The notes under the pieces: model-generated | What the model was told of the DNA's origin: nothing | Seen by the model: the letters and a program-made list of their open reading frames with translations, nothing else | Database searches by the model: none | Position numbers and translations under genes: made by a program | Shown here: in pieces, positions 1 to 64,000 of the stretch | Layout: every line of letters starts with the position of its first letter | Numbering within the stretch: position 1 is the first letter of the stretch | DNA from: Bdellovibrionales bacterium | Lineage (GTDB): Bacteria > Bdellovibrionota > Bdellovibrionia > Bdellovibrionales > UBA1609 | Assembly: GCA_023301025.1 (NCBI GenBank) | Contig: JALZUR010000005.1 | Coordinates: 10,771 to 74,770, forward strand | Reading direction: 5' to 3' | Length of the DNA stretch: 64,000 nt

Positions 1-2
1 GT

Positions 3-95
3 ATAAACTCTGATACAGGTCATGATCTGCCTGTAGATGACACACCTTGGACAACTAAAAAAATAAAGGACTTTGTTGGAGTTAAAAGCAGTTGA
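3..95 (+). CDS. 3' end of a gene entering from the left edge, possibly an alpha/beta hydrolase (partial)
   Basis: Hand translation of the frame starting at 3 gives INSDTGHDLPVDDTPWTTKKIKDFVGVKSS*. GHDLP resembles the catalytic His loop of alpha/beta hydrolases. Not in the ORF track. Confidence 0.4.
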   Translation: MNSDTGHDLPVDDTPWTTKKIKDFVGVKSS

Positions 96-96
96 G

Positions 97-2460
97 TTAA
101 ATATTGAGTAAAGATTTTTTTAAAGTGTTGTCTGGGCCAAAATTAAAGAAAAGATTTACACTGTAGCCAAGACCTCTATCAGCACTATTGTTGATTTCAA
201 ATAAATCAAGTTTCAACCCCCAGCAGTTGCCTCTTGGAGTAAATAAAAAGTGAGTCTCCCAACCTAAGTGTTCACGATTTAATAAAGAATAACCAATGCG
301 TCCTGAAAATTTAAAAACTGGAAATTCCCAGCTTAATGAAAAGTATAAATCCTGAGTTCTATTGTCTGTGAGTCTTCCTTCTTCATCCACAGTGAAAAAG
401 TCAGTGTAACCTACAGAGAAAAACTTCCCAGGCCTAATTTTAAACCTATTTCTTGTTGAAATATTTGTTTGGCCTGCACGGTAAAAGTATGAGGCTTGCG
501 TTAGATTTGTGTAGTATTTTGTTTTTAATTTAAAGGTTCCATCTAGATTTGACCAAGGATCTGGGGTGTCCGAAAGCCTGGCGTTTCTGAAATCATAGGA
601 CTGTTTTAATTTAAAGTAAAAAGGTTGGTCGTAATAAGTCACATCATCTTGTTCTTTTTTTTGAATGATGAGGTTTGTTAAATGAAGTTCTGCAACTTCA
701 GCTCTAAAGAATCTATCGTGGTAATCAAATTGAATACCATGTCTGAAATTAAAAAAATCAGTATCCGTCACAGGTTGAAATTGTCTATGATAGGGAAGTG
801 ATCCTTGAGAATCAAAAAACACATTGTCACTTCTATTAATATTAGTTCCAAGCTTTGTTATAAGTTTTGGAATAAACTTATGTTTATATTTGTCATTATA
901 AACAGCTGAAAATTCTGCTTCAAAAGTATTTGAAAATTGAAGGTATCTTGAAAACGCAAAGTTTGAAAAGTCTTGACCATTTTCGAGTTTTGAATCTGCA
1001 ATGTTGAATTTATAATAAGCGTCTCTGTAACTCACTTCTGGTGTGACTTTTAATAGCTGTTTGATCTTAAAAGGTGCAGAAATCAGAGCATTTAATCTTA
1101 GCCTGTGGCCAGATCTGAGTAAGTCAGTATTGGGGTCAAACCTGCCGTCTCCACCTTTGATCAATGAAAGCTTTGGTGCAAGAGAGCTATTAGTATCTTC
1201 AATAATGTCATCAAAAGATCTGCCATTTCTAAAAAAATTTGTATATTGAAGATCTGTTTGTGCCAAAAGACGATCTTTCCATAATGGTGTTTTTGAGATG
1301 GAGTAGCGAATGTCAGGAAGTTTTTGAATAGAAGAGTTGTCTGTTTCAAAAGGATCTTCAACCAGAAGGTTTGTGTGATGCACGATTTCTGCTGAAACAA
1401 ATTTATTTTTTTTAAATTTACTTATAGAAAATGAGTTCCTTAATGAGGGCTCTGCTTGTCCATTTGTTTCATTAATAAAATCATTTAAGTACTCTCGCTC
1501 TCTTAAAAGTGTGACTTCAGATTTTTGTACAAAGTCATTTGGAAGTTCAAAGTAATTTTTAAAATTAAAAAACCACCGTGAGGTAGAGAGTTTATCAGAG
1601 TTTATATTTAAGTAAGTTAGATCTTTCATTAATGCTGTTTTTACATTCATCCAACTTTTTGATGATAGCCATTGCCTGTACTCTAAGTGAAGCTTTGCTC
1701 CGTTAAAATCAATTATGTTCTCATCAAGTTCACTTCCTAAATAAACCATAGGACTTAAAGTTAAGTCACTATGTGGGTTTATAGCCCAGAAGTAGGGCTG
1801 CTGAATCTCTGTCCCTGTAGTACCTGTTGATCTTCCGATAGAGAAGGGTATTAAGCCAGTTTTTCTTCTTGTGTTTATGGGAAACTTTATATGAGGTATG
1901 GGTAAAACACTTTGATTTAATAACTGAAAAACCCCGCCTTTGATTTCAATATACTTTTGAATATTTGTTTTTATTTTTTTACCTTTGATTTTCCAAGCCG
2001 GAGGGCAAGTTATACATGTAGTAAACTGTGCGTTGTGAGCTAGAAAAGTTGTGTCATCAAGTTTATCTAAACTCTCAGCTTCAAGTAAAAGCTGACCCGA
2101 AGTAACTCTGACATTCTTGATATCACCTTTTTGTGTTTTGTAATTTAGATTCGCCTCTTCTGCTTGAATAAATATATCTTGGTTTTCAATTTGAACATTT
2201 CCCTTTAAATAGGCTGTGTTTTTTTTCTTAAACACAGTGGCCTCTTTTGCAGTGACTTCATAGTTGTTAAAAACAATTCTAACATTACCTTTAAGTTCCG
2301 CAGACTCCTCAATTAGATTTGCATTTATAAAATCTGCGCTGTAGTAGATGAGCTGATTTAAATCCTCTTTGTAGGGAAGTAGCTTTTTTTCAAGTGAAAA
2401 GGACTCTAAGCTGTAGAGTATTGAAAGTATATAAAAGAGTTTTAGGCTTATCTTTTGCAT
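97..2460 (-). CDS. lptD: LPS-assembly outer membrane protein LptD
   Basis: Signal peptide, OstA-like N-terminus (LKGNVRI, LKGNVQI), FTTCITCPPAW motif, GAKLHLEYRQ, beta-barrel-like C-terminus; 787 aa. Confidence 0.9.
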   Translation of the reverse strand: MQKISLKLFYILSILYSLESFSLEKKLLPYKEDLNQLIYYSADFINANLIEESAELKGNVRIVFNNYEVTAKEATVFKKKNTAYLKGNVQIENQDIFIQAEEANLNYKTQKGDIKNVRVTSGQLLLEAESLDKLDDTTFLAHNAQFTTCITCPPAWKIKGKKIKTNIQKYIEIKGGVFQLLNQSVLPIPHIKFPINTRRKTGLIPFSIGRSTGTTGTEIQQPYFWAINPHSDLTLSPMVYLGSELDENIIDFNGAKLHLEYRQWLSSKSWMNVKTALMKDLTYLNINSDKLSTSRWFFNFKNYFELPNDFVQKSEVTLLREREYLNDFINETNGQAEPSLRNSFSISKFKKNKFVSAEIVHHTNLLVEDPFETDNSSIQKLPDIRYSISKTPLWKDRLLAQTDLQYTNFFRNGRSFDDIIEDTNSSLAPKLSLIKGGDGRFDPNTDLLRSGHRLRLNALISAPFKIKQLLKVTPEVSYRDAYYKFNIADSKLENGQDFSNFAFSRYLQFSNTFEAEFSAVYNDKYKHKFIPKLITKLGTNINRSDNVFFDSQGSLPYHRQFQPVTDTDFFNFRHGIQFDYHDRFFRAEVAELHLTNLIIQKKEQDDVTYYDQPFYFKLKQSYDFRNARLSDTPDPWSNLDGTFKLKTKYYTNLTQASYFYRAGQTNISTRNRFKIRPGKFFSVGYTDFFTVDEEGRLTDNRTQDLYFSLSWEFPVFKFSGRIGYSLLNREHLGWETHFLFTPRGNCWGLKLDLFEINNSADRGLGYSVNLFFNFGPDNTLKKSLLNI

Positions 2461-2619
2461 GTTTTAAGTACAAAAGACTACCTGTCTTTAGTCTAAGTAT
2501 CAATTTTAAACCGAGCTATAAGTCTTAAAAAAGACCCGATTCTAGAGCTTTAACATTGTGCCTCTAAACGTGCATTTGATACTCTCTATAGAGGATTTGT
2601 ACTTAAGGGGAGAAGACTT

Positions 2620-3024
2620 ATGATTGCAAAAATAAGCTGGTATGGAGAAGTTATGATTGTCGCTCTTGAGGGGAATCTAAGTTTTGAAACAGTTTCTGAG
2701 TTTCAAAAAAAAGCAGCTAGGCACTTTTCACAAAACAAAGTGATTTTCTCCTTAAAAAATCTAGATTTTGTCGGCTCTACAGGAGTAAAAGATTTTGTAA
2801 ACTTTATGATGGAGCTTTCTAACAAAAATCCTTTTGGTCTAGGTGTGGCTGAGGCAAAAAGTGAATTTGAGATACTTTTAGCACCTCATACAGGGCACTC
2901 TCTTGTGCTTTTTAAAACGCTTGATATGGCTAAAAGGTTCTTTAGTCTAGGTCACCTTGAGTTTGAAGAGTCATTAGATGAGATTACGCCTACAAACCCA
3001 AATAATATCAAAATAATCAAATAG
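2620..3024 (+). CDS. STAS-domain protein (anti-sigma factor antagonist-like)
   Basis: VALEGNLSFETV and FSLKNLDFVGSTG match the STAS signature (L..l.fiDSsG); SD-like GGGGAG upstream. Confidence 0.7.
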   Translation: MIAKISWYGEVMIVALEGNLSFETVSEFQKKAARHFSQNKVIFSLKNLDFVGSTGVKDFVNFMMELSNKNPFGLGVAEAKSEFEILLAPHTGHSLVLFKTLDMAKRFFSLGHLEFEESLDEITPTNPNNIKIIK

Positions 3025-3090
3025 TCTTTTTTAGTCATATACAATTTTAATGCTCTTAAGTTGAGTTTTTAAGGCACCGAAAAATAGACT

Positions 3091-5025
3091 ATGAACACTT
3101 TAAATATCGTCTTAATTTTCTTATTTTCTGTAAATGTAAATGCGACTGAATTGGGAGATGGATCCAATTCACAATCTGAAACAAATGTGTCTTCGGACCT
3201 TTCAAATCTTCCTGTTAGAAAAGATATTAATAAATGTTCAGCTAAAGCTTTAGAGCAGAGGCAAAAAAAGCAAGATTTATGTTTCACTCGTTTTAAAGAG
3301 ATTGGTGTAGAGCAGGCTATTGAGCCTCACGAAATTATACAAGCACGGTCATGTGAAAAGATTGAAAAGACATCCGAATATTTAAGTGGTTGTGGAGACT
3401 TTATAAAAGCTATACCTGGTGAAACTTTAGAAGGAATACAGGCTATTTTTGGAATTGGAAAATTTGATGATGAGATAAAAAACAGTTGTGGTGAGAGGCC
3501 TAGATACCCTGCAGCTACACTTGGAAGAAGAAGAACAAGAGGCGGGTTAACAGCTAAGCAAAGAGCAGCTGTTTCTGAGTATCGAAGAAAGGACAACAGC
3601 TTTACAAGATGTAAGAATAAAATTATTAAAGAACAAACAGCTATTGAAGTTGCTAATGCAGATAAGATAAAAAGTTTTAAAAAAACATGTCAGTCACAAG
3701 TTAAAGGACGAGCTCAAAAAAGAAGATTAGCTAGAACAGGACTTCCACATATTATTGGACCTTGTATGATTAAGCTTGCTGAGTCATCTGGTTGTGATGC
3801 ATGTGTAAAAGAGCTTTCAAAAATTCCTTTTGGAACAGCTTTAATAGAAAGCACTCTAGAGTCGCTAAGAAAGTATAAAGGGTTTTCTTGTTACAATAAA
3901 AAAACTCAAGGTGAGATGGCTTGTGCTGCAATCGCAACAGCTGTAGGTATTCCTTTTGCAGGAGCTGGTGCTACTAAACTTGCAAGTTTAGCAAGTAAAA
4001 TTCCTAAAGCTTTTGATAAGGCTACAGATGTAGCTAGTGCACAAAAAAAAGCTACAGAAGGGCTTTCAAAAACAACAGAAAGCGTTTTAGGTAATAGTAT
4101 AGTTCAACAAAATATAAAACTTTCTGATCTTCCGGCTGTAAAAAATGGTAAAGTAACAGTTTATGAGCTTAAAGTTAATGGTGTTTTAGAAGATGTTGAA
4201 AGACTTGTAAGGGCTACTGATGAACTAAAAAAGATAGGAAAAGACACTCTTACTCCCGAACAAAGCAGTGCAGTCCTTAAAGCACATAATGTTGGGTCTA
4301 AAAGAGGTGCTGGTTTCGGTCAGTATACAAAAGCTGAAAGAACTGAGAAAAGAAACATTTTACGAAATGTTGGTTTTTCAAAAGATGAAGTTGATCTGCT
4401 TATGGACAAAGGTTATGCAGGCTTTTTAAGTACAGGAAATATAAGAAAACCTACTAAAGGCAGTAGAGGCTTTGTTAGACCGCAAGGTTATAAAAGTCAG
4501 TACACAGATTATGACATTGACGACAATTTGATTAGACTTAAAGGTTATGAAAAAACTTTAAAGAATGATCCAAAAACTCCAAACAATGCTCGATTGCTTG
4601 GTGAATCTATTGCAGTAGATAATTTAATGAAGAGCGGTAATGAGATCACCCCAGAAGTACAAAGTTTATTTAAAAGAGAACTTGATAATAATCTTGAACT
4701 TCTTGATAAGCCTATTAGTGAAACAAAGCTTCCGTACTCAGTGGATTCTAAAAATATCGTAGATGCGTATGTTGATTATGCTGCAACTTTACCAAATGGA
4801 GCTCAAAGACAGCAGCAAATTTCTAAAGCTTTAGAATATAAGCTAAAAGCAAGTAAAAGGTTGGATGCCACTGATTATGCTGAATATTTTAAGAGTCTTC
4901 GCTCATATCATGATAGTGCGAAGAGCACTTTCTCAAAAGAAAGGATAAAAGCCGAGCTTGAACTTATGCATGAAGTGGCTAAGTCTAATGGATGGGGTAT
5001 GAATTATTTTGGTCTACCAAGATAA
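3091..5025 (+). CDS. Secreted Cys-rich hypothetical protein with a central hydrophobic Ala/Gly segment
   Basis: 644-aa ORF, signal peptide (LIFLFSVNVNA), many Cys in the N-terminal half, ACAAIATAVGIPFAGAGA hydrophobic stretch. Confidence 0.8.
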   Translation: MNTLNIVLIFLFSVNVNATELGDGSNSQSETNVSSDLSNLPVRKDINKCSAKALEQRQKKQDLCFTRFKEIGVEQAIEPHEIIQARSCEKIEKTSEYLSGCGDFIKAIPGETLEGIQAIFGIGKFDDEIKNSCGERPRYPAATLGRRRTRGGLTAKQRAAVSEYRRKDNSFTRCKNKIIKEQTAIEVANADKIKSFKKTCQSQVKGRAQKRRLARTGLPHIIGPCMIKLAESSGCDACVKELSKIPFGTALIESTLESLRKYKGFSCYNKKTQGEMACAAIATAVGIPFAGAGATKLASLASKIPKAFDKATDVASAQKKATEGLSKTTESVLGNSIVQQNIKLSDLPAVKNGKVTVYELKVNGVLEDVERLVRATDELKKIGKDTLTPEQSSAVLKAHNVGSKRGAGFGQYTKAERTEKRNILRNVGFSKDEVDLLMDKGYAGFLSTGNIRKPTKGSRGFVRPQGYKSQYTDYDIDDNLIRLKGYEKTLKNDPKTPNNARLLGESIAVDNLMKSGNEITPEVQSLFKRELDNNLELLDKPISETKLPYSVDSKNIVDAYVDYAATLPNGAQRQQQISKALEYKLKASKRLDATDYAEYFKSLRSYHDSAKSTFSKERIKAELELMHEVAKSNGWGMNYFGLPR

Positions 5026-5083
5026 AACTTGATAAGAAGTAAATTTATACTGAAAATAGTAAGTATAGACCCATTATTAAAAG

Positions 5084-6304
5084 TTATAAATTATAATCAA
5101 AATCTGTAAAAGGCTCCACAGCTTTTTTGAAAGCTCTTTCTAAAGCATGTGTTGCTTTTTTGTCGCGGTCATTTTGCTTTTCAGTAATATTTGTAAGTTG
5201 CGTGAATAAAAACTTAAGACGTTGTTTAGTCTCTTCGTGCATTGTGGAAGTGTTTTTAAGTTTATTTTCCATCTCAGTAATTTGTGAGCTTAAACTGTCA
5301 TTGAGTTTTTCAATACCATCAGTCTTCTTTGTTTTTTCTTCCCAAAGGGCTCGAAGATTTAGTGCTTCTTCTTGAGCTGTGAGGTTTGCACTTTTAAAGT
5401 TTCTGAATTCAGCTTGAGTTTTTGACCACTGTTTTTTTATGTCGTGATTTTCCATTTTAATACGACTGCTTTCATTTTTTATGTGAGTGAGTTGAATTAA
5501 AATATCTTCTTTTTCTTCTTGCGCGTTTTTAAAAGAGAACTCTTTCTCTTTTTTTAAGTCTTCAATTCTATTTAAAAGTTCAGTTCTTTCGATTTGCTCT
5601 TTTCTAAGAATACGGTTTCTGTCAGACAAGACAATGTTTTCATTTTTAATATCTTCAAGCTTAAGTTCTAACTCTTTTTTTTGAGTTGCATGAGTGTCTT
5701 TTAGAGTTGTGATCTGTAGTTTAAAATCTTTTGCAAGAGCTTGAATATGTCTAGTTGCCTCTCCAAGTTTTGAAAGGACACTTCTCTTATCATTATTTTC
5801 TTGTTCTACTTTTTTCTTTTCTTCTAAGAGTTTTTGTGAAAGCAAGTCTCTTTCTGGAAGGTACTCTTCAGTAACTCTTTTTTTAATCTTTTTATATTCA
5901 ATACTCATTGCTTGAAGAGGCATAAGCTGGTCGCTTAGTTTCTGTATCTCTTCTTTGCTCTCTTTTCTTTCATAATCTAGATGAGCTCTTAAGCGAGTAA
6001 ATTTCTCGTTGTATGTTTTTATTTGTGTGATGGAGTGACGATCTTTTTCTCTGTAAATGGCAATTTGATCTTTTGCAGACTGAAATCTCTCTTCATAGTG
6101 AGAGTGAGCTTTTTTAAACCTGGCTATGGTTTTTTCTAAATCAATATTTTTTTTAAGGGATACGTGAAGTCTGGCTGAAAGATCTTGGTTGTGGTTTACG
6201 ACACTTTGAACACTTGAAGCACCGTTATGCTCTGAGAACTCTCTGCTTTCAGAATTGTAAGTGTTAGCGGTTGAATCTACTGATCTATTTTTATTTTTTT
6301 CCAC
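5084..6304 (-). CDS. Long coiled-coil hypothetical protein
   Basis: 406 aa, E/K/Q/L-rich heptad pattern; SD GGAG upstream. Confidence 0.75.
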   Translation of the reverse strand: MEKNKNRSVDSTANTYNSESREFSEHNGASSVQSVVNHNQDLSARLHVSLKKNIDLEKTIARFKKAHSHYEERFQSAKDQIAIYREKDRHSITQIKTYNEKFTRLRAHLDYERKESKEEIQKLSDQLMPLQAMSIEYKKIKKRVTEEYLPERDLLSQKLLEEKKKVEQENNDKRSVLSKLGEATRHIQALAKDFKLQITTLKDTHATQKKELELKLEDIKNENIVLSDRNRILRKEQIERTELLNRIEDLKKEKEFSFKNAQEEKEDILIQLTHIKNESSRIKMENHDIKKQWSKTQAEFRNFKSANLTAQEEALNLRALWEEKTKKTDGIEKLNDSLSSQITEMENKLKNTSTMHEETKQRLKFLFTQLTNITEKQNDRDKKATHALERAFKKAVEPFTDFDYNL

Positions 6305-6409
6305 ACCCTAAGTCTCCTATTACTAAGTCTGGGGGATAATGAGGCTTTGTGTCAAACCTTACTTAAGTGCTTTGAAAAACTTTATCTTTAAGCAGGTTTT
6401 ATGAGGTCA

Positions 6410-7603
6410 TTAAAGGCTTTCAACAGCTCTTTTGAGCAACATAAAGTTAGCTCCAGCAGGAAGCTTCTTATTGTTAAGATATATACTAGGAGTCCCTTGA
6501 ACTTTGGCTTTTTTGGCTAAAATAGAGGAGTCTAATAAAGTTTTTTCAGCTTCATCTGAAGAAACGCAGCTTTCAAGCTCTCCTGAATCTATTTTTAAAA
6601 ATTTTGCCATTCTTGAGACTAAGCCTGAGTTGTTGCCGCTTCGTGCTGTATTAATGTATGAGCCCTGATTTTCAAAAATTTCATCATGCATTTGCGCTGC
6701 AGAGTCTTTAAGTTTACCTGCACAGTAAACACCTTTTGCAAGTGTGCAGGTGAAGCCAGGTCCACTGTACTTCTTGTCCATTGAGGCATTGCAAGAAGCA
6801 TCTAGTGGGTAAACGTAGAAGGCAAATTCTACATCTTTAAAGTAGCTAAAAAAAGAGTTTAGGGTTTTGTGAGCGGCGGCACAGTGGGAGCACATAAAAT
6901 CTGCAAACTCCACAAGTTTATACTTTGCACCTTCATTAACTGTAAAGAGAGGTTTTGTTTTGTTGTAATCTTCAGTGTTTAAAAGAACTTCCCCTACCTT
7001 CCAATTGTTAAGAGCGTTTTCATAGGTTAATTCAAGCTTTTTTGGGCTGTACTCGTTTTTGATTAACTTATGAGAAAAAAGTGACAAGAGTGGTATGCTT
7101 ATTAAAAGACCTAAAAATGTTTTATCAAGAGCCAAGGCCTTAAGTGATAAGAGTGGAGTTTTGTAAAAAATAAATGTCAGGCCAAATATCAAAAGTGATA
7201 GTATGTAGAGGCTTGAACAGAAAATGCATATCTTTTTAACTATAAAAAATGAAACAAAAGCAAGTGATAAACTGGCTATCAGACTTAAAATCGAGCTTGT
7301 AAAAAAGAAGCCGTACCATCTATTTTTTCTAATATCTTCAACACTTGAGTTAAATGAAAAACCTAAAAGCCCAATAAGCATTATAAGGTTTAAGAACACA
7401 CCTAAAAGTGCATTAGGTATGCCTAAAGTTTTAGAGTATTTACTTAAGGCTACAGAATCGCAATTAAAAAGCTCATTGATGTTGCAGATAGATTCACCTA
7501 AACCAGCCCCGTAGTTCACAGAATAAAACTGTTTAGTTAAATAGGCTTGAATGCAAACTGAAATTATTAAAAATAAAGCTAATAAGTATATTTTTTTTGT
7601 CAT
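6410..7603 (-). CDS. VKOR-family membrane oxidoreductase fused to a DsbA/thioredoxin domain
   Basis: ICNINELFNC loop cysteines, TM helices, KICIFC CxxC; C-terminal EFADFMCSHC and VQGTPSIYLN (cis-Pro loop). Confidence 0.85.
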   Translation of the reverse strand: MTKKIYLLALFLIISVCIQAYLTKQFYSVNYGAGLGESICNINELFNCDSVALSKYSKTLGIPNALLGVFLNLIMLIGLLGFSFNSSVEDIRKNRWYGFFFTSSILSLIASLSLAFVSFFIVKKICIFCSSLYILSLLIFGLTFIFYKTPLLSLKALALDKTFLGLLISIPLLSLFSHKLIKNEYSPKKLELTYENALNNWKVGEVLLNTEDYNKTKPLFTVNEGAKYKLVEFADFMCSHCAAAHKTLNSFFSYFKDVEFAFYVYPLDASCNASMDKKYSGPGFTCTLAKGVYCAGKLKDSAAQMHDEIFENQGSYINTARSGNNSGLVSRMAKFLKIDSGELESCVSSDEAEKTLLDSSILAKKAKVQGTPSIYLNNKKLPAGANFMLLKRAVESL

Positions 7604-7674
7604 GCTTGTATGATAATTTTAAGTACGGGAATGATCAACCAAATGCTTTTAATTATGATCATTAAGTATAAATT

Positions 7675-9285
7675 ATGACAAAAAAGTGGTTAGAAACAAG
7701 GCGTTCATATCTTAAAAAATTAAAATCCCAAGTGGAACTTATGTCAGGTGCTGAGGATCCTAGTATTTTAAGCTATTCTAAGTCGAACAAAGATCTGTAC
7801 AAAAGAGTCTGGGACTCTTCTTCTGAAGATGATTTTTATAAAAGTTTATTAACATCTTCTATCGTTTTATGTGGAGACTTTCACAGTTCACCTTCGGTAA
7901 AAAGATTTTATATTCGTTTTTTTGAAAAACTTGTTCTAACAAAAAAACATCAAATTGTAGTTGCCTTAGAGTGTTTTAGACACGATCAACAAGAAAATTT
8001 AGATTTATGGCTTGGTGGTAGAATTGTTGAAGAGTCTTTTTTAGAAAGAGTGAACTGGCAGGAGACATGGGGCTTTGATTGGCAGGGCTATAAAGCTTTA
8101 ATTCTTAAGCTTCATCAGCTTGGGGTTAAACTTGTCTGTATCAATCACAGCGATGAAAATTTTAACGAAAGAGATCGTAAAATTGCAAAATCTCTTTTAG
8201 AAGTTAAAAATAGCTACGCACAAAAAAAGACACCAGATGTGACAAGTGAGACGCCTGATACTTTACTTTTTTGTTTGATTGGACAGCACCACTTGGGACC
8301 TGAAAACCTATTTAAAAGTATAAAGTCTTTTGAGTCTAAAGTGGGATTAATTACACTTCACCTTGACCCTGAAGATCTTTACTTTGATGTGGGTCATTTA
8401 ACACATCTTGAAGAGGTGCTTGTTCTGAATCATAAAGAGCATTTTTCATTTTTTAGTAGTCCCCCTTGGGTGCACCTTCAAAATCACTTGATGTTTCTAG
8501 AAGAGTATTTAGATGAATACGAAGAAGAAAGGGGTTTTCACCCTGATCTAACTAGAATCAGAGATTATGATTTGGTTGTTTATGATTACATAAAGTTAAT
8601 GTGTAAAGATTTAAGCATAAGTGTTGAGGATTTAAAGCGAGTTGAAGTGTCTTCAATTGATGAGTATCAAGTTGAAGGAGAGGACTGTCCTGACGATGAT
8701 AAGCTTTTAGAGTGGATGCAGCCTTTGCTAGATTCAGAAACCTCATTCTATTGGCCTGAGCAAAAAGAGGGTATCATGGTAGTGAGCTCCCTTAACCATG
8801 CTGCAAGTGTTGCAGGAAAAAGTATTCATGCTCAAATGATGGGTTTAACGAGTTTACCCTGGGGGGAGCTTGATTCTTTTAAAGTTTGGTCTTGGCTTGA
8901 AGCTATTGGTTATTTTTTGAGTAAATTTATAAACCCCAGAAGGTCTCCTGTTTCTAGCCAAAACCTTGCAGCCTTTTTAAAAGCACGTTTGGGGGCTGAG
9001 TCTTCTAGGAAAATCATGAACTTTTTGGTTCAGGGCAGGGTTGCTGAACTTAAAGGGCATAAGACTCAAAGCTCAGAAGACAGTTTGACGTGGAATGAGT
9101 TAATTTACGCGTCGCGTCTTAAAGGCTCTCTGGTAGGTGAAAGACTTTTTGAGTTATACTTAGAGGGTGATTTTAAGGCAGAGACTTTAAAGAACTATAT
9201 GTCACTGTCTGTAAGAGATAAAGAGTACTTTGAGCCTCTTTATGACTTAGTTTTAGAGCGATTGAACTTAAACTTAAAATCATAA
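7675..9285 (+). CDS. ChaN/Tiki-superfamily-like protein with a long C-terminal extension
   Basis: IVLCGDFH, VALECF, FLERVNWQETWGFDW, LIGQHH resemble the ChaN (haem-uptake-like) fold; no signal peptide seen. Confidence 0.6.
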   Translation: MTKKWLETRRSYLKKLKSQVELMSGAEDPSILSYSKSNKDLYKRVWDSSSEDDFYKSLLTSSIVLCGDFHSSPSVKRFYIRFFEKLVLTKKHQIVVALECFRHDQQENLDLWLGGRIVEESFLERVNWQETWGFDWQGYKALILKLHQLGVKLVCINHSDENFNERDRKIAKSLLEVKNSYAQKKTPDVTSETPDTLLFCLIGQHHLGPENLFKSIKSFESKVGLITLHLDPEDLYFDVGHLTHLEEVLVLNHKEHFSFFSSPPWVHLQNHLMFLEEYLDEYEEERGFHPDLTRIRDYDLVVYDYIKLMCKDLSISVEDLKRVEVSSIDEYQVEGEDCPDDDKLLEWMQPLLDSETSFYWPEQKEGIMVVSSLNHAASVAGKSIHAQMMGLTSLPWGELDSFKVWSWLEAIGYFLSKFINPRRSPVSSQNLAAFLKARLGAESSRKIMNFLVQGRVAELKGHKTQSSEDSLTWNELIYASRLKGSLVGERLFELYLEGDFKAETLKNYMSLSVRDKEYFEPLYDLVLERLNLNLKS

Positions 9286-9307
9286 CGAGTTTGAAGATTT
9301 AAGAAGG

Positions 9308-10441
9308 GTGATGATGAATAGATGGTACATTTCAGTTCAATCAAAGGCGAGAGGGCCTTTTTCTGATGGTCAGATTAGAAAAAAGATTCAAATAGGGGAG
9401 CTAGTACCTGAAACCCTGATTTATAGAGAGGGAGATTTAGATTGGCGCCCTCTTAGTCAGCAGAGTTTATGGAGCCCACTGCTAAATGAAGATTTTTTAC
9501 ATACATATGAACCTGAACAAAACTCTAAGATTTGGGTCTTACTTGTTGAAAATCCTTTAAAAAAATCAGACTTTCAGCAGCAGGGGCCTTTTAGACAGTC
9601 TGAAGTAGTTGAAATGTATGACTCTGGTGAAGTACAGCCTACAGATTATGTATGGCGACCGGGAATGGAGAAGTGGTTAGGTCTAAAAAATATGCCAGAG
9701 CTTGTTCTTTCAAGAAAGCCTGCCGTTAATTTTAATAGCAATAAGACAGCATCTACGGTTGAAGCAAAAGACTTAGAAGATAGATCTAGAACACTTTTAA
9801 ATAAAGGCGATAAGACTTCTAAAAAAGTACAATTTCACTATGAGTCCTCTTCAGATGTTCCTGTTTTTATTAGCACCTATAGCTTACCAGAAGTTGAAGA
9901 GCATACGATTGAGAGTCTGAAACCTCCTACAAGAAGCTATGAACCTGACGCTATCGGGATGCTTCCACTGATTTCTGTTAAAAAAGAAAAAAATAGAGAT
10001 CTAATGATCAAGCTTTCACTGGCGCTAGTCTTAGTATCATTTCTTCTTTTATTAGCTTTAGTCATTAGCAGGGTTGATTATAACAACTCTTCATTTTCGA
10101 CTTTAAAGACGAAGACACAAAGTCTTTTTAACTCTATGTTTACTCAAACATTTACTGGAAGCTATCTTATGATAAGCCCTTCACTTATTGATAAAAAACT
10201 TATTGGTTTTCAAACAGATGCAAGTGTTGGTAGTAAAGTTGAAGTGTCAGTGTTAAACTCAGATGGAAAAAAAATTCGCTTAAAGAACTCTTTAGACACA
10301 TCAGCTATTGTAGCAATTGATCCTAAGGGCAGGGCAATATTTGACATTAGTCGGTTTAGGTTAAAGGGCTTTCAAAAGTACACACTTTTTGCAAAAATGG
10401 GTGGACTAAAAGCTAAAAAAAGTGTTCTTTATGTTCCCTAA
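9308..10441 (+). CDS. Tandem GYF_2 (DUF4339) domain membrane protein
   Basis: Two copies of GPF...(I/V)W/Y(R)xG...W (GPFSDGQI..IYREGDLDW; GPFRQSEV..VWRPGMEKW), then a linker, one TM helix and a C-terminal domain. Confidence 0.75.
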   Translation: MMMNRWYISVQSKARGPFSDGQIRKKIQIGELVPETLIYREGDLDWRPLSQQSLWSPLLNEDFLHTYEPEQNSKIWVLLVENPLKKSDFQQQGPFRQSEVVEMYDSGEVQPTDYVWRPGMEKWLGLKNMPELVLSRKPAVNFNSNKTASTVEAKDLEDRSRTLLNKGDKTSKKVQFHYESSSDVPVFISTYSLPEVEEHTIESLKPPTRSYEPDAIGMLPLISVKKEKNRDLMIKLSLALVLVSFLLLLALVISRVDYNNSSFSTLKTKTQSLFNSMFTQTFTGSYLMISPSLIDKKLIGFQTDASVGSKVEVSVLNSDGKKIRLKNSLDTSAIVAIDPKGRAIFDISRFRLKGFQKYTLFAKMGGLKAKKSVLYVP

Positions 10442-10459
10442 CACTTAAGGTCTTTTAAA

Positions 10460-12163
10460 ATGCTAACTAAACATAAAGAAAATCTTGCTTTAAAAATTGC
10501 TCCACTGTTTCCAGACTCTTTTTCTAAAGAAACTGTTCTTGGTTTGTTTGAAAAGCCAAAAAGCAAGGATCATGGTCATCTTAGTCTCCCAGTATTTAGA
10601 CTCTCAAAAGAGCTAAAAAAAAACCCTGCAGAAATTTCAAAAGAGCTTTCTAATAAAATTTCTGATTTAAAAATTAAAGAGATTTTAAAAGTTGATTCTG
10701 TTTCGGGCTTTATAAACTTTACTTGGACTTCGGATTTTTTAAATGATGTTTTAAGATCGTTTATAGAACAAAAAAACTTGGGCTATTCAAGTAGGTACAA
10801 AGGTAAAAAGCTTATTATAGATTACTCAAGTCCTAACGTTGCTAAACCCATGCATGTGGGTCATTTAAGAGCAACTGTTATTGGGCAAGCTGTAAGAAAC
10901 TTAGCAGAGACTCAAGGCTATGAAGTCATTGGGTTAAATCACCTTGGTGATTGGGGCGTTCAGTATGGAAAGCTTGCTTGGGCTTACGGTGAGTGGGGTA
11001 AGAACTATGACTTTGAAAACAAAGCTTTTGAATCATTGTATGCTTTGTATGTAAAGTTTCATGTAGAAGTTGAAAAAAGACCTGAGATACTTGAGGAAGG
11101 ATCAAAAACGTTTAAAAGACTTGAAGAAGGGGATGAACATCTAAAAGACCTTTGGAAAATGTTTATTGATATCTCTTTAAAAGAGTATAATAAAACTTGG
11201 GCACGTCTTGGTGTAAAGCATGATCTAGTTAGGGGCGAGAGTTTTTACTCAGATCGTTTAGCTTCTGTAGTTGAAGAGCTTGATGAAAAAAAGCTTTTAA
11301 CTTTAAGTGAAGGAGCTAAAGTTGTAGAACTTGATGAAAAACGTCCACCCTGTTTAATCACTAAGAGTGATGGTGCTTCTTTGTATGCAACTAGAGATAT
11401 CGCCAGTGCTCAGTACAGAATGATTGAACTTGGCTGTGATGTTAACCTCTATGTTGTTGGGCAAGAGCAAAAACTACACTTTTCACAAGTGTTCTCAGTT
11501 TTAGAAAAGATGAACTACTCGTGGGCAAATGAGTGCCATCATATAGCATTCGGAATGTATAGATTTAAAAATCAAGGAAAAATGTCTTCTAGAAAAGGAC
11601 AGGTGATCTCATTAAATGAAGTTTTAAATCAAGCAGTTGAGATGGTTAAAAAAAGAATTGAAGAAAAAAATCCAGACTTAAAAGATAAAGACACTGTTGC
11701 TGAAACTGTTGGAGTTGGTGCTGTTGTGTTTAACGATCTATTAAATGATAGGGTTAAAGATGTCGAGTTTGATTGGGATAAGCTTACAGATTTTGAAGGA
11801 GATAGTGGTCCATACATTCAGTACAGTGCTGTGAGGTCAAAAAGTTTACTTAAAAAATCTGGTGCCAAAGGTTACAATGCTGTGGTTGATTTAACTGAGC
11901 CTAGTGAAATTGCTTTGATCAATCATCTTCTTGACTATGAAAATATTTTATCTCTTTCGTTTAAGAGTTTTAAGCCTAACTACCTTGCTAATTATTTATT
12001 GGATCTATCAAAATCCTTTTCAAGCTTTTACGGCAAGTGCCCAATTTTATCGGCTAAGACTGAAGAGCTAAAACAAACAAGACTCCACTTAGTGGAGTCT
12101 TACTTAAAGGTTTTAACTCTAGGACTTAGTGTTTTAAATATCAAAGTCCCTGATGAGATGTGA
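10460..12163 (+). CDS. argS: Arginine--tRNA ligase
   Basis: IDYSSPNVAKPMHVGHLR, NHLGDWG, KSDGASLYATRD, KMSSRKG, EGDSGPYIQY, VPDEM C-terminus. Confidence 0.97.
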   Translation: MLTKHKENLALKIAPLFPDSFSKETVLGLFEKPKSKDHGHLSLPVFRLSKELKKNPAEISKELSNKISDLKIKEILKVDSVSGFINFTWTSDFLNDVLRSFIEQKNLGYSSRYKGKKLIIDYSSPNVAKPMHVGHLRATVIGQAVRNLAETQGYEVIGLNHLGDWGVQYGKLAWAYGEWGKNYDFENKAFESLYALYVKFHVEVEKRPEILEEGSKTFKRLEEGDEHLKDLWKMFIDISLKEYNKTWARLGVKHDLVRGESFYSDRLASVVEELDEKKLLTLSEGAKVVELDEKRPPCLITKSDGASLYATRDIASAQYRMIELGCDVNLYVVGQEQKLHFSQVFSVLEKMNYSWANECHHIAFGMYRFKNQGKMSSRKGQVISLNEVLNQAVEMVKKRIEEKNPDLKDKDTVAETVGVGAVVFNDLLNDRVKDVEFDWDKLTDFEGDSGPYIQYSAVRSKSLLKKSGAKGYNAVVDLTEPSEIALINHLLDYENILSLSFKSFKPNYLANYLLDLSKSFSSFYGKCPILSAKTEELKQTRLHLVESYLKVLTLGLSVLNIKVPDEM

Positions 12164-12790
12164 CTAGTGATGAATTATATCGTGTACTACACCATTTGCA
12201 ATGGCGTTTATTAAAACTAAAGCAATGTTTTCTTCAAAAGATAGACCAGAAGAGTTTGAAGCATTTGAGTAGTCATAGTAAACAACACCATTTAGAGTGT
12301 ATAAGTTTCTGTCATTTCTATCGATACAAATAATTCTATATCCATTGTCTTCATAGTTACGGTTGTTTGATTCATACTGAACAGGGTTACTGTTGTATCT
12401 TCCTTGATCTCTAGCATTTAGTATATCATTGTTACCGTTGTGACAGTTAGCTCCACCAGTAGTTGAAACACATGTGTTTGTTGTAAGACTCCAACCAAAA
12501 CCACCTTCAAAATTTGATTGAGTACGAGTATTTACTTCTCTTGAACCATCTTGCCCAGCGATTCTTGCAGCCACTTGGCCTGATGGACAATTGTAATTTC
12601 CATTATTGAAATCAGGGTTGTTAACACTAGATTTACATTGTGTTCTGTTGTTAAGACTCAAGTACCACCTCTTATCCTCAAAGTCATAATATGAACCTTC
12701 AGTACAGGCTGGGTGAGTTGTTGCGCTTTTTTTATCTCCGCAAGCATTGAGAATTACTAAGCTTAAAAGTGCTAAAATAATTTTTTTCAT
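12164..12790 (-). CDS. Orphan lipoprotein, Asn/Gly/Cys-rich
   Basis: Lipobox ILNAC, SD GAGGT, 208 aa; abuts the argS stop with no gap. Confidence 0.8.
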   Translation of the reverse strand: MKKIILALLSLVILNACGDKKSATTHPACTEGSYYDFEDKRWYLSLNNRTQCKSSVNNPDFNNGNYNCPSGQVAARIAGQDGSREVNTRTQSNFEGGFGWSLTTNTCVSTTGGANCHNGNNDILNARDQGRYNSNPVQYESNNRNYEDNGYRIICIDRNDRNLYTLNGVVYYDYSNASNSSGLSFEENIALVLINAIANGVVHDIIHH

Positions 12791-12812
12791 AGTTTTTACC
12801 TCTACACTGATA

Positions 12813-12830
12813 AAGCAAGGGGCATGCCAA
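12813..12830 (-). promoter_or_regulatory. Sigma54 -24/-12 promoter for the 12790 lipoprotein gene
   Basis: Minus strand reads TTGGCATGCCCCTTGCTT = GG-N10-GC; predicted +1 near 12803, just upstream of the SD. Confidence 0.75.
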
Positions 12831-12960
12831 AAAAATAGTTTAATAAATTTTCTAATAGACTCTATAAAAGCAAAAATATGAACTACAACCAGCTGTATTG
12901 TGTTGTTTTAACAATTTTCGCTAAACCTGTGACAAAAACTGTCACCTCTGATTAAAGAAA

Positions 12961-12990
12961 AAAAAACCTGAGTCATTGTCTCAGGTTTTT
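12961..12990. terminator. Intrinsic terminator, symmetric (bidirectional-type)
   Basis: AAAAAACCTGAG-tcattgt-CTCAGGTTTTT, about 75 bp downstream of the 13065 stop. Confidence 0.75.
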
Positions 12991-13064
12991 AGTTAACGGT
13001 GCTTTATGATTTAAAAGCTTATAGATATAGGTGGGTGTAATTTGAAATTTGAATTGTTTAAAGC

Positions 13065-13478
13065 TTATTTAATGCTTTTTTTAACTTCATTATCTGTCTT
13101 CTTAACCTCTTCTGTCTTGGAATTTCCTAAAACAGCAGATGTAGCTTCAGTTAAATCGGCTACTAGTTTTTGGTACAAAGAACTTGTTATAAAGCCTTCA
13201 GAAAATGCAGCACATTTTATAGCTACATTGTCTTTCTTTTGAGTTTCAGTTAATTTTAGTTCTCCAGTTTCAGCGTAACCTTCAAAAGTTTTTGCAGTTT
13301 TGTAAGAAATTTCATAATTTTCAGTGTCAGATAAAGCAAACTCTATATAAGGCAAAATATTAAAGTGTGACTTACACGCTTCAATTCTTTTTTTCTGTAG
13401 TTCATTAAAATTAGTCGCATCAGCATTTGCAACTGAACTGAGTGATAGTAGAGTTATTAATAGTAAATTTATTTTCAT
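13065..13478 (-). CDS. Small secreted hypothetical protein
   Basis: Signal peptide ending SVANA, two Cys, SD AAGGCGG. Confidence 0.75.
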   Translation of the reverse strand: MKINLLLITLLSLSSVANADATNFNELQKKRIEACKSHFNILPYIEFALSDTENYEISYKTAKTFEGYAETGELKLTETQKKDNVAIKCAAFSEGFITSSLYQKLVADLTEATSAVLGNSKTEEVKKTDNEVKKSIK

Positions 13479-13533
13479 AATTCTTTTCCGCCTTAAAATT
13501 TAAGAATCAGTTCTAACTGATACTTAAGAGATA

Positions 13534-13551
13534 AAGCAAAAAATATGCCAA
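13534..13551 (-). promoter_or_regulatory. Sigma54 -24/-12 promoter for the 13478 gene
   Basis: Minus strand reads TTGGCATATTTTTTGCTT = GG-N10-GC. Confidence 0.75.
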
Positions 13552-13554
13552 AAA

Positions 13555-14589
13555 TTAGTGTTTTACAGTTAAGACAAGTTTACCTGTTGTTTGACGACTC
13601 TGTATGAGTCTATGTGCTTCTCCGACATTTTCAAAATCAACTTCTGTTACAGGAATAGGTTTAATTTTACCTTCTAAAAGTAGTGAGTTTAGTCCATCAA
13701 TACATTCTTTTATAAGATCTTTTTCATCTAAGAGGTAGCTGATGTTAAAGCCTACAACACCTTTATTAGTGGTTATAAAGTCCATTGGGTTAAACTTTGG
13801 AGTTTTAAAAAGTCCTAAAGCTGCTTTGAAGTAATTTAAGTTTCCTTTTTCTGATATAAAATCATGAGCACCGTAAACGATGAGTTTTCCGGTTGAACAT
13901 AGATGCTTGTAAGATTCAGACACTGTTTTATATCCATTAGCATCAAAGATGGCGTTATAGCCCTTTGGCGAAAACTCCTTAGCTTTTATCCATAGATCTT
14001 GTGTAGATTTGTCAATAATCTCATCAGGTGAAAACTGCTCAAGGTACTTTCTTTTATGACTAGAGCCTATAACACCAACTGTGTAAAAGCCTTTAGCTTT
14101 ACAAAGTTGAACAAGAGCAGAGCCCACGCCACCTGCGGCAGAATGAATTAGGACTCGAGATGATTTTGGTAAAAATACATGATGGTTTAGCGCATGAAAA
14201 GCTGTAAAAAAAACTGCTGCAAAGCCTGAAGCTTCGTTAATACTAAAGCCTTCAGGAATGGGCATGACTTGATCTTCAGGTACACAAACTTGTGTGGCGT
14301 AGGCGTTAAACCTAGTAAATGCTAAAACCTTTTGTCCAACTTTAAAGTTTTTAGTGCCTCCTCCAACTTTAATAACTTCACCTGAAACTTCAAAGCCAGG
14401 TGTTATAGGCCAACCAACGTATTTTTTAGCGCTTGAGTAAACACCAAGTCGTACACAAACGTCAGCAAAATTTACTCCAATAGCTTTAACTTTTATTAAA
14501 ACCTCTTGTTCAGATGGTTTAAGGTCAGGGAAGTCTTTAATTATCAATTTGTCAAAAGAGCCAGGCCCTTCAACTACAACTTTTTGCAT
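13555..14589 (-). CDS. MDR-family NAD(P)H:quinone oxidoreductase (VAT-1/zeta-crystallin-like)
   Basis: GVNFAD, TPGFEVSG, VLIHSAAGGVG, STGKLIVYG, TTGKLVL; no Zn-binding Cys cluster. Confidence 0.85.
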   Translation of the reverse strand: MQKVVVEGPGSFDKLIIKDFPDLKPSEQEVLIKVKAIGVNFADVCVRLGVYSSAKKYVGWPITPGFEVSGEVIKVGGGTKNFKVGQKVLAFTRFNAYATQVCVPEDQVMPIPEGFSINEASGFAAVFFTAFHALNHHVFLPKSSRVLIHSAAGGVGSALVQLCKAKGFYTVGVIGSSHKRKYLEQFSPDEIIDKSTQDLWIKAKEFSPKGYNAIFDANGYKTVSESYKHLCSTGKLIVYGAHDFISEKGNLNYFKAALGLFKTPKFNPMDFITTNKGVVGFNISYLLDEKDLIKECIDGLNSLLLEGKIKPIPVTEVDFENVGEAHRLIQSRQTTGKLVLTVKH

Positions 14590-14606
14590 TGCTCAATCCT
14601 TTTAAG

Positions 14607-17105
14607 CTATTGTTTTTGTAATGATTCAACAATACTGGCACAGCCGCCACAGCCAGATCCTGCTTTTTCAGATCCACTTGTTTCATTAAGGATCTGGCCC
14701 TTAGTGACTGACATGCATCTACAAATAATTTCATCAGCATCGACAACTTTTTCGGTTGTGTATTTAATATTTGATGTTTCTGTATCATCTACAGCTTGAA
14801 AGTGTTCTACAACAATTTGACTTCTATCTACTCCAAGTTTTTTTAAGTCTTCAGTTATAGATGATATCATCTTAGGTGGTGCTACTAAATAATAAACAGT
14901 ATCAGCTTTAGAGCTTTCAACAAGTCTTTCTAGATCTGAAAAACTAAGTCTATTTGATTTACTAAGATTTTTTTTGTTAGTGGTGTAGAACTCAACACTA
15001 AAAAAATCACTAAATTCTGAATGGATGTTTAGAAATTCGTCATAAAATAGAGGGCTTCCAGAAGTGCTTGATACTAGGTGTATAGGCCTTTTAAAAATTT
15101 TACTATCTGCATATTTTTGAATTACGCTTCTAATGGGTGTTATACCTACACCTCCAGCAATCATTACTGCAGGCTTATTGGCTCTAAAATTAAGACCAGC
15201 CGTCCCAGTTAATCTTTTCACTGAAATTGAAAAATCTGTACGATTCATAGAACTTAAGTAGTTTTTAAAAGCACTGTCAGATCTTCTATACACAAATTCT
15301 AAAAGTTGTGAATTAGGTCTGTTGGCTAAAGAAAACACGCGTGTTGCATTTTCAGGACTAAGCTCAGTATCTTGAAGTGTTAAAGATAGGGCATCTCCTG
15401 CCTCTAATGGGAAAAGATCTGGTCGCTCTAAAGTTAGTTTTATATATTCTGTGTTTTCTAAAGTTTCAATTGAATGAACCTTCATTAAAGCTTCAGTTTC
15501 TTTTGGTACTATATTAAATCCTTCTAAAGGACTTATAAAAAAGACTTTAAGAGACTCATTTCTAACTATGCTGTTGTTCATGATTTGATAGTCACGAAGA
15601 TTTTCTTTTAAAGATTTTTTTACTAAAACTAGATCTTTTTTATCAACTGCAAAACCAAAATTTGCATGAAGATCCACAACAGTAAGACCTTTTATGTCAG
15701 ATAAGATCTTATCACTTTCGGGTGTATCATAGGTTTCTGCACCTTTAAATAGATTATATTTTTTACGAATCAAGGTGTATAAAAATTTGTGATGTTTCAC
15801 TTCAAAGTCTTCTAACTCGAAGGCTTTATCTCTGTCTTTTTTAGTCCAATCACCTATGTTTTTACGAACACCTTCTCTTTCTTGAATAAGTTCAAACATG
15901 GCTTGTTTGTCGAAACCTTTAAAAGCAGGAGCTTCGTCTACATCTTGAAGAGCAATTTCAGTTTCATAAATTTTCCTTAAAGATTTTAGTGGAACACTTT
16001 TTAGATAGTCTCTAATGAGAATCTCATACTGCACATGAATGTAGGTGAACTCTAAAAAAGTTAAAACAAAAGAATCAGGTTTTGAATTTGAGCTTGTACT
16101 TTTATCTCCAATTTCTTCTTTCAGTTTTTGCAGCATGACCTTTAAACGGTGATTGTAGTTGTCACCTTTTAAGTATTTATATAGACCACCGAATATTGCC
16201 TGATGTTTTATCTCATCTTTGATGAGTTCTAACACCCAACGTTGAGCACTGCCTTTGGAGTGTATGAAGAGCCAAATATAGGCCGATGCTGCATGCCACT
16301 CTGTATCGCTTCTAGATATTAAATGAAAGTATGCATCTTTCATACTAAAGGGATCTAAACCTTCATAGGCTGTAAAATCTTCCTCTCTTGTATCAACTTG
16401 GCCATTTGGATCAATTCTATTTGCAAGTTTTTGTAATACGCCTTCATGACGTGCCTCTTCGTCACACCACGGGTTAGAACAGTATTCAGGTGTTGGAACC
16501 TCATCTATTAGTTCTTCAATCTCTTTTCTAGAAAAGCCATCTAAACTTTCACCTCTATCCATAATTTTTTGTATGGACTGGGTAAAAGTTTTCCCCATAA
16601 ATCTTGCAGCTTGAGGAGATAGGGCTTGAAGAGTGTGACCGCTATTATCAGAGTATGCTTTTATTGGGGCCTCAATTGCTTCAGCTAACCGAGCAACCTT
16701 AGCCCAGTCTTTAGGGCTAACTGCAACAATGTCATCGCTTGTTACAGATTCAAAATCACTTTTTTCTTCATCCCAACTTCTTAGAGACGATTCACTTAAT
16801 CCAAAACGTAAATGACCTAAAAGATCAAAAACATGTTTATCTAAATTTGAAGGTGTAATTAAATCGTTTAACTGTGAGCTTGCAATAGCAAGGGAGTGTC
16901 TAAGATTTTTAAGTTGTGATCTTTTGTTTTGTTTACTCTCAGTAAGAGGTTTAGCTTTACTTTCTGCTACTAATGAGACGGTATTTTTTGATCTTGCAAC
17001 AGTTTGAGACAGATACTCATTACATGTATTTGCGTATAAATTTTTAGTGGTAAACAGTAAACTTAAAAGGATTATTTTTTTTAAATAAGATTTATCAGTT
17101 AGCAT
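14607..17105 (-). CDS. Fusion of a ferritin-like diiron domain, an FNR-type FAD/NAD(P)H reductase and a BFD-like [2Fe-2S] domain, with an N-terminal signal-like peptide
   Basis: IEAPIKAY, WCDEEARH, TEWHAASAY, KDEIKH (diiron ligand pattern); RVFSL, IAGGVGITP, VEHF (FNR family); CRC...CGGC (BFD). Confidence 0.75.
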   Translation of the reverse strand: MLTDKSYLKKIILLSLLFTTKNLYANTCNEYLSQTVARSKNTVSLVAESKAKPLTESKQNKRSQLKNLRHSLAIASSQLNDLITPSNLDKHVFDLLGHLRFGLSESSLRSWDEEKSDFESVTSDDIVAVSPKDWAKVARLAEAIEAPIKAYSDNSGHTLQALSPQAARFMGKTFTQSIQKIMDRGESLDGFSRKEIEELIDEVPTPEYCSNPWCDEEARHEGVLQKLANRIDPNGQVDTREEDFTAYEGLDPFSMKDAYFHLISRSDTEWHAASAYIWLFIHSKGSAQRWVLELIKDEIKHQAIFGGLYKYLKGDNYNHRLKVMLQKLKEEIGDKSTSSNSKPDSFVLTFLEFTYIHVQYEILIRDYLKSVPLKSLRKIYETEIALQDVDEAPAFKGFDKQAMFELIQEREGVRKNIGDWTKKDRDKAFELEDFEVKHHKFLYTLIRKKYNLFKGAETYDTPESDKILSDIKGLTVVDLHANFGFAVDKKDLVLVKKSLKENLRDYQIMNNSIVRNESLKVFFISPLEGFNIVPKETEALMKVHSIETLENTEYIKLTLERPDLFPLEAGDALSLTLQDTELSPENATRVFSLANRPNSQLLEFVYRRSDSAFKNYLSSMNRTDFSISVKRLTGTAGLNFRANKPAVMIAGGVGITPIRSVIQKYADSKIFKRPIHLVSSTSGSPLFYDEFLNIHSEFSDFFSVEFYTTNKKNLSKSNRLSFSDLERLVESSKADTVYYLVAPPKMISSITEDLKKLGVDRSQIVVEHFQAVDDTETSNIKYTTEKVVDADEIICRCMSVTKGQILNETSGSEKAGSGCGGCASIVESLQKQ

Positions 17106-17311
17106 TCGTAGTGTCCCCCCGGATTAGAGCAAATTCTGATAGTTATTAAGTCTTGTCAAATAGCTTAGACTTAAGCTCAAAACAGCTTAGTTTTTTAGAT
17201 AAAAGCTATAAAGATTCTGAAAAATGATTGTTAAACAAGCTACAACTGTCATCTTTTTTGACAGTAAAGGCTTAAATCTTAGTCTCTTCTGCATGTCTAT
17301 GGTATTTGGTT

Positions 17312-17327
17312 TGGCAAGCTTTTTGTA
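17312..17327 (+). promoter_or_regulatory. Possible sigma54 promoter (GT variant at -12) for the 17339 lipoprotein gene
   Basis: TGGCAAGCTTTTTGTA = GG-N10-GT; one mismatch to consensus at -12. Confidence 0.45.
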
Positions 17328-17338
17328 TTGTATAGGAT

Positions 17339-18298
17339 ATGAAAAACCTAATTTTAACTGCCATTATTGTGCCTACGTTACTTATTCTTTCGGCCTGTTC
17401 TGATATTCAAGATCATAATCTTGTAGATAACAGTTCTGAGGTAGAGTTTTACGATCTTACTGGTGTCTATAGAACTGTGATTGAGCAAAATGCAGTAGTT
17501 CCTTCTGTGACTTCCATCCAGATCAACACTGGAATTAGTACAAATGATGCAAGTCTTCAGATGTTTAGAAATGGTTTAGGTTACAATGAGGTGCAGTTTT
17601 TTTCAGATCTTGATTTATTAGATTCGGCTGACTCAACATTTGGAAGAGAACTTAGCTTTACAGAACTCAGAGATGGTGAAATTAGTAAGAACAGTGTAAA
17701 CTCTGAAGGTGTTTCAGAGCTTGATCTTTGTACGACAAGTAAATCATTAAATGACCTGTTACTAGAGTTTTATCACTGTATAGAGATCACTAAAGAATTA
17801 GACAGTGACATTTTAGACGGTAGATTGATGCTTCATATTTTAGATCAAGGTGTAGAACTTGCTCCTGTTGAAATTGAATACTCTTTATTTGAAAAAGATA
17901 GGCTTTCTGTTGATTACTTTGGAAATTGGAGTGGTGAAGTTACAAAGCAGAGTAATTACTTTTATGATTTAGAGCTTTTCTCAGGTAATGATTTTTTAAT
18001 CACTTTTCAACCTGTAAATGTAGCAGATTATATTTTAAGACCCTATGATGTGAATCATACTGTTAAAATAGCAGATGAAACCTTTGTTTTTGAGCCTGTA
18101 AATCGTCCTTTATCTGAGCTTGAGCAAAATGCTAACCCCTTTGTAAACTTTGATTTTGTCTCAGAACAAGACGGCTCAAGGCGTATAAGATTTAATAGCA
18201 GTGTTGTAAGACTTGGTAGAATTGAGGGGAATATTCAATTAATTTTACCAAATGGAAGTACAGAGCTTTTGGCTACCTATTGGTTAGAAAAAAACTAG
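17339..18298 (+). CDS. Orphan lipoprotein, acidic and beta-rich
   Basis: Lipobox ILSAC; 319 aa. Confidence 0.8.
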   Translation: MKNLILTAIIVPTLLILSACSDIQDHNLVDNSSEVEFYDLTGVYRTVIEQNAVVPSVTSIQINTGISTNDASLQMFRNGLGYNEVQFFSDLDLLDSADSTFGRELSFTELRDGEISKNSVNSEGVSELDLCTTSKSLNDLLLEFYHCIEITKELDSDILDGRLMLHILDQGVELAPVEIEYSLFEKDRLSVDYFGNWSGEVTKQSNYFYDLELFSGNDFLITFQPVNVADYILRPYDVNHTVKIADETFVFEPVNRPLSELEQNANPFVNFDFVSEQDGSRRIRFNSSVVRLGRIEGNIQLILPNGSTELLATYWLEKN

Positions 18299-18334
18299 AT
18301 TTAATTAAATAAATCACCGATAATTACAATAGTA

Positions 18335-18577
18335 ATGAAGAAAAAAATGCCACTATTAATCTTTTGTTTAGTGACCCTTAGCTGTGGGCTAGTGTTTTCT
18401 ATGATAAGCTCTACGCAGTCTTCACAGGATAAGGTCCTAGAGAGCAGAATAGAAGTTATCAAATCAAAGTTGGGTAGAGCAAAAGCTCTTAAGAAGAAGG
18501 CTTTGATGAAAGAACTGGCAGAGCTTGAAAATAAGCTTACAGAAAGTTCTAGCGCAGATCGTAAAGATTCAAAGTAA
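18335..18577 (+). CDS. Small membrane-anchored or secreted hypothetical protein
   Basis: Hydrophobic N-terminus followed by a short coiled coil; fits the intergenic gap. Confidence 0.6.
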   Translation: MKKKMPLLIFCLVTLSCGLVFSMISSTQSSQDKVLESRIEVIKSKLGRAKALKKKALMKELAELENKLTESSSADRKDSK

Positions 18578-18595
18578 GTTATAAAGTCTTATAGG

Positions 18596-21103
18596 GTGCT
18601 TCTTATGACACCTAATAAGCTGACACCCAAAAAGCCAACGCCTTTAATGAAGCAGTATGCAGAGATAAAGCGTAACCACCCCAAAGATCTTTTACTGTTT
18701 AGAATGGGAGATTTTTATGAGCTTTTTGGTGATGATGCAAAAACAGCTTCTGATGTTTTGAATATTACACTTACTCAGAGAAATAAAAAATCAGGGGATG
18801 AAACATTGATGTGTGGATTTCCTCACCACTCAAAAGATGGGCCAATAAATAGGCTTTTAAGTGCTGGGTATTCCGTTGCTCTTTGTGATCAGCTTGAAGA
18901 TGCAAAAGATGTTGCAAAAGGGTCAATTGTAAAAAGAGGAGTAACTCTCATTCTTTCTCCTGGTGTTGTTTATGATCCCTTTGGTTTAGATAGAGCGCAA
19001 ACCCATGAAATTTTATGTTTTAACAGCAAAGAAGTTTCATGGCTTGAACCTTCTACTGGTCTTGCATTTTTTAAATCTGTTGAGTGCTTTACAGATATCT
19101 TGCAGATGGTTTTAAAGATAAATCCAAAAGAAATTGTAGTCTATGATGAAGAGCAAGCTTCAAAACTTAAAGATCTATATAAAGGCTCTATTGTTTTAGC
19201 AGCTGATCGTAGTTTCTTATCAACAGATTTTGAACCTAAAAACATGCTTATCAGTTATGTAAAAGGAATGCAGGGAGAGCATTCTCTTTTTGGTTTTGAA
19301 AACTGGGTAGAAGTTAAGACCACAGAATCTTTAAAGATGAATCTGCAATTTTTGAAACATCTTGAAGTTTTTGAGACAAATGAAGGCCACAAAGATAAAT
19401 GTATTTTTAATGTGATTAAAAAAACAAAAACACCTGGAGGCTCAAGACTACTTAGGCGAATGCTTTCAAATCCTATAAAAGATAAAGATGTTCTTACCAA
19501 GCGTCAAAAAAATATTAAAGAATGGTATGAAGGATCATTTTCAGAGCTTGAAGATTTTAGAAGATCTCTTCATGAAATTGGTGACTTTGAAAGACGAGCT
19601 ACTAGAGCGGGGCATTCTTTAGGTAAGCCCATTGATCTTTATCGACTAAAAAACTCACTTAAGGCTTTTGTGAATGCCTTTATGTGTGTACCAAGTAAAA
19701 ATGTAGAACTTTCTAAAGCACTTAGTAATCTTGTAAGTAAATTAGACTCTGCTTTAGTAGATGATATTTCTTTGCTAAATGACTCTAAAGTTGGTGGTAT
19801 TAAAAAAGCTTTTGATGAAAAGCTTGATGAATTTATTGATATATCTGTAGATTCTCAGAGGTTGGTTTTAGACCTTGAAGAAAGAGAGCGCTCGTTAACT
19901 GGCATAAACACTTTAAAAGTTCGTTTCAATTCTGTTTTTGGCTATTACATTGAAGTTACAAAGACTCACAAAGATAAAGTTCCTGAACGCTACATGAGAA
20001 AGCAAACTTTAACCAATGCTGAGAGGTACTCGACCGATGAGCTTTCAACGCTAGAAGAGAAAGTGATTAATGCAAAGTCAAAGCGTCTTCAGTTGGAAAA
20101 AGAGATATACAAACGATTAAAAGACTTGGTTCGATCTAATCTTGTTGAGTTGAAAAAATGTATTTTAATGTCTAATGAATCAGATCTTTACTCTTCAATG
20201 GCTTTTTTGATGCATGAAAAATCTTTTAGTCTTCCAAAGTTTTGTGATGAGAATCAACTTTTTATTAAAGCCGGATTTCACCCTGTTGTTTCTGATGACT
20301 TATCTTTAAAAGGTATAGGCTCTTTTGTTACCAATAATTTAAAAATTGATTCTGATAATAGACTTTTTTTAATAACGGGTCCTAATATGGCTGGTAAAAG
20401 TACGTTTATGCGAATGACTGTTCTTTGTGCTTACTTGGCTCAATGCGGACTTCCTGTACCGGCGGAAGAGGCTACACTTCCTATTTACAATGGACTTTTC
20501 ACAAGAATTGGAGCTTCTGATGTTTTATCTGAAGGGCTCTCAACTTTTATGGTTGAGATGAAAGAAACTGCTGAGATTTTAAATGAAGCTGATCAAAGAA
20601 GTTTAATTGTCATGGATGAGATTGGAAGGGGGACTAGCAGCAGAGATGGTGAAGCGCTTGCCGAGAGTTTATTAAAGCATATAAGTTTAAAATTAAAGTC
20701 TCATTGTCTGTTTGCGACACACTACCATGAGCTTACTGATAAAGTTGATAGCATTGAAGCTGTAAGAAACATTCATTTAGGTTATTTGAATAAAGAGGGT
20801 GAGATTATTTTTACGTATAAAATAAAAAAAGGTGCTTCTAAGAACTCTTATGGTATTGAGGTAGCAAAACAGGCAGGTCTTCCAAGTTCAGTTCTTGAGT
20901 ACGCTAAAAAAGCTGCAAGTTTTGAACTCAATTCTTGTGACATTCAAAAAAACACATCTAATGATGAATTTCGTCAGCTTGAGTTTTCATTGTCTTCTAA
21001 AGCTCCTTTTTGGATTGAAGAGTTAAAGACTTTAGACTTGAATCAGATGACACCAGTTGATGCACTTATTAAGCTAAGCAAATGGAAAGAAGTCTCTTCT
21101 TAA
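18596..21103 (+). CDS. mutS: DNA mismatch repair protein MutS
   Basis: TPLMKQY, FRMGDFYELF, ITGPNMAGKSTFMR, STFMVEM, DEIGRGT, FATHYHEL, SYGIEVA. Confidence 0.97.
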   Translation: MLLMTPNKLTPKKPTPLMKQYAEIKRNHPKDLLLFRMGDFYELFGDDAKTASDVLNITLTQRNKKSGDETLMCGFPHHSKDGPINRLLSAGYSVALCDQLEDAKDVAKGSIVKRGVTLILSPGVVYDPFGLDRAQTHEILCFNSKEVSWLEPSTGLAFFKSVECFTDILQMVLKINPKEIVVYDEEQASKLKDLYKGSIVLAADRSFLSTDFEPKNMLISYVKGMQGEHSLFGFENWVEVKTTESLKMNLQFLKHLEVFETNEGHKDKCIFNVIKKTKTPGGSRLLRRMLSNPIKDKDVLTKRQKNIKEWYEGSFSELEDFRRSLHEIGDFERRATRAGHSLGKPIDLYRLKNSLKAFVNAFMCVPSKNVELSKALSNLVSKLDSALVDDISLLNDSKVGGIKKAFDEKLDEFIDISVDSQRLVLDLEERERSLTGINTLKVRFNSVFGYYIEVTKTHKDKVPERYMRKQTLTNAERYSTDELSTLEEKVINAKSKRLQLEKEIYKRLKDLVRSNLVELKKCILMSNESDLYSSMAFLMHEKSFSLPKFCDENQLFIKAGFHPVVSDDLSLKGIGSFVTNNLKIDSDNRLFLITGPNMAGKSTFMRMTVLCAYLAQCGLPVPAEEATLPIYNGLFTRIGASDVLSEGLSTFMVEMKETAEILNEADQRSLIVMDEIGRGTSSRDGEALAESLLKHISLKLKSHCLFATHYHELTDKVDSIEAVRNIHLGYLNKEGEIIFTYKIKKGASKNSYGIEVAKQAGLPSSVLEYAKKAASFELNSCDIQKNTSNDEFRQLEFSLSSKAPFWIEELKTLDLNQMTPVDALIKLSKWKEVSS

Positions 21104-23139
21104 GCCAAGGCAAGCAAAAACGTGTAGAGAGCTATGGCCTCTCTATTACCAAAAGCTCCTTGGAAGAGTTTCAAGCTCTATTTTTTGAAAAAATTAAAGA
21201 AGAGGTCTTAGACTCGCTCTCAACTCTTAATAAAGAGTTAAAAGAAAAGCTTTATTTTTTAGGGTCTTTTGGACTTGGTCAGCCCTGTCTCTTTTCTGAT
21301 CTCGATCTATGTTTTATAGGAGAGCTTTCTGAAGAAAAAAAATCTCAATTAGAGTCTGTTTTAAGAAAGAACTTTAGGAAACATAGTTTACTTGTTGCAA
21401 GTAAAGTTGAAGAGTTAACTTCCATAACTAATTTTAAAACTCTTGTTTCTTTAAGATCTATTACGCCTTTATTTTCTACTCAAGAGTGCTTAAAAAAAAG
21501 GGTTGAAGAACTGGTAATCACACCAAAATTAGAGCATATAAAAAATTCTGTAAAACATGAAACTTTAAAAAGAAGATTGCGTTTTGGTGATGAAGCTGGA
21601 CGTCTTCTTTTTTCTTTTAAAACAGTTAGCGGTGGGATTTTAGATTTAAAAACACTTGATCTCTATAATCTAAAAGAGAGTAAAAAAGAATTTTTTTTCT
21701 ATAAAGTAAGAGCTTTAAATCAAATTCTTTACAAAAAAGATCAATTTCATGTGACTCATGCTTCAAAGCTTTCTCAGTTGATGAATAGCACTTCAGAGCT
21801 TGCATTTTTTGACGCCATCTACCTGAAGCTTAAAGAAACTAAAGTAAAAATTGATAAGGTTTTACTTAATAAAAACAATTGGTTAACAGAAGGTTTTAAG
21901 AGTTTAGGTTTAATTATTAGCAAGAGTGAATCCACTGAGTTTTTAAATAGAATTCACAGTCTTTGGTCTAGAGTAAACTCACCCAAATACCACACCTACA
22001 CAGTAGGGGAGCATTTAAAAGCCTGCTTTTTAGAGATGGTTTTGCTTATTGAAAAAGATGGGGAAACTCAAAATCTGACTAAAGAAGAAAAGGAAGTACT
22101 TTTGTGGGCGTCATTGTTTCATGACCTGGGAAAAGATCAAACAGAAGTTCCGCATTCTATTCAAGGAGCGGTTTATGCAGGAGAGTTTGGACGCTTATGT
22201 GGATGGACTGGGGCAAGAATTGCGTCGGTGTCTTGGCTTGTTAGAGAGCATTTAACTTTAGCAAGACATGCATTTAAAATGGACCCTTTTAACCCAAAAC
22301 TTATAGAAAGGCTTTCTTTGAAGGGTGTTTCTGGAAGGAGAGCTGTAAAACTTTACTTTTTAACCGTGGCAGACACTAAGGCTACAAATCCTAAATCCTG
22401 GTCTGAATTTAAGAAAGATATTTTATCAGCTGTTCTAAAGCAGATTTTAGGTTTTGAAGATAAATTCAAGAGTGAGCTTATGTCTTTAGTTGATCCAAAG
22501 TTAGGGTTTTTAGTTGAGTCTTTAGGGTTAAAAGAAATCTCACTTATTCCCCATGAGTTTTTACTAAAAGACCTGAAGGAGGATTTAGAAGAGGGTTTCA
22601 AAGTCTACCAAAAGAAAAATGAAGATACTTTAAACCAAGATTTTTGGCTTAGGTTCTACTGCACTAATGATCATATTGGTCTTGCTTCTGAGATCTTAAC
22701 TTCTTTAAAACCCTTAGGAGTGTATGTAGATTTGGCCTTGTTTTCTTCTGGTTTTAAAACGCCTGTTGTCTACAACTGGTTAAAAATTGAATCAAGTTTA
22801 TCAATCAAAGCTTTGGAAAAAAGGTTAGCTTTATTGTCAAAAACTAAGAATACGGGTCTAGAACGAGCTAAATCTATGTTGATAGATTCTGTAAAAAACA
22901 AGGAGCAGAGTGATAAAGTATTTAAATCCATACAAGTGCGTTATAAAACAAGCAATTATGCTGTCATTTCTTTTAAAGGTGGGGATCAAAGTGGTCTACT
23001 CTTAGCCGCAGTTGTAATGCTTGCTGAGGCTTCTATGTCGATATTGTGGGGGCATGCAGTGACCTGGGGAAGAGATGCTGAAGATGTTTTTGGGGTCTCT
23101 TACAATGAAGAATCTGATTGGGATTTTTTAAAGGTCTAG
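21082..23139 (+). CDS. GlnD-like nucleotidyltransferase/HD-domain protein (divergent)
   Basis: LGSFG...SDLDL NTase motif, YHTYTVGEH, LFHDLGK, HSIQGA, WLVREHL, LTVAD; degenerate ACT-like tail (DQSGLL, AEDVF). Confidence 0.7.
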   Translation: MERSLFLSQGKQKRVESYGLSITKSSLEEFQALFFEKIKEEVLDSLSTLNKELKEKLYFLGSFGLGQPCLFSDLDLCFIGELSEEKKSQLESVLRKNFRKHSLLVASKVEELTSITNFKTLVSLRSITPLFSTQECLKKRVEELVITPKLEHIKNSVKHETLKRRLRFGDEAGRLLFSFKTVSGGILDLKTLDLYNLKESKKEFFFYKVRALNQILYKKDQFHVTHASKLSQLMNSTSELAFFDAIYLKLKETKVKIDKVLLNKNNWLTEGFKSLGLIISKSESTEFLNRIHSLWSRVNSPKYHTYTVGEHLKACFLEMVLLIEKDGETQNLTKEEKEVLLWASLFHDLGKDQTEVPHSIQGAVYAGEFGRLCGWTGARIASVSWLVREHLTLARHAFKMDPFNPKLIERLSLKGVSGRRAVKLYFLTVADTKATNPKSWSEFKKDILSAVLKQILGFEDKFKSELMSLVDPKLGFLVESLGLKEISLIPHEFLLKDLKEDLEEGFKVYQKKNEDTLNQDFWLRFYCTNDHIGLASEILTSLKPLGVYVDLALFSSGFKTPVVYNWLKIESSLSIKALEKRLALLSKTKNTGLERAKSMLIDSVKNKEQSDKVFKSIQVRYKTSNYAVISFKGGDQSGLLLAAVVMLAEASMSILWGHAVTWGRDAEDVFGVSYNEESDWDFLKV

Positions 23140-23257
23140 TTGTGCGTCTAGTTTTTGCTATATGTAAGATATAGGTCCTTGCGTCCAGACTTAATTACTG
23201 TGTAAAATTTTAGTAAGCCCAAAGGTTGGGACTTTAGAAAATATAAGGAGAGCAAGG

Positions 23258-23629
23258 ATGCTTAGAGAAGTTTTAATTAAAGAGGGTTTGTCAAATCGTG
23301 AGGCTGAAGTTGCTGAGTTAGTAACTCAAGGTCTTTCTAATAAAGAAGTTGCATCAAGACTTTTTGTAACTGAAAAAACTGTAAAATTTCACCTTACTAA
23401 CATTTATAAAAAAATGAATGTAAAATCTAGAGCCCAGCTTATCGTATGGTGTCTGCCAAACATGACATTCATAGAAAGAGGCGGAGATAAAAGAAACACA
23501 GATAATACTAATGGTTTTTCTAATGGAATTCCTACAGGTCACTCTCCAGTTTCTTCACAGAACACAGAAGCAAACACTGCAGAGACTCAAACAATTCTTC
23601 CAGGTTCTTACAATAAAGTTAAGTTCTAG
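23258..23629 (+). CDS. Stand-alone LuxR-type HTH transcriptional regulator
   Basis: LSNREAEVAELVTQGLSNKEVASRLFVTEKTVKFHLTNIYKKM; SD AAGGAG. Confidence 0.9.
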   Translation: MLREVLIKEGLSNREAEVAELVTQGLSNKEVASRLFVTEKTVKFHLTNIYKKMNVKSRAQLIVWCLPNMTFIERGGDKRNTDNTNGFSNGIPTGHSPVSSQNTEANTAETQTILPGSYNKVKF

Positions 23630-23649
23630 AAGAATAGGTTTTTATTAAA

Positions 23650-24141
23650 ATGAATTTTATAGAAGGCAGCCCCCAAGCCTCTGAGGTCACAATGACTCAG
23701 TTGGTTCTGCCTTCACACACCAACAACCTTGATACGGTTTTTGGTGGAACTATTATGTCTTGGGTTGATATTGCGGCCGCAATCTGTGCAGGTCGCCACT
23801 GTAAAAAAGATGTAGTCACAGCTAGTATTGATGCTCTTCACTTTTTAGCACCTATTCACAAAGGCTGGGTCGTTGAAATCAAAGCTCGCGTAAATTTTGT
23901 ATCAAATAAGTCTTTAGAGATTGGTGTAATTGTTGATGGCTTTGAACCAAGAACAAATATAAAGCACCATACAGCCTCAGCTCTTTTAACTTTTGTGGCT
24001 TTAAACGAAGACAAAACAACTTCTTCTGTACCACCGCTAGTTATTGATTCTGATGAAGACAAACGTATTTGTGATGAGGCTTTAAAAAGAAAAGCTTATC
24101 GCCTGACACAAAAGAAAAATCTTTTAAAAAGTAGATCATAA
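23650..24141 (+). CDS. Acyl-CoA thioesterase (hotdog fold, YciA-like)
   Basis: HTNNLDTVFGGTIMSWVDIAA, VVTASID, FLAPI, FVAL. Confidence 0.9.
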   Translation: MNFIEGSPQASEVTMTQLVLPSHTNNLDTVFGGTIMSWVDIAAAICAGRHCKKDVVTASIDALHFLAPIHKGWVVEIKARVNFVSNKSLEIGVIVDGFEPRTNIKHHTASALLTFVALNEDKTTSSVPPLVIDSDEDKRICDEALKRKAYRLTQKKNLLKSRS

Positions 24142-24222
24142 AATTATAAATTCTTTAGAGTGTTCTTTTAAAAGGCACAATCACTGTAGTGGTTTATTTT
24201 TGGTGCACAGCTAGACATTACT

Positions 24223-24251
24223 TTTACATTACTGTCGGTATTTGCTACTCT
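24223..24251 (+). promoter_or_regulatory. Sigma70-like promoter with extended -10
   Basis: TTTACA (24223-24228), 17-nt spacer ending TGC, TACTCT (24246-24251). Confidence 0.55.
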
Positions 24252-24289
24252 GTATATGACATTCTTATGTCAAAAAGGAGGTGGTGCCC

Positions 24290-24343
24290 ATGAATCAATG
24301 TGAAATACCGGGCGCCCTATCCAGCGAGGTAGGGCGTTCATAG
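24290..24343 (+). CDS. Candidate 17-aa peptide MNQCEIPGALSSEVGRS
   Basis: ATG preceded by AAAAGGAGGTGGT, a near-perfect anti-SD complement; TAG stop; below the ORF-track size cutoff. Confidence 0.45.
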   Translation: MNQCEIPGALSSEVGRS

Positions 24344-24351
24344 AAACGTTG

Positions 24352-24378
24352 AGGCGGTCCAAATGGGCCGCCTTTTTT
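24352..24378 (+). terminator. Intrinsic terminator
   Basis: AGGCGGTCC-aaat-GGGCCGCC followed by T6. Confidence 0.85.
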
Positions 24379-25459
24379 ATATTTTGGGGGACTCTTTAGT
24401 GATATTAATACTTTGGGTAGGAAAGGCTAGCTCAAACCCTTTTTTGTTAAATTCCTCAAGTATTAATAAATTTGTTTGGTTCTGCGTTTTAAAGATGTCA
24501 GCTTCTTTTTTGATATAGTAAATAAAGGTGATATCCATTGAGTAACTGTTAAAGCCTGTAAATGCAGTAACACACTCTTTTTCATGGCCATAAACTTTAC
24601 TTGAGATGTCTTTTAAAGTGTCCATAGCTTCTTTTAATTCTTCAGGTTTTGTAGCGTAGGTAAGGCCTAGGATTAAAGTGATTTTTCTTGATTCTTCTGA
24701 CGAGACATTTTCTACCGAGTTTCCAATGAATTTAGAATTTGGAAGTGTTACAGTCCTGCCATCTAATTTTGTAACTTTAGTACTTCTAATTCCAATGCTT
24801 TTTACAACACCATCTGTGTTTTCAATTATTATTCTATCTTTAACACAAAAAGGTTTATCCATAAAAATTGTTAAGCCGCCAAAAATATTTGAAAGAGTGT
24901 CTTTTGCAGCAAGTGCAAAAGCTAACCCCCCTAAGCCTAAACCTGCTATGAGAGAAGCAATATTGTAGCCCGCATTGTCCAAAGCTAAAACCAAGGCCAC
25001 AAACCAAATGAAATAAGTTCCAAAATTTTCAATTAAAGGAAGAATTTGGTTGTCAAATTTCGACTCCGTTTCATTGACTCTAGGCCAGATAAAATAATCT
25101 ATAAATGTTTTTAAAATACGAACTAAAACCCAAGCAATAGACATGGTTAAAGCAAAAAAGAAAATTTTACTTTTAATTAAAGCTTGTGGTTCCGTAAAGT
25201 CTAAAAAATCTAAGCTTATATGAACACTAAAAATTAGAAGTATAGTTAAAAGTGGTTTCTCTAAAATCTTTAGAACTTTATCATCGTATTCTGTTTTAGT
25301 TTTTTTAGCACATTTTGATACAAGAGTGATCAAGATCCAGATAATAAGTTTTGCAATAAAATAAAGTGCTACTAAAGAGCCTGCAAAAAATATCCACTCC
25401 TTAAAATATGCTGGAAGGCTTGTTCTTTCATATAAGTTATTTAGGGTAGAAGTATACAT
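24377..25459 (-). CDS. MscS-family mechanosensitive channel
   Basis: SLIAGLGLGGLAFALAAKDTLSNIFGG, PFCVKD, IGIRST, LPNSKF, LAFPTQ. Confidence 0.92.
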   Translation of the reverse strand: MYTSTLNNLYERTSLPAYFKEWIFFAGSLVALYFIAKLIIWILITLVSKCAKKTKTEYDDKVLKILEKPLLTILLIFSVHISLDFLDFTEPQALIKSKIFFFALTMSIAWVLVRILKTFIDYFIWPRVNETESKFDNQILPLIENFGTYFIWFVALVLALDNAGYNIASLIAGLGLGGLAFALAAKDTLSNIFGGLTIFMDKPFCVKDRIIIENTDGVVKSIGIRSTKVTKLDGRTVTLPNSKFIGNSVENVSSEESRKITLILGLTYATKPEELKEAMDTLKDISSKVYGHEKECVTAFTGFNSYSMDITFIYYIKKEADIFKTQNQTNLLILEEFNKKGFELAFPTQSINITKESPKI

Positions 25460-25631
25460 AGGTTTTATTACTCTATAAAGAACACACTAACAAGACCTGT
25501 AAAAAACTCATAGTTTCATACGTAAATGTATAAGATCTCATGAATAAAGCTTCAGACTTAAGAGATTTTGCTTGAGCCTTGTCTTTAACATCATGCTCTG
25601 TTTAGATTGTTTTAATAGGTTTTAACGTCGT

Positions 25632-26840
25632 ATGGGAGAGAAAAATACTATGGATATTTATCTTAAAAGAAGTCTAAGAAAGTCCATTAAACGGGGACAC
25701 CCATGGGTTTATAAAGAAGCTTTAGAGATCCCTAAGTCTTTAAAAAAATTGTCTGACTTCGTACTTTTAAAAGACAATAAAGGCTTTGTTGCTATGGGTA
25801 TATATGATTCTAAGGGAGCTATAGCTTTTAGGAGTCTAGATTTTAATCCTCTAAAGTTAAGTGAACTTAAACCTCATTTATTAAGTGTGATTACAAAAAG
25901 AAACAGGTTAAACACGTCTTTGACCAGTGGTTTTCGGTTAATCAATGGAGAGGGTGATGGGTTTTCTGGTTTAGTTTGTGATGTATACAAGCATGTTTGT
26001 GTTGTGCAGTTTGATGGTCCTGGGATGAAAGATTTTTGGTTGAAAACAAAAGTTTTTGAACTTATAGCTGCACATTTTGAGAATATAAAAACAGTGGTTT
26101 ACAAACCACGATGTGATGAAGATTTGGTTCATCTACATGGGGAAGCTCTGGATTCGAAAATCATCTCCTTTAAAGAAAATGGTCTTCAATTTGAGTCTGA
26201 TATTTTAAATGGTCAAAAAACGGGTTTCTTTTTTGATCAAAGAGATAATCGTGAATATTTAAAAAATTTTTTAAAAGAAAACATAACAGAACCTTTAAAA
26301 AGTATTAAGAAAAGAACTGTTCTTAACGCTTTTTCTTACACAGGAGGTTTTTCTGTTTATGCAGGAGCTTCTGAATCGGTTTCAGAGGTTGTAAGTTTGG
26401 ACTTTTCAAAAGGTGCTGTTGCTGATGCGCAAAAAAATTGGGAGCTTAATGCTTTTGATTTGCGTATTCATAAAACACTACAGATAGATGCTTTTGAGTA
26501 TTTTAAAAATAAGAAAGATGCTAAGCGCTTTGATGTTGTTTTGGTAGATCCTCCCTCGATGAGTTCATCTTTAGAGACAAAACAAAAAGCAATACATAAA
26601 TACATAGAGCTTTTTTCAGATGCGGCCGCTCATGTTGTTAAAGGTGGGGACCTTTTTTTAAGTTCATGTTCTAGTCAAATTAGCTTTGAAGATTTTAATA
26701 AAATAGTAATCGAAGCTTTGTCTTTGGCTAATAAAAAAGCAAAAGTTCACAGATTTTCTGGTCAGGGCTTTGATCACCCCTATCCGCACTTTTGCCCTGA
26801 ACTGAGGTATTTAAAGTTTATACATTTGAGTCTTGATTAA
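25632..26840 (+). CDS. RlmI/RlmK-like class I SAM-dependent rRNA methyltransferase (PUA + MTase)
   Basis: RGHPWVY, NGEGDGFSGL, GQKTGFFFDQRDNR, LNAFSYTGGFSV, VDPPS, DHP...PELRYLK. Confidence 0.85.
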   Translation: MGEKNTMDIYLKRSLRKSIKRGHPWVYKEALEIPKSLKKLSDFVLLKDNKGFVAMGIYDSKGAIAFRSLDFNPLKLSELKPHLLSVITKRNRLNTSLTSGFRLINGEGDGFSGLVCDVYKHVCVVQFDGPGMKDFWLKTKVFELIAAHFENIKTVVYKPRCDEDLVHLHGEALDSKIISFKENGLQFESDILNGQKTGFFFDQRDNREYLKNFLKENITEPLKSIKKRTVLNAFSYTGGFSVYAGASESVSEVVSLDFSKGAVADAQKNWELNAFDLRIHKTLQIDAFEYFKNKKDAKRFDVVLVDPPSMSSSLETKQKAIHKYIELFSDAAAHVVKGGDLFLSSCSSQISFEDFNKIVIEALSLANKKAKVHRFSGQGFDHPYPHFCPELRYLKFIHLSLD

Positions 26841-26952
26841 GTGAGAACCTTTCTTATATAGCTCTCTTTTTACCGATTCATTTTAAGACAAACATCTAAT
26901 AATTTGTTACAAAAAGAGGCATAAAAATCACTTAGTCCAGTTATGGACGAGC

Positions 26953-26973
26953 TGTGACAAATTTGTGACAAAT
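26953..26973. promoter_or_regulatory. Tandem direct repeat with 11-bp period (OmpR/PhoB-type operator candidate)
   Basis: TGTGACAAAT-T-TGTGACAAAT, 28 bp upstream of the hemA start. Confidence 0.6.
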
Positions 26974-27001
26974 GAGAACTAATAGATATTAGTATAATTA
27001 T

Positions 27002-27889
27002 ATGATTTCTTTAGTTATATTAAACCTTTGCAACTCGTCATCTGATGATTCTACGGGAGTTGAACCTTTCTTAGAAAAGGGCTTAGAGCTAAAAACATGT
27101 CTAAGAAGAATGATTATAGTTGATCAAAGAGACTTTAACTTACTGAATGTTGGATCATCTGTGAAAGTATATCGTGGTTATGATGCCTTAAATTACGCTA
27201 TTAAAGTTATGTCGGGTTTAGAGTCACCTGTTTTAGGGGAGACTGAAATTTTTGGCCAGTTTAAAAAACAGGTTCTTCCGCAGCTAAATAAAGCTCATAA
27301 TAAAAAGTTTAATAAGCCTATTCAGTTTATTATTTCAATGGTTAAGCAAATAAGATCAAAACACTTTGTTGGACAAGGTGCTCAAACATACGGCGGGCTT
27401 GTTAGAAAGATCTTGAAATCAGAAGACAACGTTCTCTTTATTGGTGCTGGTAGTTTTGCTGAGTCTATATATCCTTGGGTAAAACCTCATAAAAATATTT
27501 TCTTTTCTGTGCGTACTCCTGAAAAGTACGGCGATCATGAGGTGTTTAAAGATGATGTTTTTTTTGATATAAATAAAGCCTTAACAACTCAAAACCCAAT
27601 AAGTTTGATTGTATGTGCTCCAATTTCTGCTGAGTTAATAGCAAATCATTTAAAAGGCACAAGCGTTACAACAATTATTGACTTAAGAGACAGCTCTGAT
27701 TCTGATCCTCTAGTGATTGAATCTGCACAAATTTACACCTTAGGTGAAGTCTTTAAAAAGATTTCCGATAATTTAGACAAAAAAATTGAAATCAAACGCA
27801 ATGTTGAACTTGATATTAAAGACCGTCTTAACAAAAAGCTTGAAAAATCTCGTCCTATCAGTTGGGATGAGACATGCACATTAAACTAG
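27002..27889 (+). CDS. hemA: Glutamyl-tRNA reductase (short form)
   Basis: KTCLR (catalytic Cys), SGLESPVLGETEIFGQFK, FIGAGS; first gene of the haem operon. Confidence 0.75.
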   Translation: MISLVILNLCNSSSDDSTGVEPFLEKGLELKTCLRRMIIVDQRDFNLLNVGSSVKVYRGYDALNYAIKVMSGLESPVLGETEIFGQFKKQVLPQLNKAHNKKFNKPIQFIISMVKQIRSKHFVGQGAQTYGGLVRKILKSEDNVLFIGAGSFAESIYPWVKPHKNIFFSVRTPEKYGDHEVFKDDVFFDINKALTTQNPISLIVCAPISAELIANHLKGTSVTTIIDLRDSSDSDPLVIESAQIYTLGEVFKKISDNLDKKIEIKRNVELDIKDRLNKKLEKSRPISWDETCTLN

Positions 27890-29430
27890 GTTCAAGACAA
27901 AGTCACTTAGCTCAAAAGCAGGCCTACATGGTCAAAGCTCTTTTAGAAGAAAAGGGTCATTCTGTTGAGTTGTATCTTAAGCCTTCTTTTGGAGATCTCA
28001 ATCTCGATATTGATCTTAGTAAAACAGAAGAGAAAGGTGTCTTCACTAGCGATTTCACTAAGCTCTTGCACGATAAAAAGGTGGACTGTGTGGTTCACTC
28101 GTGGAAAGACTTACCGATTGAGCTTAGTGGAGCCACAGATGTTGTGGCGACTCTAAAAAGAGAAGATTCTAGAGATCTTTTTATAGTTAAAAAGACTGCA
28201 CTTCAAAAAAAAGACTGGTGTCTTTTAACCTCAAGTCCAAGAAGAGAATTTCATATAAAAAAGTTTTTTGACTACCTTCAGTCCAGTGAAGTAGAGGCGT
28301 CTGATAAAAGTGAAGAGTGTGATACCTCTTTTGCTTTTGCAAAAAAAAAATTAAATATCAGCTTTAAAGCTATTCGTGGAAATATTCCAACCCGGTTTAA
28401 AAAATTTTTAGAAGATAATGAAGCTGATGGTTTTTGTGTGGCTCTTGCTGCTGTAAAGAGATTAGTAAATGATAAAAGTTTTAATTCTGATTACCCTGGT
28501 CTTTGGTTGAAGCTTTTAAAAACTTGTGAGTGGTGTGTTCTTCCTGAAAGTTTATGCCCATCAGCTGCTGCACAAGGGGCTCTAGCTTTAGAGGTTTTAA
28601 CTGATAGAAAAGATTTGATAAAAGCTTTACAAGAGATCAATCATGAATCTGACAAGCAATCAGTAATTGAAGAACGTGTTATGCTTAAAAAATACGGTGG
28701 AGGCTGCCACTTAGCCATTGGCACACAAGTTTTTAAGTTAAAACGTGGCGACTTAAAAATAAACTCAGGCTATCACAATGGTGAAAGTTTTCATGATATT
28801 GAGTTTGTACCACCCATGCCTTATCCAAAAAAAATTGAAAAAGATAAACTTTGGATTTCAACTAAAAATGTTAAAGCTGTGCGAACTAAAGATTATCAAA
28901 AGTTAGAATCTAAGAATTCGTCTATCCTGGTTACACGAAAAGAGTCTTATTCTTCTGTAAAAGACCAAGAGTATTCAGAACTATTCACTTCAGGAGTTAA
29001 AACCTGGAGAGCTCTGTTTAAAAAAGGTACCTGGGTCAATGGTTGTCTCGATTCTTTAGGTGCAGACTATTATCCAAAAGATATATTTTCAAAAGGGATT
29101 GATACACATTATTGGTTAACTAGAAGTGGTGTTGAAGGTCCTATAGGTTTTGAGACTCTATCAACTTATGATTTGTCTTGTAGTGTTAAAACTTCAAGTT
29201 TTGATGGCTGTGAGTACTTTGTGTGGATGAGTGGAGAACTTCTTTTAGACAGTCTCAAAAAATACCCAGAATTGAGAAATAAAATTCATTTTCTTGGACT
29301 CGGCAGATCTTTTGATAAAGTAGAGTACATAATTAATAAGGGTGATGAGGATACTTTTCTTAAAAAAGGAGTGAACCTTTTTGCCTTTTACAATATAAAA
29401 CAAATCACAAAATCACTTTTAAAAGGATAA
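27874..29430 (+). CDS. hemC: Hydroxymethylbilane synthase with a ~200-aa C-terminal extension
   Basis: LGSRQSHLA, KGVFT, VHSWKDLP, TSSPRR, IRGNIPTR, AAAQGAL, GGCHLAIG. Confidence 0.9.
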   Translation: MHIKLGSRQSHLAQKQAYMVKALLEEKGHSVELYLKPSFGDLNLDIDLSKTEEKGVFTSDFTKLLHDKKVDCVVHSWKDLPIELSGATDVVATLKREDSRDLFIVKKTALQKKDWCLLTSSPRREFHIKKFFDYLQSSEVEASDKSEECDTSFAFAKKKLNISFKAIRGNIPTRFKKFLEDNEADGFCVALAAVKRLVNDKSFNSDYPGLWLKLLKTCEWCVLPESLCPSAAAQGALALEVLTDRKDLIKALQEINHESDKQSVIEERVMLKKYGGGCHLAIGTQVFKLKRGDLKINSGYHNGESFHDIEFVPPMPYPKKIEKDKLWISTKNVKAVRTKDYQKLESKNSSILVTRKESYSSVKDQEYSELFTSGVKTWRALFKKGTWVNGCLDSLGADYYPKDIFSKGIDTHYWLTRSGVEGPIGFETLSTYDLSCSVKTSSFDGCEYFVWMSGELLLDSLKKYPELRNKIHFLGLGRSFDKVEYIINKGDEDTFLKKGVNLFAFYNIKQITKSLLKG

Positions 29431-29436
29431 TTAAAT

Positions 29437-30723
29437 ATGTCTCTTTCAGAAGAATATTACAAAAGATCACTGAACGTTTGCCCGGGTGGGGTTCATTCGC
29501 CTGTTCGCTCATATAAGGCTGTTGGCGGAACACCTGTATTTTTTAAAGAAGGAAGAGGTGCTCACCTTACTTCAGTAGAAAATGAAAGTTATATAGATTT
29601 TTGCCAAAGTTTTGGGCCTTTAATACTTGGCCATAGAGACCCAGAAGTTGAAGAGGCAGTGCTCAGTCAAATTGGTTCTCTATGGACAAGTGGGACCTGT
29701 GAAGCCTATTCATTAGAGCTTGGTGAGTGGATCATTGAGCATGTTCCAGCTGTCGAGAAGTTAAGATTTGTTAGTTCTGGAACTGAGGCTGTAATGAGTG
29801 CTTTAAGAGTGGCAAGAGCTGTTACAAAACGTGATAAGGTTTTAAAATTTGAGGGTTGCTATCACGGCCATGTAGACTCTTTACTCGTTGAAGCTGGAAG
29901 TGGTTTAGCAGGTGTGAGTGCATCAAGTTCAGCTGGTGTAAGTTCGATTCAAGCCTCGCAAACATTAGTCTGTCCTCTTAATGATAAAGAGGCATATTTA
30001 AAAATTTTAGAAGAAAACAAAGACGATATTGCTGCTGTTATCATAGAGCCCCTTCCTGCAAATTTTGGTTTGATTGAGCTTGATCATGAGTATTTAAAAT
30101 TTGTAGTGGATGAAGCTCAGAAGCGATGTGCTCTAGTTATTTTTGATGAAGTTATTTCAGGCTTTAGAGCCGCCCTTGGTGGAATGGCAGAAGTTTTAAA
30201 CATTAAACCAGATCTAGTCACATACGGTAAAGTTATGGGTGGTGGTTTTCCTGTAGGGTGTTATGGAGGGCGAAAAGAGTTTATGGATTTAGTAGCTCCT
30301 GTTGGTCCTGTGTATCAAGCAGGAACCTTAAGTGCAAACCCTGTGGGTATGGTTGCTGGCCTTACTACATTAAAAAAAGCAAAGCGTGAAAACATTTGGA
30401 AGACTTTTACTGAAAGATCCAAGATGATGAGTGAAGACTTTAACTCGTGGTCTAAATCCGAAGGCCTTAAAAAAAGAATGCACACTTTTGGTTCTTTATT
30501 TTGGATTTGTGAAACAGAGATTGGCAAGCTTAACTCCATTAAAGACATTCCTAAAGACCATGGTGAAAAGTTTAAATCTTTTTTTAAAAGTTTGTTAGAC
30601 CAAAAGCTCTACCTTGCACCTAATGGTTATGAAGTGGGATTTCTGGGTTTAGCTCACACAGAAGAGGTTTTAAAAGAGTCTTTAGATATTTTCAAAAAAG
30701 CCTGTAAAGAAACAAGCTCTTAA
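29437..30723 (+). CDS. hemL: Glutamate-1-semialdehyde 2,1-aminomutase
   Basis: PGGVHSPVR, RFVSSGTEA, GCYHGH, FDEVISGFR, YGKVMGGGFPVG, QAGTLSANP. Confidence 0.96.
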   Translation: MSLSEEYYKRSLNVCPGGVHSPVRSYKAVGGTPVFFKEGRGAHLTSVENESYIDFCQSFGPLILGHRDPEVEEAVLSQIGSLWTSGTCEAYSLELGEWIIEHVPAVEKLRFVSSGTEAVMSALRVARAVTKRDKVLKFEGCYHGHVDSLLVEAGSGLAGVSASSSAGVSSIQASQTLVCPLNDKEAYLKILEENKDDIAAVIIEPLPANFGLIELDHEYLKFVVDEAQKRCALVIFDEVISGFRAALGGMAEVLNIKPDLVTYGKVMGGGFPVGCYGGRKEFMDLVAPVGPVYQAGTLSANPVGMVAGLTTLKKAKRENIWKTFTERSKMMSEDFNSWSKSEGLKKRMHTFGSLFWICETEIGKLNSIKDIPKDHGEKFKSFFKSLLDQKLYLAPNGYEVGFLGLAHTEEVLKESLDIFKKACKETSS

Positions 30724-30736
30724 GGTTTTTTTAAGT

Positions 30737-31657
30737 ATGAAGCTTTTCGTTCATTTTTTAAAAAAGTATATATCAGGTCTTTTGGTGGGCTTATGGGCAG
30801 TCTTTACGTTAGCTCTTTTGATTTGGTGGGTTGTTTTCAGTTTAAAACAGTTTGAAAGTATTAAAACTCTATCTCTTCAAGAAAACACACTGATTTTAAA
30901 AAACCAAACTATGTTGATTTATGAAGGCATCACACTTTTTATATGTATGCTCATGGGGTCAACGGCTTTGATTTATTTTGTCTACCGTGAAAACTTAAGA
31001 TTAAAAGAAAGAAAAGATTTTTTATCAGTCTTCACCCATGATTTAAAAACAACACTCACTTCTTTAAGCCTTAGGTTTCAACGCATAACAAATCAAGATA
31101 AACCTGAGAAAATAAAATCTGATGTTAAAGAGATGCAAAAGATTGGCTTGCGTTTAAATCAGCAGCTTCAAAATGCTTTGCAATTTTCTTATTTTGAATT
31201 CAATAAAGCTTTTATTGAAACTATGAATTTAAATAAAGAGCTTAAATTTATTTGTCTTTTGTGGCCAGACTTAGAAGTTGATATAGATAAAGAGCCGATG
31301 TGGATCAAAGCTGATGCTTCACTTGTTCGGGGAGTGGTGAGCAACCTTATTCAAAATGCCTATGATCACTCTAATTCAAGGAATCTTAAAATTTTTGTAA
31401 AATTTAAAAAATCGAACAGTAAAAATTTAGAAGTTGTTTTTGAACCCCTTGATGGTGACCCTTACAAAGGAAGGTTAAATCTTTTTAAAGCTGATTATAA
31501 TTATGAAAAAGCAAAGGACAGCTCTGGTTTGGGACTTCATCTGTCTAAAAAAATTATGAAAAAATTTGGCGGTTATTTAGACTTTTCACTAAATCAGAAA
31601 AATTTCTTAGTGTCTCATTTGGTCTTTATTAAAAGTACTGATTTTGGTGAGGTATAG
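30737..31657 (+). CDS. Membrane sensor histidine kinase
   Basis: Two TM helices, H-box THDLKT, N-box NLIQNA, G2 SSGLGL. Confidence 0.85.
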   Translation: MKLFVHFLKKYISGLLVGLWAVFTLALLIWWVVFSLKQFESIKTLSLQENTLILKNQTMLIYEGITLFICMLMGSTALIYFVYRENLRLKERKDFLSVFTHDLKTTLTSLSLRFQRITNQDKPEKIKSDVKEMQKIGLRLNQQLQNALQFSYFEFNKAFIETMNLNKELKFICLLWPDLEVDIDKEPMWIKADASLVRGVVSNLIQNAYDHSNSRNLKIFVKFKKSNSKNLEVVFEPLDGDPYKGRLNLFKADYNYEKAKDSSGLGLHLSKKIMKKFGGYLDFSLNQKNFLVSHLVFIKSTDFGEV

Positions 31658-31660
31658 AAT

Positions 31661-32362
31661 ATGAAAGGGCTCTATGTTGAAGATGATCTTGAGCTTTCTA
31701 AAGTTGTTATAGAAAGTTTAGAAGAAAGAGGTGTTTCTGTTAAATGGACACGTTCTGTTAAAGACTCTATTGAAGCTTTAAAAAATGAAACATTTAGTTT
31801 CTATATTCTCGACCTTGGGCTCATCGACGGCGAAGGTTTTTCAGTCGCTGACTTTATAAAACAAAATAATCTTAGAGGTCCGCTTATTTTTTTAACAGCA
31901 CGCTCGGAGGCAAAAGATAGGCTTAAAGGTTATGAATTTGGTGCTTGTGAGTACATACCAAAGCCTTTTTTGTTTGAAGAGCTTTGGATAAGACTTGATC
32001 ACGCTTTGAGTGAGCACGGAGAACCTGATGTCTTTAGACTAGCGAAAGATCTTGTTTTTGATTTTAAAGCCCAACAGCTTAATTTTGAAGAGACTACAGA
32101 CAAAAACTCGGACTTTTTTGGAGCTGTTAAATTGAGTTTAAAAGAATCTTTGTTTTTAAAACAAATTATTGAAGAAAGTCCCAAAGCTGTGAGACGATCA
32201 GAAGTGTTAGATAAAGTTTGGGGAAATGGAAAGTATCCGACAGAAAGAACTGTTGATAATTTAGTTTTGAAACTTAGACAAAAGTTAGGCGCTTCAGGTT
32301 CTAGAGTTGAATCTATAAGGGGTGTTGGTTACAAATGGAGCGAGGATAAATATGAACACTAA
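31661..32362 (+). CDS. OmpR-family response regulator
   Basis: VEDD, ILDLGL, FLTA, KPF receiver motifs; winged helix VDNLVLKLRQKL...SIRGVGY. Confidence 0.92.
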   Translation: MKGLYVEDDLELSKVVIESLEERGVSVKWTRSVKDSIEALKNETFSFYILDLGLIDGEGFSVADFIKQNNLRGPLIFLTARSEAKDRLKGYEFGACEYIPKPFLFEELWIRLDHALSEHGEPDVFRLAKDLVFDFKAQQLNFEETTDKNSDFFGAVKLSLKESLFLKQIIEESPKAVRRSEVLDKVWGNGKYPTERTVDNLVLKLRQKLGASGSRVESIRGVGYKWSEDKYEH

Positions 32363-33383
32363 ATTTCAAAATGCATTAAACTTAGAAGAACAAAGAGTTC
32401 CTCCTATTTGGATGATGAGACAGGCGGGGCGTTACCAAAAAACTTACAGAGCTCTAAGAGAAAAACACAGTTTTGAGAGACTTTGCAAAGAGCCAGAACT
32501 TTCTGCAAAAGTGGGTTTAAATGCTATTTTAGAGTTTGATTTTGATCTATGTATTTTATTTTCTGATATTCTATTTCCACTTGAAGCTCTAGGTATGGGT
32601 CTGTCTTATGATCCAGCGCCAAACCTTTCGTGGAAACTTGATACAAAAGATGATTTTAAAAAATTTAAGGATGCTGACGAGGCTCTAAATTTTATGAGTT
32701 TTCAATCTGATGCTTTGAAAGCCACAAGATCTGTTCTTCCAAAGGATAAAAGTCTTATTGGTTTTGTAGGTGGGTATTGGACGTTATTTGGATATGCTGT
32801 AGAAGGAAGTCACAAAGGAAGCATGTTAGAAACAAAAAAAAGAAGAGATCTTTTTTCTGATTTTACAAAAGACTATATGCATCCGTTAATTAAAAAAAAT
32901 ATTGAGCTTCAGCTTAATTCAGGTGCTGAACTCGTAATGGTCTTTGACACAGCCTTAGGTGAAGTAGATGTATCTTTTTATAGAAAAGAAATATTTCCTT
33001 TTATTAAAGACCTGGCAAAAAGTTTTCCTAATAAACTTGGGTACTACACAAAGGGAACAACGAGTGATTATTTTTTTGATGATTTCTATGAATTACCTTT
33101 TTTAGGTATGGGTTGGGATCACAGGTGGGATCTTACGAAAGTTTTAAAACAAAAAAAATATAAAGGATTTGTACAAGGAAACTTTGACCAAGCGTTGCTC
33201 CATCAAAAGCCCGCTGATTTTAAATTGAGTCTTGAAAACTATTTAGATCAGTTTAAAGATTTAAGTTCAGAGCATTTAAAAGGTTTAGTTCTTGGTCTTG
33301 GTCATGGTGTTCTTCCAAAGACTCCTGAAGACAATGTAAAAGCTTTTATGGACATTGCTAGAGACAGTTTTGACAAGAGATAA
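32322..33383 (+). CDS. hemE: Uroporphyrinogen decarboxylase (start probably the ATG at 32352)
   Basis: PIWMMRQAGRY, ILFSDIL, LIGFVGG, LGLGHGVLPKTP. Confidence 0.95.
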   Translation: MLVTNGARINMNTKFQNALNLEEQRVPPIWMMRQAGRYQKTYRALREKHSFERLCKEPELSAKVGLNAILEFDFDLCILFSDILFPLEALGMGLSYDPAPNLSWKLDTKDDFKKFKDADEALNFMSFQSDALKATRSVLPKDKSLIGFVGGYWTLFGYAVEGSHKGSMLETKKRRDLFSDFTKDYMHPLIKKNIELQLNSGAELVMVFDTALGEVDVSFYRKEIFPFIKDLAKSFPNKLGYYTKGTTSDYFFDDFYELPFLGMGWDHRWDLTKVLKQKKYKGFVQGNFDQALLHQKPADFKLSLENYLDQFKDLSSEHLKGLVLGLGHGVLPKTPEDNVKAFMDIARDSFDKR

Positions 33384-34563
33384 AACTGAAGTCTTTGTTT
33401 ACGGCGCTGGTGTTAGTGGACTTATTGCGGCTTATTATTTAAATAAAAAAAAATTAAAGGTTTCAATTGTAGATCCTTTTAATGAGCCTGTTTTACAAAC
33501 ACATATAAAGAAAGAAGGTCTAATTGAGTGGGCTGCAAACTCGCTTTTAATGAACCTTGAATCAAAAGAACTCTTAGATAATATTGGTTTAGAGTATATC
33601 AATTACAGTGAAGCTGGCAAAAAAAAGTTCTTTTATAGAAGTGGTGAACTTTGTAGATGGCCTTTAAACTTTATTGAGAGTTTACAGTTAATTCCCTTTT
33701 TCTTTAAAATTTTATTTTTTAAAAAATATTTAAAGCCTAAACAGAATGTAACTTTAAAAAACTGGTCTTTAAAACATCTGCCAGAAGCTTTTTATGAAAG
33801 AGTTTTCAAAAGAGGACTTCAAGGCGTTTACGGACCTAATATAGATAAACTTTCATCCAATTTAGTTTTAAAACCTTTTTTAGATCAAAGAAAATCAAAA
33901 TCTTTAGGGAGTGTTAGTTTTAAAAGTGGTATGCAAGAACTTCCAAAAAAACTTAAAGACTACTTAACCAAAAATGGTGTTATTTTTTTAAAACAAGAAC
34001 CTGTAGGAAAAAAAGCTATTAGAGTTGTTTCTACTCCGGCACATTCTTTGCCCTCTTGTGTAGACAATAAAGCAAAAGAGATTTTAGAAAAAGTTATGTA
34101 TCATAATATTTCAATTGTTACCTTTTTTGTTAATGAAGATTCTAAAATGCCTTTCTCTGGTTTTGGTGCTGTTTTTGAAGATGAGCCAGGTGTTTTAGGT
34201 TTGATTTTAAATTCTGAGCTTTTTGAAAACAGAGCAAGTGAAGGCTTATCATCTGAGACCTGGATTGTTGATGGAACCATTTTAAAAGATGAATCTAATG
34301 CGATAGACTCAATTCAGGCCTTAAGACATAAAATGATTGGAAAAGAGTCAGATGTTACTGCACATTATTATAAAAATTGGGAGAGAGCTTTTCCGGTTTA
34401 TGACATTAAACTTGAAAATGCTTTAAAAGAATTAGAAGTTTCCAAAGATCTTTTTTATTTTGCTAACTGGACAGGTTCTTTAGGTATTGGAAAACTTATA
34501 GCCAAAGGCAAAAGCTTTTCAGAAGAGGTTTGTCGATCAAATAATATTAGCGTAAATGAGTAA
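33355..34563 (+). CDS. hemY: HemY-type FAD-dependent (proto/copro)porphyrinogen oxidase
   Basis: GAGVSGL dinucleotide motif, FKSGMQELP, FSGFG, LGLILNSELFENRA, WERAFPVY; position in the haem operon. Confidence 0.8.
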   Translation: MLETVLTRDKTEVFVYGAGVSGLIAAYYLNKKKLKVSIVDPFNEPVLQTHIKKEGLIEWAANSLLMNLESKELLDNIGLEYINYSEAGKKKFFYRSGELCRWPLNFIESLQLIPFFFKILFFKKYLKPKQNVTLKNWSLKHLPEAFYERVFKRGLQGVYGPNIDKLSSNLVLKPFLDQRKSKSLGSVSFKSGMQELPKKLKDYLTKNGVIFLKQEPVGKKAIRVVSTPAHSLPSCVDNKAKEILEKVMYHNISIVTFFVNEDSKMPFSGFGAVFEDEPGVLGLILNSELFENRASEGLSSETWIVDGTILKDESNAIDSIQALRHKMIGKESDVTAHYYKNWERAFPVYDIKLENALKELEVSKDLFYFANWTGSLGIGKLIAKGKSFSEEVCRSNNISVNE

Positions 34564-34612
34564 GTGCTTTACGTATTAGATCTAGATTTAAAAAAATTAA
34601 TTTAAAAAGTGA

Positions 34613-35629
34613 GTGTTAAAAGTGGCGAAAAAAGGTTTAGTTTTTATTAATATTGGAACACCTGAAGATTTAAGTGTAGAGGCTGTAAAAAAGTATTTAA
34701 AACTTTTTTTAATGGATAAGTACGTTATCGATCTTCCTTTTCCTATAAGATGGGTTTTAGTAAATATGATTATTGCACCATTTAGGGCAAAAAAAAGCTA
34801 TGAAGCCTATAAAGAGATTTGGTCTGATAAAGGGTCTCCTCTTGAAGTGTACACTAAAGAACTTGTAGAAGACGCCACAAAGTCTTTAAATGACAGTTGG
34901 CATGTTGAATATGCCATGAGTTATTCAAATCCTTTTATTAGTGATGTCTTAGATACTCTAAACAAAAAAGGTGTAGAAGAGATTTATATTCTTCCTATGT
35001 ATCCCCAGTATGCCGAATCAACCTCAAGAAGTACTATCGAAGCTGCCTTAGAGTGGGGTGAAAAACATTCATCTGTTAAGATCAAAACCTTAGAATACTT
35101 TTTTGATCATATATCTTTTGTAAAATCCTCTAAAGATAAAATTAGTCAGCAAATTCAGACTTTAGATGATGATACGCACTATTTGTTTAGCTATCATGGT
35201 CTTCCTTTTAGGCATGTAAAAAAACTTCACCCTAAACATTGTAAGAATGATAAGTCTTGTTGTAGCACACTTGATGAAAAAAATGAGTTTTGTTACAGGG
35301 CTCAATGCCACCACACCACAGAAATCTTAGCTAAAGAGCTTGGTTTAAAAGACTATTCGTATTCATTTCAAAGTAGACTTGGAAAAGACCAGTGGCTGCT
35401 CCCTTATACAGTTAATCACGTTGCAGAGCTTGCAAAGTCTAATAAAAAGAAGATTGCTGTTCTTCCATATGCATTTACAATAGACTGTTTAGAAACAGAA
35501 GAAGAGATAGAGGCCGAAGTTCAAGAAGCTTTTAAAGAAGCCGGAGGAGAGCACTTTCATAGAGTCGAGTGTTTAAATAGGGATTTTTCAAAAGTTTTAG
35601 ATGATAAGTTTTTCGAATCATTTTCTTAA
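34613..35629 (+). CDS. hemH: Ferrochelatase
   Basis: INIGTP, GSPL, PMYPQYAEST, FSYHGLP, FQSRLG, WLLPYT, DCLETEEEI. Confidence 0.95.
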   Translation: MLKVAKKGLVFINIGTPEDLSVEAVKKYLKLFLMDKYVIDLPFPIRWVLVNMIIAPFRAKKSYEAYKEIWSDKGSPLEVYTKELVEDATKSLNDSWHVEYAMSYSNPFISDVLDTLNKKGVEEIYILPMYPQYAESTSRSTIEAALEWGEKHSSVKIKTLEYFFDHISFVKSSKDKISQQIQTLDDDTHYLFSYHGLPFRHVKKLHPKHCKNDKSCCSTLDEKNEFCYRAQCHHTTEILAKELGLKDYSYSFQSRLGKDQWLLPYTVNHVAELAKSNKKKIAVLPYAFTIDCLETEEEIEAEVQEAFKEAGGEHFHRVECLNRDFSKVLDDKFFESFS

Positions 35630-35731
35630 AAAACTATATTAGTAATGTGACATTTTTTGTTTACAATTTATAGAATCGTTTAATAGTTCTACATTATAGC
35701 TGTCTGAGTTAGAAAAAATAACATTTCATAG

Positions 35732-35747
35732 TGGTAAGGTTTTTGCT
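35732..35747 (+). promoter_or_regulatory. Sigma54 -24/-12 promoter for the 35762 gene
   Basis: TGGTAAGGTTTTTGCT = GG-N10-GC. Confidence 0.65.
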
Positions 35748-35761
35748 TCATAACAAATGTT

Positions 35762-37420
35762 ATGAAAAGTTTAAATTTAAAAATCTTAGTTCTCAATTTT
35801 TTGATACTCTCATTTATTGGGCAGTTAGCTTCTGCTAATCTCTGTGTGGATATACTGTCTAAAAAGAGTGATAAGGCTATCGATACATTAATGTCTACAG
35901 ACCCTGAGATTTTTACAGATTCGAGAGTTATTTCAAAAACTGCTGCACAAAGAGATCTAGATCTTTTAAATGCTGAAGCTGAAATTTATGATGAATTGCT
36001 TGCTAAAGGGCAAATAAGAGAAAAAAATAGAGACAGTAAGCTTTATGACTCTTTAATTGTTCCAGTGATTTCAGAACAAGTGTTTTACTTTTACTTAGAA
36101 CTTATGCTTGTAAAGAAAGGTTATTCTAATGATGAGATAAAACTCTTAGAGTCGGATTTTCACAATTTACATTTTCAAAAGCAGTTGGAGTTTGTTCATG
36201 AGCTTGTAGATTATATGGCGTATAACTTGCCAACATATACAGACGTTAGTGATTTAGCAAAATTCAAAGAAGCGGCTGAAGTTTTACAGATTTCAACAGA
36301 CGCTTTGGGTAATTTCATAAGTAAGTGGAATCTTATGGTTTTAGCTGAGCCCAGCTCTTTGTACTGGCTTGTAGATAGTGTACTTTATGAAAGATCAAAA
36401 AGTACATCTACACATAGAGCTGATGGTTCTCTTATGAATAAAGCTCTTAGTTTTTTTAAAGATAAGTTTTCAAAGTCTAAAGAAAGTGTTGATATGATTT
36501 CAGTTGAACCTCCAGAGGTCTCTAAAGAGATTAGTCTTCGTAATCTTATAAATGGAAAGTCAATATTTTATAGTGATCATAGTAAATACTTTGAAATATT
36601 TATTAGATTTACTGAAAAGTTAACACCTGTTGGATTGTTTTATTTTATAAAGAAATATATGAAATTTTTTAATTTCACAGAAAGTAAATTTTTAATGGAA
36701 ACACTTGAGAGGTTAGAGCTTTTAGAAAGTCTTGATAAAGAAACTTACGAATACTTCACAAAACGTCATAATTTACTAATAAAGCTTTATCAACTTCCAG
36801 AAAACAACAACAAAGTCACTCAAACCACTATTGATAATTTGGATCAAAAGATAAGAAGACTAGAAAATAAAAAAACTAACCAGAATTACAATACTGAAAT
36901 GAATAAAGACGAATTTTCACGTATATTACTTTTAGTAGAAGAACTAAAAGAGTCTAGAACTCACGATGAAGTAAAAATAGACTTAGATCAGATCTTTAAA
37001 CTAATGAATTCTTCAGCGTCACCTAAGCAGGCATATACTGTTTTTGAAAAGATTGTTGTAAATTTAGATAAATTTAAAGGTAAAAAACCTGTGCTAAAAC
37101 ACTATTTGAAGTTATTAAAACATCAAAAAAAGCACCCTCTAACAAAAACACTTTTGAATAAGTTGATTGGTCAAATTACATCAATCACTTCTTCTTGGGG
37201 AGACAGTAGTAATTTTGACGATAAGTATAAACTGCTAGACACCTCAAAATGGACTGTTGGTAGTTCTGTAGCAGAAATTGATTTAGAGCTTCAAGCTGAA
37301 ATCGATGCTTCAAAAGAAAAGAGAAAGGCTTATTTAAGTGATTTTGATAGCATAATTAAATCAAATGAAGACTTAGGTAAGACACGTGAGAGTATAATTC
37401 AAAAGCTTATCAATTTATAA
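35762..37420 (+). CDS. Secreted helical orphan protein
   Basis: Signal peptide ending LASA followed by NLCVDIL; 552 aa; no recognised domain. Confidence 0.8.
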   Translation: MKSLNLKILVLNFLILSFIGQLASANLCVDILSKKSDKAIDTLMSTDPEIFTDSRVISKTAAQRDLDLLNAEAEIYDELLAKGQIREKNRDSKLYDSLIVPVISEQVFYFYLELMLVKKGYSNDEIKLLESDFHNLHFQKQLEFVHELVDYMAYNLPTYTDVSDLAKFKEAAEVLQISTDALGNFISKWNLMVLAEPSSLYWLVDSVLYERSKSTSTHRADGSLMNKALSFFKDKFSKSKESVDMISVEPPEVSKEISLRNLINGKSIFYSDHSKYFEIFIRFTEKLTPVGLFYFIKKYMKFFNFTESKFLMETLERLELLESLDKETYEYFTKRHNLLIKLYQLPENNNKVTQTTIDNLDQKIRRLENKKTNQNYNTEMNKDEFSRILLLVEELKESRTHDEVKIDLDQIFKLMNSSASPKQAYTVFEKIVVNLDKFKGKKPVLKHYLKLLKHQKKHPLTKTLLNKLIGQITSITSSWGDSSNFDDKYKLLDTSKWTVGSSVAEIDLELQAEIDASKEKRKAYLSDFDSIIKSNEDLGKTRESIIQKLINL

Positions 37421-37512
37421 TTAAACTCTTTGTATCACTTTGAGACTGTTGCTTAAATGTTATTAAGGTGTAAAGAAAATTATCACTCAAATCAAACCTC
37501 ATAGGTTTAGTT

Positions 37513-37528
37513 TGGTCCCTTATTTGCA
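37513..37528 (+). promoter_or_regulatory. Sigma54 -24/-12 promoter for the 37541 lipoprotein gene
   Basis: TGGTCCCTTATTTGCA = GG-N10-GC. Confidence 0.65.
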
Positions 37529-37540
37529 GCAATAGGCTAT

Positions 37541-38314
37541 ATGGGGGATCAGATGAAAAAACTAATCTTAACAATTGCACTGCCTTTATTTTTAGTAGCT
37601 TGTGGTAGTGGTGGTAACGGTAGAAGTGGTAAAACTGCTTCTAGAAACAACAATGATTCAAGAACATTTCGTGGTAATGTTGATACATCAGCACTTCAAA
37701 GTCAAAGCAGTAACATCTATTGGGGTCAGATTTTTGATTATAATCATGGTTTTTCTGGTGTTCAGAGTTTTCAAGAAAGAGCAGAAGATTTTTTATTTCC
37801 ACAGCTTGATGCAAAAGATATTGGTAGCATTAGTGGAGTACGAGGCAGTACAAATACAGGCATATTCTTTTATGGTTCTGGTATTAGCTTTATTGGTGAG
37901 CCTTCAGTTGATCAAAATGGTTTTATTAGAAGAGAAAATGCTTTTGACACAAAAACTTCTGAGCTAAGAATTGAAATCGAAGATTTGTTTAACAACAATA
38001 GAGGCATTATTCCTATACACTTTAATGAAGATAAAAATGGTTTAGGTCAACTTACTGGATCTTTAATTGAAGGAAACTTTGTGCAGCTTATTTTTGAAGA
38101 TGAACTTGGAAAGGTAAGTTTTGAAGGTGTTCTTCAGTCTAGCACCAATGCAATGCTTTTTGTTGGTGACGTTTATTATAGAAATTTAAATTATGTAAGA
38201 ATTGACGGTGATATCCAAAGCCTTAATGAAGATAGTAAGTTTTTAGGTGGCTTTGTAACAGATGCTTGTAGGTTCTTTAACACTGATAAAATCTTTAATC
38301 ATACTTGCAACTAA
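37541..38314 (+). CDS. Orphan lipoprotein (true start probably 37553, MKKLILT)
   Basis: Lipobox LVAC; GGGGGA SD before the second ATG; beta-rich body. Confidence 0.8.
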   Translation: MGDQMKKLILTIALPLFLVACGSGGNGRSGKTASRNNNDSRTFRGNVDTSALQSQSSNIYWGQIFDYNHGFSGVQSFQERAEDFLFPQLDAKDIGSISGVRGSTNTGIFFYGSGISFIGEPSVDQNGFIRRENAFDTKTSELRIEIEDLFNNNRGIIPIHFNEDKNGLGQLTGSLIEGNFVQLIFEDELGKVSFEGVLQSSTNAMLFVGDVYYRNLNYVRIDGDIQSLNEDSKFLGGFVTDACRFFNTDKIFNHTCN

Positions 38315-38362
38315 GATTTTAAACATACAAAAGACTTCGTGTCTTTATATCTTGCCAGCCTG

Positions 38363-38387
38363 AAAGCCAGTCGTTAGACTGGCTTTT
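38363..38387 (+). terminator. Strong hairpin / intrinsic terminator
   Basis: AAAGCCAGTC-gtta-GACTGGCTTT(T). Confidence 0.65.
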
Positions 38388-38392
38388 GTGTT

Positions 38393-39502
38393 ATGAAGAC
38401 GACTGTAAATGATCCCATATTAGAAGTTGTACTAGGCTCTAGATACACTATTGATCTTCCTGCTATGAATATTAAAAGCAGAGAAGAAGCCCTGCAGTTT
38501 ATATTTACATATGGCTATGACATATCACACTATAAAGAGTCTGAGCTCTTGTGGAGAATACATAGAAATTCAATTGAAATACTTGAAGAAGAGATTCTTG
38601 ATTTTGATGAACACCTACCAGAAGAAGTTAGAAATAGAGAAGAGCTTCAAGACATTACAAGTTTACTCATAGCAGCAAGTCAGAAAGATAGATTAGATGT
38701 TCAAAAGTATGCCTGCGCAATATTAAGAGTTATGCATATTATCATTCAGTTAGAAAACGATCTATTCACCTCTTTTACAGATGATATCAAATACCAAATT
38801 CTTAGACCTATACAAGAGCACGTATTTAAAGGTGAAAAAGACAGTTATTACCTTGGTGAAGATAAAGAGATTGAGCTTTATGATTTTTCTATAAAACCTT
38901 TAAAGCAAACAAAATCTGGAGTTATAAAACTTTTAGCTAAAGATGATGTTCTTGCGATGACTTTACTAGATAGGGTAGGAATTAGAATTATAACAAAATC
39001 AGTTTATGATATTTTTAAAGTTGTGACGTACCTTATAGAAAACAATGTTATCAGTTTCCCACATACTCTTGGTGGTACTGTTAAGAATATGATCTGCCCT
39101 GTTGAAATATACAATATGGTTAGGAAACAAGTTGATTTTACTTCACCTAAAGATGAAGTTGAAGAGAAAATCAACAGACTCTTAGATAATAAAACTCTTG
39201 AATGGCAAAATGAAGGTGGAGAGTTTAAAACAAAAAATAAATTTACATCTAAAAACTTTAAATTTCTTAAGTTTATAAGCCGTCGTTTTTTAAAGATTGA
39301 TCGAGGAACAAATAAAGACTCTCTTAACTTTTTTTATCCCTTTGAAGTTCAAATTTTAGATCATGATACGCACTCAAAAAATGAAGAGTCTCAAGCAAGC
39401 CATTCAGCTTATAAAGAAAGACAAAGAAGAGCTGCAAGAAGAAGAGTTTTAGGCTTTTACAAAAAAGATGATGAACTAAAAGTTAAAAAAAGCGATAAAT
39501 AA
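38393..39502 (+). CDS. RelA/SpoT-like nucleotidyltransferase-fold protein (TIGR04552-like)
   Basis: KQTKSGVIKL, DRVGIRII, PFEVQI, SHSAYK align by eye with RelA/SpoT synthetase motifs; family name from recall, not searched. Confidence 0.65.
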   Translation: MKTTVNDPILEVVLGSRYTIDLPAMNIKSREEALQFIFTYGYDISHYKESELLWRIHRNSIEILEEEILDFDEHLPEEVRNREELQDITSLLIAASQKDRLDVQKYACAILRVMHIIIQLENDLFTSFTDDIKYQILRPIQEHVFKGEKDSYYLGEDKEIELYDFSIKPLKQTKSGVIKLLAKDDVLAMTLLDRVGIRIITKSVYDIFKVVTYLIENNVISFPHTLGGTVKNMICPVEIYNMVRKQVDFTSPKDEVEEKINRLLDNKTLEWQNEGGEFKTKNKFTSKNFKFLKFISRRFLKIDRGTNKDSLNFFYPFEVQILDHDTHSKNEESQASHSAYKERQRRAARRRVLGFYKKDDELKVKKSDK

Positions 39503-39575
39503 ACTTTAAGTTAAAGTTTTTAAAAAATATAAAATTAATACTTAACAACAAACCTGCACTATAAAAGATATAAAT

Positions 39576-40334
39576 ATGAAGATTATAAGATACATACTTT
39601 TACCATTTAGGTTGTTTTTTATTGTTACTTTTACTTTTTTTTTAGGTCTTATTTTTATTGCCTCAGTACTTGTAGTTGGTAAGAGGGCTTCATACAAATA
39701 TACTCGCATACCTTACGTCTGGGGGACTCTATTCAGTTTTTTAACAGGTTCTAGAGTTAAAGTTTTTGGTAAAGAAAATATTCCAAAAGATAAGGGTGTT
39801 GTGTATTTGTTTTCGCATGCTAGTTTTTTAGATATTCCACTTCTTTTTACGGCATTAAAATCTTTTTATAATTTTGCGGCAAAAAGTTATGTGTTTAATA
39901 TTCCTATTATAGGCCAAATTGGCCGAGTTATGGGCACTATTGAAATTAAAAATGATTTAAATGAGTCTATTAAAGAGTACAAACGAGCTGAGTCTCTTAT
40001 CAAAGACGGTGAATCTTTTATGATAGCCCCTGAAGGGAAAAGAAGTGATTCAGAGTGTATTGATCCTTTTAAATCTGGTCCGTTTATCTTTGCATTAAAT
40101 GCTAAAGCCGATCTTGTACCTGTTGTTATTTATGGGGCTACAAAAATTTGGTCTAATAAAGAAACTGTCCCAAATTTAAAAAGTTTTGGTGGCACAGTGT
40201 ACATAAGTGTTTTGCCTTTAGTTGAAATTAAAGACTTTGATGCTGAAAACAGAAAGCTTAAAGCTGAAGTGATAAGACAAGACATGATTTTAGAATTAAA
40301 AAGACTTAAAAAAATTGCATCTGAAGCTGCCTAA
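39576..40334 (+). CDS. plsC: 1-acyl-sn-glycerol-3-phosphate acyltransferase
   Basis: SHASFLD (HxxxxD), FAAK, APEGKRS, FKSG. Confidence 0.85.
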   Translation: MKIIRYILLPFRLFFIVTFTFFLGLIFIASVLVVGKRASYKYTRIPYVWGTLFSFLTGSRVKVFGKENIPKDKGVVYLFSHASFLDIPLLFTALKSFYNFAAKSYVFNIPIIGQIGRVMGTIEIKNDLNESIKEYKRAESLIKDGESFMIAPEGKRSDSECIDPFKSGPFIFALNAKADLVPVVIYGATKIWSNKETVPNLKSFGGTVYISVLPLVEIKDFDAENRKLKAEVIRQDMILELKRLKKIASEAA

Positions 40335-40495
40335 AATTAAATAAGTATTTAAGGCCCGTGTAGTTTTAATAAATTTTGTAACATAAGATTTATGTTTTGT
40401 TAATTCTTATGGGCAGATAAATAAACAATGAGTGACATAAATTTAAAATCAAATACATTATTAGGTAAATATACATACATATAAAGGGGTCTAAG

Positions 40496-41344
40496 ATGAT
40501 TAAAAAAGTTGGAGTGGTAGGCGCTGGTCAAATGGGTAGCGGAATAGCTCATGTTGCTGCACAATCTAAGTATGAGGTTTTTTTATATGATGTTTCGAAA
40601 AGCTCCTTAGATAAAGCTTTAGCCGTTATTTCAAAGAGTTGCGACAGACTTATTAAAAAAGAAAAGATCTTAGAAGAAGATAAGCAAAACATCTTAAATT
40701 CAATTCATTGCTCTATTGATATTGATAGTCTTAGTGATTGTGATGTTGTTGTAGAAGCTGCCACTGAAAACTTAAATTTAAAATTAAAAATATTTGAGTC
40801 TTTAGATAAAACTGTAAAAAAAGAAGCTTATCTTTTTACAAACACCTCATCTATTTCTGTAACAAAAATTGCTTCGATCACCAGTAGACCTGAAAAGGTA
40901 TGTGGCGTTCACTTTATGAATCCAGTGCCAATCATGACTCTAGTTGAAGGCATTAAAGGGCTTCAAACAAGTGATGAGACTTTTAAAGTTGCAAAAGATT
41001 TTTCTGAGTCTTTAAATAAAACCTTTGTAGAAGCAAAAGATTTTCCGGGCTTTATTGTAAATAGAGTTTTAATGCCAATGATCAATGAAGCGTGCTACAC
41101 CCTTTATGAAGGTATAGGCTCTGCGCGTGACATCGATGAGGCCATGAAGAGAGGTACAAATCAACCTATGGGGCCACTTACTTTAGCTGACTTTATTGGT
41201 TTAGACACATGTTTAGCTATTATGAATGTTCTTCATGAAGGCTTAGGGGACAGTAAGTATAGGCCTTGTCCTTTATTGGTTAAGCACGTTGAAGCAGGGT
41301 GGTTGGGAAGAAAATCTGGTCGTGGTTTTTATACGTATGACTAA
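40496..41344 (+). CDS. hbd: 3-hydroxybutyryl-CoA dehydrogenase
   Basis: GAGQMGSGIA, VEAATE, TNTSSIS, GVHFMNPVP, GFIVNR, PMGPL, GRKSGRGFY. Confidence 0.93.
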   Translation: MIKKVGVVGAGQMGSGIAHVAAQSKYEVFLYDVSKSSLDKALAVISKSCDRLIKKEKILEEDKQNILNSIHCSIDIDSLSDCDVVVEAATENLNLKLKIFESLDKTVKKEAYLFTNTSSISVTKIASITSRPEKVCGVHFMNPVPIMTLVEGIKGLQTSDETFKVAKDFSESLNKTFVEAKDFPGFIVNRVLMPMINEACYTLYEGIGSARDIDEAMKRGTNQPMGPLTLADFIGLDTCLAIMNVLHEGLGDSKYRPCPLLVKHVEAGWLGRKSGRGFYTYD

Positions 41345-41355
41345 AAGAGGTAAGT

Positions 41356-42144
41356 ATGAATTTTGTTAAAGTTGAAACAATAGAAGATCATGTTCAAAAA
41401 ATTACAATTGATAAAGAGAAATCCTTAAACGCTCTTAACACAGAAGTTTTAGATGAGTTAAAGGTTTTACTCGAATCTGAAGATGTTAAAAACGCAAGAC
41501 TAGTCTTTATTGACAGTGCAGGGGATAAAGCATTTGTAGCAGGGGCTGATATTGCTGAAATGAAAGCTTTTACCTCAGCTCAAGCTGCAAGTTTTAGTAA
41601 GCTTGGGCATTATGTTTTTTCTCTTTTTGAACATTTAAGTGCTGTTACTATTTCTTTGGTTGATGGCTACACTTTAGGTGGTGGTTTTGAACTGGCCCTA
41701 TCAACTGATATTATACTTGCAACAGAGAAGTCTATGTTTGGTTTACCTGAAGTAAGCTTAGGTTTAATCCCTGGTTTTGGGGGGACTCAAAGACTCTCAC
41801 GTTCTTTAGGGCTTCATTTGGCAAAGTATTTAACTCTTACGGGTGAAATGCTAAGCGCAAATGATCTTTGTGAAAAAGGTCTTGTAGCAAAAGTTTTCAA
41901 GACCAAAGAAGACTTGATAAAGTATTCAGATAAATTGAAAGACAAAGTTCTCTTAAAAGGTCCTTATGCAGTTAAAGTTGCAAAACAAACTATTCATAAA
42001 GGTTTTAGTTTAGAGTTTAAAGACTCTTTAGAGTTAGAAAAACAAGAGTTCTCACTTTTATTTGGTACTAAAGAGAATCAAGAAGGTGTGAGTGCATTTT
42101 TAGAAAAAAGAAAGCCTAACTTTGCTAAAAGTGAGACAAAATAA
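41356..42144 (+). CDS. Enoyl-CoA hydratase (crotonase family)
   Basis: [50 protein letters not shown]. Confidence 0.92.
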
Positions 42145-45100
42145 TGTACGCGCCTAAAAATCCAATTCGTGTTGTCACCTCAGCAGCTCTTTTTGACGGG
42201 CACGATGCTGCTATAAATATAATGAGAAGAATACTTCAAGATATGGGTGTTGAGGTTATTCATTTAGGCCACAATAGATCTGTTGCCGATGTCGTAAAAA
42301 CAGTGCTTCAAGAAGGTGCCCAGGGTGTTGCTATAAGCTCCTATCAAGGTGGGCATATGGAGTACTTTAAATACATGAGAGACCTTTTAGATGCCCAAGG
42401 TGCTGAGTATATAAAGATTTTTGGTGGTGGTGGTGGTGTTATAATCCACGATGAAAAAAAAGAGTTAGAGGCTTATGGGATTACTCAAATCTTTCACCCA
42501 GATGATGGAAGACGTCTTGGGCTAGAGGGAATGATTGAATCTATAGTTAAAGCCTGTGACTTTGATCTTTCTGAAGTGGCTAAGCCTCTTAGTGCAGTTA
42601 AAAAAGATATGTATAAACTTGGGCGACTTCCCCACAGAGATTTAGGTCTATTGGTAAATGATGTTGAACTTAAGTTAGATAAAACTAATTGGACTGATGA
42701 AATCAAAACAAAGTGGAAGAATGAAAAACAGATTAAAGATAAACAAAACAAAGAGTCAAAACCACTTGTTTTAGGAATGACTGGAACCGGCGGGGCCGGA
42801 AAGTCTAGTTTGATTGATGAACTTCTTAGTCGCTTTTTAAATAGCTATGATGATATCTCCATTGCCGTTGTTTGTGTTGATCCTTCTAAAAAAAAAACAG
42901 GCGGCAGTCTCTTAGGAGATCGGATAAGAATGAACTCTTTAAAAAGACCTGGTGTTTATATGAGGTCTTTAGCATCAAGAGGTTCAGGCAATGAAATCTC
43001 TGAAAGTCTTTCTTCAGTTGTAGATTCTTTAAAAAATTTAGAATTTGATCTGATCATTGCTGAAAGTTCAGGGATTGGTCAGGCGAGCTCTGCTATAACT
43101 CAAGTAAGTGATCTAAGTCTTTATGTAATGACCTCAGATTTTGGAGCTCAAAGCCAATTAGAAAAAATTGATATGATAGATTTTGCAAACTTTATTGCAA
43201 TCAATAAAGCTGATCGCAGGGGTTCAGAAGATGCCCTAAGAGATGTAAAAAAACAGTATCAACGATCAAGAAAGCTTTTTGAAGAGGATGAAAAAAGTTT
43301 TCCAGTATTTTTAACTCAGGCCTCTCAGTTTAATGATCATGGGGTTAATAAACTCTTTTACTCTTTGATTGAAGAGCTTAAAGTAAAAGATAAAAATTCT
43401 ATTTGGCAAAAAGAGAACAAACTTATAAACGGTGAAGTAAAAAAGTCTTTGATCTCACCCCACAGACAAAACTATTTGTCAGAAATTTCAAAAACTGTTT
43501 TTGATTATCATGATGAAACAAAAAAAATTAAAGAAGAGCTTTCATTTTTGGGAGCTGTTAATAAGGTCTCTTCTTTTACAAAAGATGAAACCTTGCTCTC
43601 AAAAAAAGAAGAGATTTTATCGAAGCACTCAAAAAAAACAATATCAAGTGTAAGAGATTGGGATAATTTTACAAAAGGCTACTTTAAAGATGAGTTTATT
43701 TACGAAGTCCGAGGAAAAGAGATTAAGCAGCCTCTAAATTCAAACTCGTTAAGTGGGACTAAAGTTCCAAGAGTTGTTCCGCCTTTAAACTTATCCGATT
43801 GGGGAGATCGTTACTCTTTTTTAAGAAAAGAAAACATGCCAGGCTCTTTTCCGTACACTTCTGGAGTTTTTCCTTTAAAAAGAAAAGGGGAGGATCCTAC
43901 TCGGCAGTTTGCAGGTGAAGGACCACCTGAACGTACTAATAAAAGATTTCATTATCTCTCTAAAGGGCAACCTGCAAAGAGGCTATCTACGGCTTTTGAT
44001 AGTGTTACCCTTTACGGTGAAGACCCTCATGAAAGACCTGATATCTATGGTAAGGTTGGTGAAAGTGGTGTAAGCATCGCAAGCTTAGATGATATGAAAA
44101 GACTTTATGAAGGTTTTGACCTTTGTGACCCTGCAACTAGTGTGAGTATGACAATCAATGGTCCTGCACCCATGATTCTGGCTTTTTTTATGAACACAGC
44201 TATTGATCAAAAAGTTCAAGCTAAAGAAAAAGAAAAAGGCAGCAAACTAAATACTGAAGAGTTAGAAGAAGCAAAACTTGAGGCTTTACAAGAAGTAAGG
44301 GGTACAGTTCAGGCTGATATTTTAAAAGAAGATCAAGGGCAAAACACTTGTATCTTTAGTATAGATTTTGCTTTAAAGATGATGGGGGACATTCAAGAGT
44401 ATTTTATTCAAAATAAAGTTAAAAACTTTTACTCTGTTAGTATCTCTGGTTATCACATTGCTGAAGCTGGAGCTAACCCTATCACTCAATTAGCTTTAAC
44501 ACTTTCTAATGCGTTTACTTATGTAGAATACTATCTACAACGAGGTATGAGTGTTGATGATTTTGCACCAAACCTTTCATTCTTCTTTAGCAACGGTTTA
44601 GATCCCGAGTATTCAGTTATTGGTCGAGTTGCTAGGCGAATTTGGGCTATTGCAATGAAAGAACGCTATAAAGCTTCGGATAGATCACAAAAGCTTAAGT
44701 ACCACATACAAACTAGCGGTAGATCACTTCATGCTCAGGAGATACAGTTTAACGATATAAGAACAACCCTTCAGGCTTTAATGGCCATCAATGATAATTG
44801 CAACTCTTTACATACAAACGCATATGATGAGGCCATTACTACACCTACAGAAGAGTCTGTAAGACGTGCTCAAGCTATTCAAATGATTATAAATAAAGAG
44901 CTGGGATCTACTAAAAATGAAAATAGTCTTCAAGGCTCTTACTACTATGACTGGCTAACTGATGAAGTTGAAACAGCTGTTTTAAAGGAGTTTGAACGTA
45001 TCAATGACAGAGGTGGTGTTTTAGGTGCTATGGAGACTCAGTATCAAAGAGGAAAAATTCAAGAAGAGTCCATGCACTATGAGCATTTAAAACATAGCGG

Positions 45101-45407
45101 TGATTTACCTGTAGTTGGAGTTAACACTTACATTGACCCAAAAACTTTAGAAGCTGGTTTTGTTCCTGAAAGTATTGAAATGGCCAGAGCTACAACAAAA
45201 GAAAAAGATCTTCAGCTTAATAGAACTATAGACTATAAGAAAACGAACGCTGAGAGTTCAGAAAAAATGCTTAAAAAACTTAAAGAGGACTGTTTAAGTG
45301 GTGAAAATATTTTTAAAAGTCTTATGGAAGTCTCAAAATTCTGCTCTCTTCACCAGATTACTCAAACACTTTACGAAGTCGGCGGGGAGTACAGAAGAAA
45401 TCTGTAA
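42144..45407 (+). CDS. icmF: Fused isobutyryl-CoA mutase / MeaB-like GTPase (B12-dependent)
   Basis: N-terminal B12 domain [12 protein letters not shown]; GTPase [17 protein letters not shown]; mutase [36 protein letters not shown]; 1087 aa. Confidence 0.95.
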
Positions 45408-46713
45408 AGTAATCTTCTGTTCTTTACTTTTTTTTGGGTGTTCTAAAAAAGCTGAAATTAAGAATAATAAAAGCATCAAGCCACGAATAGAACACCTAAA
45501 GATCGCTCTTCAGACAAAACTTATGTCACTAGATCCTTTGAGTGTTAACTCTTTGGGTGAAAATCTTATTTTAGATTTAATCTCTCCAAAAATTTTTTAT
45601 AAAGAAAAAGAGACTTTTAAAAGTAAGCTTGGTGAGTTCAGGTTTGATGGTAAATCTTTAAAATTTAAAAGCTTAAAGTCTCAAGAGGTTTTTGGTCAGT
45701 CCTTTTTAAAGGCCTCTCAATCGAGTTTATGGAAGGTTTTGTTTAAAGACTTTATATTCACACCAAAAAAAGGTGTGGTTTGTGTTAAGGAACAAGGCTG
45801 TTTGTTAGGATTTGTAAACATGCTTGGAGTTTTAAGATCCAAAGAACTTTCAACTTATGTAGTGAAAGATTTTAAAAAAGGTCATTATGTTGTTTTAAAA
45901 TCTAATTTAGTAAACAATCATACTCTTCTTAAAAAGATAAAATTTATATCCATACAGAACGAAAGTGATGGATTTAAATTATTGTTAACAAAAAAAATAG
46001 ATCTTTTTTTTCCAGAATCTTTTAGTTTATCATTAGATCCTAAATTTGATTATGTTTTTAAAAAAGGTCAGAGTAAGCGTATTAGTTTTTACTTTAAAAA
46101 CAATTCTTTACCAGATAAAACATTTGTTAAACTTATTTGTGAGTCCGTTGAAGAGATCAAAAAGAGCTTTTCCATTTGGGATTTGACCGAAAACATGTGT
46201 AAAAACAGTAACATAATATTTAAGAATAAAAAAAATATTAAATTAAAAGAAAAAATAACAATTGTTGGAAACTCTAAAAACACAATTAAAATTGTTGATC
46301 TTCTATATAGTAAGAAACCAGATTATATTAACTTAGATTACAGAAATTTAAAATCTTATAAACTTACTAAAGTTCTAAAAAGTGGTGATTTTGATTTTTA
46401 TATTGATGAAGAGCTTTATGACAAAAGCTATCCATTTTTAAAAGAAGCCTATCATTCAGATGGATTGTTTAACACTTTAAAATATAAAAACAAAAATATG
46501 GACTCAATCTTTGATAATTTAGAATCAAAGACTGATTTTAAAGACTTTTTTGAAAGCCAAACACAACTAAATAAAATTTTAAAAAAAGAAGAGTCTATTA
46601 TTTTGAGACTAAATAGAAAAATACCTTTTTCTATTTTTCTAAAAAGTAGTCCAAAAAAAGAGACCTGCAATTTATTTTTGAAAAATTTAAAATTATCCTC
46701 AAAAGCTTTTTAA
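45298..46713 (+). CDS. Divergent ABC-type substrate-binding lipoprotein (family 5-like); start uncertain
   Basis: LFFGC lipobox-like motif, [34 protein letters not shown] pattern; overlaps the icmF end by 110 bp. Confidence 0.55.
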
Positions 46714-48271
46714 AAGCCCGTTGCATGTCATTGAAGTTTTAGAAAAAGACTCTTCTGGTTTAAATTGAGCTTCTTGAACTTGAGCTTCAATAGCAGCACT
46801 CATGTTGGTCATCAGATAGTTTGTTACTTCTTTAGTTAAAAGATTGGCAAATTGCTCTGGTTCAACAAAGTTTTCTTTAGCTAGTGTAATAAGGCCCTTT
46901 AGAGCGTAAGGTAAAAATCCATCTCGCAGTTCAATGCCTTCACGAAGAACTATCTTAATAGATTCTATTAACCTCTCAGCTGGAGTCCGGTTAGTCTGAA
47001 TCACTCGCTCAAGAGATTCAAAAATCTCAAGACTCTTGATCGCCTCTGGTCGGTTCGTTGTTACAGACTCTAGTGCCATAACTACTTGTTTGGTGTTTTT
47101 AGCTCCAATTCCGTAAAGCATTTGCGCTAAGCCTTTGACTTCGTCCTCGGTGAGTTCTGTTACTTGACCAAAATCTATTGGGTCATTGGGCACTTTTTCA
47201 AGAGTTGTGAAAAGAAAATGAAACATGTGTAGCTTTTCTAAATTTTCTTTACTCACTGTTTTTAAATTATCTACAGGGTTCGAATCTGTATCAGTGTTCA
47301 AGGTTACAATTTCATTTCGTAATTTTTCTTGACGTTTCTCTAGACCAATTTCTGTAATTTCTGTCTCTACTGTTTTAAGTAGAGCTTCAAGCTGAATAAC
47401 AGCTTTTTTGTAAGACAGGCTCTTAACACCAAGTTCAGAAATTTTAAAGGCTACGCGATTTTCATTTTTGTCAGGTGATTCAGATTTATAGGGGCTACTT
47501 TTATAGCTTTCAAGTTCTGAGATTAAAGCCTTTCTTGAAATATCATCTTCAGGAGGAGTTTTTACCTCGCCATTGAAAAAACTTGAAAAGGTTGTTGCAA
47601 TACGCAATACCGATTCACGAAGTAGATCATTGGGGTGAGTAGAAAAAGTCTGTTGTTTTATGTTCTCGCTAAAAGTTTTAACATCTTCATTATTATCAGG
47701 TTTTTTCGCATTTAAAGCCCAATTAAGGCCGCGAAACACTGCTTCTGAAGGAATGCCTGACTCTAAAGAAAGCTCAACAGCTCTAGTGTCAGTGAGAAGC
47801 TCAATTTTTTGACTCGAAAGGAATCTGTAAGTATTTTTTGCTAATGAATTGGTTTTGAGGCACTGTTATCAATGGGGTGAGCCATTTCATGTGCTATGAT
47901 TCCTCTAAGTCTTAAAGTTGACAACTCAAACTGTCCTACATCATCAGAGGCGAGCGCTTCAGTAAAAAGAGATTCAATGAGCCCTCTTGTGACATAGAGA
48001 TTGACGTGCAGTTCTCCTTTCTTCACTTGGCTCTTTACATAAGCGTTTATACCCTCAAAATTTGTAATTTCAGTAACAGTTTGAACAGCAGTAACTGGTT
48101 TAGTTCGAAGAGAGTTGAGTCTTTTAAGCAAAGCGGGCTCAAAATTCTCGGCTATTTGCTGCACCATTGATTCAAACACAGGGGATTCTAAGTTGCTCGC
48201 CTTGCAGGGCAGGGGGAAAGTAAGCACCAAAACATTAAATAATACAAATTTTTACCAGGAAAAGACTTCAT
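46699..48271 (-). pseudogene. M48-like zinc metallopeptidase gene interrupted by two -1 frameshifts
   Basis: SD GAGGT plus ATG at 48271 (MKSFPGK...). The next frame carries IIAHEMAH (track ORF 47841-48230); a third frame carries SQKIELLTDTRAVELSLESGIP and continues into track ORF 46699-47739. Confidence 0.7.
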
Positions 48272-48451
48272 TAATACCTCAAATTTATAGGTATCCTATG
48301 TTTTGAATTGACTCCACATTACAGACTGAACGTTATATTTTTTACTAAACGTTATTTCATCTGTAAAAAGATTAGGCACTATAAGAGTGCTCTTCTTTTA
48401 TTAGTCTTTAATCCAGTCCTGTTTTGATTAATTCTCACCGATAAAAAGATA

Positions 48452-49390
48452 ATGTTACAGATGACGCTATTTAATGATTTTTACTTTAATTTTATGTTTA
48501 AAGGTTTTGTTTTACTTCAGCCTTTAACTAATATTTTAAGTTACCCCATTGTAAGTGTAGATGGAAAACCTATTACTTTTGGTAAGATTATTGTAGGTCT
48601 TTTGTTTTTATTTGGTGGGATTTATGTTTCAAAAGTTGTAATCAATCTTATTAGCAGAAAAATACTTACACGTTTTATAGACAGTCACTACGCTATTCAC
48701 TCTATAGAAAATTTTACTTTTTATTTCTTTATCTTCTTTTTTGCGATTGTTTCATTAGAGGTTGCAAATATACCTGCAACAGCTCTTAGTTTACTTGGTG
48801 GTGCCTTCATTGTCGCTGTCGGTTTTGGTGCAAAAAACGTGATGAATGATTTTATCAGTGGTTTAATTATTTTAATTGAGCGTCCAGTAAAAATTGGTGA
48901 TATTGTTTTTGTAGATAATATGTACGGTGTAATTGAAGACATTGGGATGAGATCTACACGAATCAACACCTATCAGAACAAGCACATTATTGTTCCTAAT
49001 AATAAATTAGTTGAGAACAGTGTAAACAACCTTACACACTCATCAAAACGTGTTCGCTCAGAAATTAAAGTTGGAGTTCACTATAAATCAGATGTCACAA
49101 CTGTTAGACAGTGCTTGGTTGAGGCAGCTCGTGAAAACCCTAAGACACTTAAAGGCAGAGAGCCTTTAGTTATTTTTAATAACTTTGGAGAAAGTGCTTT
49201 AGAATTTATTTTGGCCTATGATATAAAGATCGTAAGACCCATAGATGAAAGGCTCTCAAACTCTTTTGTTCGAGAAAACATTATGAAAAAATTTAAAGAT
49301 GCGGGTGTTGTAATTGCATATCCTCAACAAGATGTTCATTTGTTTACAGGGGATAAAAAAATCTTAGAGACTTATAAAAAACAAGCCTGA
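48452..49390 (+). CDS. MscS-family mechanosensitive channel (second paralogue)
   Basis: VAVGFGAKNVMNDFISGLIILIERPVKIGD, IGMRST, VPNNKL, IAYPQQDVH. Confidence 0.92.
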   Translation: MLQMTLFNDFYFNFMFKGFVLLQPLTNILSYPIVSVDGKPITFGKIIVGLLFLFGGIYVSKVVINLISRKILTRFIDSHYAIHSIENFTFYFFIFFFAIVSLEVANIPATALSLLGGAFIVAVGFGAKNVMNDFISGLIILIERPVKIGDIVFVDNMYGVIEDIGMRSTRINTYQNKHIIVPNNKLVENSVNNLTHSSKRVRSEIKVGVHYKSDVTTVRQCLVEAARENPKTLKGREPLVIFNNFGESALEFILAYDIKIVRPIDERLSNSFVRENIMKKFKDAGVVIAYPQQDVHLFTGDKKILETYKKQA

Positions 49391-49438
49391 ATTGTAAAAA
49401 ATTTTGATTTAGTGCACTAACTTAATAAGTTAAAACTT

Positions 49439-49942
49439 TTATTTTTTTGTTTTAAAATTTTTGAGACCTTCAAAAGGTGAGTTGATCTTGGTTTTCTCAC
49501 CTTCTAAGATCACTCTTACATCTACAGGTTTACAATCAGACTTACATAATTCTTGATAAGGAGCCTCAAGTTCTAATGTTTGTCTTAAAAACTCTGCCCA
49601 CATCCAATGTTTAGAGTTTTCAACTAAATGAAAGCCTTGCTCCTCTCCTTCAGACAGTGAGGTAGATAAATACTCTTTATGGGTTTGAGTAACAACTTTT
49701 GAAAACTCTTGCCCGCACCTAGAGCATTGTCTTTCGCATTTCAACCTGTAATTGAACTCTATTTCATAGTGAGGGCCATCGATAGGTCTGATGAAAAAAC
49801 GAACCGTATTGTTTTCATCTTTGATTAAAAGTTCACCAAGCTCATGCAGCTTTTGCAGCTCTGAGGACAAAAAGCTAAACTCTTCACCACTTGTTGCTAT
49901 TAAATTTAAATCAATTTCATTTTTTTTCATTTTTAACCACAA
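49439..49942 (-). CDS. YceD/DUF177 family metal-binding protein
   Basis: CSRCG, LELEAPYQELCKSDCK, SPFEGLK tail. Confidence 0.75.
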   Translation of the reverse strand: MWLKMKKNEIDLNLIATSGEEFSFLSSELQKLHELGELLIKDENNTVRFFIRPIDGPHYEIEFNYRLKCERQCSRCGQEFSKVVTQTHKEYLSTSLSEGEEQGFHLVENSKHWMWAEFLRQTLELEAPYQELCKSDCKPVDVRVILEGEKTKINSPFEGLKNFKTKK

Positions 49943-50095
49943 GCTTTAAGTAAAATTAAGATTAGAATTATTTATGTTAATAAAACAAAGTTCAGGATTA
50001 GGTCAAATTTAGAACAAGTGCTTTGACGGTCCTTGTTTTATTGAATTACATTTTTTGTATCATGTTTATATGCTAGATCAAAGGACTGACCATAT

Positions 50096-51547
50096 ATGAA
50101 ATTTTTACTCATCTTGATGCTCATTTTTATTGGTTCTAACTCCTATTCAGAAGAGGCGCCGAACCTCACTAATGTTCCTGTAAGTAATGTTCTAGATCAG
50201 TCACTTTTAAAAACAGATAAAAAATTTAGTTTAGAGCTTTTTAGCTTTGAAGATTTTATTTACTCGGGCTCACGAAAAATGGAGCTTGGAGATCAAGTCA
50301 GATTAACAACACGTTTTAGATACCAAATTACTGAGAATGCATGGGCCTCTCTGGGTTTTCGAACTGATCCTAACCAAGATCGCTTTGATAATAAAACTTC
50401 GGATTTTGAACTCCGCACAGGTTACATTTATGAAAACTTTGTAGCTCAAGCTGATTTTTCATTTAACACAAATGATCCTGATGGTGGTATTTCAATTGGT
50501 TTTGATTTAGATTCAGAAAATACGTTTTTACGTTATAAAATAAAAGATAAGTTTCAACTGACATTTTTCCCATTTAACTTTGACGGTGAAGTAGGGGTTG
50601 ATTTTGATACTGGTGATATAACTAGGATTTATTTTATTGAGGGGAGTCCTACAAACATTCCAATAGATATTGCGACAGCCACAGTGCCTATCAGGGTTGC
50701 GCAAAAAACTCTACCGGGTTTGGTTTTAAGATACACAAATGCTGAAGACAGTCTAAACATGGAAAGCTTTTATGTCGGTATTTCTGGGGCTAGTTACGAA
50801 CGCCCTAACGATCCAAACTTTAATATCATAGACGATAGCACTAGTGTGTCTTGGTCTAGAAAAACTATGCTTGGATACAAAGCGGGACTCTTTTTTAGAC
50901 GACCAAAAACATTTACAAGTCTTCAGTACATTGGACAAACTAAGGATGATGAAACGGGGGCTTTAATCAACTCTGCTCTTTCTTTATATTCTTTATCAAG
51001 AGTTTTTGGTTTGATGACTGAATTTGAAATGACGGCAACAAAAGGTGGAGAGCTCCCGTGGAGAGTTTCAAGAGATGGTGGGTCTTTTGGAAGTTTAGAT
51101 TTAGCAACAACCACCTTAGCTTCTAATAGAGTTTATGCGGATAGAACAGGAGAGCTGCAAAACTGGACAGGAAATTGGGGTGTAGGTACGAGTCTAAAAG
51201 TTGGAACTACAAGCAACAGCTACAGACCTTATCTGTCATACAGATATTTAACAGATGATTTTGTATATAGCTCAAGAATCTCAGCTCACAACCTAAGGAC
51301 AAATGACCTTTCAAACTCTCATGGAGGACTTCATGGTTTAGGCGGTGGAGCGTTTGTATACAAAGGCAATTTTATTATCAACCCTAGATTTGAATATCTA
51401 TCTGCAAAGAATAATGTTTTTGGCGACAGTGACGACTTAAGAGAAACTCTTCAAGACAGAAACCTTATTGATTCAGATTTTAGTTTTTATATAAATGTCT
51501 CTTACTTTTTCAATTCAAGAACTGGTCCAAGAACATTTAGATTGTAG
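50096..51547 (+). CDS. Predicted outer-membrane beta-barrel protein, unknown family
   Basis: Signal peptide; many amphipathic aromatic-rich strands; terminal strand FSFYINVSYFF. Confidence 0.65.
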   Translation: MKFLLILMLIFIGSNSYSEEAPNLTNVPVSNVLDQSLLKTDKKFSLELFSFEDFIYSGSRKMELGDQVRLTTRFRYQITENAWASLGFRTDPNQDRFDNKTSDFELRTGYIYENFVAQADFSFNTNDPDGGISIGFDLDSENTFLRYKIKDKFQLTFFPFNFDGEVGVDFDTGDITRIYFIEGSPTNIPIDIATATVPIRVAQKTLPGLVLRYTNAEDSLNMESFYVGISGASYERPNDPNFNIIDDSTSVSWSRKTMLGYKAGLFFRRPKTFTSLQYIGQTKDDETGALINSALSLYSLSRVFGLMTEFEMTATKGGELPWRVSRDGGSFGSLDLATTTLASNRVYADRTGELQNWTGNWGVGTSLKVGTTSNSYRPYLSYRYLTDDFVYSSRISAHNLRTNDLSNSHGGLHGLGGGAFVYKGNFIINPRFEYLSAKNNVFGDSDDLRETLQDRNLIDSDFSFYINVSYFFNSRTGPRTFRL

Positions 51548-51561
51548 GGGGATTAAAAAAA

Positions 51562-53562
51562 ATGATTCGACAGATCTTAAACACTTTTATAAAACTTAAA
51601 GTTTTAGTATTTCTATGTTTTTTTCTGTCATCTTGTGAATCAGACAATAAAAAAAATTTGGATTCTCTTCCGTCAACATTTTCAGTTGATGGGGTCGATG
51701 AAACAAGTAAACTTCTAAAAAAACTAAACGAAGACTTTGCTTTAGGACTAGTTTTTAGTAGTCAGCCTGATGATACTAAAAGTCTTATTGAAAACTCTTT
51801 AAAAAGATCAATTGCTGGAATAAATATTTTAAAAACAAATAACGGCGATATTAAACGCGTTGAGCTTGCTTATTATGAGCTAGGATCCTCATTGTATCTT
51901 ATGGAGCAAGCAAGGCTTATTGAAATAAATGAAGAGCTTACCTTTGATGTTTTCAATCAAGTAAGTATCATTGTCTCAAAACTAGCAAGAGCCTTGAATA
52001 AAGATGAAACCTCAAGAGTTATTTACAAGTACAATTTTGGAGATGGTATTGACCCCGATTTTTTAGCCTTAAAAGGTAAAGATCAGTTTGGTGATATAAA
52101 GTGGGCTACTAATTTTCAAATAGATTTGCCTAAGGCAAAGATACAAGGCCGTCAGGGGCATGCCTGGATGGTTTCTAAAGCTTTTGATCTAAGTGAAGTG
52201 TCAGAGCCTAGTTTTACTTATCATTCAGCTCTGTTGGTCTCTAGTAGGGATGCTGAGCTTAGTTTGTATGAAGTGGTTAAAAGGGTTTTTAAAACTTATG
52301 TTCTGCTTGATCTAAAGCCAGGTGAGTCTGTTGAAGATCTTCCAAAAGAGCGAAAGATATTGATAGAGTATTCAGCTGATGAGGTGCCAAAAGCTAGGGA
52401 TTTTCATGATACGTGGTTACCTGAGAGGTCTTTAAAAGCCTTTAAAGGTCATAAGGTTTCTATAGGCTTTTTGTTTGATACCAGAGACATTGAATTTACA
52501 CAGTACTATGTTTGGGATATTTATGATTTTGAAATCAGAGGCTCTGGAAAGCTTAATATAGATCCCTACTTTTTAAGTCCATTTTTATCTGAAGATCTTG
52601 GTGGCTATCAAACTTTATCACAAGTTTTTTCAGGACCAGAGTGGAAGAGCGGTAGTGACGGAGTATATATAAACTCAAGCACTGAACGCACAGACAGTAT
52701 ACTTATGTCACCTTTAATAGTTACTGAGGATCTTCCTTTTAACAAAGACAAAAAGCTTAGGCTTGAAGTGATTGAAGAGGTGAATGCTCTTAGTAAAGAT
52801 CAAGCAGAGGTTTTAATCTCAACAGACTATACGCCAGGTAAAGCATTTGATGAAAAAAATCAAACATGGATATCTTTAGAGCGTTTTAAGCGTGGATCAA
52901 AACAAGTTTTTGATTTAACAGATTTTCAAGATACAGATTTTGTTTTAGCTTTTAGGTTTAGATCAGAGATTTTTGGAGAAAGTTGGGACATAAACGACAT
53001 CTTTATTGAGGCTGTTGGTCAAAGACTTTTTAGTCTGCCATTTTTGTCAAAAGATCAAAATGATATGGCTAACATAACTACAAGCTTTAATTTTGCAGAA
53101 GACTCTACAAAAAGTTATTTAGTAGAACAGGATGATGATTCACCTACTTGGACTAAAAAACCAGGTGGGATCAATATCTCTGCTCACCGAGGTAACAACG
53201 CACCCGCTTTTAGTGGTGGATCAAGACTCTACTTTTCTTCTTTGGAATTAAAAGAAAACCAACGAAACTTTTTACGGTTAAAGCACACCGTTGGATTTAT
53301 AAGAGGAAAGGGACCTTTAAAAGTTCAAGTTAGAGTACACTGTAAAGAAAGTGATGAAGTTTGTAACCCTTGGGAGGATGTTGGCTTTTCTGATGCTGTG
53401 CTAAATTCAAGAATTGATGAGATGACGTTTTCTAATTGGCAATTAATAGATAAAAAGTTTTATGGACAAGAGATTGATCTTTCTTTTTACTACAAAGCCT
53501 TTGATGGTAACACTCCTAACTGGACCATTGAGCGTTTTGAGGTGTCTTCTGTTAAAGATTAA
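51562..53562 (+). CDS. Lipoprotein with repeated jelly-roll-like (DUF5017/cleaved-adhesin-like) domains
   Basis: Lipobox FLSSC; three repeats of an (L/M)xSxxxxL...L-x-F-type core and W-x-I-x-x-(F/I) ends (WDIYDF, WDINDI, WTIERF). Confidence 0.6.
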   Translation: MIRQILNTFIKLKVLVFLCFFLSSCESDNKKNLDSLPSTFSVDGVDETSKLLKKLNEDFALGLVFSSQPDDTKSLIENSLKRSIAGINILKTNNGDIKRVELAYYELGSSLYLMEQARLIEINEELTFDVFNQVSIIVSKLARALNKDETSRVIYKYNFGDGIDPDFLALKGKDQFGDIKWATNFQIDLPKAKIQGRQGHAWMVSKAFDLSEVSEPSFTYHSALLVSSRDAELSLYEVVKRVFKTYVLLDLKPGESVEDLPKERKILIEYSADEVPKARDFHDTWLPERSLKAFKGHKVSIGFLFDTRDIEFTQYYVWDIYDFEIRGSGKLNIDPYFLSPFLSEDLGGYQTLSQVFSGPEWKSGSDGVYINSSTERTDSILMSPLIVTEDLPFNKDKKLRLEVIEEVNALSKDQAEVLISTDYTPGKAFDEKNQTWISLERFKRGSKQVFDLTDFQDTDFVLAFRFRSEIFGESWDINDIFIEAVGQRLFSLPFLSKDQNDMANITTSFNFAEDSTKSYLVEQDDDSPTWTKKPGGINISAHRGNNAPAFSGGSRLYFSSLELKENQRNFLRLKHTVGFIRGKGPLKVQVRVHCKESDEVCNPWEDVGFSDAVLNSRIDEMTFSNWQLIDKKFYGQEIDLSFYYKAFDGNTPNWTIERFEVSSVKD

Positions 53563-56113
53563 CTTTAAAAACGCTTTACTTCTTATACCTGTGTTGTTTT
53601 TTCTATTCTTAGGATGTGAATCTACTAATGAAGAGACTGAAAATAATGTTACACTCTTGAGTGCAAGTTCTACTCTTAAAACTTCTACTGAAGCCGGTAA
53701 TTTTGTTACAACAGCACTTAGAAGATCTTTAGAAGTTGATTTTGCATTTTTACCTTCAAGGTATTTTTTAGATGAACGTACGGTTCTTGATATTCATAAA
53801 GATATGACAGACTTTGAAATAGAAGAGGTTTTAAATAACTTTAAAATAGGTCCGAAGGATCAGATTTTAGTTGGCTCTATGAAAGGTCGTCACATTAAAG
53901 AGTTTGTAATTCAACGCTCTCAAGAAGCTTACAATTTAGATTTAGAGACTGCTGGTTTATGGTACAGGCTTACATTTAAGGGAGGGTTTTTATCTGCTTC
54001 TGACTTTAAAGTGGATGGTCGTTATGATGTTGATGATGATAGAACCTACCGAATTGCCATTAGTGATGACTTTTTCTTTGGGTCGGCTTTTCCAGGTTAT
54101 AGATATAGAAATGGTTTTAACTTTAGATTCAGAAGAGAGCGCTATCAAAGATCAATTCATGAATCTGTAAAAAGCTATTTGAAAGATCAAAAATTTGCTT
54201 ATCCTAATTGGTCTGCCATAAGAGCAGAGGTTAAAAACTTAACCTTTAAAGATCTAGGTTTAACTGAAATACATGACATTCAAGGTCCAGCGCACACAAG
54301 CCCTATTCTTTCACATACTGTTACAACTCGTGGTGTAGTTACAGCTGTTGGCTCTGACAATTGGTACCCTTTTGACCTAGACATTTATATTCAAAGTCAA
54401 AATCCTGATTCTGATCCAAGGACGTCTGAAGGGATTCACATTACATCTCTTAATAACTCTGTTGGTGTTGAAATTGGTCAACTTATTGAAGTTGAAGGCT
54501 TAGTAATGGAAGAGGCTAGATCTAATGGTATGGGTGAGACAACTTTAAGAGTTGTAAAAGACATTAAAGTTTTAAAAGAGTCAGTTGATCTTCCTGAGCC
54601 TATGAGTTTAGCAAGAGTTCCAATTGATAAAATTTCTAGCCACTCCGGAGGCCCTCTTATGTCTAAGGCTTTTTTAGATTTAGGAGACGGGATTGATTTT
54701 TGGGAAAGTTTAGAAGGTATGCGAGTTGTAACTAGAGATTTAGTTGTTTCCGGTTTTAGAGGAGGAGGGGAGGACCTAGTTGAAATTTCTGATAGGTTTT
54801 ATCTAAATCTTTATGTTTTTTCAAAAGAGTCTTACAGTTCAGAGCTTATTACTAAAAGCGGTGGCCTAAGGGTTGATTATGATTCTGAAGATTACAACCC
54901 GGAGCTTTTTGTTCTTACAACAAATCATCTGTCCAAAGGCATACAGGTTCAAAAGTCTAATGGTGATTACTATTACTATAATATTGGTGATGAGTTTAAG
55001 GGGGATATAGTTGGAGTGCTTACATACCCTAAAAATATTTTTGGAGGCGGGGAGTATGCGCTGGTTACCCCAGTAGCGCAAGAGTCTCTAGAGTATAAAA
55101 ATATAGATTCAAAAGGTTTTGTGCCTTTAAATCAAAGACCAAAATCTAAGTTTGATGTCACTCTAAGTCCAAATGAAATTACTGTTGCAACTTTTAACTT
55201 AGAAAATTTGGGTGGAAACAGACAGGACCGTATTGATGTTTTTTCAAATATAGTAAAAACAAACTTAAATTGCCCCGACGTCTTAAACTTAGTTGAGATT
55301 CAAGATAACAATGGTGTTTCTTTTAGAGGTGGGGCTGATGCTAAGATGACTCTAAAAAAGATTAAGTTGGCTGTAGGACAACAGTGTGAAGATTCAAACT
55401 ATGAGTTTATTAATATAGATCCTTTTGAGCTTTCTGAAGGCGGGCAGCCCGGTGGAAATATAAGAACATCGGTGCTTTACAACAAAGATAAGCTTGATTT
55501 TAACTACACCAGTGAAAATAATAATGAGTCTTACGGAGGGCATAGCTTGCCTACAAAAGGTGGCGATTTAAGTGTTAACCCTGGTCGAGTTTTTCCTTTA
55601 GATGTAGCTTTTAGACGTTCTAGGCGAAGCCCTGTGATGCAGTTTAGCCTTAAAGACTCACCTAAAAAAAGACTCTACCTTATTGGTGCTCACTTAAACT
55701 CTAAGATTGGAGACATTGATTTTTGGGGAAACAGACAACCTCCAGTACAGCTGTCTGATGACCGTAGATCTGCAATGGCAAAAAAACTCAATGAGTTTGT
55801 TAGATTGATTGAAAAAGAAAATTCTAAAGCACATATAATTGTTCTAGGGGATTTCAATTCTCTTGCTGAAGAAAATTCGATGAAAGTGCTGACAGAAAAC
55901 GAAACAAGGCTTAAAAATACAATCTTTACAAAATCTAAAGATGCACAGTACACAACAAATCATAATGGTAACTCTCAAGCCTTAGATTATATTTTTGTAA
56001 ACAAAAATATTTATAAAAATCCATGTACTGAATCAGAATATCTAAATTTGAATTCTGATTTTATGGGTCGTTTTTCTGATCACGATCCTGTTGTTTTAAA
56101 AATGTGCATGTGA
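53462..56113 (+). CDS. Lipoprotein nuclease: 5'-nucleotidase C-terminal-like domain, OB fold and endonuclease/exonuclease/phosphatase domain (start probably the TTG at 53528 or 53537)
   Basis: FLGC lipobox; EAGNFVTTALR...AGLWY...YRIAISDDF; IHDIQG..SP, RGVVTA, TSEGI; WESLEGMRV, TFNLENL, VEIQD, HLNSK, GDFN, LDYI, SDHDP. Confidence 0.85.
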   Translation: MDKRLIFLFTTKPLMVTLLTGPLSVLRCLLLKINFKNALLLIPVLFFLFLGCESTNEETENNVTLLSASSTLKTSTEAGNFVTTALRRSLEVDFAFLPSRYFLDERTVLDIHKDMTDFEIEEVLNNFKIGPKDQILVGSMKGRHIKEFVIQRSQEAYNLDLETAGLWYRLTFKGGFLSASDFKVDGRYDVDDDRTYRIAISDDFFFGSAFPGYRYRNGFNFRFRRERYQRSIHESVKSYLKDQKFAYPNWSAIRAEVKNLTFKDLGLTEIHDIQGPAHTSPILSHTVTTRGVVTAVGSDNWYPFDLDIYIQSQNPDSDPRTSEGIHITSLNNSVGVEIGQLIEVEGLVMEEARSNGMGETTLRVVKDIKVLKESVDLPEPMSLARVPIDKISSHSGGPLMSKAFLDLGDGIDFWESLEGMRVVTRDLVVSGFRGGGEDLVEISDRFYLNLYVFSKESYSSELITKSGGLRVDYDSEDYNPELFVLTTNHLSKGIQVQKSNGDYYYYNIGDEFKGDIVGVLTYPKNIFGGGEYALVTPVAQESLEYKNIDSKGFVPLNQRPKSKFDVTLSPNEITVATFNLENLGGNRQDRIDVFSNIVKTNLNCPDVLNLVEIQDNNGVSFRGGADAKMTLKKIKLAVGQQCEDSNYEFINIDPFELSEGGQPGGNIRTSVLYNKDKLDFNYTSENNNESYGGHSLPTKGGDLSVNPGRVFPLDVAFRRSRRSPVMQFSLKDSPKKRLYLIGAHLNSKIGDIDFWGNRQPPVQLSDDRRSAMAKKLNEFVRLIEKENSKAHIIVLGDFNSLAEENSMKVLTENETRLKNTIFTKSKDAQYTTNHNGNSQALDYIFVNKNIYKNPCTESEYLNLNSDFMGRFSDHDPVVLKMCM

Positions 56114-56231
56114 GTTTTTATTTACGAATAAAAACTTCACCAAAGTAGAGGCCTTTAAAATCTGATCTAAAAGTTTGATGAATTACAGTACATACTTAAG
56201 ATGTAACAAAATGATTTATTAGGAGTTATTA

Positions 56232-56726
56232 ATGAGTGTGTTTATTAGAGTGATTTTTATTGGTTTTTTTATGATGTTTGTAAGTGCGTGCTCTGATGAT
56301 GACAAAGGCATAACAAAACCTGAAAACGGAACTTACCTTAGTCAGTGTGTAAGCCCTGATGGAGTATCAAGTGCAAATGTTGAATATATCTTTGATGATG
56401 AAAGTGTATCAATTCGTGATTATATGTATGACAATCCTGATTGTACTGGTAACGGTGGCGGTGATCTAGCTGTTACAAGTTTGTTTGAGCATTCTGATGT
56501 AGATTTAGGTTCTGGTGTTTCATATGTAAGGGTAGAGTCAGAAGGTGGAGAAATCAGTCAGGTCGTTTTCTTTGTAAGTGATTCAAAAGTTTATATTCCA
56601 AACTTTCCAGAAACAGAGCCACAAGGTGATGAAACACCTAATGAGCTTGAGGCTTTATATAGCTTTTTTATTGAAGACCCAACGAATGAAGAAAACTATG
56701 GACTTTTACTGACTAGAAGTGAGTAA
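56232..56726 (+). CDS. Small acidic orphan lipoprotein
   Basis: Lipobox VSAC, SD AGGAG, GTYLSQC...DCTG motif. Confidence 0.75.
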   Translation: MSVFIRVIFIGFFMMFVSACSDDDKGITKPENGTYLSQCVSPDGVSSANVEYIFDDESVSIRDYMYDNPDCTGNGGGDLAVTSLFEHSDVDLGSGVSYVRVESEGGEISQVVFFVSDSKVYIPNFPETEPQGDETPNELEALYSFFIEDPTNEENYGLLLTRSE

Positions 56727-56917
56727 GGAACAAGTTATACGCCTGAAACAAGCATAGTACTTTTTTAAATTGACTCCTTTTCAAAGCCTTTAAAATTAAC
56801 GATTTAAGGTCTTTCTTCACTCTTTTTTGTGCGCCAGGTTACATGGATTTAAGAAATATTGACCAAAATACGCAACTAGCCAATCATCAAAGAGCAATAA
56901 AAATATAAGGAGATATA

Positions 56918-57436
56918 ATGAAAAAAATTATACTATCATTAATTGTTTTAGGTTTCACATCTGCAGCGTCTGCAACATTAGAAATTCACCTCAGTTCTGG
57001 TGCAGCTTTTCCAGGTGTCGCAACGTCAACTGGTGCAGGATTTTTTATTCCTGATGAAGGTGATACAGTTTGGGGATTAAGTACTGAAGTCTACAAATCA
57101 ATTAATGAAAACATTCAGGCTGGTGGTGTTTTAAATTTCATTAATTTTGGTGATGAAACTTTTTATACACTTGGTGCAAGAGTTAGATACAACTTAGATT
57201 CAGATCTTAGAGATTCTATGTGGCTTGGCGGAGGTCTTTCATATTCAAACGTTTCTGGTGATGGTGACAACTCAAGAATTGCTTTAAATCTTCAATTTGG
57301 TAAAAGATACGCGCTATCTGATAGCTTAACATACACTCCAAATGTTAGTTTTGATCTTAACATTGGTGGTGATATCGATGATGGTCACCTTATAGGTGTT
57401 AACCTAATTTCATTTTCTGGTTTCATGAATATGTAA
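56918..57436 (+). CDS. Small outer-membrane beta-barrel protein
   Basis: Signal peptide, about 8 amphipathic strands (LGARVRYN, FGKRY, YTPNV), SD AAGGAG. Confidence 0.75.
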   Translation: MKKIILSLIVLGFTSAASATLEIHLSSGAAFPGVATSTGAGFFIPDEGDTVWGLSTEVYKSINENIQAGGVLNFINFGDETFYTLGARVRYNLDSDLRDSMWLGGGLSYSNVSGDGDNSRIALNLQFGKRYALSDSLTYTPNVSFDLNIGGDIDDGHLIGVNLISFSGFMNM

Positions 57437-57460
57437 TTAGTATCTGTTCTTTAATGAATA

Positions 57461-57496
57461 TAAAAAAAGACCCTACAAATGCAGAGTCTTTTTTTA
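57461..57496. terminator. Bidirectional terminator between convergent genes
   Basis: TAAAAAAAGAC ... GTCTTTTTTTA inverted repeat. Confidence 0.6.
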
Positions 57497-57527
57497 TATT
57501 TATGCAAGAAAAATGATCTAATTCTAT

Positions 57528-58742
57528 TTAGAAAGAATCATTTGTTTTATCTGTAAGATTTCTCTTTGCAGAAGTATGTTGTTCTTCTTTAAACTTTTCA
57601 ACTTCAGACTCATCCAGTATTTTCTCATCAAGTTCTTTGATGGCATTTATAATTGGGGCAACCAATCCTTGATAATTAACAGATCTGTATTCATTTGCAT
57701 CACCTGGGTTATGAATTTTAATCAAGAGTGGAAACTGCAGTTCAACTTCTTGAGCTATAACACCTATAGCTCTCTGGCCAGCTCGACCTCTAGATTTTTC
57801 ACTCCAGACATACTCATAGCCGTTAAGTTTTTTTAACTTTTCTAATGAGTTTTTAATCAAAACTTTTTCGTCTTTAAACTTGATATCCGAAGCTGTGGTA
57901 AAGTTATTTGCTAACACATCTCCATCAACCTCTAATTTAGTAGAAGGGTTTAGAACACCGATACCAACATCACCATCACTTTTAATAACCATTCTAGGTA
58001 CAGCATCGTTTGAACCTGCAGGAGAAGTTCCAAAAACTAATCGTGTCGGCATATTGTCGTTGCCAATCGGTCCATCGACTGAAGCTCTAAAGTAGGCATG
58101 TCTAGTAGAGTCATTTACCCCCCCCCCTAAATCATATGGAGTAACTCCATCACTTCCTATAAAGCTCACTTGTCCAAGCAGGTCATCTTCTTGAACAGCA
58201 GCTCCATTTCTACTTCTTCTAAACTCAAGATCGGCTTTACAAGTCGCACATGTATCGTTGTTGCTTTCTAAAATTATATCTTTATTGTCTCCTAAAACAT
58301 GAAATATCTTTTCAGGGTTGGTAGTTCCAATTCCAACGTAGCCACTGTCATCAACATAAATTCCAGCTGAGCCGTCTTCGCCAACCAGTTGATAAGCACC
58401 TAAGTTTAAATTTTGAGTGGCAGTGTGGTTACCAAGATTATCACTAAGAACTGAGGCCCCTGCGGATTGATCTATACATGTCCATGTGCTTCCATTCCAT
58501 TGGAGCATTTGATCTAAAGAACAGCCTGAGCCATTAAAAGGTGCAGGAAGCTGGTTTATATTTTCTATATTAACTCCAGTTTGTAAAACACCTGGTAAAA
58601 TATAAGCTGCAGGCACACCCGCTGGTTGAAATTCAACATCATTGGTACTGCTTACATTCTCTAAACAGGCTGTGCCGCTTAATGCGATAGCTAGCAACAT
58701 TATATACTTACTTATTCTTAATTGTTTTAATGCTTGACCCAT
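57528..58742 (-). CDS. Fibre-like surface protein with a C-terminal peptidase S74 chaperone domain
   Basis: Lipobox-like SGTAC; GYVGIGTTNP and GDVGIGVLNPSTKLEVDG fibre repeats; SDIKFKD...LKKLNGYEYVW...IGVIAQEV...VNYQGLVAPIINAIKEL. Confidence 0.85.
   Translation of the reverse strand: MGQALKQLRISKYIMLLAIALSGTACLENVSSTNDVEFQPAGVPAAYILPGVLQTGVNIENINQLPAPFNGSGCSLDQMLQWNGSTWTCIDQSAGASVLSDNLGNHTATQNLNLGAYQLVGEDGSAGIYVDDSGYVGIGTTNPEKIFHVLGDNKDIILESNNDTCATCKADLEFRRSRNGAAVQEDDLLGQVSFIGSDGVTPYDLGGGVNDSTRHAYFRASVDGPIGNDNMPTRLVFGTSPAGSNDAVPRMVIKSDGDVGIGVLNPSTKLEVDGDVLANNFTTASDIKFKDEKVLIKNSLEKLKKLNGYEYVWSEKSRGRAGQRAIGVIAQEVELQFPLLIKIHNPGDANEYRSVNYQGLVAPIINAIKELDEKILDESEVEKFKEEQHTSAKRNLTDKTNDSF
58118..58127 (-). 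repeat. Homopolymer G10 (C10 on + strand) inside the fibre gene
   Basis: tcattta-CCCCCCCCCC-taa; encodes L-G-G-G-V in frame. Confidence 0.9.
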
Positions 58743-59052
58743 AGATACTATTTGGAACTTTTAACGTAAAGTGCAACAGGTAGTTGGTTAAATAAGTCTC
58801 TTATTTAACCATAAAACTTTTTGAACAATTAATTGGAATATAGCTACTAATAGTAAGCTAAAGGTTAGCCTTAACATTTTTATAATCTCAGAATGTAGCA
58901 CTTCTAAGTTAAATTTTACTCTAACTGACTGTTATAAAAAGAACCTCTAATAGAAACTAATACTAATATGATTTGTAACATAATATAACTTATCAGAAGA
59001 GTTATGTGTTGCACAAAACAACTTTAAAAACTTAAGCTAACATCATATAAAT

Positions 59053-59526
59053 TTAAAAAGGACCATTGTAATAGTCATCATATGAGTCAGTATCACCTAA
59101 TTGAGCTTTGTCTGAGCCTGAAATTCTCGAACTCGATTTAAAGTACCTATTTGTAATTTCTTTGTCTTTTTGATGAGATGTAGATAAGTGTGGAAAAAGT
59201 GTCTCATCCATAATTGATAAAGTTATAATTGCATCAGTGATATTTTCTAAGCCTTCAGTGCCGTCCAAAAATAGACCAATAAGAAGTTCATAACTTTTTA
59301 TAATTGTAGGACCGCCCTGCATTTTTAATGCAGTTACAAAAACACTAGAATTTAAAAAGATTTTTGATTTGATCAACTGAGTTTCTAAGTCTTCGTAGAA
59401 TTCTTCAACTCTTTCATAGTCTACTGTAAGAAGAGCAGAACATGTAGATGTTTGGGAGTGAGCATTAAAACTAATAAACATAATAAATAATGTAAACAAG
59501 ATACTTTTCATAAGAATACGGCACAA
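59053..59526 (-). CDS. Small secreted hypothetical protein
   Basis: Signal peptide ending AHS, then QTSTCSALL. Confidence 0.7.
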   Translation of the reverse strand: MCRILMKSILFTLFIMFISFNAHSQTSTCSALLTVDYERVEEFYEDLETQLIKSKIFLNSSVFVTALKMQGGPTIIKSYELLIGLFLDGTEGLENITDAIITLSIMDETLFPHLSTSHQKDKEITNRYFKSSSRISGSDKAQLGDTDSYDDYYNGPF

Positions 59527-59586
59527 CTTTTATGAATTTAAGTAAAGTTAATTTAGATTTTTTAAAATTAGATTATAAATTTTTCA

Positions 59587-60852
59587 TTAAAAGCGAGCTT
59601 CAGTATCACCTACTTCAAATGCAAATGAGAGTGCAATTTTTGCAAATCTTAAGGCGTGAGAAAAGTCTAAACGCTCATCCACAACATCATTTTTTGTGTG
59701 AATTTTTTTGTTAATAGTTTTAGCTGTGGCTTCAAAAGGATAGGCTGTCTTAAAGCCATTTCTAAACCATGAGGCGTGATCACTGCAGCCATAGCCACAC
59801 TTATATCTCTCAACTGGAAGTCTTAAGTGCTCAGTTACTATGGACTCTAAAAAGAGCGTTAAACCAGCGTCAGTAAAGTCTTCTGTTAAGCCTATAACAT
59901 CGCCGTTTCCAGGGAAAAGCACCATATCAAGCTGCATAACAGCTATAACGTCTACTCCCCTATCTTTATAAGATTTTGCTATTTCTTTAGAGCCGACCAA
60001 ACCAACCTCTTCAGCACCATACCAGAAAAAATCAAGGCTTCTCTTTGGTTTAGTACCTGATTTTAAAAAGGCTTTTAGTGTTTCATAAACTACGGCAGAG
60101 CCTGAGGCATTGTCATCAGCACCAGGGGCATTTTTAGAAAAAAGTGCATTAGTAGTTGAATCTATATGCCCACCGATTACTACAACCTCTTCAGGACGCT
60201 CAGAACCTTCAATATGAACATGTATGGACCCTTGGTTTGTCTTTTCATGCTCTATAAGCTCTAAACTAAACTGCTCTTTATAATTTTTTAGTTCATCTTC
60301 AATTTTACTCATAAATTCTAATAAGGCTTTGTTTGGATCTTTAGATTTAGAAGAACGTGTTTTATAACTTGAAAGAAGCTCGACACTGGCCTTTAGGCTT
60401 TCAATGCTCAAAAACTCAAAGGCCTTTTTAGACTCTAAAGTTCTTAACAATGCTACAGGCTTCTTATCAAACTTTAGTTCTTTTTCTAGAGTTTTATCTA
60501 AAACTTCTGAAAAAGATAAAATCTCTTCATCTGTATCTTCTGTGTAGCCTCCACACCTACCCATAAAATGACTAAGTTTGTGAAGTTCTTCTTTGATCAA
60601 CTCAGCTTCTATTTCAGAAGAAGGCGTCACCTTAACAAAATGATTTTTAACCTCTGCATTCAGGCTTAGTGTTTTAGAAAGTTCAAGATAAAGGTCTTTT
60701 GCTACAACTATTTTTGTTTCTTCACTTTGAGTGCATGAAATTAAAAATACAGACATAATAAAAACACTTTTTTTAAGATCTTTGCTAGAAAAGAAAGTAA
60801 GTAGAGTATCTAAAAAATAATCAAACCGAGTTTTAAAAAGTTTTAAATGCAT
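59587..60852 (-). CDS. M28-family leucyl aminopeptidase (secreted or lipoprotein)
   Basis: GGHIDS, APGADDNASG, GAEEVGLVGS, QLDM, SDHASW, IHT. Confidence 0.9.
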   Translation of the reverse strand: MHLKLFKTRFDYFLDTLLTFFSSKDLKKSVFIMSVFLISCTQSEETKIVVAKDLYLELSKTLSLNAEVKNHFVKVTPSSEIEAELIKEELHKLSHFMGRCGGYTEDTDEEILSFSEVLDKTLEKELKFDKKPVALLRTLESKKAFEFLSIESLKASVELLSSYKTRSSKSKDPNKALLEFMSKIEDELKNYKEQFSLELIEHEKTNQGSIHVHIEGSERPEEVVVIGGHIDSTTNALFSKNAPGADDNASGSAVVYETLKAFLKSGTKPKRSLDFFWYGAEEVGLVGSKEIAKSYKDRGVDVIAVMQLDMVLFPGNGDVIGLTEDFTDAGLTLFLESIVTEHLRLPVERYKCGYGCSDHASWFRNGFKTAYPFEATAKTINKKIHTKNDVVDERLDFSHALRFAKIALSFAFEVGDTEARF

Positions 60853-61012
60853 TAATATATGTTCAATGCAGTTTTGATAAATAGCAGTAGGCTTAAACTC
60901 TAACTAGACTACAAATAATTTTATAGGCTTAAAAAAACTTCTAAATCTACAAAGGATAAACCTCATAAGCACTTAATATTTAAAGTAAATTTAAAAAAAT
61001 AAATAAAGCTGT

Positions 61013-61411
61013 TTAGAAGTCCCACTTCTTAAAGCCAAGAGCTTCAGCAAGACTTAGGTCCTTTTTTTTAATCTTATACACATTGGCATAACCAGATAAA
61101 GCTCCGCAAACTTGAATGCGAACCTGACCGTCACTCTTTTTTTGTGAAGAGTAGATCGTAATTTCAGAAAGCTCTTTTGACATCTCGGTTTTAGATATGC
61201 CTGACTGTGGTTCACACTGTCTAGAGCCGTCGTATTTAAAAATAAAAACCTTTAGCTGATCGTTTGGTATATTGGGTTTGCCATGCTTGTTACAATGGCC
61301 AGAGGCACAACCAGACAGTGCCGCCATTAAAAGACTTATAAGTGATGTCTTAAAAGTGTGAGAGAAATTTGTGTGTGATAACAGAAAAGATAAAATTTGT
61401 TGAAATTTCAT
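61013..61411 (-). CDS. Small lipoprotein-like hypothetical protein (start may be internal)
   Basis: LSGC lipobox-like motif, DGSRQC and VCGA motifs. Confidence 0.65.
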   Translation of the reverse strand: MKFQQILSFLLSHTNFSHTFKTSLISLLMAALSGCASGHCNKHGKPNIPNDQLKVFIFKYDGSRQCEPQSGISKTEMSKELSEITIYSSQKKSDGQVRIQVCGALSGYANVYKIKKKDLSLAEALGFKKWDF

Positions 61412-62502
61412 TGTTTCACCGCAGCCATCTTAAATAAGTAGCTTTTATCAGAAAATAAAAATATTTCATTTTTGCTTGAGTTAAGAGTCATTGGAGCTGA
61501 GATGTTATGAAGAAACTCATACAAAGATTTAACTTTAAAGGTCTCTTTGTGAATTTTATAAACAGGACCCTTAGAGTCTACTACAATTAAACTGTCATCT
61601 AAAACTAAAGGTGTACCGCCAACACCTTTAAAAGCTTTAACTTTTTTTATCTGTGTACCTGTTGTTTGCTTAAGCTTTATAAGCTCCCCGTTAGATGATG
61701 AAAAGTATAAGCTGGAGCTATCAAATGAGATATCACTGACAGGTTTATCAAAAGCCTGCCACTCAACTTGGCCCGTGATGATATTAATTTTATAGAGTGC
61801 TTCATCAAAAACACCTGCAAATAAAGAACTATTACTAGGACTGAGTTTAAGGTACTGGATATCAGAAAACTTTTTACCACCAGGCAGTAGTTTTTGCCAT
61901 AGGGGTTTGCCAGTCTTTTGATTAAAACTTACTAAGCTTCCGTTGCTAAAGCCTGCAATAACCTGGGTTCCAAAAATTATAGGTTTGGGATCACCAAAAA
62001 CACTAAGTTCTTTAGTGGTCTTAAAAAAGGTTTTCCATTCTACTGTTCCATCAGAAGCTTTTAAAGCATACATAGCCCCAGACTCTGTCTGGGCAAACAA
62101 AAGCCCATCTGAAATATCAGAGATAGAGGTTGGAGCTGTATCAAGCTTTACTCTCCATAAAACTTTTTTATTTTCAAGGTTTAAAGCTATTAATGATTTG
62201 TTTTGAAGTCCTAAAAATACAAAGTTACTTTTAATAGAGAAAGCACCTGATAAACCGTGCTCAGAGTTAAAAAGCTCTTTTTTTCTACCAAAAGTGTCTA
62301 TTAAATATAGACCCCCATGACTCGAGCCTTGAAGCACTCTGCCATCCTCTAAAAGATGTGGTTTGAAGTTTTGAAAAACTGCAGGGTCTTGCAGTTGTGA
62401 CTCTTTAATAAGTTTTCTGGACCAGCTTCTTTTAAGACTTAAATCATCAAAAGAAGCATTTGCATCTATACTTGAAAGCAGTAAAAGAAAAAAGAAGATC
62501 AT
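61408..62502 (-). CDS. PQQ-type beta-propeller protein (BamB-like)
   Basis: Repeated L.aL....G...W blades (IALNLENKKVLW, YALKASDGTVEW, NQKTGKPLW); lies downstream of a YfgM-like gene. Confidence 0.8.
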   Translation of the reverse strand: MIFFFLLLLSSIDANASFDDLSLKRSWSRKLIKESQLQDPAVFQNFKPHLLEDGRVLQGSSHGGLYLIDTFGRKKELFNSEHGLSGAFSIKSNFVFLGLQNKSLIALNLENKKVLWRVKLDTAPTSISDISDGLLFAQTESGAMYALKASDGTVEWKTFFKTTKELSVFGDPKPIIFGTQVIAGFSNGSLVSFNQKTGKPLWQKLLPGGKKFSDIQYLKLSPSNSSLFAGVFDEALYKINIITGQVEWQAFDKPVSDISFDSSSLYFSSSNGELIKLKQTTGTQIKKVKAFKGVGGTPLVLDDSLIVVDSKGPVYKIHKETFKVKSLYEFLHNISAPMTLNSSKNEIFLFSDKSYLFKMAAVKQ

Positions 62503-63248
62503 CCGTTGCTTCCACTTAAATCTTTAGTGCTTTTTTCGTACATAATAAGTCTTAAATATTTATCAGCATCATCATAAAAGGCGCCTGTTTTGTTAAGAGT
62601 CTTTGCCTTTTCTAAGCTCATTTCTGCCGATTCAAAATCCCCAGAATTTTTTTGCAAAAGAGCTCTTTGTATGAGTGCTTCAGCATGAAAGCTGCGCCAG
62701 TTGTCAGAATTTATAACCTCGTTATAGGTGTCTAGAGCTTTATCATTTGAACCTTCTTCATTTAGAAGTCTAGCTTTTAAAAGAAGTAAAACTCCAGAAA
62801 GCTTTCGATCAGTAGAAGGTTTAGCCGATTTTAAAAGTTCAAGGGCTTTAGTTTTTTGATCTTGTGACTCTAAAAAGCCTGCCATTCTAATAAGGGTTAA
62901 ATCAGTTAAGGATTCTGAAGGGAACTTTGTCATAAGCTCTTTAACTTTAGAATTTAAATCTGTAATTTCAGCATTTAGCTTCTCTTTGTACTCTGGACTT
63001 TCAGGGTCTTTTGCTTTTTCAATTGCAGTTTGCAACAGATCAACTCTTCTTGTTATTATTCCAGAAAGTTTAGCAACTGACTTTGTCTTTTGACTGTTAA
63101 ACAAAGAGTAGGACCAAAAAGCTCCAATCCCAATGACAAGGGCAAAAAAAGCAAGGATAAAAATTTTAGAATTTTTATCAATCCAATTGCTAGCCTTCTC
63201 CATATAATCAACAGCATCCATAGTTTCATTTTTATTTTTCTTTGCCAT
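62499..63248 (-). CDS. YfgM-like membrane-anchored TPR protein
   Basis: N-terminal TM helix followed by TPR-like helices; upstream of the BamB-like gene. Confidence 0.7.
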   Translation of the reverse strand: MAKKNKNETMDAVDYMEKASNWIDKNSKIFILAFFALVIGIGAFWSYSLFNSQKTKSVAKLSGIITRRVDLLQTAIEKAKDPESPEYKEKLNAEITDLNSKVKELMTKFPSESLTDLTLIRMAGFLESQDQKTKALELLKSAKPSTDRKLSGVLLLLKARLLNEEGSNDKALDTYNEVINSDNWRSFHAEALIQRALLQKNSGDFESAEMSLEKAKTLNKTGAFYDDADKYLRLIMYEKSTKDLSGSNG

Positions 63249-63263
63249 AATATTCGTTGCTCC

Positions 63264-64000
63264 CTATAAGCTTGATTGTCTTTCTAAAACTTGTCTTAAG
63301 CTTGAAAATGGTCTTGCGTGACGTCCCTGATGGTGCTGTCTTAGCCTTCCAATAACTTCAACTCTTCTTTTTGCTAAAATTTGTGCAGCTTTGTAGGTAG
63401 GTACATTTTCTTTTTCTGCAATTTCAAAGACTTCCATAATGTTGTCGTAAACAGCTTCAACCTTCTGCATAGCTCTATCTTTACTGTAACCTTCAAGCTC
63501 AACATAAACGTTCATAAGGCCACCAGAGTTTCCAACAAAATCAGGTGCGTATAAGATACCTTTTTCACGTAAAATATCACCATGTCTGTATTCTGCTAAA
63601 ACGTTATTAGCTCCACCTGCTATGATGTTGCATTTTAAGTTGTGGATGCTTTCATCGTTTATAACAGCACCCAAAGCACAAGGGGCAAAAACATCACACT
63701 TCATAGAAACTATATCATCTGGTCCAATTTTCTCTACGCTTTTGTAGACTGCGCACATTTGATCAACACGCGCTTCATCTATGTCAGCGATAGTAATCTT
63801 AGCCCCTTCTTCATCTAAGAATTTAACCAAGTTTCTACCAACATTTCCCATTCCCTGAACCGCTACATGAACCCCGTTTAAATCATCTTTGTTTAGTTTC
63901 TTTTTAACAGAAGCTTTTATGCTCATTAAAACACCGTAAGCTGTATAAGGGCTTGGGTCTCCAGATCCTCCTAAGGATTCAGGAATACCAGTTACAAAAG
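63264..64000 (-). CDS. Glu/Leu/Phe/Val dehydrogenase, leucine dehydrogenase-like (5' part beyond the window)
   Basis: The frame stays open to the edge (FVTGIPESLGGSGDPSPYTAYGV); VQGMGNVG, APCALG, GGANN, PDFVGNSGG. Confidence 0.9.
   Translation of the reverse strand, partial: FVTGIPESLGGSGDPSPYTAYGVLMSIKASVKKKLNKDDLNGVHVAVQGMGNVGRNLVKFLDEEGAKITIADIDEARVDQMCAVYKSVEKIGPDDIVSMKCDVFAPCALGAVINDESIHNLKCNIIAGGANNVLAEYRHGDILREKGILYAPDFVGNSGGLMNVYVELEGYSKDRAMQKVEAVYDNIMEVFEIAEKENVPTYKAAQILAKRRVEVIGRLRQHHQGRHARPFSSLRQVLERQSSL

What the first reader, a model, noticed from the sequence alone, without database searches (positions are those of the whole stretch)
50096..56113. Candidate surface nucleic-acid capture and degradation system: OM barrel, binding lipoprotein and nuclease
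Seen: three co-oriented exported genes with a 14-bp gap and then an overlap, encoding an unknown beta-barrel, a lipoprotein with three jelly-roll-like repeats and a lipoprotein EEP nuclease; a small lipoprotein follows at 56232. Established: EEP/OB (ExeM/NucH-like) nucleases degrade extracellular DNA, and Bacteroidota Sus-like loci pair transporter, binding lipoprotein and hydrolase. Inference: an analogous but TonB-receptor-free module that binds DNA/RNA, cuts it and imports the products, useful for prey nucleic acids or biofilm eDNA.
Basis: partly seen in the sequence, partly recalled or inferred. Interest (0 to 1): 0.8.

Follow-up and report, generated by a model that had tools for sequence, protein, structure and literature searches.

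The report
Barrel, lipoprotein and nuclease outer-membrane trio
Some predatory bacteria (phylum Bdellovibrionota) carry a fixed three-gene set, never found in part, that encodes a new outer-membrane barrel, a repeat-domain lipoprotein and a lipid-anchored DNA/RNA-cutting enzyme; it is probably a cell-surface machine for harvesting nucleic acids, built without the TonB-powered transporter used by the only comparable known system.

Summary
Genes 50096-51547, 51562-53562 and about 53537-56113 are co-oriented and tightly packed.

- **Gene 1** folds confidently (pLDDT 85, pTM 0.86) as a large porin-like beta-barrel of about 18 strands. It has no Pfam or NCBIfam match.
- **Gene 2** is a lipoprotein with a helical N-terminal part and three homologous jelly-roll repeats of the choice-of-anchor-J type.
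- **Gene 3** is a lipoprotein nuclease. It has a 5'-nucleotidase-C-like domain, then OB and EEP domains homologous to S. pyogenes SpnA (E 1e-52) and to ExeM/NucH. All catalytic residues are invariant.

The order barrel, lipoprotein, nuclease holds in 51 of 51 assessable related loci. All are Bdellovibrionota, and flanking genes differ beyond close relatives. In 401 genomes of the phylum, the same 32 carry both barrel and nuclease. None carries only one.

The small lipoprotein at 56232 is not conserved with the set.

Surface exposure, DNA binding by gene 2 and import through the barrel remain untested. Gene 2 is acidic and its fold is a generic ligand-binding one.

The closest known system is the Bacteroidota Ddb DNA-utilization and Riemerella transformation locus, which uses a TonB-dependent transporter. 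I rate this a new variant of a known kind.

The parts
50023..50052 (+). Sigma-70-like promoter candidate (TTGACG-18-TACATT), 44 bp upstream of g1
   Evidence: Consensus scan. This is a pattern match only, in the 153-bp gap between the divergent YceD-like gene and g1.
50096..51547 (+). g1: exported outer-membrane beta-barrel of 483 aa, about 18 strands, from a new family with no Pfam or NCBIfam model
   Evidence: SPI leader. No family hit. AF2 pLDDT 84.9, pTM 0.86. Foldseek returns only OM barrels, with the best TM-scores for the barrels known to have 18 strands (MOMP, AlgE; strand numbers from my knowledge), 0.38-0.42. Only 73 representatives among 1.84 billion proteins. Distant short relatives match BBP2/OmpL-like porin PF07642. 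The long loops L1, L2, L3, L6 and L8 are more conserved than the strands.
51562..53562 (+). g2: lipoprotein of 666 aa (Cys25) with an N-terminal helical part and three choice-of-anchor-J jelly-roll repeats
   Evidence: Lipobox LSS|C. AF2 pLDDT 82.8. NF038128 matches 9 of 15 family members, best E 1e-13, and DUF5017 matches 2 of 15. Foldseek hits are reelin, EphA2 LBD, MAM, CBM22 and SGBP-B.
51694..51993 (+). g2 helical region (residues 45-144), kept in family members with different repeat numbers
   Evidence: DSSP of the AF2 model. Also present in the 1-repeat (L001) and 2-repeat (L002) homologues.
52000..53559 (+). g2 repeats D1 (52000-52557), D2 (52558-53043) and D3 (53044-53559)
   Evidence: hhalign D1-D2 98.4%, D2-D3 94.6%, D1-D3 84.6%. 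Family length classes of about 310, 500, 680 and 884 aa correspond to 1 to 4 repeats.
53537..56113 (+). g3: lipoprotein nuclease. The frame is open from 53462; the likely start is TTG 53537; the lipidated Cys codon is at 53615.
   Evidence: leader. Pfam 5_nucleotid_C plus Exo_endo_phos, and NCBIfam ExeM_NucH_DNase at 115 bits. PDB 9sf9/9sf8 (SpnA) E 1e-52 over residues 244-856.
53669..54067 (+). g3 N-terminal 5'-nucleotidase-C-like domain, with no metallophosphatase domain
   Evidence: PF02872 matches 24 of 24 family members, best E 6e-10. No Metallophos hit. No PDB sequence match even with a profile.
54266..55171 (+). g3 OB-fold and linker region homologous to SpnA
   Evidence: Residue-by-residue alignment to 9sf9. 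The OB domains of SpnA are described in PMC13601614.
55172..56110 (+). g3 EEP catalytic domain
   Evidence: N554, E587, H719, D772, N774, D817, D848 and H849 (numbered from the TTG start) are invariant in 44 of 44 homologues.

Best explanation
The three genes encode one outer-membrane nuclease machine specific to Bdellovibrionota. After Sec export and lipidation, the two lipoproteins associate with the barrel. These are g2 (helical part plus jelly-roll repeats) and g3 (5'-nucleotidase-C-like, OB and EEP domains). The barrel's unusually conserved long loops would form the docking surface. The barrel is the obligatory membrane partner that lets the lipoproteins work at the cell surface. The nuclease then cuts extracellular or prey DNA/RNA close to the membrane. 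g2 acts as a capture or scaffold arm. The small products (nucleotides, short oligonucleotides) enter passively through the barrel, with no TonB energy.

Shown here: gene structure and export signals; the folds; an intact EEP active site; strict synteny; perfect co-occurrence; inheritance as a unit.

Inferred: physical complex, surface exposure, nucleic acid as g2's ligand, and import through the barrel.
For: - Same order and strand, with tight or overlapping junctions, in 51/51 assessable loci from 54 Bdellovibrionota genomes. Flanking genes differ in the neighbourhoods examined beyond close relatives.
- Barrel and nuclease are present in exactly the same 32 of 401 phylum genomes, each single-copy, with none carrying only one. 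The 41 nearest relatives show the same pattern, apart from one genome where the contig ends just after the barrel gene, so its nuclease could not be assessed.
- The pairwise identity matrices of the three proteins correlate at r 0.84-0.92.
- In all 54 g2 homologues and all 50 g3 homologues whose N-terminus is present, a hydrophobic leader ends in Cys. My strict lipobox pattern matched 38/54 and 41/51; I read the remainder by eye as lipobox variants.
- Both lipoproteins use domain types otherwise found on extracellular or surface-anchored proteins. Choice-of-anchor J is one. SpnA, ExeM and NucH nucleases are the others (PMC13601614, PMC6085458).
- The EEP catalytic residues are invariant.
- The barrel's long loops are more conserved (3.1-3.4 bits) than its strands (2.5-2.7) or its short turns (0.6-1.8). 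This is the reverse of what is usual for general porins.
- The barrel's distant relatives are stand-alone porin-like proteins (BBP2).
- Precedents: Bacteroidales ddb loci and the Riemerella transformation locus pair nucleases with an OM barrel and a DUF5689/choice-of-anchor-J partner (PMC12478041, PMC8459023). Bdellovibrio takes up intact nucleoside monophosphates (Ruby 1985 and Rittenberg 1975, as listed in PMC7529429).
Against: - There is no direct evidence for a complex, for surface exposure or for transport.
- g2 is acidic (pI 4.9, net charge about -24; family median pI 5.1) and its fold is a generic ligand binder. It could bind glycans or proteins instead.
- Which side of the membrane the lipoproteins face is unknown for this phylum.
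- The strand count and loop orientation come from the DSSP string and the usual OMP rule, not from coordinates.
- The genome keeps purM, and so probably de novo purine synthesis, and it has an Endonuclease-I gene. The module is therefore accessory, and it is present in only 8% of phylum genomes.
Confidence: 0.55

Rival explanations
1. Display device only. The barrel is a dedicated translocon or anchor that puts the two lipoproteins on the cell surface, functionally like Slam/T11SS or a SusC-less platform. It carries no nutrient; products enter through general porins.
For: Absolute co-occurrence and fixed gene order suggest an assembly dependence rather than a mere metabolic link. The conserved loops would suit docking. 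Both lipoproteins have extracellular-type domains.
Against: There is no similarity to Slam/DUF560 and no periplasmic TPR domain: no Pfam hit, and the barrel starts at about residue 44. Distant relatives are porin-like, stand-alone barrels. An 18-strand barrel with no predicted plug domain is large enough to conduct solutes.
Confidence: 0.22
2. Periplasmic processing. The lipoproteins face the periplasm from the inner leaflet of the outer membrane. The barrel admits DNA fragments or oligonucleotides, which the nuclease then degrades inside. ExeM was found cell-associated rather than released.
For: Inner-leaflet placement is the default fate of Lol-sorted lipoproteins (my knowledge). ExeM in Shewanella is not found in supernatants (PMC6085458). 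The 5'-nucleotidase-C-like domain derives from enzymes such as UshA, which is periplasmic (my knowledge).
Against: By its definition (my knowledge of the NCBIfam category, not tested here), choice-of-anchor-J is a domain of surface or secreted proteins; the g2 family matches it. SpnA-type nucleases act outside the cell (PMC13601614). A passive 18-strand barrel is unlikely to admit polymeric DNA. The conserved long loops lie on the side expected to be extracellular.
Confidence: 0.13
3. Not a nucleic-acid system. g2's CBM/MAM-like repeats bind prey envelope glycans or proteins. The EEP enzyme hydrolyses another phosphodiester, such as a phospholipid head group or a teichoic- or LPS-linked phosphate, during attack.
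For: g2's structural matches are glycan and protein binders. g2 is acidic. The EEP superfamily includes sphingomyelinases and phosphatases (my knowledge).
Against: g3 aligns over 610 residues, OB domains included, with a proven DNase, SpnA (E 1e-52). It also matches the ExeM/NucH model and carries a nucleotide-binding-type domain in all members.
Confidence: 0.07

Closest known systems
Bacteroidales DNA-utilization loci ddbABCDEF and the related Riemerella anatipestifer transformation genes RA0C_RS04915/04920 (PMC12478041, PMC8459023)
   Same: One locus encodes lipoprotein (SPII) nucleases, an outer-membrane barrel and an accessory surface protein. The Riemerella partner protein is annotated as choice-of-anchor J with DUF5017, the same domain type found in the g2 family. 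The proposed logic is also the same: bind, cut, import.
   Different: In those systems the barrel is a TonB-dependent transporter (DdbC) and the partner's DNA-binding part is DUF5689. Here the barrel is a 483-aa, roughly 18-strand, plug-less porin-like protein of a new family, and g2 has no DUF5689. The nuclease here is of the SpnA/ExeM type with a 5'-nucleotidase-C-like head. The host phylum is Bdellovibrionota, not Bacteroidota.
ExeM (Shewanella), Xds (Vibrio), NucH (Aeromonas) extracellular nucleases, NCBIfam NF033681 (PMC6085458)
   Same: OB-fold plus a large EEP domain, with the metal- and phosphate-binding residues conserved. These are cell-associated nucleases of Gram-negative bacteria.
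   Different: g3 scores 115 bits against a 300-bit cut-off. It has no lamin-tail domain and no GlyGly-CTERM/rhombosortase anchor. Instead it has an N-terminal lipid anchor and a 5'-nucleotidase-C-like domain. No dedicated barrel or partner lipoprotein is described for ExeM in PMC6085458.
Streptococcus pyogenes nuclease A, SpnA (PDB 9sf8/9sf9, PMC13601614)
   Same: It is the best solved-structure relative (E 1e-52 across OB and EEP, residues 244-856). It is a surface-tethered DNase.
   Different: SpnA is, from my knowledge, a cell-wall-anchored (LPXTG) protein of a Gram-positive pathogen, with no membrane partners. g3 is lipid-anchored in a diderm and always encoded with a barrel and a second lipoprotein.
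Substrate-specific outer-membrane channels (Tsx/OmpK nucleoside channel, OprP/OprO phosphate porins) and 18-strand barrels (AlgE, Campylobacter MOMP)
   Same: Passive barrel, with possible selectivity for nucleotide or phosphate solutes. The best Foldseek TM-scores are to MOMP and AlgE, both 18-strand barrels (strand numbers from my knowledge).
   Different: No sequence-family match. Tsx has 12 strands. TM-scores are only 0.3-0.42, which indicates a generic barrel resemblance. None of these is described as co-encoded with two lipoproteins (my knowledge).

Membership tests
ExeM/NucH family extracellular endonuclease (NF033681) | EEP catalytic domain with conserved metal- and phosphate-binding residues | tested here: met
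   Pfam PF03372 at 30.7 bits, above the cut-off. N554, E587, H719, D772, N774, D817, D848 and H849 are invariant in 44/44 homologues.
ExeM/NucH family extracellular endonuclease (NF033681) | Score above the curated NCBIfam cut-off (300 bits) | tested here: not met
   115.2 bits, E 3.7e-33. g3 is a relative, not a curated member.
ExeM/NucH family extracellular endonuclease (NF033681) | N-terminal lamin-tail domain and C-terminal GlyGly-CTERM anchor, as in ExeM and Xds | tested here: not met
   No LTD hit. The protein ends with the EEP domain. It has an N-terminal lipobox and a 5_nucleotid_C domain instead. The ExeM architecture is from PMC6085458.
SpnA-type OB+EEP nucleases | Contiguous OB-fold(s) followed by an EEP domain, homologous in sequence | tested here: met
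   phmmer E 1.3e-52; query residues 244-856 align with chain residues 2-561 of 9sf9.
SpnA-type OB+EEP nucleases | LPXTG cell-wall anchor | tested here: not met
   There is no C-terminal extension after SDHDP…MCM. The protein is a lipoprotein of a diderm.
Bacteroidota Ddb / PUL-like DNA-utilization locus | TonB-dependent transporter (plug plus 22-strand barrel) as the locus anchor (DdbC) | tested here: not met
   g1 is 483 aa, has no Plug or TonB_dep_Rec hit, and is modelled with about 18 strands and no N-terminal domain.
Bacteroidota Ddb / PUL-like DNA-utilization locus | DUF5689 (PF18942) substrate-binding partner (DdbD) | tested here: not met
   No PF18942 hit in any of 15 g2-family members at E<=1.
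Bacteroidota Ddb / PUL-like DNA-utilization locus | Lipoprotein nuclease(s) and an accessory SPII protein in the same operon | tested here: met
   Both g2 and g3 are lipoproteins and g3 is a nuclease. This is a functional parallel only.
Choice-of-anchor J domain proteins (NF038128) / DUF5017 | Match to the domain model | tested here: inconclusive
   The window's g2 scores only E 0.014 (15.6 bits against a cut-off of 30). However, 9 of 15 family members match (best E 1e-13) and 2 of 15 match DUF5017 (8e-7). The family belongs; this copy is divergent.
BBP2 / OmpL-like porins (PF07642) | Match to the Pfam model | tested here: not met
   Neither g1 nor any of the 68 A1 members hits BBP2. Only distant 380-410-aa relatives do: P0143 at 30.8 bits, above the cut-off, and P0144 at 19.4 bits, below it.
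Slam / type 11 secretion (DUF560) | DUF560 14-strand barrel with a periplasmic TPR domain | tested here: not met
   No Pfam hit. The barrel begins about 25 residues after the signal peptide. The model has about 18 strands.
Tsx nucleoside-specific channel | Tsx family sequence and 12-strand barrel | tested here: not met
   No Pfam hit. The barrel is much larger.

The most novel reading that the evidence does not exclude
A TonB-independent, three-part outer-membrane machine unique to predatory Bdellovibrionota. A new 18-strand barrel both displays two lipoproteins and serves as the selective entry port for the nucleotides they release. This would give the first molecular candidate for the outer-membrane route of the intact-nucleotide uptake described for Bdellovibrio in the 1970s and 1980s. 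It would also show that barrel-lipoprotein 'capture, cut, import' systems evolved independently of SusCD-type transporters.
Probability: 0.27. Interest if true: 0.78.

Novelty: new variant of a known kind. Interest (0 to 1): 0.6.

Why it matters
How predatory bacteria move prey-derived nucleotides across their own outer membrane is unknown, and their studied nucleases are soluble secreted enzymes. This module is a compact, genetically isolated candidate made of three genes that are always found together. It can be tested directly by deletion, surface labelling, nuclease assays and channel recordings.

It also defines a barrel family with no model in Pfam or NCBIfam, and a new architecture for ExeM/SpnA-type nucleases (lipid anchor plus 5'-nucleotidase-C-like head). 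If the complex exists, it extends the 'surface lipoprotein plus barrel' design for polymer harvesting beyond TonB-dependent SusCD and DdbCD systems, and into a second phylum.

Tried and rejected
- **Profile search for more g2 relatives:** it found nothing beyond the nine. Distant g2 homologues had to be taken from syntenic loci instead.
- **PDB sequence searches with the g3 N-terminal domain:** neither the single sequence nor a profile gave a significant hit. The 5'-nucleotidase-C assignment rests on Pfam only.
- **Pho-box idea:** a TGTCA-N6-TGTCA direct repeat lies upstream of the barrel gene in L020, L021 and L024, and a degenerate copy (GTTCAGGATTAGGTCA) lies at 49990-50005. The degenerate pattern occurs in the window at chance frequency, 4 found against 4.2 expected. 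I dropped it as evidence and keep it only as a lead.
- **Genomic context of distant short barrel relatives:** none has a nuclease neighbour, so they do not inform the function.
- **Membership of g4 (56232) and g5 (56918) in the module:** rejected, with no homologue in any of 54 loci.
- **TLC nucleotide-transporter search in the genome:** uninformative, because the control genomes also gave nothing.
- **Slam, Tsx and TonB-dependent-receptor identities for the barrel:** rejected (see the membership tests).


Full report
**What is in the sequence.** The window is AT-rich (about 34% GC). On the + strand lie ORFs at 50096-51547 (483 aa), 51562-53562 (666 aa) and 53462-56113 (883 aa as the longest ORF). 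They are followed by 56232-56726 and 56918-57436.
- g1 has a cleavable SPI-type leader.
- g2 has the lipobox LSS|C25.
- In g3 the lipobox Cys codon is at 53615. A start at TTG 53537 gives a normal 26-residue leader and a 26-bp overlap with g2. The ATG at 53462 would give an implausibly long leader.
- The g1-g2 gap is 14 bp.

No terminator-like site lies at any junction of the trio or between g3 and g4. A promoter-like site lies 44 bp upstream of g1.

**Gene 1 is a barrel of a new family.**
- It matches nothing in Pfam or NCBIfam, and neither do the 68 aligned relatives, apart from scattered weak hits.
- With a 68-sequence alignment, AlphaFold2 gives pLDDT 84.9 and pTM 0.86 with an all-beta pattern.
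- Foldseek against the PDB returns only outer-membrane barrels at E about 1e-8. TM-scores are low (0.27-0.42) and best for the 18-strand barrels MOMP and AlgE. The match is therefore a generic barrel resemblance.
- From the DSSP string I read 18 strands joined by 2-4-residue turns on one side and long loops on the other. Both termini lie on the short-turn side, which is the usual OMP topology. This is an inference, because I had no coordinates.
- Five of the long loops (57-67, 90-102, 125-143, 282-290, 386-411) are more conserved (3.1-3.4 bits) than the strands (2.5-2.7) and far more than the turns (0.6-1.8). General porins show the opposite. This points to a conserved constriction or a conserved docking surface.
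- An exhaustive profile search of 1.84 billion representatives finds only 73 proteins. The most distant are 380-420-aa stand-alone barrels, some matching BBP2/OmpL-like porin or DUF481. None has a nuclease neighbour.

**Gene 2 is a modular lipoprotein.**
- AF2 (pLDDT 82.8) gives a helical region (45-144) and three beta-sandwiches.
- The three sandwiches are homologous to each other (hhalign 98/95/85%).
- Nine of 15 family members match the choice-of-anchor-J model (best E 1e-13) and two match DUF5017. The window's own copy is divergent (E 0.014).
- Structural neighbours are reelin repeats, the EphA2 ligand-binding domain, MAM domains, CBM22 and a Bacteroides surface glycan-binding protein. These are ligand-binding jelly-rolls with no specific link to nucleic acid.
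- The protein is acidic (pI 4.9; family median 5.1).
- It evolves about twice as fast as its neighbours (24% mean pairwise identity against 44-45%). It occurs in length classes of about 310, 500, 680 and 884 aa, corresponding to 1 to 4 repeats. The helical part is retained in homologues with one, two and three repeats.

**Gene 3 is a nuclease.**
- Residues 244-856 align end to end with S. pyogenes nuclease A (PDB 9sf8/9sf9, E 1e-52; identified through PMC13601614).
- It also matches the ExeM/NucH domain model at 115 bits, below the 300-bit cut-off.
- All EEP catalytic positions are invariant in 44 homologues.
- The N-terminal 5'-nucleotidase-C-like domain is present in 24 of 24 members. No metallophosphatase domain accompanies it.
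- Unlike ExeM (PMC6085458), it has no lamin-tail domain and no GlyGly-CTERM anchor. The anchor is an N-terminal lipid.

**The three genes form one unit.**
- Homologues of the barrel at 35-40% identity sit in the same barrel, lipoprotein, nuclease arrangement with unrelated flanking genes.
- A scan of one genome per species found 54 loci, all Bdellovibrionota (Bdellovibrionales, Pseudobdellovibrionaceae, Bacteriovoracaceae, Halobacteriovoraceae, Oligoflexia). One MAG is labelled Sulfitobacter and is probably mis-binned.
- In all 51 loci with enough downstream sequence, the order and strand are identical and the junctions are tight or overlapping.
- In all 54 g2 homologues and all 50 g3 homologues whose N-terminus is present, a hydrophobic leader ends in Cys. 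A strict lipobox pattern matched 38/54 and 41/51; I read the rest by eye as lipobox variants.
- In 401 genomes sampled across the phylum, 32 have the barrel and 32 have the nuclease. They are the same 32, each with a single copy. Among the 41 nearest relatives, the one apparent exception is a contig that ends just after the barrel gene.
- The pairwise identity matrices of the three proteins correlate at r 0.84-0.92.
- g4 and g5 have no homologue in any of these loci and are not part of the unit.

**Mechanism.** The shown facts are an intact surface-type nuclease, a second lipoprotein built from a surface-type domain, and a barrel that never occurs without them. The most economical reading is a tripartite outer-membrane complex. 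The barrel would be needed for the lipoproteins to function at the surface, and it probably also lets the small products in.

I favour this reading (0.55) over three rivals:
- a display-only barrel (0.22);
- a periplasmic processing arrangement (0.13);
- a non-nucleic-acid substrate (0.07).

Import is the weakest link. It rests on the porin-like ancestry of the barrel, on the conserved loops, and on analogy. The genome retains purM and an Endonuclease-I gene, so the module is accessory scavenging equipment rather than a lifeline. It is present in only 8% of phylum genomes.

**Comparison with what is known.** The nearest system is the Bacteroidales ddbABCDEF DNA-utilization locus and its Riemerella transformation relative (PMC12478041; PMC8459023). 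There, nucleases are encoded with a TonB-dependent barrel and a DUF5689 partner, which in Riemerella is also annotated choice-of-anchor J/DUF5017.

The present module shares the logic and the choice-of-anchor-J domain type. It fails the defining features: it has no TonB-dependent transporter and no DUF5689.

The catalogue of Bdellovibrio bacteriovorus HD100 nucleases lists no exported EEP enzyme (PMC3593177). My literature searches found no description of this trio.

**Verdict.** I rate this a new variant of a known kind, with interest 0.6.

Noticed in passing
window 56232-56726 and 56918-57436: A small lipoprotein (lipobox VSA|C) and a 172-aa protein with weak, sub-threshold matches to outer-membrane beta-barrel models (Autotransporter beta-domain, OMP_b-brl) follow the trio. 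No terminator-like site lies between g3 and g4. Neither has a homologue next to the trio in any of 54 related loci, so they are local additions.
   Followed up: partly
window 49990-50005; L020, L021, L024 upstream of the barrel gene: A Pho-box-like direct repeat (TGTCAGGCTTGTGTCA) lies 120-170 bp upstream of the barrel gene in three related genomes. The window has the degenerate form GTTCAGGATTAGGTCA at -106. The degenerate pattern is at chance frequency in the window (4 found, 4.2 expected), so phosphate control is only a lead.
   Followed up: partly
window 51512-51544 (g1 residues 473-483): After the last predicted strand, the barrel has a short tail ending in a conserved RTFR motif (family consensus …RTFRx). 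By the usual topology it would lie in the periplasm. Its function is unknown.
   Followed up: no
L001 10297-12812; L048 4164-6294; genomes G143, G214, G376, G395 and G413: In several genomes the nuclease gene is called or matched in two pieces. In L001 it is 729 + 109 aa. L048 contains masked N. Whether these are real frameshifts, insertions or assembly errors was not examined.
   Followed up: no
L061 9294-11948: One homologue of g2 is 884 aa, apparently with four jelly-roll repeats. Others have one (about 310 aa) or two (about 500 aa). Repeat number changes while the helical N-terminal part stays.
   Followed up: partly
L057 (JBLHVN010000001.1): A 2.0-Mb contig labelled 'Sulfitobacter sp.' carries the complete trio. 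All 53 other carriers are Bdellovibrionota, so the label is probably a binning or naming error.
   Followed up: no
L072 1237-3951: A distant 382-aa relative of the barrel is encoded next to a two-domain polyphosphate kinase 2 gene. This is a single case, possibly hinting at a phosphate-related role for that porin branch.
   Followed up: no
window 57528-58742 (- strand): Convergent with the region is a 404-aa protein carrying a Peptidase_S74 (endosialidase chaperone) domain, which is typical of trimeric fibres. No phage genes were seen among the neighbours I scanned.
   Followed up: no
window 45298-48230: Three ORFs upstream of the mechanosensitive-channel gene (471, 346 and 129 aa) have no Pfam match at E<=0.001.
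   Followed up: no
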